A stretch of 64,000 nt of DNA from assembly GCF_021028975.2 (NCBI RefSeq), contig NC_059432.1, forward strand, positions 81,034,001-81,098,000. The letters run 5' to 3'. Under the pieces are notes generated by a model. The model made no database searches and had not been told where the DNA came from. It was given only the letters and a program-made list of their open reading frames with translations. Origin of the DNA: Sphaerodactylus townsendi (taxonomy: Eukaryota). The position numbers were made by a program, and so were the translations under genes. This document shows positions 1 through 64,000 of the stretch, piece after piece; the first letter of the stretch is position 1; each line of letters opens with the position of its first letter.

Positions 1-296
1 AGAATAGAATCACTAGTAGAATCTCTTGAGCTTCGCCTCTTCAATCTTAGGATAAAAGATAATGAAAACAGGAACAGAAGTCTGTTTTTTAAATACCTGT
101 GCTCTGTAGGATTCATATTTCCATGGGAAAACACAGTGATCCCTAAAGAGAGTACAGAGCTTCAGTCACACGCTATTATGGCAAATGATAGAAGGCATTT
201 GAAAACAGGTTATCTGTAGATTAAACCACCATCACTACCTACAGTCCTACTTATGCCTAATAAAGGTTATGTTATTGTATTGTATTGTATATCTAC

Positions 297-520
297 NNNN
301 NNNNNNNNNNNNNNNNNNNNNNNNNNNNNNNNNNNNNNNNNNNNNNNNNNNNNNNNNNNNNNNNNNNNNNNNNNNNNNNNNNNNNNNNNNNNNNNNNNNN
401 NNNNNNNNNNNNNNNNNNNNNNNNNNNNNNNNNNNNNNNNNNNNNNNNNNNNNNNNNNNNNNNNNNNNNNNNNNNNNNNNNNNNNNNNNNNNNNNNNNNN
501 NNNNNNNNNNNNNNNNNNNN
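297..520. other. assembly gap (N run)
   Basis: 224 consecutive N. Confidence 1.
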
Positions 521-560
521 CAAGCTGCTGAAATTCCATTATCTTTGCTGACTGCCCTGC

Positions 561-755
561 AGGTGGTGGCCTAGGTGGTTGAGAGAGTGGTTAAAAGTGG
601 TGGACTCTGGGTGGCCTTGGCCCAGTCAAAGTTCTCTCAGAACCTTCTCAGTACCACCTCTCTCACAAAGTGCTAGTTGTGGGAAGGGACTGGGATTATA
701 AGATGCTTTGAGACTCCTTAAAGTAGAGAAAAGTAGGGTATAAAAACCAAACAAA
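561..755 (+). mobile_element. degenerate tRNA-derived SINE (Squam3-like)
   Basis: Resembles the reverse complement of the SINE copies at 1231-1589 and 34589-34858 (gccttggcccagtca, ttgagactcctta, gggtataaaaaccaaac). Confidence 0.55.
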
Positions 756-1230
756 AACAGATACAGGTAACATATATGAGCTGTGACCTTACCAAACTTC
801 CCTGTCATCACATTTAGGTCTTCAAGAACAGAAAATAGCATTTACATTTAAGTCAGGAGTCAAAAACAAATGCTACATCAGGAAACAAATCTTCAATTAC
901 TATTTGATCCAACATGTAAGATTAAATATATATCACTACTACTAAAAGTCTACACTTCTTTCCTGAAGCCTTAATGCAAATATGACTTGAACTGACATGA
1001 AACAATTAACATCATGTGAGGAGAAGAAGTAGAATAAAATTTGGGAAGATACCACAGCAAGCCAAAAAGTGAACAATTTACATCAGAATAAAACTTAACT
1101 CCTATCAGTCTTTGGGAACACTGAGAGAATATGAAACATCTTTTTAGACAATATGGAACATCTCTGAATATAGGTTCAAGCAGATAACCAGTCAGAGAAA
1201 ACTCTTCCATACAGTATTATATTATTAATA

Positions 1231-1589
1231 AAGAAGAAGAAGAAGAAGAAGAAGAAGAAGAAGAAGAAGAAGAAGAAGAAGAAGAAGAAGAAGAAGAGGA
1301 GGAGGAGGAGGAGGAGGAGGAGTTTGGATTTATACCCCCCTTTCTCTCCTGTACAATCTCCTTGCCCTTCCCCCCTCACAACAAACACCCTGTGAGGTAG
1401 GTGGGGCTGAGAGAGCTCCAGAAAGCTGTGACTAGCCCAAGGTCGCCCAGTTGGCGTGTGTGGGAGTGCACAGGCTAACCTGAATTCCCCAAATAAGCAT
1501 CCACAGCTCAAGAGGCAGAGCTGGCAATCAAACCCGGTTCCTCCAGATCAGAGTGCACCTGCTCTTAGCCACTACGCCACTGCTGCTCC
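1231..1589 (-). mobile_element. tRNA-derived SINE (Squam3-like) with (CTC)n(CTT)n tail
   Basis: The minus strand begins GGAGCAGCAGTGGCGTAGTGG (Pol III A box) followed by GGTTTGATTGCC (B box). The tail is the (AAG)n(GAG)n microsatellite at 1231-1321. A second copy lies at 34589-34858. Confidence 0.8.
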
Positions 1590-2702
1590 CCAATTAATAT
1601 AACCAATTAAAATTTAACCAGGGCTCATTCCTTGGCTCCATAAAAAACTCAAAATATTAGTAGTAGAAGTAGGGAGCCAGGGAAAAACGAAGTCAAAAAG
1701 TAGATGGAAAATCTCCTTTTCTCAGCAACTACAGGATGCTAAATAAGGTGGATAGCACAGGCTTCAAGACAGGTTAATATGACATGTAGCGGACATTACC
1801 TACAAGCAACATGTAGGAGAGAGGGATATACATGTTACTGGTAGCCACCGTAGCCACCAGCGGCAGACTGCCTCACGTGACCGTGAATATACAACTTTCA
1901 CTCTGAAAGTTTTTCCACTTACATAAATCAGGCAGACTGAAACTGGCACATCTTTCTCATTCTATTCTATACTATCACCAGTCAATGAAACTGCTTTAAG
2001 GAGTTTTTTTCCCTCCTGTGCTTGACGATAGCAAAGATTCCATCCAAACTTTTGTTCAATAAAGATTTATATGAAACAGGCTTTGAATACGTAACATTCC
2101 TCTTGTGAGTTTCAAGCCCTGAGGCTAAAAGTACCATCCAACCATTCACTCTTCCATCTTGAGAAGCATTCCTTACCTAGTTCAAAGGCCTGAAATAACG
2201 CATGTCCCAGCTGCATGCCTGCACACCTTTTCCCTTGCAGAAACGTGCAAGGTACAAACGTTGAATGAAGAAAATATTTATTAAAGTTTAAAAACTGCTG
2301 AAACAATTTAAAAAACTGTTGATTGTATCAAATGAAACAGAATTTTTTATTCAAGTATGCAACGATGCTAATTAAATGCAGTACAACATTTAAATATTCA
2401 TGCATTTAACAGCCTTATTACAGTATGTGCTGTGCAGGAGCTCCAGGATATATATGGAGCTCCAGGGAGAATACAGCCTTCCTTGTTCACTGTACTGGGA
2501 CATACATGCTGAGCTCTCCCTGAAAGTACATTGAATGGGGAATCCCTAACACATATGGACCCTGGAGACTCAAACTAGGCTGATTGACTATAATGCACAT
2601 ACCCGAAGTATAAATTTTCACCATTTTAACTAGCAAAAAAGAGGGCTTGCATTTGCAAGAGTGGAAGAGCAACATCTTATCAGATATCCATAACAGTAAG
2701 AT

Positions 2703-2832
2703 TCTGACCTGGATAGCCCAGCCTACCCTGATCCTGTCAGATCTCAAAAGTTAAGCAAGATCAACCCTGGCAAGTATGGGAGATATCCAAGAAATACCAG
2801 GATCCTGCAGTGAAGGCAGGCAGTGGCAAACC
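2703..2832 (+). mobile_element. 5S rRNA-derived SINE fragment (5S-Sauria-like)
   Basis: ccctgatcctgtcagatctcaaaagttaagcaagatc...gggagatatccaagaaataccagg resembles the 5S rRNA internal control region and is followed by a Sauria-SINE-like ggcagtggcaaacc. Related copy at 8013-8100. Confidence 0.6.
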
Positions 2833-3656
2833 CCACCCCCCACCCCTTCCCGGCTGAATTAACAGAAGTGCCTTCTGCTAATGCCATAGCATATTTTGAA
2901 ACTCTGTTTCATCCCTTGCCATTGGCAAGGTCTGCTTACCAAACATAACTAAACAGTACTTTGTATCTGATGTCCACTCACTCAATTCCTTTAATATTTG
3001 AATATTAATAAACATGTCAAATATGTTTATTTGTGACATTTAAAAATAAGATATCAAAATATTTGGCCACCTGCTCCATTTTTCCACTTACTCAAGTTGG
3101 ATAGGAGTAAAGTGAAATTGTGGATCTGTGTGAGAGAGAGACAGAGAGGAGGAAGTAAAAAAAACATATCCATTGTTTTCTAACCTCTAGGCAAATAGGC
3201 CCTGTAAGTGTCTATTTACATGAGAAGATGATTGAGTTCTCCATCATGATTCTATTTGTATGCCTTTATTTAAGTTTTCTTTTTAAAAAATAAATAAATC
3301 CAAAATTGGTCCTTGCAAGCTCAGACGCAAATAGTCTTCCACAGAAGAGGGGAAGTAAAATAAATCATTGCAAATTACACATACTTTTGCCAGCAATAAG
3401 GTGAATGCAAGGTCTGTAACAATCTGTGATTTTATCCTTTGCTGAACTTGAAATCATAGAAAGATCAAATCTGAAGTTGCTGTCAGTTGGGGCTGGGGAT
3501 GAAGATGCAAAAGAAAAAAGGAAAGTGAGGAGCCAACCTGGGGGCGCTGGGGTGGGGAAATCTGAAAGTCTTAGGAAATTACTCCTTCCCTTGTGTAAAA
3601 ACAGAAAAAGGAAAGAAAAAAGTTGATGTTAACCATATCACAATATGTGAAGGGTA

Positions 3657-3970
3657 GAGGACAAATGCAGAAGTCTTCAGTCGCATAAAACCAGATACAT
3701 CACTAGAAGGGAAAATAACCAGGCTCAGACTTACATACTTCGGTCATGTGATGCGATCAAATTCGCTAGAAAAATCTATGATGCTCGGACTTGTCAATGG
3801 CGGGAGAAGACCTGGACAACAAAGAATAAGATGGCTAGATACCATAAAAACTGATACAGGCATGAGCATCAACCAGCTGAAGGAAGCAGAACTTAATCGA
3901 AAAAAGTGAAAAGAGCTTGCATATCGGGTTGCCAAGGGTCAAGAACGACTGAATGGATAACATCATATCA
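3657..3970 (+). mobile_element. RTE/BovB-clade LINE 3' fragment
   Basis: Translates as RTNAEVFSRIKPDTSLEGKITRLRLTYFGHVMRSNSLEKSMMLGLVNGGRRPGQQRIRWLDTIK, a typical RTE ORF C-terminus, with an in-frame stop further on. Confidence 0.85.
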
Positions 3971-6900
3971 GAGGACATTTCTGGTTGCTTTGACATATTT
4001 TTCTCCCCAAACAGTTAAGGAGAAAGGATGAAGGGAGGCCAAAAGTACACTACGCACACCCTCCTGCAATTTTGCTCCTAACTGAGCCCACTCTGTTATG
4101 TTGCCTTCATCAGCAACTTCCCTGTTCCGTCTTCCCAATTTATTCTAGCACTCAAAAACCAAAAAGGTTCATGAGCCAAGCTTTCTGAGGGGGAAATCAA
4201 TAGAGTAGCTTTTTGGTTCCTGAGTGCTAGAGTAAATGTTCTTGGTGGGTCTGTGTTCTCTCGTGTTAAGTTAGCTCGCCGGCTGAACTGTTTGCCATGG
4301 CCACAGGCCAGTTCCCCTGCCCCCCCCCGGGAGATTGGGGAGAGTAGGAGCTGGCCTGCCATCACAGCACATGTCCAACACGCCCCCTTGAGCCCCACCC
4401 TCCCTCGGCCTCCCTGCTGGCTCCCATAAGTGGCGCATGGGGACGCGGGGTCCAGGCAGGGGGAGGGGGCACAGATATCCGGTCATATCCCCGGGCACTT
4501 TTTAGGCCCAGTACACCACTGTTCTGAATACCACAATGTAGGAAGAAATACAACAGTATGGAAGTCAGTTTCACACTTTGTCGTGACAGGCTATTGCTGG
4601 AAGCAGAATGCTAGACTACATAATTTCTTTGGAAGGTGGACTGTAAGGCATTATATCCCTTTGAAGTCCCTCCAACCCCTTCCCTCCTCAGGATCCACCC
4701 TCAAAATCTCCAGGTATTTCCCACTCTGCATCTGGCAACCTTAATACCAGGTCTGAGAAGAACCAAGAAACACAATGAAATCAGAAAACTGAGTTAATTG
4801 GCTTGGCTCAACATGAGGCTTTTCATATTCTTCTGTATTTGTGTTTCCATTTGTTCACAGGAGAAAGGGTTGGACAATATTGGAGTTTACAGTAACCCTG
4901 AGTAGAATCACACACACAAAAACTTCAAATAAAATTAATGTGATGTGTAACACTCTGCCTTAATGGCAAGCTGAAGACTTAACTCCTCTCCTACACACAC
5001 ATGAAATAGTAAAAATGTTAACTTATTGCAGGGGGAAGGAATTATAAATGCAAGGATTAAAAAAAGTACAGGAATACAAGAGCTGTAAGTTTTGGAGTAA
5101 TTAGAAGGAAATCACCCTAGGATATCATCAATCCTGGAGCCAAGCAATACAGATATTATTAACATTAAATTATTTAAAACAATGGATACTGACATTTAGC
5201 ACATGACAACATAGTCCCATTTTCCTTTGGGGAGTTCATGCAATTATGCAAACAATAATGATGAATAAGCACTCTCAACATAACCAGGCATGAGAAAGGA
5301 AGCCACTTCTGACATCCATGTCATATACAAAATGGACAGAGATCTTACGTTGGCATGGAACAGGGTGCACGTGTGCAAGAAACTGAACCTTCCTCTCCTT
5401 GTCTTACTACCCATGTTATATTGCCCCAGGCATTTTTCACCTCCCCCACCTCTGATATCAGAACACATAAGCAGTCCCAAGGTGGGACTTAAATCAGGCC
5501 CCAGGATCTGGGAACTTGTGCCATGGGGCCAGTTGCGATAGAGAAGGTAGGGAAGCTCTGGGGCCCATGACACCCAACAATGTCATCTGGACTATAATCT
5601 CCACTTCAGCTATAGGCATGGGACAATCCGGATACCTCAGGATCTCTCTTCTTCAACCTAGACCAATCCTACCCAGAATGAGTTTAAGATTACCCTTCCT
5701 AACAGCACAATCCAAATCTCTGGATTGCACTGTGGTGGCCTGAGGCTAAGCAGCGAACATGGCACTGCACCTCCTCCAACGGGTTTTCCAGAGGCACAGG
5801 GAAGGAGAAAAAAGCAAAAACCCTCCCTGCTGCATAGCCCTCCATTGGAACCAATGGACCCCACCCAGGAAGGAGTCACGGTGCAACTGACCTCAAACCT
5901 GGGGTGGAAGACTACTAATACTGGCTCGACCCCCAGGATCACCCCTGCTTACCTTCCTCCATGCTTATCTTACACAGCTCCACTGCAGTCAGGACTTCCA
6001 CCTTTTGTTGCAGCAGGGTTGATGGGCAGCCAAGCACTGGGGTCTTTGCCCCCTCTGCTTGGACCGGTAGAGGGCACAAACATGCTGGCGCATCCCTCCA
6101 CTGGATCCTGTGACTGATTCCCCTCTCCCATCTGGATTGGGATGTAATAGTATCTCCCAGTGACTTTATCTCCTGTCTCTGTTTCTCAAACTGTCATCTA
6201 CCTGTTTTTCACATAATCTCCTCACACACACACGTGCGCGCACACACACACACACGACTGATCCAAGGTAACCTACCCCACAGTACTAATGAATGAAGTA
6301 CAAATGAATGAAGCAGACATGTCAACAACAAATTAGCTGTCCTCTTAATGTCTACCATGGCACCAAGAGAGATAAATGTGAAATCAGGAATGAAGAATGA
6401 AAGGGCTAATACACTATTTTCAAACAGCAATACACTACTGTTTTATTGAGGCTACAATTGTACATTTGATAGTGCATAAATAGAAATAGACCTTAGAATA
6501 AGATGTCATGGATTTTACTAATATCTCTAATATTTTATCTCTAAGATGTCATGGATTTTACTAATATACTGAAAAAGTATAATGATAAATAAAACAGTAT
6601 ATCTACTTTTTCACTATCTTTCCATTAGCACTGTGAAGTTTTATAAACAAATCAGCAAAACTTACAATTGAACAAGTAAATTTGACCCAGATATATCAAA
6701 TGTGATCAGAGATATATACCTCAAGCTATTTCAGTTCATTTTAGTACACACATTAAATGCCTTTTAACTATTTATACTCAGCATTAGTTAAAATCTGTCA
6801 CATCAATAGATTAATTGTTAATGATGTTTACCAAACAGAACTTGTACTGCTTATTCTTTGAATAATTGAATTTCACAACACTGCTTATAATCCATACTTT

Positions 6901-8012
6901 ATTCACAATGACCCCCATATTGAATTAAGCAATAATGGCATATAGTCAAGAAAGCAAGATTTCAGTTTCATCATTCTGGCAAACTGGGAATGCAGCCCTA
7001 TTTGTAAACTACTGTCTTTTGCTGTGTTCTATAAAACACACTAAAAAAATGATTGAAACTGGTAATTGTTAAACAAGACGTTCCTTATCAAGATTTTCCA
7101 TTTAAACAAACTTTTCAGCAGACTTTTAATTTTTTGGTTGGTTTTCTACCAACATTTTCTTTTTAAAACCACATACAAATTGAACACTCAAATAGCGGGA
7201 GAAATTCAATCATTCATTTTTTATAGATTTTATAAAATAGATTTTGCTGCCATTTGTTTCAGGGGAACAGAATTAGATATTGGAATAGTCTGAATGAATG
7301 GGTATGTAATATGCCCAAAACCAGAAGAGAGATCCATTTTCAAACAGATCCACCCTTAGATACAAGGACATCACTGTTGGTTACATTTGCAATAAGTATA
7401 GAAGATGGACAATAAATTCAGTTCCAAATAGTAGAAACATATATAATCACACAACCCCACATGAAATATCAGATCCAAATGAAGAATATAATCAGATATA
7501 CGAAGTCCTAGTGGGTAAATGGAAGCACTGGGTGTCCTCTACACAAACATATTTTTCCGCTCATTTCCCCTCGCCATGGCCTTTACATTTCTACATAAAA
7601 TGCAGGAAATCTCTTAATGCCATTATATCCCTCTTCCTTCAAAGGCATGACTAAACAAAACAGCTTTCACTTCCTAGATAACTGTGCAATCCTAGTCTCA
7701 GCCGCAGCGCTCCAAGGCCACAGCTAGAAGTGATAAAACAGAACCTGCAAAAGCGAAAGCTAATGCCCCCCACCCCCCCCACATCACGACACCTAGGCAG
7801 TATTATACCCTTCTAAAGCCACTGATTTCTTAAAAGGATGTAACTATTTAGGATTGGACAGCTTGTGAACTTCTGATGGCAGGAGGCACCTAGAACACAA
7901 TATCAGCTGAAGACATCAGCACATCTACAGGCCCTTGAGAGAGTAGGCAATCCTTTAGTTGCCCTTCTGAGTCTTTATGTTTCTTTTTAACCCAAAGGTA
8001 GTATGAAAATGC

Positions 8013-8100
8013 TCTGACCTGGACAGCCCATGCTAGACCAATCTTGTCAGATCTCAGAAGCTAAGCAGACTGATCCTGGTAAGCATTTGGATGGGACACC
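8013..8100 (+). mobile_element. 5S rRNA-derived SINE head
   Basis: cttgtcagatctcagaagctaagcagactgatcctggtaagcatttggatgggacacc closely follows the 5S rRNA A-box/C-box region. Confidence 0.65.
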
Positions 8101-8440
8101 TGCCACTTCTGCCACACCTGCTGCCCCTGCCACTTCTGCCATCCGTGCAGCTTGCCCACTGTTTCTGCTGCCCCTCTGACGCTTCTGCCACCAGCCCGCC
8201 CCTGCCTCCTCTGCTGCCTGTCTGCTGCCTGACACCCTCCTGCCACTTGCCCGATATTTCTGTCACCTGCTTGATGCTTGCCTGCCACTTCTGCTGCCCA
8301 CCTGCCGCTCCTGCCACCCACCTGCCAGTCCTGCCGCCTCCAGCCCGCACTTCTGCTTCCCACCTAACACTTGCTGGCTGCTTCTGCCACTCCCTGCCGC
8401 CCCCACTGCCACTAACCTGCCGCTTCACCCGTCACTTCTG
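8098..8440. repeat. degenerate (CTGCCACTT/CTGCC)n minisatellite
   Basis: Repeated ctgccacttctgcc-like units; these explain the overlapping low-complexity ORFs here. Confidence 0.8.
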
Positions 8441-9829
8441 CTGTGATTTCAAAACTGTGGGGGTGGGCATAGTTGTGGAAGTTGGCACAGCTGTGGGGGG
8501 TGCAAGAGTACGATAAACGTAATTACTTAAGGAGATTGGCTAATTTGCCAAAAAAAAATTATATTTCTTTATGTGTGCAATGGTGATTGTTGCAATTTGT
8601 TGTCAGTTTTTGTTTGGTGCAGTTCATTTGTCTCTGTTCTCTCCTCTCTCATTATGTGTAATTTTTTTCAGTAGTAAATAACTGTTGTTTTAATTATTAG
8701 GGTTAGGTAATTGTTGTTTTAGGGTGAGGTGGTCCTTTGTCATAGTCACTGGATCTTTTGCTTCTATTATGTTGTTTATATTATTTTTTAAATTATATCA
8801 TATGTTTTTATAGTTTCTACTATTTTAATTATATTTTCAACATGTGGGCATCTTTCTGTGTGGGCAACTTTCCAAGTGAGAATTTTTCCGTGTGGGCATC
8901 CATGACTGTGGGGTTTTTTCCTGTGGACTTTTTCATGGAACAGCCATTCCCACATTGTTGCTAAACTCACCTCGTCACACCAAATCTTGCAGGTGTAGTT
9001 AAAACCAGCCTTTGAGCTGCTGGGGGTGGGGTGGGGGACATCAGACTTGCTGGTGGGCAGTCCAGACTCAGTATTAATCCCCCAAAGGGCAGAGGCTCAG
9101 CACTGACTCCGGATGCAGTGCAATCCTGATGGGTGGGTGGGTGGGTTGGTTTTATATACTGCCCTACCGCCAGAGGGCTCTGGGCGGTGCACAACATAAG
9201 TTCACAACAAGATACAACCAGAACAGATGGAGCAAATAAACAAATACAGAATGTAATAAATAACACAGGCTCCATTAACTGTAAACTAAAACCCCATTAA
9301 AATACAGCAGTCAATACAGTAAAGCGGCATCCAGCAACAAAACCCTTATTAAAAACCCTCCCAAGGAGGAGGGGGTAACAGTGGGTCCCATTGATGTTAA
9401 AGGGACCCCAGGTGTAAGGAATTACACCCTTCTAAGTCCACAGAAGTAGATAAACTTAATTCATTCAGGATTGCACTGTAAACTAGGCATCTGATTAGCA
9501 AAGGAAAACATAAACAAGTGCAATTGTTCGGACTTTCATATTGTTGCAATGCATAAAAATTGGGTATCTTACAGCTCTTCAAGTCACTGGTGCCCTAAAG
9601 CTACAAACACTTTGGTAGCTTTCATCCTCAGAAGTACATCAGTCTCTTGAATATATGTAAATCGCAATCATAACTGTTGTTTTCTTTAATATACTACTCC
9701 ACCTTAACCACAAAAGATTTTAACTGAGAGCTAGTTAACCTAGCTTCAGAAGGAAAACTCTGAGCCATTTCACAGACATGTTATGATTGTCACAAGTCTC
9801 AATTGGCAGGCTTCCTAAAACTGCACATA

Positions 9830-10153
9830 CCGTGTCCCCCCCCCCCCAATAATACAGGATCTTATATTAATTTTGCACCAAAAGATGCATTAGGGTTTAT
9901 TTTCAGGGTAGGGTTTATTTTAGGGGAAATACGGTATCTTCACAATTCATTAAGGCGGGCTCTCGGAAGCCCCGTTGCTTCCCCGTCACATGTGATGCAA
10001 GCTGCATCCTCATTGGCAGGGAGCACCCTGCTGGATAACACCATCCTGATCTGTAACTACAGGTAGGTCTTAATTCTGGAGTAGGGCTTATATTTTAAGC
10101 CTCCTCCAAAAATCCTAAAAATCATGATGGGGCTTATTTTCAGGAAAACACGG
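9830..10153. mobile_element. Tc1/mariner-superfamily (Tc2/pogo-like) MITE
   Basis: Left end TA|CCGTGT; right ends GAAATACGG|TA (9934) and GAAAACACGG|TA (10153); internal gggtttattttc/gggcttattttc repeats. Confidence 0.65.
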
Positions 10154-11984
10154 TAGATATACACACATAGGAAAACCTACAAGTTCATCTTCACAAATGC
10201 AAGCACAGACAGAGACGGTCAGATCAGCTCGTGGCTCCTCTGAAGTCTGTGTCGTACCAGTTCATACAAATATATACCTCAGAAATATTATCATGTCACA
10301 CAATGTGAGTAGAGCTTGCTGCTGGAAACATGTGGAGCTATATGAAACCCAGATATGCCTAGGACCAGTCTTGGAAGCAAGCTCTGCCCTTTCTGCCTAC
10401 AGATTTCATCTAAAAATGCATATTCAGCGCTACAGCCAATCAAAGCTGACTCAATAATGTTAAAAAGGAAGTGTAGGCAGGGAGAAATGCAGCAGCCACG
10501 GTACGTGAACTCCCCCAGTTTGTGCCCCCATCAGAATCTTCCAACTGGCCTGGACTTGTACAAATAAAGAGTGTAAAATACACAACAGATATAAAGGAAT
10601 ACTGTGCCTGCTAATACTTCAGATGTAGACAGAGAATCCAACTCACAAATACTACAGTAAATAAATTATTATTCACCAAGAAAACATAACAGCCTTTACA
10701 GCAGCTATTCCCAGATTAAGAACTGGAGTTTCTCCAGCATAGCCATGGTTCACCAGTTTCCCAGAAGTTGATGTTGTGGCTAAACTGTTTATTTCCAGGT
10801 CAGTGTTTGGATCAACAAATATGGAATGAGCTGGCAAGATTCCTCAGACAAAACTGTGGCTGGGGTTTATTTTATTAGTTCTCTGACTTCAAAAAAGTTC
10901 ATGCATTCGTGAGTGTAGAAATGAAAACGTTGGAGGGAATACATAAGGATGTCTACTGGCCCTGAACCCTGATCTCCATGAGTTCACTCAAACCTCGGAA
11001 TAGAGCAGGCACACAATAGGAGATACTGCAACAGTGAAGAGAAGGGATCATTTGAAGTAATTTTCTCCACCATTCATAGACTGGGTTGGATCTAAAAGGT
11101 TCTTCAAAAAGCAGAAGGTGAGTGCCTTCCAGTCACACGAGGGGTAGAAAAACTTGATCTACTCCCCATCCCACTTCAGATTCCTATTTTTACTCCATGC
11201 TATTTCTCAAAAAACCCTTTCACACAGGAGCAGCATTTCAGAGATCTTAACGGCCAAGATCCGGGAGAGATAAGAAATATATGCTCTGCAAGCAGAGCCC
11301 CACACAAGTTATTTGGATTCAACCCATTCATTCTTTTAGGTCAAACAAAGAAATTGTTTTTAATTCTTTTTTATTTGGTAACATAAAGAACAGATATAAC
11401 AAAGGTTCTCATTCCTTTGTTTCTACAAACAATGAATCAGAACCTGACTTTCACATGTATTTGTGTAGTACAAGACAGTGTTGTAGTTGTGAAAGTTCAG
11501 ACCCTGAACGTATCCAAATCTGTGAAAATCAGCTAATGTGTGTACTTTTTAGATTATGCAGAAGCAGGGGTTTTTTATGATGCACAAGTACTTTAAAATG
11601 TCTCTTATGACATGTTCACAAATTTTCTTAACACTCTTGCTGGCTTACACTGTTCATACTGAGAGGCAAATGACACAATATGTTACTTCATTGTTTACAC
11701 TTGGTAGCCTATGTTCCCTGCAGCCACACAGTTGCTGCAGGGAATTATTTCTGAAAAAAACAAAACACCCCAAACCAGAATTCAAATGAGCTTGCAACAG
11801 CACAGTGAAGTAAGAAAGACCTCCTGGCAACCCCAAAAAACTTTTTTTTTCTCATGTGAAAACTATGCTGATGGAGTTATTTCAATGCCGCTTCACATAA
11901 AGTAGCAAAATAACTGTGAGAGAGGGGGGCAATTAAAGCTGTGAAAGGGGGAAAAAATACGACTCTTTTGCATATCTTTATTTC

Positions 11985-12121
11985 CAGTGGTGGGATTCAA
12001 ATAATTTAACAACCAGTTCCAGTGGTGGGGTTCAAATAATTTAACAACTGGTTGCTTACAAGTACCATTCTAACAACCAGTTCTGCCGAAGTGGTGCAAA
12101 CCTGCTTGAATCCCACCACTG
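11985..12121. mobile_element. hAT-type MITE, 137 bp
   Basis: 16-bp TIR CAGTGGTGGGATTCAA / TTGAATCCCACCACTG and a perfect 8-bp TSD tttatttc (11977-11984, 12122-12129). Confidence 0.9.
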
Positions 12122-13381
12122 TTTATTTCCCTTCCAAAACTAGTAATGTACAGGCAGTAGTGATGTAGTCTGAAAACTGCAGAGTGAGGTATCTCTGTCA
12201 TTCTGTCTATTGCAAGGAATCTGAAAGCAGAACCATAAGACCACTCTGGTATATTAACTGACCCAGATCTTTATGCAGTCCTTTTGCGAAAATGTAACTG
12301 AACAACATTACAAGTAATGCAGCTCTCCTGACTAGCAGCCTCAGCAGAATTACCTAATACTGTTTGTTTCTGATCTTGTGAACACATTTATAACATCAAC
12401 TTCAACCTAAATAAAGAGGCAGGGCTCTAAAGCATCAACACAGTTAACTATCTAAACTGGCCCACTACTGCTTGTGACAATGAAGTTACGTTTGTAAGAG
12501 AATACTATCCCAGGCCAAACAGTACTGTCAGTTCAAACACTGTTACTTGTCTGTGCCTGTTAACAAATTAAACAAAAACGCACCAGGTCTAAAATCTGCA
12601 GAGGGAGTTCTTCTACAGACATAACTGGACTCATGCCCTGAGCAGAACATACATAAATGCTTAGTGCCAGCATCTACTGGTTTCCATGCACGCACACAAA
12701 GCATGGCAGCAAAATAACTTTCTCATAAAGCAGAAAAAGAGCAATATAAGAGGATTAGGAAACAAAAATACTCTTGACTTTAAGACGTTTTAAGAATTAC
12801 ATTTTTCAGTCTGTGGAAGCTGAGCAGAACAAGTAACCACTACTGAAAAACCACAGATTCTTTATCTGGTAAAGGAAAAGAAACATGACAACTCAGATAT
12901 TACAAGGCCTAAATAAGAAGGGAGAACTAAAAGCATTTTTTTTTTGCTTTTCTATCACCTGATATGGATAACTTACATTTACTTACTATACTGACAAGGA
13001 CACACATTATGCAAATGTATACGGAATGAAAAAGAATGGTTTATTGCTTTGGAAGAAGGTTAATAAATTGCAAATAATGAGATTAGGGCAAACGATATAA
13101 TGTGTGCTGCATAAAGTACAATGGGATTATGGATGCTGCATATTCACAGCTTGACTTAGATGGTCACAGTTTCTGACTTCTTATCAGGTTGATTCTATCT
13201 TGTAGAAGGATGTTCTTCAGGGCTGTAGACCAAATTTGTGAGCAGAGAACAGCAGGGCTAAGAGACTCAAAGGAGGGAAGTGACTTCATCCTACAGTGAG
13301 AAGGAACTGAACATTAAGATTTAATTCCCCTTCTCTGCAAAATGTAGGAAAGTGTTCTAAAAGATCTTGGTTCTGTTAGAT

Positions 13382-13529
13382 CAGGGGTAGGGAACCTGCG
13401 GCTCTCCAGATGTTCAGGAACTACAATTCCCATCAGCCTCTGTCAGCATGGCCAATTGGCCATGCTGGTAGGGGCTGATGGGAATTGTAGTTCCTGAACA
13501 TCTGGAGAGCCGCAGGTTCCCTACCCCTG
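13382..13529. mobile_element. palindromic hAT-type MITE, 148 bp (copy 1)
   Basis: The whole element is a near-perfect inverted repeat (CAGGGGTAGGGAACC...GGTTCCCTACCCCTG) with an 8-bp TSD tgttagat (13374-13381, 13530-13537). Confidence 0.92.
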
Positions 13530-14279
13530 TGTTAGATCAATACTAGAAAGGACAAAACTGCAATTCTGTGTAAAGTTGTACTATGTGCTTTAACTAGATT
13601 TCCGCCTAGTCTTCTTATAACACAACCATAATCACTAGTTCACTCTTAGAAATGCATAACCATCCAATGCAACAACAATTTCAGACAGGACATCAAGGAC
13701 TAGGGCAACATTTCACTTGAGTATCTCCACATGCAGATGCTTTCACAATCACTGGTTCTGCAGTGATTATTGCTCTCCAACTCAGATGATGGCACAATAA
13801 ACAAGAGAGGCAAAAGGGCAACAGAAGACTGTAAAAACATTTACTGTTTATGCATCCTGCTGTGACAAAAAAATTAAAGAATTCTTACTACCAGCTACTA
13901 GGATAAGGGACAGTATACATGTTTAGGAAATGAAACAAAATGGGAGAAGCAACCCTCATCTAGTTGGAATTTAGAGAATGCTGTCATGAAGATTGTTTAG
14001 ACTATTTTGAACAGCCAGCAAAAGAATGCAGCAGAATGAAACTATCTGTAGTTACACACAAGATATTGTGACTGCAACTAACGTTGCAATCTAAGGATTG
14101 CCTCTATGAAAACCATTATTTTCATTCAGATAGCTACCTTTAAGCAAAGTCACACTCTCCACTATTTCCCCTTGTTTTCTTGAACAATTACAACTGAGAT
14201 GTCCACACATGACAATTTGTAGTTTACGATCCAACTGAAAAATAGTAAAATTAATATGCTTTGTATACATTTTAAATTT

Positions 14280-16890
14280 TTTTATTAAATTTGTATCCCA
14301 CCCTCCCCAATCAGGGTCAGGCTCAGGGTAGCTCACAGAGTTTAAAACATAACAATACAATATAAATATAAAATACTATAGCTAAAACCATAACCCCAAG
14401 ACGGTGACAGGATGAATTCCAGATTACCATAGTAAAATCAAAACCAAAGGGGTTGGCATCACAATCAATAATAAAACAAAGGCAATAAATATAATTGTGA
14501 GTTGGGAGGCCAGCATATGAAATAGGGAGAGTGGGAGGTCTCAACCGAGGCCTGTGGAACATCTCTGGAACATCCCACAGGGTCCAGCTGTCAGCTGACA
14601 GAGAGTTCCACCAGGCTGGAGCCAGGGCCAAAAAAAGCCCTGACTCTGGTCGAGGCCAAGCTACCATCTGTGAGGCCAGGGACCACAAGAAGGTTTCTGT
14701 CAGAGGACTGGAACGTCCTCCGCAGGTAGTACTGGGAGAAGCAGTTTTGGAGATACGAGGACATCAGACCACGGCAGCCCTTGAAAGTCAAGGCTAACAT
14801 CTTGAACCTTAGCTACTGGAAATCAGTGCTGCATGCGAAATACAGGTCTTATGTACCCCCTCACTGTAGATTTGGTGAGGAGCCTTGCAGCCGCATTCTG
14901 AACCAGTTTCCAGATCAGCTGCAAAAGCAGGCCTGCACAGAGTTACAATAATTGGGCTTGGAGGTGACTGTCGCATGGATCACTGAAGCTAGGTTCAAAT
15001 AAGACAGGTAGGGGGCCTGCTGCCTGACCTGACTGAGATATAAAAAGACCACTCTCACTGTGTGCGACACCTGGGATTCCATAGGTAAGGTCACACCCAG
15101 GCTTTTGACAGATGAGGCAGGTTTTATAGCCTCGCTGCCAAATTGGGGCAATTGAATCCCCACACCAACCAATTCCCCCCAGCCACAGGACCTCTGTCTT
15201 CACTGAATTCAGCTTCAGCCTACTCTTTCTCAACCAACCAGACATGACCTCCAGACATTGTGCCAACGTATCTGGGGTTGGTCCTCCATCAACAACAAAA
15301 TCTGGGTGTCATCAGCATATTTTTGACAACCCAGCCCAAAGCTCTGAACAAGCTGAGCCAGGGGCCGCATGATGATTTTAAGCAACACTGGTGAGAAGAC
15401 CACAAACCACAAACAAATGGATGTTGCCAAGACACCCCCTCCCCTAGTGTCACTTGCTGTCCATGGTCTTGGAGAAACAAGGCCAGCGATTGCAAGGCTG
15501 TACCCCATATCCCAGCATCAGTGATGCGATAGGTCATAAGATAATGGTCAACCATGTCAAATGCTGCAGCGAGGTCTAAAAACACCAGCAGTGCTGACCT
15601 ACCTCGGTCGAACTGCATCTAAGGCTGGGCTGTGACGGCGACCAGCACAGTCTCTGTCCCATGGCTAGGATGGAACCCAGACAGGAAGGGATCCAGAACT
15701 GATGACTCCTCCAGAAATACCTGAAGTTATTCTGCCACAGCTCTCTCAACTACCTTACCCAGAAACTAAAGATTCAAAGTCAGGCAGTAGTTGGCCAGAT
15801 CTGTAGGATCTAAGGTTAGATTTTTCAAGCGTGGGCATAGCACTGCCTCTTACCTCCCTGGGAAAACTCCCTGTGTAAGGGAACAGTTGATGATATTCAG
15901 CAGGGAATTCCATAACATCTCACAACTGGCTTTCACTAGCCATGAGGGGCATGGATCAAGAGGACAAGTGGAAGGTCCTATGGCCGCAAATACTTTGTCA
16001 ATATCAGACTGGGAGAGCAAACTGAAGTGGTCAAAGGTTTGACCAGAAGACAGCCAAGGGGCCTCCCCTTACTATATCAATAGTTCCCGAGAGATCATGG
16101 CGGAGCAACAAGACTTTATCAACAAAAAAAGTTTACAAAAGCCTCACAGCTAAATGCCAATTTGCTATTTTAGATCCCACAGGTAGGGATGTCAGTGATC
16201 AGACCACACTGAATAATTGTGCTGGGTGTGAGCTCGCAGATGCAATAGAGGCAGCAAAGAAGCTCTTTTGCCATTTTTACTGCCCTCTCATAAGATTTCA
16301 TAAATGTCTTGTAAGATTTTCTGGCAGCTTTGTCACAAGCATGCTGCCAAACTCAGCTCTCTTTTCATCTGCCATGGCTCCTTAAGAGTACCAAGGAGCT
16401 GGGCTGACACAAGAGTGAAGAGGTGGTCGGGGAGTGATTGTTTTGATGGTCTCAGAGAGCCAGGCATTCCAGTCCTCTACCAGCTCATCGACTGAACTGC
16501 CAGAAGGGTTCAGGTCCTGCAGGGCATTCTGGAAGTCAATTGGATCCATGAGTCTCCATGGGAGGCATAAATAAGCTCATCGCTTAGACAAGGGAACTGA
16601 TTTTCACCCAGGCTTCAGAACAAACGACAGCATTCTATCCCATAGAGACCAGAACCACATCCATCCCAATTCCAAAGATCAAATCCAGCACATGGCCTGT
16701 TTGGTTTGTGGGGCCTGTATTAATGAAGGAGAATCCCAGTGCTGCCATGGATAACACCAGGACCGCTGCTTGTGAAGATGTGGCTGAATCCACATGAATG
16801 TAGAACAATAAGACCTCTAGTGGTTTCTGCCTGACTGGTACACCAGCAGAATTGCCAAACTGTCAATGGCACCCCACACCAGACCTACAC
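14280..16890 (-). mobile_element. decayed L2-clade LINE (endonuclease + RT + 3' tail)
   Basis: Frameshifted minus-strand ORFs contain LVFLDLAAAFDMVDH, KYADDTQI, WLRKSRLKLNSVKTEVL, HATVTSKPNYCNS and APAWWNSL, plus an APE-like LAILLVY near 16850. Confidence 0.85.
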
Positions 16891-18821
16891 AATTAATGAT
16901 GGAGATTGGTGCGACAGGGTTTTCTTAAAATACTAAAATCTAATTGTGGTGGGTATTCTGGATACTTGAAGTTTTCAATTTCACAGAACAGCCTCCTCTA
17001 TGCTTTATAAGAACCTCTACTGCTCCAAGCAGAGCTAATACTTGCACCCAGCAAACAAGCAATAAAAACACATCACAGACCAGAATAAGTGTTGGTTATG
17101 AAATTTAAGATCAAAAAGTTCTGCAGAATTTCCCTCCATCTGTGCCCATATAAACATTTTCTACTGCTCTCCAATGATTACCAAGGATCAGACATAAGGG
17201 GTGATGGGAAGAGGTCAGCTTAGATCATGAGGTCTGTGATAATACAAAACTTAGAGCAGAGTCATGGCTGTGCAGAACATCAACATTTTGACAAGCATAA
17301 TTGGTGGGAGAAACACTTTATGAAAGCAGCAGCCATATACACACTTTGGAAAATCCACAGTGATGAGAAAACACCTCATAATCATGTTAGGCTACCTTGT
17401 TTAGAGTCACCAGACCATACACAAGGCTGTCTTCTCTACTCCACATCAAGACCCCAGAACAACAAGCTTATAGAAATGTTGTTTAAATCCATCAACTTTC
17501 TTTTGCTTGATACAATACAATGGGGGGGGGGGGGCTTTCTGGATAAATGTATCTGGCATTAAGCAGATCCATACACATACTATAAGTCAGTATGTACTTT
17601 GTTTCCTGTTCTCTATGCTTTGCAAACATCATCCAATTAATCCCCATAGCAACCCTTTGAGAGATGTATCACTACACTTATTTTACACACAGGAAAACTC
17701 GCCCAGGGCCACAGAACTTGTCACTGGCTCATTCAGGATTAAACTGCAGAGGTTTCCAATTCCTGCTCCTATGCACTATGTAAGACCACACCTCTTTCTC
17801 ATATACACACAAACTGTGCAAGCACAGAATGAGATAAACACAGCAGGCAAGAAATAAAATTTCTCTCTTTAAGCTACAGTTTTCTGAAGGTGAAACAAGT
17901 AGGGCAGTGGAGCATCCAAAAAGACACTTCTCGAGAGGTTCAGCCAAAAGCATATTACTGGGAAAACGCCAATAATCATGAACAATAATAATGCTGCGGA
18001 GCATTGGTGTTCTTATAGCTTCATATTTAAGAAATGGTTATGTTTTAGAAGAGCTACACTATTTCATTTCATGTTTTTGAAAGAACAGTTACATTACAAA
18101 AGCAAATGAAAACCAAGAAGTCCCATTCAACCATCCCAGAAATATCATTTTGCAATTTCCCCCCTTTTTGCACACAAATTTTGTACACAAATTTTCTTCC
18201 ACAAAGTTCAAATTAAACGCTAGTCAAAGAAACAGCACACAGCTACAACATGCGGCAAAATTCAGAGGTTTGGTTTTGCATGAAAGCAATTTTTCTTCAT
18301 AATTAGCTTTACCAATTAAGATTTCTTCTTACTTTCATTTTCTACAAATGATTTAATTCCTCCCCCACTGACAATCCTTTAGTAAGATAGTCTTTTCTTG
18401 CACAATGTTTCTATTGCATCCACAGACTGGTAATTATTGACCCAATCCTATCAGGTATTGGATCTGCTCTCCCCTTGTAAAATGCAGCATTGCTCTAAAT
18501 ATAACTTATCAATATGCTAATGCTCTATCAATAAATGGATAATGATGGGAGAGGAGACGGTGTAAAGTGGGATAAATGGAATACAGTATTAAAAGTGGGT
18601 AATAGTAAGAACGAGTTACATAACATTTTGCCAGCTGGGATAGGTTATCTAATCATACCCAAACTGACTGGATGTCTTCTAAGTGCTTACAGGAAAACCA
18701 ATGCAAGGCATCGTTTGTAATTACACAAAGCACTGCTTAATCTCCCCTTCACCACTGCATCCGAGACCTGCATCTCGCACCCCCACTCCAACCCCAGGAA
18801 GCAATCATCAGCTTGCAGAAT

Positions 18822-18830
18822 ACTCACCTT
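18822..18830 (-). other. IRS1: 5' splice donor of the IRS1 3'-UTR intron
   Basis: AAG|GTGAGT on the minus strand; the exon ends at 18828, 22 nt after the TAG stop. Confidence 0.8.
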
Positions 18831-18849
18831 GTCTCTGGCTCCCGATCAG

Positions 18850-21800
18850 CTACTGGATGTCCTCCCGCTTGTGGAAGCTGATGCTGGCATATGCACTTAA
18901 TTCATCACTCAAGTGGCTATTCCCACAAGGCTGATTAGGAGATTTAGGTGGCTGATGCTGCTGCGTCGTCTGCTTGCCCCCTAGCAGAGAAGTGCTCTCC
19001 TGAAGGTGGGGGTGGTGATGTGGGCGCGGATTAAAATCCTTCACTAAGTCCAGGTCGATGTAATTGAGCCCATTCTCAACGCCTCCCCCAGGCCCAACCA
19101 CAACCAGCTCCTTCCTGATGGTTGGAACGAGGCCCGAGGAGGCTCCCGGCTCCCCAGCCACGGGCTTGAGCCAGACGTTTTCGAAGGAGGCTGAGCTGTG
19201 GCGCTTTGCCTCATCAGGACCTCCTCCTGGCCCATGGCGCAGGGCTGAGGCCCCAAGGCCACCACTAGGAGTGGCGGAGGAAGCAAACGTCTCGGAACTG
19301 TGACGCCGCCGGCCCCCCTGTGGGTCTGCGCGGATCACTTTGGCACTCTGGCTGCTGCGGCTGGGGCTGACGTGTATGAAGGCGCTGCTCATTCCTGGGC
19401 CCCCCACCATGGTTGAGGAGCAGGAGTGGGGCAAGGCTGCAGCCAGCTCGCCTGGCTGAGTCTGGGGATGCGGGGAAGGTAGCCCCACAGCAGGTGGGCT
19501 TTTTTCAGGCCTACCACGGCCCATCCTCATGTCGGCATAGCTGAGCAGAAGGGCCGGAGGGGAAGGTGAGGGGTTATGGCCACAAACTATATATTGCCCC
19601 CCACTGCCCAGCTGCATACTCATGTAGTCTCGGCCACCAGTGGGGACTGCCCCGCCCTGATTGGACTGCATGGACGCCAACCTAGACGGGCAGGCAGCTC
19701 CCCAATCCATATTCATGTACTCCTCTGAACCGGATCCAGCTTCTCCATGGGATGAAGGCGACGGAAAGGCTGGCTGCCTGAATTCAATGTTCACATACTC
19801 ACCAGGACTTTTGGGCTCTGGGAGCTGCTCCCGAGCACGCGGCAACGTGCTGGCCTTAGGGCCATCCAAAGACAGACGAGTAGGTCTGGCCAGGCGGCTC
19901 TTGGTCCGCACAGCCATGTCCACAGTATAAGAAGCAGCAGGCTGCAAAGGTTGTGTTTGGGGAGGAACAGAAAACCCACCACCCTCCTGACCCACAGGGC
20001 CACCAAGGCTATCACTACTAGTGGAAGAGGAGGAGTCCTCAGCGGCAGCATACAGCAAGCGCCCAGAGCTCAGAGACATGCGCATCTGGGTGCCACCCTC
20101 TTCACCAGTCCTGCGCTGCACATGTTTGAAGGAACGTGGCAGGGAGAAATAAGAGTAGATGGGTTTGTGGTGGGACTGAGCAGGGCCTTGCAGGGATGCC
20201 TCTTCTGGGCCTGGATGTCCTGAGCTGGTGAAGTAGCAGTCTGGAGGGGTGCTAGTAGCAGAGCCACTGGCTGGAGACATATTGATGTAATCACTGCCCC
20301 CACTTGGCAACTTCCCTTCATTACTCTCCACAGATAATTTGGGATCATGCCTTGTCCCATTCATCCATAGCTTGCTGTAGACAGTGGGACCACTGTCGGG
20401 AGAGCAACTCCCACTTGGAGACATCATCATGTAGCCATTGGAATCCACTACGGCCTGTACATGGCGGCCTCCTCTCCCAGGGTTGATGATCTGCTGTGGG
20501 GCAGACACACTCTTGGGGCTCATGGGCATGTAATCACCACCTTTGTGAGCACTACCACCAGTGGGGATGGGGGCCACTCCTGGCAACATGGGCATGTAGC
20601 CATCATCGGTGTGTGGGGTAGAACTGGTCTGGTGGTGGCCGCCCTCCACGTGGTGCATCTCTAGACACTCCTCAGGATAAGAATGTGTTGGCACAAAGGC
20701 AGAATGTCGAAAGGAAGAGAGCCTACCACCACCACAGGAATACGAGGGGAGCATCTCGGTATATTCCTCAATGGAGGCCACTGAAGACTGTGAGGGTGTC
20801 TTCTGGTGGGAGATGGTTGGGGAGGTACCAGCTGAATGAGTTCGTTTCCTGAAGACTTTATCTAGATCACCTGCATCCTCGCTACCAAGCCGGGGGCAGC
20901 ATGGGACACCAGGATAGCGGGTCTGCTGCTGAAGATGGCAGGCGCGAGGGGTAAAATGACCATTAGGGGCTGTGACACTGCAGCAGGATGAAGCAGCCTT
21001 ACCCCCCATACATATGTAGTTACTAAGCTCCTCATCCCCCCGGGCAGGTGGGGTGTGTCCCAGGGAGTCTGGGGTAACACTGCGAAAAGAGCTCCGGAAG
21101 TCACAGGGGCTGGATCCATACTCATCAGAGGAGATGAAGCCCCCATCACTAGGGGAGCCAGAAACGGAAGCACTGGACCTACGTGGGAAGAGGCAGTCAG
21201 AAGTTGAGCCGTGGCCGCTGGTGCTGCTGGATGACAGGCTGACTGGACTTGTGGCCGAAGGGGAGCAACGTGAAGAAGGCATCGGGATGGAGCGGCTGTG
21301 GTTGAGAGGAGGGTGAAGCCTGGAGTTGCCGCGGTGCCTGTGTGAGTGGGTCCGGTTGGCACTTGGACTCACAGGGCTTCCGTCCACTGAAGCTGGCCTG
21401 GACATAGTGCCTTCTCCATCACTGGAGGCTCTGACGCGAAAAGAACTGGGTTTTCCCCCTGTCCCTCCACCACCTCCCACACCACTGCCAGCAGGAGAGG
21501 TGGCAGTCACGCTCTCAGTCCTGGACCTACGGCTGAGTCCCACCTGGCTGGGCGGGGGGTTGCTGACATGATGCCTGCTGCGGAGAGGCACAGAAATGGG
21601 ATTGGAGCAATTGGAGGAAGATTGGCTTTTGCTACGGGGCCGGAACTCCTCACTCATAGCCCGCATAGCCTCCAAGATGGTCTCATGCATGTTCTGTGCT
21701 ACTACTGAATCATCTACCTGCATCCAGAACTCACCTGGTCCGGTGACTGCAGAGCGCCCCACCTCAATGAAGAAAAAGTTCTCTGAGTGGCCACACCGGC

Positions 21801-22437
21801 GTATGTTGAGCAACTGCAGCACCACCGCCGCCGCATCAGAGTTCAGCTTCACAAAACTGATGGTCTTGTTGGTTAGGCACAGGCGGTAGATGCCAATCAG
21901 ATTTTTAGTCTGGCCCAGACCTTTAGGCTTCAGGATCACTTGCCAAACTTCTTTGAAAGCTGGCCCGGGGGCCATATCCCCATAGTTATCCTCCCTGGCT
22001 TCTCCCATCCCGACACTCCCACCTCTGACAGCGACATCCCCGTGGTGGTGGTGGTGGTGGTGGTGTTGGTAGTGATGGCTCTTGGCCCGGTTGTGCAGTT
22101 GTAGCAGCGCCTGGTACCAACTCTCTTGCTCAGGCTCACTGTCAGCAGCAATGGCAAAGTGCTCATCCTTGGTGTAGAGAGCCACCAGATGCTTATTTTT
22201 GGAGTCTGCCCTTTTATTGATGTTGAAGCAGCTCTCCAGCGGGATAGAGCGCTTGGGAGCCCCTGACTTGTGCCTCCATTTCTTTTCATTCTCATAGTAC
22301 TCCAGTCGGGCGGGTCCCGACTCGCTGGCTGCCCTCAGCACGAAGAAGCGCTTATGCATGCTCTTGGGTTTGCGCAAGTAACCCACCTTCCTGACATCTG
22401 AGAAGAAGCTCTCGTTATTATCTGTGGGGCTCGCCAT
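18850..22437 (-). CDS. IRS1: insulin receptor substrate 1 (single coding exon, 1195 aa)
   Basis: The true start is MASPTD at ATG 22437 in a strong Kozak context (CCACCATGG); the ORF track's TTG start at 22701 is upstream of it. Contains a PH domain (VRKVGYLRKPKSMHKRFF), a PTB domain (FKEVWQV...ETILEAMRAMS), YxxM PI3K sites (YICM, YTEM, YMPM x2, YMMM, YINM, YMNM, YMSM, YADM), YVNI (GRB2), and YIDL and YASI (SHP2). Confidence 0.98.
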   Translation of the reverse strand: MASPTDNNESFFSDVRKVGYLRKPKSMHKRFFVLRAASESGPARLEYYENEKKWRHKSGAPKRSIPLESCFNINKRADSKNKHLVALYTKDEHFAIAADSEPEQESWYQALLQLHNRAKSHHYQHHHHHHHHGDVAVRGGSVGMGEAREDNYGDMAPGPAFKEVWQVILKPKGLGQTKNLIGIYRLCLTNKTISFVKLNSDAAAVVLQLLNIRRCGHSENFFFIEVGRSAVTGPGEFWMQVDDSVVAQNMHETILEAMRAMSEEFRPRSKSQSSSNCSNPISVPLRSRHHVSNPPPSQVGLSRRSRTESVTATSPAGSGVGGGGGTGGKPSSFRVRASSDGEGTMSRPASVDGSPVSPSANRTHSHRHRGNSRLHPPLNHSRSIPMPSSRCSPSATSPVSLSSSSTSGHGSTSDCLFPRRSSASVSGSPSDGGFISSDEYGSSPCDFRSSFRSVTPDSLGHTPPARGDEELSNYICMGGKAASSCCSVTAPNGHFTPRACHLQQQTRYPGVPCCPRLGSEDAGDLDKVFRKRTHSAGTSPTISHQKTPSQSSVASIEEYTEMLPSYSCGGGRLSSFRHSAFVPTHSYPEECLEMHHVEGGHHQTSSTPHTDDGYMPMLPGVAPIPTGGSAHKGGDYMPMSPKSVSAPQQIINPGRGGRHVQAVVDSNGYMMMSPSGSCSPDSGPTVYSKLWMNGTRHDPKLSVESNEGKLPSGGSDYINMSPASGSATSTPPDCYFTSSGHPGPEEASLQGPAQSHHKPIYSYFSLPRSFKHVQRRTGEEGGTQMRMSLSSGRLLYAAAEDSSSSTSSDSLGGPVGQEGGGFSVPPQTQPLQPAASYTVDMAVRTKSRLARPTRLSLDGPKASTLPRAREQLPEPKSPGEYVNIEFRQPAFPSPSSHGEAGSGSEEYMNMDWGAACPSRLASMQSNQGGAVPTGGRDYMSMQLGSGGQYIVCGHNPSPSPPALLLSYADMRMGRGRPEKSPPAVGLPSPHPQTQPGELAAALPHSCSSTMVGGPGMSSAFIHVSPSRSSQSAKVIRADPQGGRRRHSSETFASSATPSGGLGASALRHGPGGGPDEAKRHSSASFENVWLKPVAGEPGASSGLVPTIRKELVVVGPGGGVENGLNYIDLDLVKDFNPRPHHHPHLQESTSLLGGKQTTQQHQPPKSPNQPCGNSHLSDELSAYASISFHKREDIQ

Positions 22438-22749
22438 GGTGGAATGAAAGAGGCGCCGGTGCAGCTCCTCTTGCGACTGGCAGCTTCTGACACAGGAGAG
22501 CGAGTCTTCAACACGCAGCAGCCCAAAATACAAGTCATGCAGCAGCAACCAAAACAGCAAAATATCTCGGAATCCCTGTTTTCCAAAATGCCATGGGAGG
22601 AGGAAAGGGAGAGCGGCAAGCCAGAAACAGCTGTTCAAGCGGCGGAACCCTTCCTCCAGCTCCAGAAGCAGAGTGACTTCGTGCTGCCGTTTTATTCCCA
22701 AAGACCCCTTAGCAGGAGAAACGTGTCTTTCAAAAGTCCAGTCCCGATT

Positions 22750-24130
22750 AAGACGCAGGAAAGCCTCGTCCCGAGAGCAGCCGCCGAGAAAGGGGAGAAG
22801 TGCATCATTTCATCCGTGCAGGGCTGGATTCCTGGCAGCCTAATGGGGTTCCCCCCGCCGCTCCTCTCCCAAACAAACAGCCCCCTCCCCTTCTCGGGTT
22901 ACCCTTAGCAAGAAGCAATTTCAGACGCCGATTAAATATCCTCTCGGGAAGGAGGGAGGCACCGGGGAGGGGGGGGTTGACGCGTTCAGCAAAAGTCTCG
23001 TGGACAGCAGGCGAGCCCCTCTTCCAAATAATAGTAATAATAATAACAACAACACGCAAGCCACCTCGTCTCCTCCCCGCCAAAATGTCTTACAGTCTCC
23101 TCTGTGGGTGAGGAGGGGGGAAAAAAACCCAAAGAAACCAAATCCCAGGGAAGACTTCCTCCAAAATACACACACGCGGATATATATATATGTATCTCAG
23201 CGCTGAGCTCGCAGCTTCTTCAGCTCGTGCAAGAGGAGCAGGCTGGCGGCGACCCCATTCAGTCCCGTCTGGTTAGGGAGAGAAAGTGCCATGCCGACAC
23301 CAAACGTAAGCAGGCAGCTGCCGGAGCGAGGAGACGCTGCCCAAGTGGAGGGAGAGGCGGAGGAGACCAAGGGGCATCCTCGGGGCTGCTGTTGCTGCTG
23401 CCGCGGCTTCCTTCTCCTCCTCCTCTTCTTCATTCCAGTCGGGAAAGTCTCGGAGGGCAAAGCCCTTGTTGCCTCCTCTCGCGCCCCAGAGCGAGGGCAG
23501 GCGAAGGCGATGCGGCCGCGGGCTTCGGCTTGTCCTCCTCGGGCTGCCGCAGGAGCCGCAGCTTCGCGGACTTTCTCCACAGCCCCGAACCAAAACAAGC
23601 CGCGGCGTCTGTGTTTACGAGTCCGGCCCCCTCCAGCCGCCGCCGCCGCCGCCGACACTCAGTCTCACTCCAAGGAGAAAACCACGTGACGGCGCCGATG
23701 CGTGGACCGTCCCCATCTCCAGCCCCTTCACCAGCGGCAGCCACAGCAGAAGCTCAGACAGTCGAACTTGGTAGCGCGCGGCATTCGAACCCGCCCTCGC
23801 TTTCATTCAGCACCGCAGCGACCGCTCTTACCTTTGGGCGCTCCGCCGCGCGAAGCCTCGGGAGGGGGGCGCCGTCCTATTGGAGCACCTGCCTGTCTTT
23901 CAAGCCGTCGTAGGCTCTTGAAAGCCAGACGGCGAGGCACCCAGGCTTGGTTGAGAAGCGCGGCGTAGTAGTATTTTTTTTTTCAACTAAAGAGTGGGGA
24001 GGGAGCGGAGAGACGCCATTCAGTGTTATTTATAAACGAGGGGGCTGTGAATCTCGCCCTCTCCCTGAATTGCGGCTGCTGGGATTGAAGCAGAGGCGGT
24101 CGTTGTGCTGCGGTCGCAAGGCAGCCTATT
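22750..24130 (-). promoter_or_regulatory. IRS1: CpG island: IRS1 promoter and 5' UTR
   Basis: High GC and CpG density, a (GCC)n run near 23636-23655, E-box CACGTG at 23683-23688 and minus-strand CCAAT at 23879-23883. The exact TSS cannot be determined. Confidence 0.8.
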
Positions 24131-24439
24131 TCCCCTCTTCTCTCCCCCAGTCGGTCGTAGTATGGAACCATCTTTTAATAATAAAGAAAGTAATAATATT
24201 TAGACTTTACGTTTTAATATTTCTCCCCTCACCGATTCCTGTATTACCACCTCTCATTTTCTTCCTCTCTCATCTTAAGGGTGCGAGCCTATATAAGTCC
24301 TGGGAAGGTAAAAGTCAGATCTAGATGATTTTAAACGGATTCTGAAGAATTCATACGATTTCTGCACTGAAACAAATTAAAAACACTGCCGTGCTGTAGA
24401 TTGTGTCTTAGTCTATAGGCAGCACTAAAAAAATATGCA

Positions 24440-25450
24440 TCCATTCATGGTGCTGCAAAAGCGCAAAGACAGTTCCAGAGTACCGATCCTCAGGATTTTT
24501 GCATTGGGTCACCCCAGACTCACCATCAAATCACGGATCATGGCCACAACTAAAGATTACAATGGAAACATCACTTGATTCACTGTTTCATGGTGCCACC
24601 AGGGCATAAAAAATGGATCCAAAGCACAAATCCTCATCATTTTAAGGTAAGGTCACATAAAACTCATAATTGCATCATTCATCACTTGTATGGCTACAGA
24701 CTGCATCCCAAAATGCATGATCCAATGCTTCACGGCACTACCATGGGGCAAAAACATGGATCTAAAGCACAGATCCTAGTTGATTCTCAGGAATTTTATG
24801 TGGGGTCACCCAAAGTCACTATCAAATCACTTCTATCCGGGGCCACAGGTTGTACCACAGAAATCATGAATCTACTGCACATGGAATGCAAGAATTAATC
24901 CCACATTGTGAAAGACATAGCTAAGTACAACAAGACCATAATGCAGTTTGAAACATAAACGTACACATTTGCAGTCTTAGCATATTTAGTCTTTGACAGT
25001 ATGGGGTTAAATCCTGCATTGCGTGGTTTGTTTTTGTCCTTTAGTATGTTTTAGTGGTTTTTGTCTTATGTATTGATTTTGTCTGCACTTTACCTCCTTT
25101 TGGTTTTTGTCTACTGCACATGGTACCAACACTTGGATCCAAAGCATGGATCCTGATGATTCCACAGATTCACAGCTTCATAGTGCTGTCATAGAGCAAA
25201 AGCATGGATCCTCAGGATTTTTTATGTGGGGTCACCAACAAATCCCATATCACATCCATGGTGACAGATTGCACCACAGAAAGCATAGGTCCACCTCTTT
25301 GTGGCACCACCATGGCTCAGAAACTTTGATCCAAAGCACCAGATCCTCATGGATCCCCAGGAATTTTATGTGGGCTCACCCAAAACTCATTAGGAAATCA
25401 CACATCATGCTCATACTGAAAGAATGGATCACATTCATCTGCCATGGTGC
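24440..25450. repeat. degenerate tandem repeat, roughly 140-150-bp unit, about 6 copies
   Basis: Recurring atggatccaaagcacagatcct...ggattttatgtggggtcacc motifs, interrupted at 24885-25109. Confidence 0.7.
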
Positions 25451-26789
25451 AAACACTGCATTTGGTAGGCTGTGATGGGCTGCAATGTCAAAATAAAACA
25501 CAATAATGTTATTGGAGGGGGCGGGGTAAGATTTCCTCTTTTCTACCAATTATAGAGATGCTCATACTAGATGTCAGTTCTTTAATGTGGACATGACTTC
25601 CTGTGTATGTATTTTTTCCATCATGCTGGGAAGTATATGCAGGAATTGGCTACTTCCAACACAAGGGGAAGATACACACACAGCAAAAGATACACATTCC
25701 CTTATATATGAGTATAGATGTATTCAAAACATAACATTAAAACTGACCCTTAGCTTCCACACAATCAGTATTCAGACAAGATGTACCCTTCCTTTGGAAT
25801 CACTTCCTGGAGTGACTCAAGCAAGTACATGCAAGAAGTACTTAAGTTATCCATTAACACACATTGTGGTTAACTGTGTCTAGAATTAAAAGATGTGGTT
25901 TTTATACTCCTAGACAGTGGAACCTCTAAGATAGTGGTTAGACATTGAATAAGGGTACTACTAAAATTATCTTCATTTGGAAACTACGGGTAAGGTATTT
26001 GTTCCCTCATCTAACTACGATAATTGTTTGAAACCTTCCCAGCACTGAACGATGAGCACAACACCAATTACATTTCTAGTACAAGCAAAAATGTTTATGT
26101 TCCTGTGCCTTGAGTCACAGGAACTCAACAGGATGCTGGTATAATGGTTTTGTGATGAGTATCCTTGTCTTGGACAGGTCCATCCATGAGTGAAGATGGC
26201 TGGCTGCACAGCCACAATTGCGCTGCTGCTCCTAAAGGGGCTTCCCGGCAGTGTGGAGAGGATTCAAAAACATGAAAGCTTCCCTGCTGCTGAGAAGTCC
26301 CCATTGGGCTTAATAGACTGACCACCACCACCCAAAAGGGTGGCTTAAATTTCAACTCGCAGCAGCCAGTATAACATGCCAAATGACCAGGAAGGTGACC
26401 AACATTGGCTTCTCCCCATGCTGGGACTGGGACTGGGGAGAGCAGCGGTGGCCCCATGCTGGAGGAATTGCCTCTCTGTTGGGGTAAGTGTCCCAGGGAG
26501 GGTACATTCACTGCAGTGGCCACATGCCACCCCCATGGGTAGATTCCCCTCCCCATGGGATTCTAAGTCTCCAGGTTGAATTCAGAAGTCCACTCAGCAT
26601 TTTCCTTTGAGTAAACTGAAAATATGATCCCAAAAACTATTTTAGATAATAGTTTAGCTGAGTTGCTTTAATAATGATGGACACAGTGAGCATCCATATT
26701 TTCCCCACTACAACTTCACTGTTAATAAACTATGGTAGCAGTTAGTCACATTATTACGAAATTATGTCAAATTGATTACCCAAATGTGT

Positions 26790-27685
26790 AGTATGTTATT
26801 ACAATGGGATACAGAAGATGAGCTGGTTAAATCTGTAATGATTAAATCGTCTAGAAATGTTGACCATGACATCTTGATGGAACAGAGAGAGAGGCTGTGG
26901 AAGAATAGTTTAAAATTGCAGCATGTTATCATTTGAAAGAAAAGTGTTGTAAAATAATGTGTAGATGGTATTTAACGCCAAAAAAAATTGGCAAAGATGT
27001 ATGAAGGTATGTCAAATAGATGCTGGAAGTGTCAATAGCAAAGGGGTCTTTTTCCATATGTGGTGGGCATGTAAAGAGGCTATGACCTTTTGGGATATTA
27101 TACTTAAGGGTTTGTTTAAAAAAATTGAAATAGCAATTCTGAAAAAAAAAACTCAGACCTTTCTATTGAGAATAATGGGAGAAAACCTCCATAAGCAATA
27201 CAGGACTGTTTATAAATGGGAGAACTCCAGCAAGGACTCTATATGCACAAAAATGGAGAGATAATAAGATACCAATAAAACAGAACTGGATTTTAAAAGT
27301 TACAGAATATGCAGAAATGGTGAAGCTGGCAGAATTATTAAGAGATAACAGATTTTTCACAAGACTGGAAACCCTTTACAGAATACCTTTTGAAAAACCA
27401 TTCAAATAGAGAAGTAGTGTGAGGGTTTGAAACCTAAAGAAACAGTAGATAGACTCTTAAATATATTCTGGTAATTACAACCAAAATATATTTAAGAAAG
27501 AATTATTGAATCAACATGTTAATTATATGCATAAAAGTTATTAACCTGTAGTCAAAGATGAGATAGCTGGAAGTCATCATATAATGGGTTATGTTTTGTT
27601 TCTTCTTTTAACATTAATAGTTATGCATGTGTTTTGTGTGTTGTCTTTTTATGTGATAAATAAAAATTTATTTTTAAAAAGAAAT
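26790..27685 (+). mobile_element. L1-clade LINE 3' fragment
   Basis: Frameshifted RWYLTPKK...NRCWKC...FFHMWWAC...FW (ORF2 C-terminal cysteine-rich motif), then AATAAA near 27659 and an A-rich end. Confidence 0.75.
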
Positions 27686-27829
27686 GTTGAAACAATAGTT
27701 ATTTAAAGCTATGATTCTACGTACATTAAAAACAATTTCAAGCTATGATTCTAAGTACATTTTCTTAGCAATAGGTCCTAAATAATGGGATTTGCTACCA
27801 GCTAATAAATTTTAGGATTTGAACATCAA

Positions 27830-28510
27830 ACATTAAATCCAGCAAAAAGGAGGTCGGGTGACTGAGCTGGAAGAGGCAGGTGGGAGGATGTCAGATCCCC
27901 ACTCTTGACAAGGTACAGCTTGTTATGGCACTGACCATCAAGATCTTCGGCATATTCCTTAATGCTTCCTTGTCCACAGAGGGTCAGGTGAATTATGTAA
28001 CTCGCTTAAAGCTTTACCATCGTCACCAGGAGACAGATGGCACTCTAGGTATACCAGGCCAACTTAGCCATGGTGATCCTCGTAATGATCACCTCTAGGC
28101 TGGATTACTGTAACTCACTCTAGACAGTGCTGCCCAGAAGCTTCAGCTGGTCTAGAAGGCAGCAGCAAGGATCCTAACTGGTACCTGTGGCAGGCACATA
28201 TTCAACCAGTGCTCTGACAGCTGTACTGGCACCAGGTGGAGTATCAGATCAAGTTCAAGGTTTTAGTAGTGACATACAAAGGCCTAAATGGTCTGGGGCC
28301 AAAATACTTGAGGGACCATCTCTCCCATTATGTCCCCAATTGCTACTCCAATCATTGAGTGGAAACTTACTTGTGGTCCTTGGCCCAAGGGAAGTCAGGC
28401 TGGCCTCAGGGCTAGGGCCTTTTCAGTCCTGGCCTCAGCCTGGTGCAACACTCTGTCTCATGAGACCAGGGCCCTATGGGATCTAATGCAGTTCTGCAGG
28501 GCCTGTGGTT
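27830..28510 (+). mobile_element. L2-clade LINE 3' fragment
   Basis: Encodes remnants such as LDYCNSL, LQLV*KAAAR and RAFSVLA.AWCNTL; homologous to the 3' part of 14280-16890. Confidence 0.75.
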
Positions 28511-31500
28511 TAATCACTTTATTGAAGGGTGAGTATATATTCTGAACAACATTTTTCTACATTAACTAAACTAAGTGGAAGAGCCCTCAGTTAGGAACAC
28601 TGTAAAATAAAAATCCCTTCTTAATTATGTACCCGACTTTATGATTTTGGGAGTCAAGCAAAAGGCAGGACATTTTTTAAAATACGTTTTCAGAGTAGGA
28701 GATAAAGCCTAGCCCCTACACTGCATGATCTTTAAGCACATTTACTCAGAAGTCCTGCTGAGTTTAACTGACAACTGTGATGCCAAACATTGCGGCTTTG
28801 CAACTAATCACAGGACCATTACAGCCCAATTTTAAATAGAACTTCTTTATGATTACCTAAAAGTAAATTTTATTGGTTTTATTCAGATCTATTCCACAAA
28901 AGTGGACTGCACTGGATTGCAGCCCTGTGTCCATTTCAGTAGCAACAAGATCCACTGAAAGAAATAAAATGTATTTCCATAAATAGGTTCAGGAGCCTCT
29001 ACGCATGTTTACAGATAATCACACAAAAATATTCAGATTTCTAAAATTGTTTATTTTGATGAAGGAAAGCATCTTCATCCCATCCCCACATTTCTAAATA
29101 CTTAAAATCACACCAGAGAATTTTGAATTTTACTGAATCTGCAATAATATTCTATATGTCTCAAAAACTCAGCATAATTTTCCCAATCTTAGTAAATTTT
29201 GCATATAGAAAATTTCCATCCAAATTTACCGGATTGTTAGTGTACAAGAAAATTTTAAGCTCTCCAAAAACTGGATTGCTTTCCTCTTCTAAAAATACAA
29301 GTGGAGGTCTAAACATGCTGCCAAATACAACATAATTTCTATTCTTTTCTATAAATTATTTCATATTTTTATGCATCTAATTGAGAAATATATAAATTAA
29401 CAGCAGTAGAACGAAGGGAGAAATGGAACAAGATATGCTTTGAGTAATATTGTGAAAGTGTGTAATAGCCCCAGTTTTGGAATGGAATGGAACTTTAATT
29501 TGTATACTGCCCTCCCCCGAAAGGCTCAGGGTGGTGCACAGCAAAATATATATCAATAACATAACATATAACAGCAGTATTAAACAGTGTTTCAAGTATC
29601 AAATATTGATAATCAAAACAACATCAATATAACATCATGACATTACATAGCAACAATATAATAACATCAGCACAACAAGCTAGTTCACAATACATGGCAA
29701 CAATAACCATAATACCATTGTGTCATAATCACAAAAATCACAGGTAGAAGATCATAGCAACACCATAACATTATACAACAATATTAAACATTGCAAAACA
29801 TAACATTATAAACAGCAGTGAACATGACAGCAAATCCACAATACAGCATCATCAACTCTAATCAAAATTCAATTTTGCTAAAATTACATCCCAATCCAAA
29901 GCATGCTTCCTTGGATGCCATTCTCTTCAAGTTTGACTGGGTTTATTTACAAGTAGGTATAGAGTTGCTTCCTGAGTCATCATTCACTGTGATCCTATTC
30001 TCATTAATGGAAGTAATTTTAATCATATTCAGTAAGACTTACTTCCAAGGAAATAGACATAGGATTGGGATGTACACTCCAGTGAAACTGACAAAACATT
30101 ATTTAGCTGCAGTTACTTTGCTCCATGGTTTCTATGGGAGTTAATCATAACTAACTTTAGATAGGCTGAAGTGCTTCAATAGAATTTCAATACAAATTGA
30201 GGTTACATAAATGAATGATGCCCCTGTGAATGGTTTGTCAGCCACTTTTTCTGCTAGAGGCTTGCTGGTTTCTTTTGTACAATGGTTCTATAATAATGTC
30301 CTGTACCAGAATGGAGGTTCCCTCTATTATTAGTAGTTTGCTCCAAAATATTTCTCCATTTAAGGTGAAGATTGTGCATTTGAGGAAGCCAAAATGGTTC
30401 CTGACAACCCATCTCCTTTCAACCTGGGGGGGGAGGGAACCCTATTTCCCCATCCTGCACTGATCCTAGCTGATCAAGGTCTGAGAACAAAGGGTTGAAG
30501 TAAAAAAAAAAAAAAGACAGGGCAATGCTTCATGCATTGGTCACATGGATGATGATCACCAATTAGGGGTTCATTGCCTCTCTAAGTAGGCAAAACATTT
30601 GCAAGTTGTCACTTTAAAGGAGACAGCTCTCAGCTTGATGCACAGTATGAATCCTTCCCCCTCACTTGTCAACTTGCAAGTGCTTTTGCCAAAGGAGGAG
30701 AGGGAACCTGCTGTGGTTTGCCGCCTTTAAACTGTCAATTTCCAGTCTCTTGGCCAGTTTAATGGAGGTAACTGCAATATAACCCTCCTTGTCTCTAAAA
30801 ATTTTTTACATGCACTCTGGCAAGAGTGGGAGGTATTGTGTACCAAACTGTCAATTGTCAAATGCTTTGTCAGTTTCAAGACAGGGATCTCCAGCACGTA
30901 CTCATCACCATCTTCTGACAAGGTGGCTTTTTTTTTTCCTTTTTGTAAATTGATGGGGTTTGGGACAGGTTGCTCTGACTGAAGAATAGCAAAATGGAAT
31001 GAAAGGACATTTCATTCCCTTTTTAGCCATTCTCTCTTAAAAACTGCCAAAAGAACGTTTTCCACATCAGGCATAAATATTCACATCTTTTATCTTAGCT
31101 GTCCCACCATCTCCAATTTGATATCAACTATCATTCTCCTAAACAATTATATGTAAAATTAAACTAGATGTTCAACATACTTCACAGTTTACAGCACGGA
31201 ATGAACAGAATACATAATTTTTTATTCAAGTGCAAGTATTTAAAACCGAGGCAGCAGCGTTAAAAAAAACTTTTGTGGATAATAAATTGCTCAATGCTGC
31301 CATCTGTAGACCAAGTATTGTTAAAATTACTATATGGTCTTTCCAACCCAAAATATGTTTATTCATAATAATACTAATAGTTGATCCGATTGAGAATTAA
31401 TGGAGTCAAAAAGTAATTCTGTCCTGCAATTAGGATATTTTCCCCCTCTGACCAATAGCTCCAAGATCAATTACCATTGAACAGACCTGGCATCAGTCTG

Positions 31501-33600
31501 GGCTTGTCTTCAAGCAGTCTAAGAGAACGTGCATGAGGGTATCAGGGTTCCAGCAGCAAACTACGCCCCCAAATTACATGCACATGCATCCGGGTTTTAT
31601 CATGTGACTGGAAATCTTGTTTTTTCCCATGTTCATGGCTAGGCCCTAAATATGTGTTGCAAAAAAGCTACACAGGTCAGAGCCAGAGCCCACCCACCAT
31701 AATTCCAGTTCCCCTACCTCTCCCCTCAGAACACCTGGGAAAGGTTCTTGTTATTTGTGCAGGTGAGAATCACCATATCTCATGTCCCTAAGAATGTGGA
31801 CACTGTTATCATGCTGTGTCTAGCTAACCTCTTGTTCCTGCTCTTGCTAGTTTCTCATACATACTTGAGCATGGCCACAGAAAAGGATAATCAAGTACAG
31901 TTTCCAAGCACAATTTCCAGGGCCCTAACGTAACAAAGTTTAGAAGTAACACTGATAAGGACAGTTCTTTCAGTCTCACAGTGAATATAAGTTTGACATA
32001 AATCTAGCACAGCAAAACAGGCAACAGAGCAGACAGCGGAAGAACAGTTGCCTACATTTGAGAAACTTGCGGTCTTATTTTATATCACAAGGCTAAATAC
32101 CCAGGCAAAATAAAATCAATACTTTCCCTTGGCATTTCAAATAACTGTGGCAATATTGCTTTTCATTTTTATTATTTATTTATTATTGTAATAGATAACT
32201 TGGCAGATTTTAGGCCACTGACAGTCACAAGAATGTTTTGATTGGTCTGGTGTACAAACAATTTCAGTCAGTTCATTTGCACATGAGCTGATGTATGCAA
32301 CAAGGAGTATAATGCATACATAGAATAGAAAACTGAGAACTTAGGCACATCAAGGGAACAAGCAAATGCACCCTAATTCTCAAGTCAGCTCTGCAAGGGG
32401 TGAAAGCTAGAATTGCTGGACTGAACCTGGGATATAAATCTGATTACTAGTGCACCCTAGAAGAAAACACACAAGAGAAATGGAGTCTAGTGTCTGACTT
32501 GTTCAATGGCTAGAAACAAGGCAGGGACCTGATTCCTGTGAAAATGAGCCAGCTCCCATGACACTGATCTAAAATATTACCACTTCATTTGTTACTGGGC
32601 TGGAACATGCTTAACTGGGTCAATCACTTTTTTTGGGAGCATCTCCCAAGAAAGTGATTTGCCCTTATGAACACAAAGGCTGAAGCTCTATGGTGAAAGG
32701 AGTTGGGAACATCCTCATTTAAATACCGGGGGGGGGGGGGTGTAGTTTTTTTTTTAATTGGGTTTTTTGTCGTATAATTTCCTCTTATTCTTGCAAAACT
32801 ATCCGGGGCAACACAATTGGAAAGGCAATCTACAAATGGTAAAACAAATAAATCTTCACCCTGAAAATAGTACTATTACATCAAATTGTTAAAGGACAGT
32901 TTTCGCACTGTATTGTGTAGTCTATATTACAAACCTTGCTGTCCTCTCTATATAAATTGAAGCTAGTTCCAGGTTGGGGAGGGGGTTGGATTGACAATGC
33001 CCAGGACCCTAAATGACCTGCCTTTTCATCACACGCTCATGTGCCCTTAGCTGCCTGTGTCCTTTTCTTGTCTGTGAGCCTCTTCACCACTAGTACTCAC
33101 AACTGCCCATGCTGCCTCCATACTTTGTCTGAGAGCACTAGGCACTGTATAAGGCTAGTGGTCTGCCATCATAGTAGCCAGGAGCACTGCTGGCAATGAC
33201 CACCTGTACATTCTTCATCTACAATGCTTAGAATTAGATTTAGCTAAGAAGCATATGTGGTAGAACATTCCAAACAGGTGGTGGAAAGGTGGGTAGCAGG
33301 AGAAGACTGTGGATGGGGTGCAGCCAGGTGGCAGTGAGGCCCACCAGAAGCCCTGGGCCCTAGCACCTGTCCCACCTCAGTGTATGCAAATGCCTGCCCT
33401 GATGTAAATGCTTCATCATAATAATTGCTATTATGAAATGTCTTCCCATTCAAAATTACAATTGCAATACAAAAATGATTTCAACAATCAGAATGTAACA
33501 AAAAACACTGCAAATGAGCAGCAGCAGTAATACAAAAAACAAAACCAGATAACCAACCCTAGTGAAAGCCCACAGATACTCAAGCTTTAATTAGTTGATG

Positions 33601-33601
33601 A

Positions 33602-33652
<51 letters not shown>
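33601..33652. repeat. (ATAA)n microsatellite
   Basis: About 13 perfect tetranucleotide units. Confidence 0.95.
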
Positions 33653-34441
33653 GGAATTTAAAAAAGTCAACACAACTACCAAGAATGTCCTGCTCGACAT
33701 CCCTTCTTTGCCCAGTTCTTTGAAACAGTCTGTCTAAAGAGGTACAAAATGGTCCATGACTAGATTACAGGAATTAATGTCATTATAGGGAACTGAATTT
33801 CTTTTCTCAACATTAAATATATAACCATTAATTCCTCATATTTTTTTCTCCTTTCAAATGAAGAATTTCTCTTTGGTTTTCTTTATAATTTTCTGTTACA
33901 CTTCTTTGCAGCCTTTTGTAACTTCAGTCCTTTTTTTGACATTCCATCCCAGAGGTAGGGTTGCCAGTCAGTGGCTAGTGACTGGAATAGCTGAAAACCT
34001 TATGCTGAAACCAGGTTTTCTGGGTCAATGAGATAATAGACTGTGATTTTTTAAATTTTTCTCTTCCTGCCAACTGCTGAAGTGCCAGTGGACAATGGCA
34101 GCTGGGGGTGAGAGATCGCTTACCCTCAGCAGTCATATAACAAGCTTAACCTCAGCTGCTCTATCAGGAGGGCAGGAAGGTTTGTGGAGACATTGCCTGC
34201 CTCTAAGAATCTGCAGAATGAAATTTTTAAGAAACTCCCTTCCTGCCCATGCTCTCTTTGAATATCTCGTTAGATTTGAAGTGGAATTGATTCAAATTAG
34301 GCTCCAAATTACCCTGAACAGGAAAAGAAACTGACTTGTCAGGTTTCAGGGAAACATGGGTAAAATAATTTCTCCAAATAGCACTAATATATATTTTCAT
34401 TTCAAGGCCTTTTCCAAATTAAGGCTACAAAGGGCTAACAT

Positions 34442-34588
34442 NNNNNNNNNNNNNNNNNNNNNNNNNNNNNNNNNNNNNNNNNNNNNNNNNNNNNNNNNNN
34501 NNNNNNNNNNNNNNNNNNNNNNNNNNNNNNNNNNNNNNNNNNNNNNNNNNNNNNNNNNNNNNNNNNNNNNNNNNNNNNNNNNNNNNNN
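34442..34588. other. assembly gap (N run)
   Basis: 147 N, located at the tail end of the adjacent SINE. Confidence 1.
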
Positions 34589-34858
34589 CCTTTTCTCTCC
34601 TATAGGAGACTCAAAGGGACTTACAAACTCCTTTCCCTTCCCCCCTCACAACAAACACCTTGTGAGGTAGGTGGGGCTGAAAGAGCTCAGAAGAACTGTG
34701 ACTAGCCCAAGGTCACCAAGCTGGCATGTGTTGGAGTGCACAGGCTAATCTGAATTTCCCTGATAAGCCTCCACAGCTCAAGCAGCAGAGCGGGTAATCA
34801 AACCCGGTTCCTCCATATTAGAGTACACCTGCTCTTAACCACTACACCACTGCTGCTC
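34589..34858 (-). mobile_element. tRNA-derived SINE (Squam3-like), copy 2
   Basis: Colinear and highly similar to 1340-1589. Confidence 0.8.
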
Positions 34859-34861
34859 TGG

Positions 34862-35043
34862 ACAGGAGTCGTTGGAACAGTCAATAATGCTAGGAAAAGT
34901 TGAAGGAAACATAAGACAAATTGACTCATTAAGGAAGTCACAGCCTCAGTTTGCAAAACCCGAGCAAAGCTGTTAACATGATAGTTTGGAGATTATTCAT
35001 TCATAGGCTCCCCATAAGTAAGAACTGACCTGACAGCGCTTAA
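34862..35043 (+). mobile_element. RTE-clade LINE 3' fragment
   Basis: SLEQSIMLGKVEG remnant followed by an RTE-like 3' end. Confidence 0.55.
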
Positions 35044-35119
35044 TATACCCATACAATGAACGGATAGTTAAAATGGCAAAAACAGGATTCATGTAATACC
35101 TTTTACTGACACCAAATTA

Positions 35120-36102
35120 CTTGTATATACTTGTGTATAAATTGACCCGCATGTAAGTCGAGGCACCTAATTTTACCACAAAAACTGGGAAAACTTATTG
35201 ACTCATCTTTAAGTCGAGGATGGGAAATGCAGCAGCTGCTGGTAAATTTCAAAAATAAAAATAGATACCAATAAAATTACATTAATTGAGGCATCAGGAG
35301 GTTAAATGTTTTTGAATATTTCAAAGAAAAACAGTAAACTAGATCTGTAAGTGGAAAAGAGTGTCAACAAAAACAATATGGTCTCAACAATAACTTTAAA
35401 AGTACAAAAACCTTAGCTCAACCAGCAAACGAGCTAAAACACAAGAGTTAAAATCCTTCAAAACTGGATTTTTGGTCAGGGGAGGAATATTTATGTTAGC
35501 AGTACCAACATTTCAGAGTATCTTTAGGAGACCCTCCTGATGATACCACCCAGGTTTGGTGAAGTTTGGTTCAGGGGGTCCAAAGTTATGGACCCTAAAA
35601 ATGTAGCCCCATCTACTATTAGCTCCCATTGGAAACAATGGGGGATGGGGCACCCCCTTTGGGGATCCATAACTTTGGACCCCCTAAACCAAACATCACC
35701 AAACCTGGCTGGTATCATCAAGAGATTATCCTTATGATACCACCTAGGCTTGGTGAAGTTTGGGTTAAGGGGTCCAAAGCTAAGGACCCTCAAAATGTAG
35801 CCCCATCTACCATTAGCTCCCATTAGAGACAATGGGGGGTGGGGGCACCCCCTTTGGGGTCCATAACTTTGGATCCCCTGAACCAAACTTTACCAAACTT
35901 GAGTGGCATCATCAGGAGAGTCTCTTGAAAAATTCCTGCAATTCTGGTGCCGCTAGCCTAAAAACTGTGCCCCCTGACGGCCGACAAAGTAAAAACCCTA
36001 AAAAAAAATTTTTTAATACACCTGACTCGTGTATAAGTTGAGGGGGGCTTTTTCGGCACAAAAATGTGCTGAAAATTTCAACTTATATGCGAGTATATAT
36101 GG
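35120..36102. mobile_element. non-autonomous Tc1/mariner-superfamily element containing an internal palindromic tandem repeat
   Basis: TA flanks (35118-35119, 36103-36104); degenerate TIRs gtatatacttgtgtataaattga / tcaacttatatgcgagtatatat; repeated sub-terminal tataagtcgagg-like motifs. Confidence 0.7.
35540..35925. repeat. two tandem 194-bp units, each an internal inverted repeat
   Basis: atgataccacc recurs at 35540 and 35734. Each unit has arms of about 55-60 bp (…ggtccaaagttatggaccc / ggatccataactttggacc…). Confidence 0.85.
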
Positions 36103-37344
36103 TACACAAAATATTTGGTAAGCTTTTCTGTTCTTCAGAGCCCTTCCTCAGGCAGATGTTACCAAACATTTTTTTTCTTCAAGGAAGCTAAAAAGTAAAG
36201 TTTCCAGTTCATAACTTAAGACCATATCATGGCATCCTTTGATGTTGGATGCTGGCAGATTCAGCTTCTAGCTTGACTGCCGTAGATGTTGGATGACAGC
36301 ATTGGAAGAAGAAACAAACAACGGAGAGTCATCTCACTGGCAAAAAAAGAGAGGCCTGAAATGTCCAAAGCTGTTTACAGCTTATTAAATGGCTAACATT
36401 CAATTGCAGACATATATGAACTGGTTGTTCCTTTCAATATGAAGCTGATGCAGACCCTTGAGCAATCATAAAGTTGCAAAGGATAAAACAGACACACAGA
36501 TTGAGTAATACGTAATCTGAATATCTCAAATTGTTCATGTTCTTTCCACCGATTTTCACTCTACCTTAATCTAAATCTAATCCATGATTAATTTCTCCCA
36601 CCATTCACCCAAAGAGGTGAGGATGGCATACTCTTTCTTTTTCCTCCCATCTGGTATATTATGATGAGTGAGACCTACTAAGATCAAGGCTGCTTTCCTA
36701 TATTTGGGTGAGCCAAACGAACGTGAATGAGAAGCTAACATGCCAGCAATTGTTCTCTTGGGGCAAAATGGGCAGGCTAAAACAGATATTTGTGCTCCCT
36801 GTGAGACAAGCACCACACCCCTTCCTCATGTTCTGTGGATCTTGGAGGTATACATGCTGTACTTTTCAAATGGCAAAATTAATTAATGTAGATTGCCTAA
36901 AGCTGTTGTCTTGTTGTACGGGTGTATTTCAACACTTCCATAAAGCAACTCTGACTACTTACCTTAATCAAAGAGCACAGAATACATTCACGTTACTCAG
37001 GTCTTCCTTGTACTAACTTAACCTTGTCACTTTTCACCAGGAGAAAGATCAAAACCGGTTCAGAAACGATGTCCTAGGTTTTCAAGCTGGCAGAGTTGGA
37101 ACACACAAATGACCACATCTGACTTTTGTTTAATAGTGGGCAGCCTAAACCACAAGCCTCTGCCAGTCGGGGATGGTGGTACTGAAGCCACCTCCCAAGG
37201 GCTTTCAGGTGGTATGGGAAGGCAGCAAAAACAAGCCACTGCCGCACTGTCTCCCCCGCCCCGCCCCCCAGCTGCATGAAAGTCTTCTTTTTGGCTGCTG
37301 TAAGTCTAAGGCACTGGTTGAGGTGGTCCCAGCCTGAAAGCCCA

Positions 37345-37828
37345 GGCCGTTTCTGCACGGCCAGGAGGCGCCCCCACGCCGGCAGGAGTTCTGCCGGCGT
37401 GGGGGCGGGAGCCGTGAAGGGGAGGAGGCAGACGGCAGGCGGCTCCACATGGAGCCGCCTCGCCTCCCCGCCCTCGCCACGCTGTCCTCCTGCATTAGCC
37501 TGGAGCGTCGCAGCCCGCCCGCTGCCCTCCGACCCTGGAGGTGGGGACAGTGTCGGGCAGGCTGGTGGAGGACACCGTGAGTGGGCGGAGACGGAAGACA
37601 AGCGTCTTCCCGGGCGATTCGCGCACAGCGCCTCAGGAAGACGCTCCCTCCCAACAACAACCCTTTTTAAAGGGTTGTTGTTTTGTACGCTTGACAGCCC
37701 TGGGGGGAGGGAAGAAGAGTCAGGTCGCCGCTGCTGCGTTGCAGCAGTGGCGCCTGTGCGAACGGCGGCCTGGGGGCGCCTTTTTTGGCGCCCCCAGGCC
37801 GTCATAAATGGGCCGTGCAGAAACGGCC
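37345..37828. mobile_element. CpG-rich MITE, PIF/Harbinger-like
   Basis: Perfect 18-bp TIR GGCCGTTTCTGCACGGCC / GGCCGTGCAGAAACGGCC and a 3-bp flanking repeat CCA (37342-37344, 37829-37831). Confidence 0.75.
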
Positions 37829-38654
37829 CCAGATAGAAGCCGACTATAGTCAGCCCCAATGTCAGGAAAAACCTGGCCTCCCCCCATTGTGCCAGCATCC
37901 ACTCAGATGCCAGCATAGCTATGCGGTGGTACCCACTTCCAGGTTTCGCCACTGTGGAGCGCCTGTGTAAGGGGATGCCCCTTACACTGGTGGAGGGGAC
38001 AAATGCTCTGGCATGGCCCTGCACCATATCTGAGAGGCAATCCCCCTCCCCCCGGATTGTGCCACTTGAGTTCTTTGTTCTGCATTATCTCCATGAACAC
38101 AAGCACAATATATATCCCCATATAAGCCAGTTCTTAAAACTTAATCCTGTACTCCTTTAGGATAGAGGCAGTAAGACAAAAGTCTTACTCTTACATTTGG
38201 CTTACTGGAGGTGCATTTGGAAATGCCCCTCAATCACAGTTTGTCTAGTATATATAAATTTAGCTGATTACACACAATGGTGGCAAAACCTTACAACAAA
38301 GCTAGCTATCCAGCTCGCCAAAACAATTAATGCTTTTCATGGCTTCTCAGATTTGTAAGAAAACACTGTAATGCAGAAGTATTAATCTTAATTTAGCTGC
38401 ATTTCCTGTGAACCACCACAGCCAAGATTTCAATTAAAAGCAGGAAAGCAAGAACAATCTTTTGCCCCCTGGTTTTGTTTTAAATACAGCAAAATGTAAA
38501 ACACAAATATTTGATGAAATGTAAATTGCATTTTCATGGAAGGGGGAAACTTCTCCCTTGAAAAATATGTTAAAATAAGACAGAAAGGTATCATAGATTA
38601 TATGGACGCATACACAGTAATGTAACTACATAAATACAGTGGCCTAGTGTGAAA

Positions 38655-38860
38655 GCAAGTGTGCTGTAGTGGTTTGACAAGGATCTGAGAGACCCAGGTT
38701 TGAAACCCGATTCTGACACGGAAGTTTGCTGGATGTCCTTGAGCCAGTCATACTGTCAACCTGACCTACCTGATAGGGTTCTTATAAGGATAAAATGGAG
38801 AAGGGGAAAATGATGTAAGTCACTTGTGTTTACTTTTCAGGAAGGAAAATGAGGTATTGA
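38655..38860 (+). mobile_element. old tRNA-derived SINE
   Basis: A-box-like gtgctgtagtggtt and B-box-like ggtttgaaaccc, followed by a ccttgagccagtca...acctacct core. Similar decayed copies occur near 52640-52850 and 55005-55190. Confidence 0.55.
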
Positions 38861-40445
38861 AAAAAAGAGTATAATTTGCAGCATCCAATAATTTCTTGGG
38901 TAGCTGCCGGTGTGAAGAATTTTGCAAATAGCAATTGTGGTGCACAGCATGAACTTTATCAGTTACATGAATATACTATTGAAGTCTGTAATTACTTGAG
39001 TTACATGTTAAGTAAGAAGTCATAAACACATCCGTACATTTATTTATTTTATTTTTCAAATTTATATCCCGCCCTATCCCCACAGGGCTCAGGATGGATT
39101 ACAACGCAATGTTCAGCATTAGATCAATATTTGGATTGATTTTGCTCCCGAGACTTCTAGGTGAATTACAACAATTCTGTTGTCAAGATTTTCACTTTTA
39201 CGGCAAAATAGTCCTATTAAAAACAACAGGATCATAATTGCTGTTGACCTACTGGATCATTGAATGCAATCTCCTTTCACAAACTTGTATCAAAGGAGTT
39301 CCTAAATGTACTGGTCCAATCTTTTACAAAATTCCATGAGGAAGTTCTTCCATTACTAAACTGATATTTTAACCAGGGGGGAAAAATTGCTGAAATCTGC
39401 CTCCCAGATTCATCATTTTTTCAGCAGGCAGCTTGCACTGTTGTACTTTCTGGCACCTTTTAAGATATTTTTGAAGCATTGTCACCATAGCGTAAATTTA
39501 ACACCGTCCTTTCATGCCTCCTATTAATGTGCCAATTGCACAGTTAAAAGCACAAGGAAATCTCCATGAAGCTCAGACAGCCTTGCCAGATACCACAGAA
39601 ATCTTGCCTGGCCATTCACATTTTTAAAAATATCATCTTATAGGAGCATAAGTATACATTCATCAAGGAAAAAGAACCTTCCGCTTTAGTAATAAGGAAA
39701 TACCTTTTCATGGACAATGCTGCCAAACTACCCCCCCCCCTTTGAACATCTCCTTTTGCATTTGTGAATTTCTAAGGGCCAGTTTTGAGATTAGGATGCT
39801 GGGCTAAATATACTCCTTACAGCCCCATCCAAGGGGTCAGGTGCAGAGCTGCGACACCACCAGGCCACTGACCTCAAAGAGGCTTCCCAGAGGTGTGGGG
39901 AGGCTCAAAAAGTCAAAAACCCTCCCCACTGCCAGGAAGCCCCTATTGGGTTGATTAGTAGTTCCAGCCACCACTGCAATGGGGCAAACAGCCAGGAGGG
40001 AGCTGACTAAACTTGGCTCCTCCCCCAGTCATGCTCCCAGACTGCCCTTGAGGTGCTGACTGCACAGGGAGGCTGGTGCCATGTCCCAACACCAGGGAGG
40101 GTGGCAGTGACTACGCACTGCTCCCACTGGCGGGTTCACCCCCTTCTCCATGGGGCTGTTTGTATGATCCAGTAAGTCTCTTCTGGCATTCTTTTAACAG
40201 TGGTGAGAAAAATGTCATGTTAAATTTCTTGATATCTTATTTATTCATTTAACGAACCATACATTTGTATAAAGAATTGGATTGTGAACTATACCATTAT
40301 GTATAGCATAATTTGCTTCCTGTAAGTTTCTGCTTCTGATTTGCATATACTTACATAACACCATTTTTCTGTCACGTTTAACTTATCCACGTCTAGTTTT
40401 GTTTCAGATTGCTGTGATCCCAGTCACATTACATTGCTTACTAGA

Positions 40446-40577
40446 GTGGATTCCGCATAGCATATTTATACAGAGTTGCAAATTTTATAAAGGAACTCAT
40501 TTTTACTTTTTGTAAATGGAAAACGAATTCATTTATAACGATTGCAACTCGTTATAAATATGCTGTGTGGAATCCAC
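40446..40577. mobile_element. short palindromic MITE
   Basis: Imperfect inverted arms of about 36 bp: gtggattccgcatagcatatttata..gagttgcaa / ttgcaactcg.tataaatatgctgtgtggaatccac. Confidence 0.7.
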
Positions 40578-40799
40578 CAAGGTGTCTCATCCTAATGACT
40601 ACCCACTGATTCCGTGACAAATGCAGACTATAAAAAAGAGGCATTCAAATAAATAAAAAGAGACATTTACACGCCTCTTCTCAACAATGCCAAAATGCTG
40701 TTACTGGGCCAACTTCATGGTTTTAAATTAGCCATCGACGTGCCTTAACGTCTTTCAAATTGCCTCCTCTGTCCTGCACCTTCTGCAGGTTGTGCATTT

Positions 40800-41480
40800 A
40801 ATTGGGACCAAGTCCCACCGAATTCTCCGGCATTTACATCCGTATGAACACGCCAACAACCTTGCCTTTGAGGTTACTTTCTCTCACACCCGAACACACT
40901 GGGAGGGGAACACAAATGAGCGCGAGCGGACCCAACCGCAACCAACAGACTGCGCATGCGCCATTCCGGTTAGCTGCTGGCGACGAATAAAGCTCCGGCA
41001 TTACTAACGTGGCGAAAAGTTGCTCAGCCAGCGGTGCGTCGCGCGCTCTGTGACGTCACGGCGCCCAGGAGGCGTAATCATCTTTCCTCCCAGCTGTCTT
41101 TTTGCGTCACGTGGGGATGTTGTGTGGTCCGTCCCGGCGCAGCGAGCGTAAGTTTGAGGAGGGATGGTAGAGTCGCAGCATTTAAGGACTTGGACGCTTT
41201 GCCGCGTGACGGTGAAGAGCTGAGCAACACGCTCCCGCCTGTCTACAATATCTCTTTGCAACAGGGCGGGAAAGTGTCTCTTGGGGAAAGAGTCTTGAGT
41301 AATGAAGCCCCGCCTGCTGGGGTGGGAATCTCTGCTGCTGTTCCATTCCCTTTCGTTTTCTCTCTTCGCCTCAGTACTACGCACTTGACAAATAATCCGC
41401 ACCTTATTTATTTGATTGCTTGGTCAGAGCCTCTTCTCCCGTTGTCCATCTTAAGGGGTCTTGTAAGGACGCGTACATAA
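40800..41480 (+). promoter_or_regulatory. RHBDD1: CpG island: RHBDD1 promoter and non-coding first exon
   Basis: CpG-rich; NRF1-type TGCGCATGCGC at 40951-40961; CRE TGACGTCA at 41051-41058; TCACGTGG at 41107-41114; splice donor AGC|GTAAGT with the exon ending at 41147. Confidence 0.75.
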
Positions 41481-43679
41481 AGCTATTAATCTCACGATGC
41501 TGTCCAGCTGGAGGGCTCAAGGCTATTGAAATCTAACACTCATTTGAAATCCAGATAGTAACTAATGGCGATCTTAAACGGGTCTAGTTTGAAGTAAGTC
41601 CCACTTTATTCAGTGGGGTTTATTCTCATGAAAGTGTTTTAGGATTACAGGCATAAAACCTTAACCTCTTTTTTTTACAGCTGAAATTTGTTTGGTCGAA
41701 AACTAGTTCAGAGAGGCTTTGGACACAATCCTGTATGCTTTTTCTTAGTTGTAATTCATTGAAGGACTTTTATTTATTGTATTTGTTTTCTAGGCCCACG
41801 TTCTCCATGCAGCTTCAGGGCAGTGTGCAACATCATTAATAACAATAAAAGCAATGAAAACCTCTGTAACTTAGTGCCATAGAATCCACTGAGGTTTACA
41901 GTTAAATTAAAACCATTCCCCTTAAAAACACCACACACCAATTTTGAGAATGCAAGGAGGGAAGGAAAAGGAGAAGGGGAGGCCAATAAATGGAATACCT
42001 CAAGCATAAACCTGGTTGAACAGCTCTTAGAGGCCCTGAGAAATTGCACAGGTGTTGTCAGGTCTGTGTAATACAGGTTCCAGTTGTGAGACATTCTCAG
42101 CTTTGGGCTTAGCAACTGTTTTGACACAGAAAACTCTGGGAATTAAATTGGCTCTCCCATATAGCAAGCAGCTAGTGCGCCTCTATGGGCTTTGAATTGA
42201 CTGGGTCCATTCTGGTTAGGATATATGTGGTATATCAGTAGTACTGACTCTGAAGCTTCTAGAAAGCCACATTTGGGCTTACCATCAACCAAAAGAGCAT
42301 GTCACTCCCCAAATTCATAGAATAGTGTAACAATATTAAATGTACGACTAACCCTTTTAACTACCATGTTACTCATAAATTTGTAGGGTTGTCTTTGTCT
42401 AGCACTAATGAACTTTAACCACCCTTATTGTAACTGAAGTCCCCCAAAGGGCTGTTTTCGCTTCTTTCTTGCTCTCCAGCAAGAGGCACAGCAGATCAGA
42501 TGAGAGACTGAGATTGCCAAATTACCTAGAGAAGAGCAAGCAATGGTGGCAAACGGGGACTAATGGCCCAATCCAGAGTTGACAGGCAGGTGGGGATGGA
42601 ACACTGTAGTGCCACCCTGCTCCCTCCAAAGGGCTTTCCCTCAGCTTGGGAAGCCTGAAAAGTTCCAAAACACGCCCCGACCTCCGAAACTTTCCCATAG
42701 GTAAGAACAGAAATAATGCCACAAAAATCATGGTGTATCTCTGCCAGTGGCCCTTCTGGTGCATGAGAGCCAACTGGGCTCTGGAGGCTGACTAAGGTCA
42801 GCCCTGCCCCCCAGAATGTCCCTGATGACACTAGTGCAGCATTTTGCCTGGCAGGCCTGGGCAACTGAGGATGCTTCCAGGTTGGGCACTGTGGAGCTGC
42901 ATGTTGCCCGAGTAGTTGCCCCTCTGCCAGTGAATTTGTCCCTTGTGCCACCGAATGGGCACTCATGCTGGTGCAGGGGTGCGCTGGCTCCACAGGGGGA
43001 TTCAACTCCCCCTGGATTGGACTGCCTAGCTTTCACTATCCCACTGTGGCACTTGTTCTGTTGATCTTCTTGTTCATTCAGCTCACATTCTTCAAGTATG
43101 CAAGGCATTTTCATAATACTTCATAATAATTTATACAGGCAGGTATTACACCAATATAAGGCCTAGTGGAGATTTGATTGTAATGGGTTTAGGCACAAAG
43201 ATAATTAAAGCAAATCTCTTAATGGCTTGGCCTTTTATGTAGACATATTTCTCTTTCAAAATAAGTTCTCAAGTGCTCGGTACATTGCAAGGTCTTGCTT
43301 TAGAAAATGACCCTTGTTGCATGTTTAATATTCAGTATTCTGCTGAAATGACGTTCATGCAATATGATTCAACTGGAAGAAAAAAATATGCTTACAAATT
43401 ATTTACATAATTTGCCTTGGAATATTTCTTTTGAACAGTCTCATTTCTTTTCTGCTGTGAAGTATGATATGCAGAATTCTGAAAAGTGAGTATTTAAAGC
43501 TATCATACAGCTTTATTCATGAAAAATTTAAGATAAAAGAAATTAGAAAAAGTGTCAAAGTACAGCACAGATTATAAATGCCTAATATTTGTGGTTACAC
43601 AATCACAAGAAATTTTCCCAGATTCTCTGCTTGTTGGCTCCCTTTCCACCATTCCTCCATGGCCCTCAAGCAGCTGGCT

Positions 43680-43940
43680 AATACATCTGAGGTGACATCC
43701 AGATGACCATCAGCAGATGTAGCTGGGTGTCATCAGTATATTGATGACAAGCCAGCCCAAACCTCTGGATCAGCCAGGCAAGAGGGCACATACTAATGTT
43801 AAATAATTTTGGAATCTCCCATTGTGGGACTTCGCATACCAGAGAAAGACGTGTGGATATTCTTACCAATTACTACCCTCTGTCCCCAACCCTAGAGAAA
43901 TGAGTACAGCCACTGTAAGGCTGATCCACAAATCCCAGCA
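43680..43940 (-). mobile_element. L2-clade RT fragment
   Basis: ORF remnant LIQRFGLACHQYTDDTQLHL (YADD-like motif). Confidence 0.7.
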
Positions 43941-45061
43941 TGAAACGATAGACTGACCTAGCTTCATCTTTTGTGTTTGCTTTCTGTAGTTGAGATGCTT
44001 TCTTCTGCTGTGTTATTACTTTAACTATTCATACACAGTTGTTCAATTTACAAACAGGTTGTGTTTTACCAAAGAAAAAGAAGCACCACTGTTCAGTTTG
44101 CATACCTCTTTGAACGCTTTTCATTAGTTTGATACAAAACAGTCACATTCCTAGAATATGGAGGTGCGGGCACTAGTCTTGTGTAGGTGACCAAAAATGT
44201 AAACACGTGGCAGATTTAAGTTAGACAAGCATTTACTTCAAGATTGTTCTGTAAGCATGTACTTTGGAAATCATTGGAGAAAACAATAAATCTTTCATTG
44301 TCTAAAATGTCATTAGGCTTTCAATACACACAGCAGAAGTTGGAGGAAGAATGTTTTAAGTAGTAGAATATATTGTGTTGAAAATGCATTGCATTCCAAA
44401 AGCGCCACAGAAGTGTTCGAATAAATACGTTGCTTTCTTTGTAGGTCACGCTTCATTACAAAACATGAGGGCCAGCTACACCTAACATTCAAATTAGAAC
44501 CCAGATGCCTGGAATTTTTTAGAAAAGTAGCTTTCGGATTGGGAAATTTGATGCAGGGTTGTAACAGTGTGTGCTAGATAATTTTCTTACCTGGGAGTGT
44601 GACTCCATTCCAAATCATTCCCATGGTTTCTTTATCTCCTGTGAGGCAAAACACATTTGCTCACATTTTGGGGGAGTGGGGAAGGAAGTGGATTTGAAAT
44701 GAAGAAGTAAATCTTTGAAGTGGCTTTTGTTAAAAACAGATCCCCCAAAATGGACACAGCATGAGTGGTCTGTAATGTTTGTGCAAGTGTGAAGTTTGTT
44801 ATGCTAAGAACATTAAACCCCTAGTTAACACTTTTAATTCCCATTTATTTCAGTGAGAGAGTTAATTAGGTTCCTAAAATAATGGGCTGCTCAGTTCTCT
44901 GTAAAAAGATTTAGAAGCATTCTAAACTACCCGTTATATGTCTTGTTGTTGGTATTGATACTATTATTGCAAGTATATCACTGTTTTTCAGTTTTGCAAA
45001 TCTCTGTGTTTCCAGATTTCAGTACTACAGGATTTGCAGTTCCGTTGAATAGAAGGAAGTT

Positions 45062-45494
45062 ATGCAGAGGAGAAACAAATCATCAAATGTCGGATTGCTT
45101 CTGCTGCTTTCTCAGATCTATCAAGTTGGATTTAACAGAATTCCACCTGTCACACTTGTGACGTTGGCAGTAAACATTTTCCTCTTTTTGCAACCCCTGA
45201 AACATCTCGAGCAAACATGCATTAGTGTTGAAAAGTGTCTTTACATGAAAGATTGGCATCGTCTGTATCTTTCACCTTTTCATCATGCAGATGACTGGCA
45301 TTTATATTTTAATATGGTCTCTCTTCTTTGGAAGGGAATTAATTTGGAAAGAAGACTGGGAAGTACATTGTTTGGATATATAATTGCAGTATTTTCTGTG
45401 CTAGTTGGAGTCGTATACATGGTTTTGGAAATTGTATTTGCAGAACTTCTGGATGATCCTATGTATAAGCTAAGTTGTGCTGTAGGTTTTTCAG
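45062..45494 (+). CDS. RHBDD1: RHBDD1 (RHBDL4) first coding exon, 433 nt of CDS
   Basis: MQRRNKSSNVGLLLLLSQI...IPPVTL...DWHRLYLSPFHHADDWHLYFNM...CAVGFS, with the catalytic Ser at codon 144 in GFSG. Donor TCAG|gtaaga. The acceptor is ambiguous (candidate AG ending at 44991 or 45015). Confidence 0.95.
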
Positions 45495-47537
45495 GTAAGA
45501 TAACCTCATTTGGTTATACCATTTCTATTTCCTTTTACTGGGCCACTAACTTTTAACTGTATGGGTTTTGGTAGGGCGGGTGTTTGTGTGTTAAATGTTT
45601 TGTGGCAGTGTGTTTGGAGTATGTGACTGCTGCATTTGTCTTCAGAATTGTCTTTAAGGGGGAGACTTTGAAAAGTGGAATGTTGTACAAATACATTTTA
45701 TAAATTTCCAATTTATAAAACTACTGTATCTCTTAGAGCTGGACACCCATGACAAATATTTCATGAAAGAAATACTACCAGAATGCATTTCTAAAGCATT
45801 CAGCTCACCTCCTATTTTTTCAAACACCATAGTGAGACTAGGAATCCCAGAAGTGTCATGCCATGAAACAACATCTTGCCAGAGTGAAAGTTCACAATTT
45901 TGTGTCTTTTATGGATTTACAACACCCAATCAGAATTCATCCACTGGCAGTGGTCCACCAATAAAGGGGAGCCTAGCTTCAGTTCAGACTGAGGCAGACT
46001 GGCCGACTGGGAAAAGATTGGGGATTTTAAGATAGCAGGATTAGTGACTTAACACCTCTATATTGGTTGTTTCTCTTGTGGTTTTGTTGCATTTATTTGG
46101 GTTCTGCCTGAAGGGTGGGGGGATATGTTATAAAGTTTCTAAATTGAATGTCAGTTTGAATAAAACCTACCTACTTTGGTTACCTTTTTAAAAAATGTTA
46201 ACTTTATGAGGAAAATAGTCCTTTTAACTTTCTCAAGCCATCCACAATCTTGGCCATGAAGATATAAAAAGGAGAGTGGAGTTTTTCTCACTTACTTGGG
46301 GAGAGGGATGTTCTCAGCTGTAATGCAGCCATTCCCTCTTTTTTATCCAGAAGCGTGCAGGTCCCCTTCTAGAAAGCAAAAATAGGGTCCTGCTAATGGC
46401 AGCCACTTGTATTGAAGGAATCAAGGGTGCGCTAGGGAAGCTGATGGCAAGCAGGTTCATTGCAAAGGGGAGTCACCTGACCCTGCCATGAGCTGGTCGC
46501 TACCTCCAGTTCACCTCATGGTCTACAAAGATTGTGACACCAAGGATCACTGTAGCCTAAAGAGTTCAGATTCACACCCATCAAATATCTGTATTGTCAA
46601 TTACATAAGTGAAGAAACGTTGTAAAATTGAATTAATTCATAAAGAACAGTGATTACAGGAAAAAAACACAGTCTGCCAGTCTTTCTTATAGTCTTTCTT
46701 ATAGGACTGCCCTATTTCTTCTCTTAAGTAATCTGAAGTTACCATTCATTAGTTGCACTAGAAATCTCAACTGATTTAAAATTGTTCCAATGTAGACTCG
46801 TTTAGCATGTGAAGCTACTATTGTAGCAAAATTTCAAAGAACCAGTTACATCGAATGCAATCTGATGTTTTATTTACCTTATTGAAGTATAGTTAAATAC
46901 ATAGGTATTGTAACAGAGGTCGCATCTGATGGTCTTTCTGGTATCAAGAGTTGCTGAATGCACACAATTCTTGACTGCCAACCGAAAATATGTTCACTTA
47001 ATGCCTTTCTCCATTTGCTGATTATGGGGATGGAAATAATCCCTAAAGTAATGGAGAGTACTAGCACCATTAGGCCAGGTACAAAAAAAGAAAAGGAAAG
47101 TCCAGTATGGTGCAAACCAATATTCATTTAAGTATGCAGGTACATTTTTAGCACTAAGGTCTTTGTGGGTGGGTGGGTGTAATTTTTATTGAGTAACAAA
47201 CCCATCTCTGGAAATGTAAATGCTGGCGATGTTGCTTCTTCCCACAGTTAAATAAATGAGAAAACCTCAGTTTGATGTGTACTGAATATCCTTTTTGCAA
47301 AACAAAGCCAGATTTTCAAAATTCTCTATTCTTAAAAATCTCCACCAAGCCAAATGGATTGTGACAAGAATGAATTGAGACACACTGGACAGATGTTCTG
47401 TTTGAGAGAAGATCAAAGGTGGATAATAAAGCAGAATTGTGTGCTGCTTAATGCTTCTGTTTGTGGCTCTTCCTTGTTCTTGATTTTATCTACTAATGTA
47501 TCTCTTGGTGTGCTTTTCCTTGTTTATGTTGGTTTAG

Positions 47538-47670
47538 GAGTGCTATTTGCTTTGAAAGTCCTGAACAACCATTATCACCCAGGAGGGACTAGCAACATCA
47601 TGGGAATACAGGTCTCAAACAAATATGCATGTTGGTTGGAACTTCTAGCCATTCATCTACTTAACCCAAG
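47538..47670 (+). CDS. RHBDD1: RHBDD1 coding exon 2 (133 nt)
   Basis: Acceptor tttag|GA; encodes GVLFALKVLNNHYHPGG...YACWLELLAIHLLNP; donor AG|gttagt; phase matches the flanking exons. Confidence 0.95.
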
Positions 47671-47979
47671 GTTAGTAAGCTGAATCCTGGGCACTGATGT
47701 TAAATCATTGTGCTTCTGTGTCTGGGTGTGCTTATTTGTAGAGAGAAAGTGTATGAACCATCATTTCCCAATGTCTGTTAAAAAGTCTGCATAAATTCTC
47801 CTAATTGTAGTTTGTGATGTGAGGCAGAGACGTGGGATTTTAAATTAGCATAAGTATCATGTCTGTTGTTGATTTTTTTGAAACAATTTTTAAAGATTAA
47901 TGTATTAAAAATGTTAGATGATTATTTGACCATCACTTTTGACCAGTTCAGTGGCACACTCTTATCATACATAAAGCAT

Positions 47980-48165
47980 TAGGTCATTACTGACCCATGA
48001 GGTGATGTCACATCATGAAGCTTATGAGGCCGACTATGTTTACAGGGTGGTTTGCCATGGCCTTCCCCAGTTGTCCACACTGTACCCCCAGCAAGCTTGG
48101 GAATTGTTTTACCGACCTCAAAATAACTGAAGGCTGAGTCAACCTTGAGCCGGCTACCTGAAACT
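47980..48165 (-). mobile_element. Sauria-type SINE fragment
   Basis: Contains gggtggtttgccatggccttcc and ttttaccgacctc...aaggctgagtcaaccttgagccggct, recalled as Sauria SINE motifs. Confidence 0.65.
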
Positions 48166-51100
48166 AACATATCTTGTATATCCTCTGAAAGACCCCTGCT
48201 AAGTTTCAGACACCAGCATTGAAATTCTGTTATGAACTATAGTACTTGCACTTTGTGAGTTGCATTTGTTTGGTGGGTAACTTGTTTCCTCACAAACTTC
48301 TTCTGGTGGCCTAAACATGTGCCTGAGATCTGTGACCTCCATTGTCTTCTCAAAATTAGTGTGCAATTCGGATCAGGGTCACTCTTCAACTCCTGGTCCA
48401 TGTCACTGATCAAAACCAGGGTTCTTATGTTTGTTAGAATTTTAAAGAAAAAAAAGACAGGTTTTAAAAAATGCATGCTTTTTTCTTTCAAAACTCTAAC
48501 AGTGCAGAAAGCTATGTTTCAGCTAGTGAAACCAAGTGGAACTTGAAGGGTTAAATCCCCCTTCCTAGACAATCCAAGTCTGATGGAAATCTGATCTCCA
48601 GTTGGTTTTTCCATTCTTCCAGAGTTGGGCATTTGTTTTCTTTCTACTTTGCTGCAAATATTATTCCTGCCACTGCTACCAGATATTTGAATAATTCATT
48701 ATAAAATTTTGACACACTACTGGGTAATATATTTAAAATCATATTTTAGGGTTCATCCAGGAGCATTTCTTTCTATGCACAGTAATACGTTCTATGGCAG
48801 AGTAATGTAGGAAGGATAGTGTTTGTATGTTCACAGCTGTTCTTATTACAGCAGTTTTTCAGAGATGACCTTGGTGCTGAAAAAGGTTTCATAACTGGGC
48901 TCTAAAGAATCCTTGAATCAAAGTACTTTCTGTTTCCAGGGAAGGCTATTGAATTAAAAGGAAAGTCAGGTAAAAAGGGAAGGAAATTAGTTTACTGTAT
49001 TCTATGTAAGTCTCCCTTCAGAGTCAACTTGGAAACTCTAGTTGGTATTGAAGATGGCAGCTCTGTTACCTGTATTATCAAGAGCTATGGGGAACATGCA
49101 TATCACTCTCATTTTACAGGCTAAGTTCAAGGTCTGGCTATTTCATACAAAATATTTTATGGCCTTGGTCCCTTATATCTGCTGGACCGTATCTCCCCTT
49201 ATGCTCTTCTCACCTGAGCAGCACCTTCTGCAGATGCCACCATGCAAGTAAGCAAAATCAATAGCAGGATGGCTTTTAATCTCCTCGTTATCTGCAAATG
49301 GAATTATTCATGTGGGCACAGAAATAGGACTATGCTTTAATAAAATAGTTCAGAAAGATGCTAGTTAAGGAATAGGACTGTGGACTATATAGTTTGTACT
49401 GTCTGTTGCTGTAAGTATGATCCTACTAGAATTTCTGCATTGTTTAACATGTCATGTTAATGTTTATGATTTGTTTTAGCTGTTTCAGATTTGTATTTGT
49501 TTTCAGATTTCTTCAGGCCAAATCCTGTTGCATTATTTACTGGATATCTCACCCTGTTGAATGTGTAGTCAGCCTTGCACTGTGTAGTCCACCTTGGGTC
49601 TCAGTTCAAGAGGTGGACTGTAAATGACACAAATAAATAAAAAAAATATTGCAATAAAAAGGAGTACAGTGGGAAGGAAAATTTTAGGTTCAAGAAGAAT
49701 TTGGAAAAGATGAAAAAATGTGAATAAAATAAAGTTGGGAGAGTGGGGGTGAGAAGAAGGTGACACAGAAGTATGTGGGAAAGGGTGCAACTGGTGGAAC
49801 CCGAGGTGGGGGGGGGGGCAGAAGACTCAGGTGTCAAAATACTTTGTTATCATTTTTACCAATGTAAATGTCACCGGGGGGGGGGGGGGCAAGGGGAACA
49901 AGATATCACTCACAGTTACTAAACCTAGATTTGGAAATAGAATGATCATTATTGGTATTTTTTACAGGAAAACAAATGCATTAAGCTGATAAGCATATAT
50001 AAGGATACTGGAAGTTTGGAGAGCGTATTTTGTATTGAGTCGAAATAACTCGAGTGATATCTTTTTCTCCCGCCCTCCCTTGTTGTGACATTTACATTGG
50101 TAAAAATGATAACAAGGCATTTTTGGTATAATTGGATATATGGAATACTGACTCCAGAAACTTTTATAAACAGTTATTTGGGCCATTAGGAAAAAGGTTT
50201 GAGATCAAACTTTACCTGGTGGCTGATAAGCCCAAGAAAGTGTTTTATATATTGGTTGTTATATTTTACTTGAATTGTTGAAGAGTATCATTTTGAACAT
50301 TTATTGAGACAATCAGTCTGCAATTTGAGTTTAAGAATATATGTATATTGTATTTTATTTGTATTGGTAGGTGTTATATGGATAGAACTGTTGAGGTTTG
50401 AAGAGATTCTTTGATGTGAACTATCTGACTAGAAAAAGAAACACGGGATAAATTTTGTTGGTTAATTGTAGAAGTACATTAGTACTTAAAGCCACAGGTG
50501 CAAAGTGGAAGCAGGACTAGTAATCTTCAGGTGAACCTTCTTCCATTGATATTGAGTATGGTGGACTACCTTAGACATGTCAGGTCTCCTGGGATACCTG
50601 TAACAGATGGACAAAAGGCCTTCCCCTTTCTATTAGTCTCCACCCCTTGTATGCTTTTGGTGTATGTGCAGAGCTAACTGCTGGTCAGGCCCATGGATGG
50701 CAGAAAAAGCCAGATGGAAGGGAGAAGTGAAAGAAAAAAACCTGTTATATTGTCATCTCAGATCAGATAAGGGTTATGCCTTCAGAAGATTAGGTGGGAC
50801 AGAACTTGTCTCAGGTGACTATGTAAGTCTGAGATTCTGTCTTATGTGTAAGCAGGCTAAAATAGTGACTGTTTGGAGATAAGCACAAACTCTAAAGAGG
50901 AGTAGGATGAAAATGCTTTCTCAGGAGACTTTGGATGTCTCAGAATCCGTTTCCTGTGAGAAAGGAGGTTGTCATAGTGGATGCTTTAAGAAGAGACCTT
51001 AGCTGTCTCAGAGCCCAGTTTCTGAGGGCCAAGCTAGAATTGGATCCAGATGCCCTGCAGCCACATGTAACGGAAGGGAATGGCTGTAAAAAGAAAGGAG

Positions 51101-54100
51101 AACATGTAAGCTACTTAAAGGTAGCTTATTGGCTGGCTGGGGGGACGAGGATTGTCTATTTTTTTTTCTATGTGCACAGAATATTCCATATATAGCTGCA
51201 AAAATGGGAAAATATGGCTTGGAGGGAGACAGGAGCCCTTCCTTCCGCCATATACCAAAATTGGTTCTCCTTTACTTTTGAAAGGCCAATAACCACCACA
51301 CAAACAAAAGCTAGACTAATAACTGTTCTGTGCACCCAGGAGCTGATAACTGAAACTTTATAACTTAATGAGCCCAGCAAAAGCTCTGAGATTCCGCTAA
51401 ATAGTCTCTTTACTGAACGTCATTATTTCCCTCATACCTAGTAGTGGATAAAAGTTACTGAGGATTTTTTTCCATATCCTTTTTCCCTGATGTGTCATAT
51501 TTATATCTGTTTAGAAGGCCACTTGGGTTCAGTCTGTCAGGAGATGGTTGGGGTAGAAACCACACTGGTTGAATGATACATGCCTCCTCTCTTTAAATGG
51601 CTTTAAAAACCCCAACCTTCACAACACATTAAAACAGGAGCACGGAACCAAAATAATATTGGGGGAAGGAACCTTGGTATGTGTGAATCAAAGTAGGACT
51701 GGGCCGGCAGGGTTTAAAAGATTCCAAAAGCACTGCATTTTTAAAAAGCTGAAAAATTATTAGTATTGTAAGAACATTGAATTTTACCTAGCGATAAAAG
51801 GTAAAACTGTTTCCTATGTTTTAAAATAAACAGTACAAAAGTACAAAAAAATCTTTTCACTTTTTTCAGTGTTGCATTTCTCTTCCTGTAAATATTCAGG
51901 ATGTCACACAAAGATATGCACATGTTATCCATGAGGAGGTGATTTTGTATTGTAGATAAGATGGAGAAGGTCAACTTAGCTGACCATGCTTTAAAATCTA
52001 GTCAATATAAGCAGGTTTCATGATAAATTGCCAGTCTTCAGAATCTATTTTAAAGTTGCCATGACTAATGGGTACCGAGGTTTTTGCATCCTGGTTTATG
52101 ATTATCTGTTAAAATTAGATTATTTAGTTAGTTTCATATATAAGCATGTTCTGAGATGAGCATTCCTTACATAGGAATTTAATCATGAGAGTTTAGTTGA
52201 ACCCACACCAGGCTAGGTCATGATTTTTACATTAAAAATTGTGTTTGGAAGGGATACATTACATAAAATTATTTCACTAAGTAGACAGTTATATATACCT
52301 TTTAAATTTTGGTGAAATCAATAATTCCTGACAAATAAAATAACACGATAAAACTGATAAATATATTTGTCAGAAAAAATGATATTTCTCAAGGTTTATC
52401 TGGAATTAATGTGAAGTGAGAACAACAAAATATCATGAATAATTCACATTAGGCATTTAGAGTCTGATGGCTGAGGATGTCTTCAGAAGTTGTGGAGAAG
52501 TTGATTGACCTCCTTGTAACAAAATACAAAAATCTTCCCTAATGACCATCACATCCATACATCCCGGGGGTTCTGAATTGTTCACAGACCTAAATTTTGA
52601 GGGTATGTTTCAGACAATCAGACTTTAAGTCATGGATGTGTCATAGCCAGTATGAGATGGTGCAAAAGGAAGATAGTATTCTGGTGGGTGAGTCCTCTCA
52701 ATCTCATGTCAAATCCCCAGACAGTCATGAAGTTCAGGGGAGAACCCTGGGCTAGACTGTCTTAGCCTAATCTGTGACACAGAGTGGTTATGAGAATAAA
52801 ATGCAGGGCACAGCCATGCCTGTCACATGCACTCCCTGAAGGGAAAGTGGCTTAACAGATAGGCTTAACAGTGGCTTAACAGAACAGATAGGCAAGAAGA
52901 GTGCTGTTTTGAAAGTCACCTAGTGCCGAACTGGGAGATTTTGAAAGATGGACCTCTGCAGTTTAAAAAAATAGCAATAGTTATTACGTAGCCTCTTGAC
53001 TTGTGTTGGGGTTTATTCTCCCCCGTGTAGTTTCATCATTTGAAATATAAACATCAGGATCACCTTCAGTGGAATTAGTTAGGATTTTCTTTTCTTCCAG
53101 GACTCATGTTGGTTCAAAAGGGAGGGTTGTTTTCATTTAAGCCCCTCTCACCTCACTTATGACAGTCTGAACTGGGACACATGTGGCTGCTATTTGTTTT
53201 ACAATGTTGAGAACATCCAGATCGCCTAGGGCCTCTTCTAATTTGGCTCTCTATCTCCTCCTTTGTAGACTTTGGTTTTGTGGTTGATGATGATACTGTT
53301 TTGGAAAGTAACTTGTCAATTAGTGTTTTAGAATGCATCAGCTTGTAGATGAAGAGAGGGAGAGACTGATTAGGAGATGTAGTAGAGCCCTACTTTATGG
53401 GTAATATTACTGTGTTGTCAATGTTTGCTGTGTTCCTTTAAAAAGAAAAATTACTGATATTCACAACCTCTAAGCTTCTGTATAGTGATAATATCACCTT
53501 TTATTTGTAATTAGTAGTGTGGCTGTGACTTTGATTAATATTTGTATTGACATGAAGCAAGAAAACTAAAACCCTTCATGTTCAACTTAGATACTGTGAC
53601 AGTTATTCATGCCTTTGTGCTTGAAGAGTTGCCTGTTGTATTATGAACCATGTAGAAATGCCCTTGGTTATTGTGTGGAGGCCTCAGCTTGTGAATATAT
53701 TGAGGGTGGGTTACAAAGAGCAGCTTCAAGTGTTCTGACAGGTGCAGTACCATGTGGGTTTCTTTGAATAGTCTGGACTTTGCATACCTGACATATTATC
53801 ATGTATTCAAAGTTCTGCCACAGTTTCTAAGGTTTACTACAAAGGCCTTTCTGTCAGCCTTGTCTGTATTCCCAGTCGTTCACTTCCACTTTGCAGAATG
53901 GACTGCCTGAGGAGGTCAGGAAGGTTCCCATCTTTCTGTTATTCTGCAGTATGTATAAAACCCAGTTGTTCAGGAGGGCATTTCCATAAAGATAGTAGAG
54001 TTGTAGTAAAATGAAATTGTTCTGCAGGATACTTTTGCAAAGGGATACTCTTTATTTTTTAAAAATTCTGTTTTACAGCACTGTTAATGTCTATAATTCA

Positions 54101-55702
54101 GTTTTTGCATTTCTTATGCCATCTTTCGATACACTTATTGCGTTTTCCCCTTGATTTTGTATTCCAGTGTTATTATATTTATATATTGTCCCTGATAAAC
54201 GAATAAACAAATTATGTGTGGACTCAAACCATTTTCAGCAACAGATAGAAATTAAAAAGGCACTGATTTCTAATCACAACCTCTTTCTTAAAGACCGCAC
54301 TGTGCAGTGTACTACACGATGTAGTGTAGTGGTAAGACTGTCCAACTAGCATTTGGGAAACCTACAGGCAGCACAGGACAGGACTGACAAAAGAAGGAAG
54401 ACTCTGGCAGTTTAAGGCCGTCTTTCCTTTTTAACCTGAGACCACAGGAAATAGACAAGGATTGTGTTGAGGAGGGCACCAGAGGCAATGCTGGGGGAAG
54501 TGTGTATACAGCTCCCATGGTTCTTCTGATTTTAAATTGCCAGCCTCAGGGGTGACAGATACAATTACAAGATTGTGCACACTTCAGAAATAGGAGCCAC
54601 TGCACTTGGGGGAGCTTATTTGTGATAGTGTGATTTGTGATTAGAGACTTAACCTGGGTGGAGACCGGGCGGGGGGGGGAGAGTGTAGAAAGAGTTTTCA
54701 TAAGGAGGGGGGACTTTATGTTGCAAGTGGACAAATGATTAGAGAACTAACTGGCAGAGATGGGATGTGGATGGCCAAACCACAGGAGGAAAGAGAGAAG
54801 GCAGGTCATGCCTATTATGCTGAAGATGACTCCTGTGTGCCACTTAAGAAGCAGTCTTAAGAACCCTGTCCTGGAAGTCAGCCCCTCTGAATAAAATTGG
54901 ACTCTGAAGAGCTGACTATTTAATAGTGCTCTTAAAGTGATCACTGTGACCATTTATTCACCCCTGTGCTGATCCTCACCATGTTCATGGAAAGAGATGG
55001 CCATTGCAGGGTAACGGTTAAGTGTGCTGGACTTCACATCCCACACTGTTGTGAACTTTTCTAAGTGACTTTGGGCCAATCACACTCACTCTGCCCAACC
55101 TACCTTTCAGAGATGTTATGACAAAATGGAGAATAAAAAAAATGTACACCACCATGACCTCTTGGAGAAAAGGCAGAATGGACATTACTTGTGGAATTCA
55201 GTTTGTGCAACAAATTATAGCATTTTATTTCATTGTTCTTTAATTTGTGTGATCCAGTTCTGTGACATAGTTAGTTATATGCAGTATACTTTTTTTTGCA
55301 TTGTCTTTTATAACTCTGTAATCCGCCTCCATTCTTTACAAGAATGGCAAACAAGAAAAGAAATGAATGAAGTGAATGTAATAGCGATATAAAATATGGC
55401 ACTTGGATGTTGTAAACATATATAGTTACAACAAACCCCTCTTAAAAACTCTGTAAAAGGTAGATCTCCATGACTTGCCTCAGAATCCCACTGGTTTAGA
55501 TGTTTTTTAAACAAAACTAAATGATCAGTCAGCCTTTCTGATTTTTCTGTAAGCAGTGGGAGAAAGGAGATACCGTAGTTTTCAGATATGACTGCAAGTT
55601 AATAAGCTGGAAGAGACCTGTTGAATTGCATTGGAATAATGAGGGTGCAGAATGTATCTAATGAAGAGCAGTGCATCTCACAAAAGGTTTATTTCCTTTT
55701 AG

Positions 55703-55791
55703 GAGCTCTTTTGGAGGACATCTGGCAGGTATTCTTGTTGGATTGATATACATTAAAAGTCCTTTGAAGCCAGTCATGGAAGCATGTGCAG
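55703..55791 (+). CDS. RHBDD1: RHBDD1 coding exon 3 (89 nt)
   Basis: Acceptor ccttttag|G; encodes (R)SSFGGHLAGILVGLIYIKSPLKPVMEACA with the catalytic His at codon 195; donor G|gtacag. Not in the ORF track. Confidence 0.95.
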
Positions 55792-57992
55792 GTACAGAAT
55801 ATTAATTTGGCAGAGAGGAAGAATTCACAATACAGTTTAATCTTGAATTTAACCCTATTTCTTAATATGTATTCTAACTTTTCAGTATTTATATGATGTT
55901 CCGGCCAATAAGTTTTTTCCATTTTTTTCTACCATTGTTTTCCCATTAAACTTTTGTATACTATAACTCTCTTTTAAAGATAGGAAAACATGAATCCCTC
56001 ACAACTGCAGGCATACTTCAGTGCTTGAACTCTTTTCTTGTATATCAGTCACAATACCTTTTTATTACATGGCTTCACTTTATGTGATGTTCTTTATGGG
56101 GGGTGTATTCCTGCCTATGGAATCTGTGATCTTTACAGAAGAAAACCAAACACCCTTGAACAACCAGCACATGAATCAGCGGTGTTACTGTGACCAAGTT
56201 TGAATGATCAGCTTTGTTCGAGCTTTTATAGCTAAAGCACAAGTGAATTGAGTTATAATCACAGCCCTCCACGAGTTCCATTGTTTTTCATATTTTAATC
56301 TAAAAGCTACGTAAACATGCATTTGAAAGCCTGGGTTCCCGTATACTAACATGGCAGGTAATGATCAAAGGAATTGGGTGTTTTGGTGGCTTACCTTTGC
56401 TCTTCTGTTTCTCATACAACCACTGTTGCTTCTCTTGGCTATTTTTGCTTGGAAGGATCTCTACACTTGTCCTACTTTCACTGCACAAATGCAGTATGGT
56501 TAGAGGAATTGAGAAGCCTGGTAAAAGAGAGATCCATGCTATTGTAAGTAATCCTGGAGGCAAAACATTCAGATTCATGAGTCATTAGTCCCAGCTTCCT
56601 TCCTGGGTATCTTGTTTTTAGCTACTCTTTTATAGAGGGTACAAGACTGAGGAAATGCTGTACATTTTATCATTGGGTGGTTGAATCACCCACTACCTAG
56701 AGCTCACCTCCCCTCAATTTCAGAGGAGTATCCTTAGTGCAGGAGGATGTTGTCCATCATCCAAGAAAGAGTTTTCATTGGAGAGGTATCTCTCTTCAGA
56801 CTGATGCCTTCCACCATCAAGACCTTCGATCTCCATGACAGCAGAAAAGCTATCAGCACAGGGGTAGAACTGTTCTACTAGGTTCCTGAAGGTCTCAGCC
56901 ACATACTTATTTCACTCTCTTTCTTCCTCAGTTTCTCCAGAACATATATCTGCTGCTAAAAAGAAATTCTGGTTTATAGCTACTCTTTTGTGTTGATTGC
57001 TAAATCATATAAATTGCAATTCCAATGTTAACTTTCCTTGGTGCCAAATAATTTCTTTGCTAGACTAAAGGGATCTCCTTAGTTAATGTAAAATATTATC
57101 ACTCATATTGAAAAAAACAGACATTTTTGTTTTATCTGTTGGCATACTGCGTATTATTGCTCTGTTATAACCGATAAAGAACAGTGGAGGGGAAAGGAGA
57201 AAATAGATTATGTGAAAGAATTAATAGAGGCAGTGAGAGGTTCCTGAAATAAGGATGCTGTCAAATTTTTCAAGATTGAATTTGAATATCCCTATTTCAG
57301 TTCTGCAGACAGAAGTGGATTCCTCACAGCATATTCATAACGAGTTGGAAAACGAGTCCTATGAGTCTTTATTTGTATATAATTTTTGTGTTTCTCCTAA
57401 CAGAATTTCTTGTATAAAGTGTACACATATCTGTTAATTAGCAAAACAGCATTTATATATACGCACAGGTAAAAGCAGGGAGAAATTCATACACAAATTC
57501 TGCTGCCCACCCCCCATTTCTCTGGCTTCTGACACCATTACTGTCTTGATACCTTGCTTGTTACAGAGCAATGAAGGGGTTTGGCGTTCTTTCTTTTGCA
57601 CTGGCAGATTGCTGCCTTGAAGAATATGACCCCCTGCCACCGGAGGTTGAATCAACTTGGCTCCATAATGAGACCAGGAAGAGCCCTGCAACCCCAGCCC
57701 CAAAGAACTGCATCCCTCACTTGAAATGTGTGGGAAAAGTGCAATGTGTTTAAAAGACTGGGTTGTCAATAACATGTCAACAACACTCAGGCAACCTTCT
57801 ATTGTCACCTAGACCCCTTAGCTTGCTGATGACCCACTGCATTCTAATTTGTATTGGATTTTAAGTGGCTAGATGTGCTGAAAGTCAGTTTTGGGAATAA
57901 AAACATATAGCAAATAATAAAATAATATTTTTAAAATGCTGATGAATATTAATTATATCCTTTTCCATTGATCTTATCTCTTACTTTCTCAG

Positions 57993-58016
57993 GTGAAAGA
58001 AACAGCGACGGCTCAA
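57993..58016 (+). CDS. RHBDD1: candidate 24-nt RHBDD1 microexon
   Basis: Long polypyrimidine tract ending ctttctcag|, donor CAA|gtacgt, phase 1 at both ends, reading GERNSDGS(R). Confidence 0.55.
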
Positions 58017-58327
58017 GTACGTAACTTTTATTCTCTTGTAAAATCTCTTCTAATGTTGTGTTTTTAATAGGAAAGAGGAATTTTAAATAGATTCCAGTCT
58101 TCCTACTCTGGAACCTTTCTAAGCTCAGATATATCATGGGTGTCATATGTGTGCATTTCTGTTCATACCTATTTTTGCAGCTGTCACTTCATTTCCCAGG
58201 CAATGCACCTTAAGTTGCTTAAAACAAAGAAAAAATGAATAAAAACACAAATGCACATATGTACACTTTGACTAAGGAGATTGCATATTCCTGGTAAAAT
58301 AAATGGGGATTTTGTTTAGAACCAAAA

Positions 58328-58470
58328 AAGAGCCCTGCTGGATCAGACCCATGGCTCATCTTGTCTAGCATCCTGTCTCACGCAGTCGCTAACCAGTTAC
58401 TCTGAAGGGCCAGCAACTGGGCATAGAGGTCAAGGCCCTCCTGATGTTGCCTCCTGGCACTGGTACTCAA
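58328..58470 (-). mobile_element. CR1 LINE 3' end fragment
   Basis: aagagccctgctggatcagacc...tctagcatcctgtctc matches the recalled reverse complement of a reptile CR1 3' end. Confidence 0.6.
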
Positions 58471-59046
58471 AAATTTATGTGTTAATCAGTTGAGGTGAGG
58501 GCTGAATCTGGTGCCCTTTTCCAAACCGCTGTTCTGTGAGATTCCAGTTAATGATCAGGCTACACAAGTGCAAAACCGATAGCTGAATTTGCCTGCAGTC
58601 TCAGGGATGTGATTCAGTACACAGCCAGAGTAGCTAGCTGATCCAGGGCAATAGTCTTTATATTTGTACTTTCACTGGGTTTGAGCCCCCATAGCCGTGG
58701 CTTCAGTGGTTACATCCTCAGCTGCTGCGTGCTGGTCAACTGAAGAACTGTTTGGTCCCCTGCTACAACTGACTATCATCCGCACCTTTAGAATTTTGGT
58801 CTTTTCAGGATGTTCTGGTAATGTCCTTACTTTTGTAGGAGTTTTGTGGAACTCTTTTCTCTGTGTGAGTTTACACTTGAGTTTACACTTGAACCTCTGC
58901 GTGAGTTTACACTTGAACCTTTGGAGAAGTCCCCTCTCCTTGTTTTATTCTGAGGTTACCCCATCCTTATCCCAACTAATGCCCTGGCCTCCAGATCTTT
59001 TAGTCTCCCTCGCCACACACACACACTGCCTCCTGTCTGTCTATCC

Positions 59047-59194
59047 CAGGGGTAGGGAACCTGCGGCTCTCCAGATGTTGAGGAACTACAATTCCCATCA
59101 GCCCCTACCAGCATGGCCAATTGGCCATGCTGACAGAGGCTGATGGGAATTGTAGTTCCTGAACATCTGGAGAGCCGCAGGTTCCCTACCCCTG
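59047..59194. mobile_element. palindromic hAT-type MITE, 148 bp (copy 2, inverted relative to copy 1)
   Basis: 8-bp TSD gtctatcc (59039-59046, 59195-59202); one substitution relative to the reverse complement of copy 1. Confidence 0.92.
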
Positions 59195-59747
59195 GTCTAT
59201 CCTGTATGACCTCTTAAGGAAAGGATCTGGTCTGCTTACTCTCACATGGTTCCTCATCCCACAGCATCCCTGTCTCCTTCCTGGTTCTGTTTATATAGGC
59301 AGTGGCTACCATTACATCACTTCCAGTTGGCCAGAAAGTAGCACTTTAGGACCCGTTTGGCTGGTGGCTGGGCCTTCTTGTACTTTCTCATGCTTGGTCT
59401 AGCAGTAAGTGCAAATAGGATATTTAAAAAGAAAAAGTTTATGTACATGAGTATTTTCTCTTACAAATTTTAGCCTGAACATGAGAAAAATTTATGCTTT
59501 TATCTGGAAACAAGAATATAAAAGATGAAAATAGTATTTGTAACACGTAGGCCTTCTTGTCATTGTAGCCCACAGATTTTTTATAAAATATGTGTCTGAC
59601 AATTTCAGTTTAATATTTCTTATTTGCGCACAATTTATTCATTTATTCATTTCTTACTTGCTTAAAACACTTATTTCCTTCTAAAGTGATTTTAAAGATT
59701 CACTACCAGAATCATAGATTGATTTTTATTTTATTTTATCTGTATAG

Positions 59748-59867
59748 GGAGTTTTAGTTATTCTGGTTATCCGTCCTACACACCAAGAGACTATAATATG
59801 TACACTGATGGATTGAGTGAAGAGGAACAGTTTCAAAGGGCAATGAGAAACAGTCTGAATGATGCAG
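59748..59867 (+). CDS. RHBDD1: RHBDD1 coding exon with the ubiquitin-interacting motif (120 nt)
   Basis: Acceptor tgtatag|GG; encodes SFSYSGYPSYTPRDYNMYTDGLSEEEQFQRAMRNSLNDA (UIM SEEEQxxRAxxxSL); donor G|gtaaga. The final exon with the VCP-binding motif was not found in the window. Confidence 0.9.
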
Positions 59868-60664
59868 GTAAGAATCTTCCCATTTTGGCTATATTGAGAA
59901 TACAGGAATAATTTTTCATGTTTCTTCAGGGAAGGCTTACAGCCTTAAAAACAATATGGAGAGCCTCTTGAGTTTCTATTGTATTGCCCCTCAGTTCTTT
60001 CTATATTATATAGCATTACAATTTCTTCTTGACTGAGACTAGGATGTTCCTGGCCTGGTTCCTTCCAAGATTTGAGTTCATATGAACATCCCATTATAAG
60101 GAATGAAAATTTTCACAAAATTCAAGATATGCGTGAAATTTCTCACCTTCGTAGCAGGAAGTCACACACCCTTAACAACATAATGGGGTGGGGGGGGGTC
60201 TATGACTTTAAGCCACAGCTTCTTTACTTCTGTGCAGCATTTCCTGTGGTCATCGGCAGCTACAGGAATGGTCTCATCAAGAGCTTCAGGACAGCTAGAA
60301 ATTTGAATCATTACCATGAATCTGCTGCATTCTTGATCTGGTGTCCCTCTGGTTATTCTTTTCACCTCTCTTCTCAGAGGACTGTAATGCAGGCACTTTT
60401 CTGCAGGAAAATAATCTTGGTGGAGGATAAGTTTTTTAGAAGGCAGCGGGAGCCAGGATCTGCAAAAGACCTCTTGTGGGTAGTAACACCAAAGTACATG
60501 AAGCCTCAGATACAGAAATAAGGTACATATGCTCGGGTAGCATAGTGTACAGTAATTTGGTCTTATTTTCTCATACTGGGCATTTATATATATATTGCAG
60601 TAATGTTGAATACAACTAAGGAGTTTATTTATTTAGATTTCATGAATACAACAATTGGTACATT

Positions 60665-60776
60665 GGGGTGTTGCGTGGTTTCCGGGCTGTATGGCTGTGT
60701 TCTAGTAACACAGCCATACAGCCCGGAAATCACACAACATCCCAGTAATTCCGCCATGAAAGCCTTCAACAATGAA
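60665..60776. mobile_element. truncated Penelope-like terminal repeat in inverted arrangement
   Basis: Same family as 62505-63218; inverted arms of about 40 bp; flanking direct repeat tggtacatt (60656-60664, 60777-60785). Confidence 0.7.
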
Positions 60777-61689
60777 TGGTACATTTTCACTAAACTAGAA
60801 CTGATGCATTTTATTGGCCGTTGTGGCCATGGTCTAGTAGTTTTTACTCCTAATTAATCACCTGCCTCTATAGGCCTTAACAATACATTTTATGTTCTCA
60901 AAGCAGTAAAATAAGTTTTTGGTTTGATAAGAAATGAATATTGCAGATGTTTGAATTTTTCTCAGAACTTCTAGGGAGTTTTTTTGTGAAGGAAAATTAC
61001 CCCCCCCCTTTCAAAATTTCTGTAAAATGTATGTTTCTATCTGTGGAACAAGTATCTTGAAGCAATGAATAGATCTCATTTCTTCCTGCCCTGGCCAGCT
61101 GTATGATATTTCACTATAATATTGCTATTAGAATGTGGCTAACCTCAGACTGACTGAAATGATAACTTACAAAATACCTTCAAACCACATGTCTGGAACT
61201 AAAACGTATAACCTTGGTAAAAAGCTCAGAGAGTTACTTTAGACAACTTCATAAAATCTAGAATCAGTACAGGAATTAAGTTTCTATCTCCTATCCCCTG
61301 TTGAATGTATTTTACATAAAGTAGTTTAAAATGACTTTTTTTAGTTAGTCGCTTCCTGTTTCAAATGGCAAGATGTAGTTGCGTTCTCATTTGTAAATTC
61401 ACATTCACCCAGTTCCAAGGGCAAGTAAATCATCTGTATTATTACCATTAAAAGTCTTCTGGACATGAGTGATTTGATTTTTATATATTTATTCAAAAGA
61501 CTGTATATATAAAATAACAAAATGCAAATACATAAATGGGAAGGATTGCTAGTGAGGGAACAGTGAACGAAACAGGAAAATCTTCAGTGGCTAATAGAAG
61601 ACAGTCATAGATGGACAAACAGATCTCCCTGGAATTTCACAAGTTTGGTCTATTCCTGAGAAAAAGCATTATTGGTTTGCTACCCGTTA

Positions 61690-62390
61690 TTGGGTTTCAG
61701 AGGCACCTAAAGCAGGCCCTCCAAAGACTGTAGTGATCGAGTTGGTTGATATGGGAGTAGGCAATCTGTGTAGTATTGTGGCCTCAAGCCATATGTGCTT
61801 TAAGATCAATATTAGCATCTTGAATTGTGCCCAGAAGCAAATTGGCAGCCAGTGTAGGTAAAACAACTCATTTCAATCAGCATTCTAGTGACATCATTCT
61901 GTGCGAACTAGCTTTTTGGGCACTTCATGGACAGCCCTTTGTAGAGCACATTGGAGTGGTCTTGTCTAAATGCTTCCAGGACATGCATCACAGTGGTGAG
62001 ATCTTATTTTCATAGGAAAAATTGCAGCTGGCTCACCAGCTGAAACTGGAGAAAGGAGATCCTGACCACCACTCCCATCTGCTTGTCCAACAAAAGTCCA
62101 GCAGCAGCCCAAGCTATGGACCTGCAAATCTGGATGGAGTGTGAATCCATCCAGAACAGGAAATATCTGAATTCCTGGGTGAATCATTCTGCTAGTAGTA
62201 CATACATTTTGTCCAGATTAAGGTTCAGTTTGTTTGCCCTCACTCATCTCAACACTGCCTCCTGAGTCTGGTTCATGGTTTCCCAGCCTCCCTGGGATTC
62301 GTTGGAAGCACTAGGTAGAGCTGAGTGTCATCTGCATTTTGACAGTAAACTAGCCCAATCTTCAGATGACTGTTCCCAGTAGTTTAATAT
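61690..62390 (-). mobile_element. decayed L2-clade LINE fragment
   Basis: The minus strand gives ADDTQL and NKLNLN remnants. Confidence 0.65.
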
Positions 62391-62504
62391 TATTATATAC
62401 ATTCGCAAGAGCAAGAAAAGTTTAATCTATATGATCCTATTTTTTAATTAAATTACAATAAACTTTGTTTGAAATGTTCAAAATAGCTAAGTAATACAGC
62501 CATT

Positions 62505-62636
62505 GTATTGTCGAAGGCTTTCACGGCCAGAATCACTGGGGTGCTGTGTGGTTTCCGGGCTGTATGTCTGTGTTCTAGCAGCATTCTATCCTGACGTTTC
62601 GCCTGCATCTGTGGCTGGCATCTTCAGAGGATCTGA
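62505..62636 (-). mobile_element. Penelope-like element terminal fragment
   Basis: Homologous to 62996-63218; flanked by the direct repeat agccatt (62498-62504, 62637-62643). Confidence 0.75.
62588..62632 (-). ncRNA. minimal type I hammerhead ribozyme motif
   Basis: Minus strand: AUCCU-CUGAAGA-U-GCC(loop)GGC-GAAA-C-GUC-AGGAU, giving a 5-bp stem I, an intact core and a palindromic ACGU stem III. Confidence 0.7.
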
Positions 62637-62995
62637 AGCCATTTTCTTTGGATGTTTACAGAGCTCTGGGGAGGGTATCCATTGATCATTAACTTCAGTG
62701 GATCTAGAAAGCTGTAACTTGGCTTAAGATAGCACTGTTACATTCCAGGATCAATCTGAAAACAGAATGTATTGTAAAACATTGTATTCCACGAATAAGC
62801 ATAAAAATATACTCACAGGTAGGCCTCCTGTGACTCTGGTCCTCTCATTGGTGTTCACATTGGGGAGACTGGCTTGTGCTTATTTTGTGCACAGTCCCAC
62901 AGGAAGTAGGAACTGGTCAGACAAGAAATGCTATAGGGCAGCTATGTAACAAAATGATTATGTTAAAAAAAAATCCTCAAAGCAATAAAAAGTTA

Positions 62996-63218
62996 ATGTA
63001 TTGTCATAGTCTTTCATGACTGGAATCACTGGGGTGTTGTGGGTTTTCTGGGTTGTATGGCTGTATTCCAGTAGCATTTTCTCCTGATGTTTCACCTGCA
63101 TCTGTGGATGGAATTTTCAGAGGATCCTCTGAAGATGCCAGCCACAAATGCAGGCGAAACGTCAGGAGAAAATGCTACTGGAACACGGCCATACAGCCTG
63201 GAAAACCCACAACACCCC
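62996..63218. mobile_element. Penelope-like element terminal repeats in inverted arrangement
   Basis: Inverted arms of about 95 bp centred on GGATCC at 63122-63127; imperfect flanking repeat aataaaaagtta / aatgaaaagtta. Confidence 0.75.
63125..63167 (+). ncRNA. minimal type I hammerhead ribozyme motif
   Basis: UCCU-CUGAAGA(63129-63135)-U-GCC...GGC-GAAA(63156-63159)-C-GUC-AGGA; predicted cleavage after C63163. Confidence 0.7.
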
Positions 63219-64000
63219 AATGAAAAGTTAGTTACGTAACAAAAGCAAGTTAAAAATAAATACCTGAACAGAGTGAGAAATTTACCAGGTTGGTTAAATG
63301 TTTAGAATTCCAAAGGCTGAATCTGTTACCATGTATTTTGGAGAGATGCTTTGTAAAAATTCAAGTATTGTGGCAGTTTAGACCATGAAAGCAGTCTTTG
63401 CTTATTTTCCATTTCTTTGTTTTGTTTTCTTGGTGCTAGCTACTGTTTCAAAAGAACTTCAAGCCCTTTTTTACAATAATAAAATCACAGTTTAATTATT
63501 TACAATGTATGTAGTGCTAACTCCTCATTTATTTTTTAAAAGTTGCTAATTGGCAAAAATAAAGCCTCCTTAGAATACATCATGCACAATTAGTGTAACT
63601 GAATTATTTCTGTTGATTATCCATTTTTTAGTAAGTTAGGGTTTTTTTGTCATCCACATACGTGATACTTTCTTCTGAGACATTTTAGATTTCCAGCCAA
63701 TATCACATCCCAGGGAAGGGGTAAAATACTGATCTTGAAACAAGTATGTACAAAAGACAACAATTTCAGTAGTTTGCAAAAAAAATAATTTTTTTTCACC
63801 TCTGTGTGTCTGTTTTTATCCCATTCTGTCCTCCATGAAGTTCTTGTTGCTTGTGTAATAAAAATATCATAGGGCATAACCTGGGACCCAACATCACCTC
63901 TCAGAGGGACTGCCATGACTAAGGAGAAGGGGCTGCCATGGCACCCCTGAGGCTCCCCTTTCTAGCCCTGCAAGCTCCAGGGAGGCTAAACCTGGCTGCT

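What the first reader, a model, noticed from the sequence alone, without database searches (positions are those of the whole stretch)
62505..63218. Cluster of Penelope-type insertions with intact minimal hammerhead ribozyme cores inside a RHBDD1 intron
Seen: two copies keep the full core CUGANGA...GAAA...GUC with stem I and a GCC/GGC stem II (62588-62632 on the minus strand, 63125-63167 on the plus strand). A third copy, in the left arm at about 63082-63124 (minus), has core changes (CUGAAAA, GAAACAUC). Established: Penelope-like retroelements carry minimal type I hammerheads whose stem III is reduced to a palindrome (here ACGU) and which cleave best as dimers. Inference: the plus-strand copy is in the sense orientation of RHBDD1 pre-mRNA. 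It could cleave the intron, but it forms one arm of a hairpin of about 95 bp and has another antisense copy about 500 nt upstream, so competing folds could silence it.
Basis: partly seen in the sequence, partly recalled or inferred. Interest (0 to 1): 0.7.

Follow-up and report, generated by a model that had tools for sequence, protein, structure and literature searches.

The report
Penelope transposon stubs with hammerhead motif
Three short leftovers of a very common lizard jumping gene lie in a gecko RHBDD1 intron and carry a real minimal hammerhead (self-cutting RNA) motif that has over 11,000 intact copies in this genome; the one copy on the gene's own strand is predicted to be locked in a hairpin and is likely silent, so the locus is ordinary.

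Summary
There are two intact minimal hammerhead cores (62589-62631 minus, 63125-63167 plus) and one broken one, in the last RHBDD1 intron. They are 94-132-nt stubs of a Penelope/Poseidon retrotransposon. A full-length copy elsewhere encodes RT plus a GIY-YIG-type endonuclease from the ATG inside the ribozyme. The motif is not special here: 11,743 exact core matches genome-wide (reversed control 0). Inserted copies lose core bases as fast as neighbouring bases (12/736 vs 33/2207, p=0.86). The 'cluster' is two separate insertions, each with its own target-site duplication. The hairpin is the family's routine head-to-head insertion form, not a regulatory fold. The sense copy is predicted to pay 37-45 kcal/mol to leave the hairpin, has no sense-strand dimer partner in the gene, and its anole counterpart cleaves only with the transposon protein. 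Intron cleavage is therefore unlikely; no RNA run was available to test it. Copies' 5' ends pile up at a predicted TATA/Inr start (43 of 100), not at the cut site (5 of 100 within +28..+33). This suggests uncut templates. The scan found this family before at other loci of the same genome.

The parts
62505..62636 (-). Insertion 1 (copy A): solo 132-nt stub of the Poseidon-type element, element positions -15 to +117 (A of the ORF ATG = +1), with the tail
   Evidence: 6 differences from a long genomic copy, L067; 7-bp duplication AGCCATT on both sides
62589..62631 (-). Intact minimal hammerhead core of copy A, antisense to RHBDD1; predicted cut between 62593 and 62592
62498..62504 (.). Target-site duplication AGCCATT, left copy (right copy 62637-62643)
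62997..63124 (-). Insertion 2, left arm (copy B): tailed stub with a broken ribozyme (G8>A, G10.1>U, C11.1>U, G16.2>A)
63125..63218 (+). Insertion 2, right arm (copy C): untailed stub, -10 to +84, joined head-to-head to B at the GATC palindrome
   Evidence: 11 differences from B in 94 nt
63125..63167 (+). Intact minimal hammerhead core of copy C, sense to RHBDD1; ATG of the element ORF at 63135-63137; predicted cut 63163/63164
62984..62995 (.). Target-site duplication of insertion 2, left copy (right copy 63219-63230; 11 of 12 bases match)
63026..63223 (.). 99-bp hairpin formed by arms B and C
60665..60776 (.).
59868..64000 (+). Last intron of RHBDD1 (rhomboid-related protein 4); it continues 11.8 kb past the window end. 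Coding exons upstream at about 45062-45494, 47539-47670, 55703-55791 and 59750-59867

Best explanation
These are short stubs of a Penelope/Poseidon-clade retrotransposon that carry the element's own minimal hammerhead motif, and the sense-strand copy likely does not cut RHBDD1 pre-mRNA because it is predicted to be trapped in a hairpin. Shown: the motif overlaps the start of the element's RT-endonuclease ORF; each insertion has its own target-site duplication; head-to-head pairs are the commonest short form; inserted copies lose core bases at the background rate. Inferred: the element's enzyme nicks AT-rich DNA and starts reverse transcription inside its RNA at about +83..89 or +113..118. It copies to the RNA's 5' end, a predicted TATA(-41)/Inr(-13) start just upstream of stem I. 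One such product gives a solo stub (A); two products joined head-to-head give the hairpin (B+C). Because most stubs run through the cut site intact, the templates were mostly uncut. The ribozyme is likely under selection only in active master elements, where it probably processes tandem transcripts with help from the element's protein.
For: Full-length 819-aa ORF from the ATG inside the ribozyme, with RVT_1 E=1e-12 and a C-terminal GVY..CxC..YIG endonuclease motif, and with the same inverted 5' arm. Its geometry matches anole PAc: cut 26 nt after the start codon, RT start at +111..118. In 100 flank-ascertained copies, 3' ends fall at +83..89 (46) or +113..118 (47), and 17 of 18 paired arms are one tailed plus one untailed. 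5' ends fall at -17..-11 in 43 of 100 (p=2e-23 against uniform), at +28..+33 in 5 (p=0.21), exactly +30 in 1. 26 of 40 short inverted pairs have a duplication of 7 bp or more, against 1.2% in 1531 shuffled flank pairs. Non-CpG core substitutions 12/736 vs loop/flank 33/2207 (p=0.86); G12 (CpG) is mutated in 14 of 67 copies. Between subfamily majorities the ribozyme differs at 3 of 43 positions, against 10/10 upstream and 10/27 downstream. Hammerhead fold of C costs 3.7 kcal/mol alone and 37-45 kcal/mol with the left arm.
Against: No cleavage assay and no RNA data, so silence is predicted, not shown. Rfam hammerhead models did not hit. Pfam and PDB searches did not recognise the endonuclease; it is called by motif. 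No direct alignment to PAc was possible because its GenBank supplement is unreadable here. The transcription start is inferred from motifs and end positions only. The 100-copy sample is the first 6.6 Mb of one chromosome and favours young copies; B/C carry slightly different diagnostic bases. Subfamily majorities rest on 15, 8 and 4 copies, ungapped. Only 4 of 29 short solo units showed a duplication by my automatic test. Copy C is better preserved than B (4 core/stem changes in B, none in C).
Confidence: 0.9

Rival explanations
1. Copy C cleaves RHBDD1 pre-mRNA in its last intron, during a short co-transcriptional window or with help from the transposon protein or a host factor, and so affects splicing or 3'-end formation.
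For: The core is intact and in sense. The insertion appears shared with a related organism 1.6% divergent. PAc ribozyme cleavage is switched on by its protein.
Against: The left arm is transcribed first and the hairpin has no loop; stem I/II pair probability is 0.0000 once the arm is present. There is no second sense copy with a core in the gene. A Schistosoma monomer min-HHR gave no cleavage. The PAc RNA needs the first 172 nt of the ORF for insertion activity, and the authors place protein binding there; C has 84. 43 of 67 sampled copies keep the 12-base core, so intactness needs no selection.
Confidence: 0.04
2. The biologically active part is the 99-bp hairpin, as double-stranded RNA (ADAR editing, small-RNA precursor, or an effect on splicing of the last intron), not the ribozyme.
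For: Hairpin MFE -165.5 kcal/mol, z -20.5. Copy A can also pair with C across 489 nt.
Against: Rfam miRNA hits are all below gathering scores and reflect only the hairpin shape. Such hairpins are the routine insertion form in this genome. The arms have drifted to 88%.
Confidence: 0.05
3. The stubs are a self-propagating non-autonomous family (retrozyme or MITE-like palindrome) copied as a unit, not independent truncation products.
For: The head-to-head joint recurs at the same GATC in several copies.
Against: Joint positions vary from copy to copy. No head-to-tail tandem of the unit is present here, which retrozymes require. Both arms are plain ORF-start sequence of the autonomous element, and a full-length copy has the same inverted arm.
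Confidence: 0.05

Closest known systems
PAc / Poseidon_Ac of Anolis carolinensis (Frangieh et al. 2024, PMC11167929)
   Same: ORF starts at stem II of the hammerhead; cut site 26 nt after the start codon; copies end at about +111..118, with a second class about 30 nt shorter (tail); no helix III; RT plus C-terminal endonuclease.
   Different: The passages read do not report a pile-up of 5' ends at a TATA/Inr site. Activity of this family's ribozyme is untested.
Minimal type I hammerheads of metazoan Penelope-like elements (Cervera and De la Pena 2014, PMC4209133)
   Same: Short helix I, bulged base before stem II, G10.1-C11.1, palindromic 15.2-16.2, thousands of dispersed single copies, pairs on opposite strands 100-700 bp apart, reported in turtles and snakes.
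   Different: Stem II here is 3-4 bp plus an optional 2-bp extension, shorter than the 7-8 bp of the Schistosoma motif. This family is very uniform in sequence.
Inverted pLTR / tail structure of EN+ Penelope-like elements (PMC8557442, PMC3846280)
   Same: 5'-truncated copy with an adjacent inverted copy, a 30-40-bp tail on one end only, palindrome at the joint, target-site duplication, TATA and Inr in the pLTR.
   Different: Here both arms are reduced to about 100-130 nt and the form is the majority of short insertions.
Non-LTR retrozymes (10.64898/2026.07.22.740005, as defined there)
   Same: Non-coding repeats with a type I hammerhead derived from Penelope pLTRs.
   Different: Retrozymes are head-to-tail tandems with a ribozyme in each unit; these copies are solo or head-to-head.

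Membership tests
Minimal type I hammerhead (PLE min-HHR) | Core CUGANGA / GAAA / UH with helices I and II | tested here: met
   Copies A and C; copy B fails
Minimal type I hammerhead (PLE min-HHR) | Bulged base between 9 and 10.1, G10.1-C11.1 pair, palindromic 15.2-16.2 | tested here: met
   U bulge, G-C pair, ACGU in A and C (criteria)
Minimal type I hammerhead (PLE min-HHR) | Match to an Rfam hammerhead covariance model | tested here: not met
   No hammerhead family among 41 matches at E<=10. The published motif is defined by a descriptor without helix III, not by Rfam
Minimal type I hammerhead (PLE min-HHR) | Self-cleavage (as dimer or protein-assisted) | not testable with these tools
   Needs an in vitro assay; folding predicts sequestration of copy C
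EN+ Penelope-like element, Penelope/Poseidon clade | Single ORF with RT, DKG motif | tested here: met
   L063:4298-6754, 819 aa, RVT_1 E=1.1e-12; ADKG and YVDD seen in the translation
EN+ Penelope-like element, Penelope/Poseidon clade | C-terminal GIY-YIG endonuclease with two cysteines between GIY and YIG | tested here: met
   By inspection GVYRIPCSCGQVYIG and later histidines (criterion); Pfam and PDB searches gave no endonuclease hit
EN+ Penelope-like element, Penelope/Poseidon clade | No CX2-5CxxC zinc finger in the RT-EN linker (separates it from Neptune/Nematis) | tested here: met
   No such cysteine motif between RT and EN in the translation (criterion)
EN+ Penelope-like element, Penelope/Poseidon clade | pLTR with hammerhead, optional 30-40-bp tail, inverted 5' arm | tested here: met
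EN+ Penelope-like element, Penelope/Poseidon clade | RT phylogeny with named clade members | not tested
   No reference PLE sequences were held; the PAc file is unreadable
Non-LTR retrozyme | Head-to-tail tandem with a ribozyme in each unit | tested here: not met
   A and B are direct but 493 nt apart with unrelated spacer and separate duplications; B/C are head-to-head

The most novel reading that the evidence does not exclude
The stubs are an in vivo record of the Poseidon insertion reaction. Both cut DNA strands are extended from the two internal RT start sites (+83..89 and +113..118) on uncut RNA and run off at the element's TATA/Inr transcription start (-13). So the hairpins map the promoter and show that the ribozyme cut is not part of normal insertion.
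Probability: 0.5. Interest if true: 0.4.

Novelty: new member of a known kind. Interest (0 to 1): 0.13.

Why it matters
As a locus it matters little: it is one of more than 11,000 intact copies and shows no sign of host use. The family is of modest use to transposon specialists. Its very many short, dated insertions give end-position statistics that fit the only in vitro Penelope system (anole PAc). They bear on two open points: how the inverted arm and the one-sided tail arise, and whether the ribozyme cuts before insertion.

Tried and rejected
Rfam scan: no hammerhead model hit; the miRNA hits are hairpin-shape matches below gathering scores. RNA evidence: no RNA holder listed, so ends at 63163/63164 could not be examined. 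ESM Atlas gave no answer for the endonuclease part. PAc supplements: three text files searched with no hits for TATA, promoter, transcription start, inverted or HHR; the figure PDFs hold almost no text and the GenBank file is unreadable, so Fig. S2 may bear on the 5'-end claim unseen. A splice acceptor (CAG at -13..-11) as cause of the 5'-end pile-up in this subfamily was considered and set aside: solo copies abut unique flank or their duplication directly, share no upstream exon, and several run to -15..-17. An earlier scan note reports spliced copies in other families of this genome; I did not test that. Enrichment of 5' ends at the ribozyme cut: 5 of 33 ends between -10 and +52 fall at +28..+33, p=0.21; a small minority of cut templates is not excluded. 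Selection on the core in inserted copies: not seen. A second RHBDD1 copy elsewhere: none among 12 scored candidates apart from a 38%-identity paralogue-level hit. Literature searches for gecko/squamate Penelope hammerheads and for 5'-end/transcription-start mapping listed nothing specific in this library; most subscription papers are not covered.

Full report
Observation. A descriptor scan of the whole window finds two minimal hammerheads, 62589-62631 (minus, copy A) and 63125-63167 (plus, copy C). A third (63082-63124, minus, copy B) has G8>A, G16.2>A and a lost G10.1-C11.1 pair. B and C form a 99-bp, 88% complementary hairpin with no loop, MFE -165.5 kcal/mol, z -20.5. Rfam lists no hammerhead family among 41 matches at E<=10 in 58000-64000.

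Host gene. The exon at 45062-45494 matches Pfam Rhomboid. Its best named relatives are gecko rhomboid-related protein 4 (94% to Euleptes). tblastn with these proteins places further coding exons at about 47537, 55700 and 59750, and the last one 11.8 kb past the window end. The stubs therefore lie in the last intron, and only C is in sense. A blastn with copy A over the window plus 60 kb downstream finds no other copy between 63224 and 86503, and none upstream of 60661. C thus has no sense-strand partner with a core in the gene.

Identity of the repeat. A 35-nt pattern of the intact core has 11,743 exact matches in the 1.81-Gb genome, reversed control 0. A 31-nt downstream flank pattern has 18,009. 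One of 30 close copies carried an endonuclease-like frame upstream. Searching with it gave a copy with an 837-codon open frame, whose 819-aa ORF begins at the ATG inside the ribozyme. It has RVT_1 (E 1.1e-12), DKG, a C-terminal GVY..CxC..YIG motif and no linker zinc finger. By the criteria in PMC8557442 (passages) this is the Penelope/Poseidon clade. The endonuclease call is by motif only; Pfam and PDB searches did not hit it. PMC11167929 (parts 1-2 of 4 read) describes the anole Poseidon element PAc. Its ORF starts at stem II, the cut lies 26 nt after the start codon, and RT starts at +111..118. Its ribozyme cleaves only with the protein, ribozyme mutants insert normally, and no RNA-seq reads end at the cut. 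The gecko geometry is the same: ATG 63135-63137, cut after 63163, copy A ends at +117. PMC4209133 (parts 1-2 of 4) reports such motifs in thousands of copies, including opposite-strand pairs and reptiles, and no cleavage by a monomer.

Anatomy. A spans -15 to +117 between AGCCATT duplications. B+C is one insertion between 12-bp duplications (11/12 match), joined at the GATC palindrome, B tailed and C untailed. A third inverted insertion without the core lies at 60665-60776. A differs from C at 11 positions and has its own duplication, so the cluster is separate events. In 89 evenly chosen 10-kb stretches (890 kb) there were 73 alignment pieces, with head-to-head pairs recurrent. Among loci of the 100-copy sample, 69 of 103 units were short: 26 of 40 inverted pairs and 4 of 29 solo units had a duplication of 7 bp or more, against 1.2% of 1531 shuffled flank pairs. 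The inverted arm and one-sided tail are described in PMC8557442 and PMC3846280 (passages). Contigs of a related organism (27 substitutions in 1702 nt) bridge B's outer junction by 44 letters and reach 21-26 letters into A and C. The insertions likely predate that split; the A and C overlaps are under the tool's 31-letter bar.

Is the core protected? I took all of the first 100 flank-pattern matches (first 6.6 Mb of contig C1; this favours young copies). 67 span the ribozyme; 33 were left out of this count because they do not. Non-CpG core positions carry 12/736 substitutions, loop, bulge and flank 33/2207 (Fisher p=0.86). G12, in a CpG, is changed in 14 of 67. 43 of 67 keep all 12 core bases. 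Two intact cores in three copies is what drift gives. Between subfamily majorities (15 and 8 copies, ungapped) the ribozyme region differs at 3 of 43 positions, against 10/10 upstream and 10/27 downstream. Selection appears to act in active master elements, not in inserted copies.

Can copy C cut? Alone, the hammerhead fold costs 3.7 kcal/mol and stem I has about 4% pairing probability. With the left arm, which is transcribed first, it costs 37-45 kcal/mol and both stems have probability 0.0000. With no dimer partner and only 84 nt of ORF sequence, cleavage of the intron is unlikely. This is a prediction; no RNA run was listed.

What the ends say. In the 100 copies, 3' ends fall at +83..89 (46) or +113..118 (47), and 17 of 18 paired arms are one of each. 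5' ends fall at -17..-11 in 43 copies (31 of 59 with an inverted neighbour, 12 of 41 without; p=2e-23 against uniform over -17..+52). 24 extend further upstream, 33 lie between -10 and +52, and 5 of those are at +28..+33 (p=0.21). TATATA starts at -41 and an Inr-type TCAGATC at -15 (the consensus spacing is recalled knowledge). I infer that RT runs from the internal start sites to the 5' end of an uncut transcript, which agrees with the PAc result. That both nicked strands are extended to make the two arms fits PAc's extension of both strands. I took this double-priming wording from an earlier scan note and tested it only through the tail asymmetry and duplications. Two literature searches listed no paper on these ends in geckos.

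Other papers seen: bioRxiv 10.64898/2026.07.22.740005 (part 1 of 5 and passages) for the retrozyme definition; PMC5389986 (passages) for the RHBDL4 p97-binding motif.

Verdict. A real motif in a new member of a known transposon clade, with an ordinary insertion structure and most likely inert at this locus. The scan has noted the same family at many other loci of this genome (22 notes fit the look-up). Interest 0.13.

Noticed in passing
L044:1847-1963 (last RHBDD1 coding exon, 11.8 kb past the window end): The exon is one base shorter than in gecko relatives after the FWFP codons. The spliced frame stops four codons later, and the old frame holding the p97/VCP-binding motif also carries a stop (motif). 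All four runs, two organisms, show the same letters. Euleptes and Heteronotia proteins keep the motif; the Paroedura picta protein (P0004) also ends without it. Possibly repeated loss of the p97-binding tail of RHBDL4 in geckos; no RNA check.
   Followed up: partly
window 60665-60776: A further inverted Poseidon stub without the ribozyme core, between 9-bp duplications.
   Followed up: yes
L063:4204-6754 (G000:C3:109204-111754): Poseidon-type copy with an uninterrupted 819-aa RT-endonuclease ORF and an inverted 5' arm; several other long open copies (L065-L067) are near-identical to it, so the family is young.
   Followed up: partly
L064:3870-8950 (G000:C9): About 5 kb of a short-period G-rich tandem array directly upstream of a 5'-truncated Poseidon copy, keeping a 2,028-codon frame open; a real minisatellite or an assembly artefact.
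   Followed up: no
L049-L142 (random stretches): Older subfamilies keep the ribozyme but have a GUU triplet in place of GUC and different sequence upstream of stem I.
   Followed up: partly
window 59068-59173 and 61765-61915: Another hairpin element at about 59070-59170, and a repeat-depth peak at about 61765-61915; both look like other transposon fragments.
   Followed up: no
window 18853-22809 (minus); L045-L048: Single-exon IRS1-like ORF (PH and IRS domains) upstream of RHBDD1 and collagen Gly-X-Y exons on the minus strand downstream, the usual IRS1-RHBDD1-COL4A4 order (recalled).
   Followed up: no
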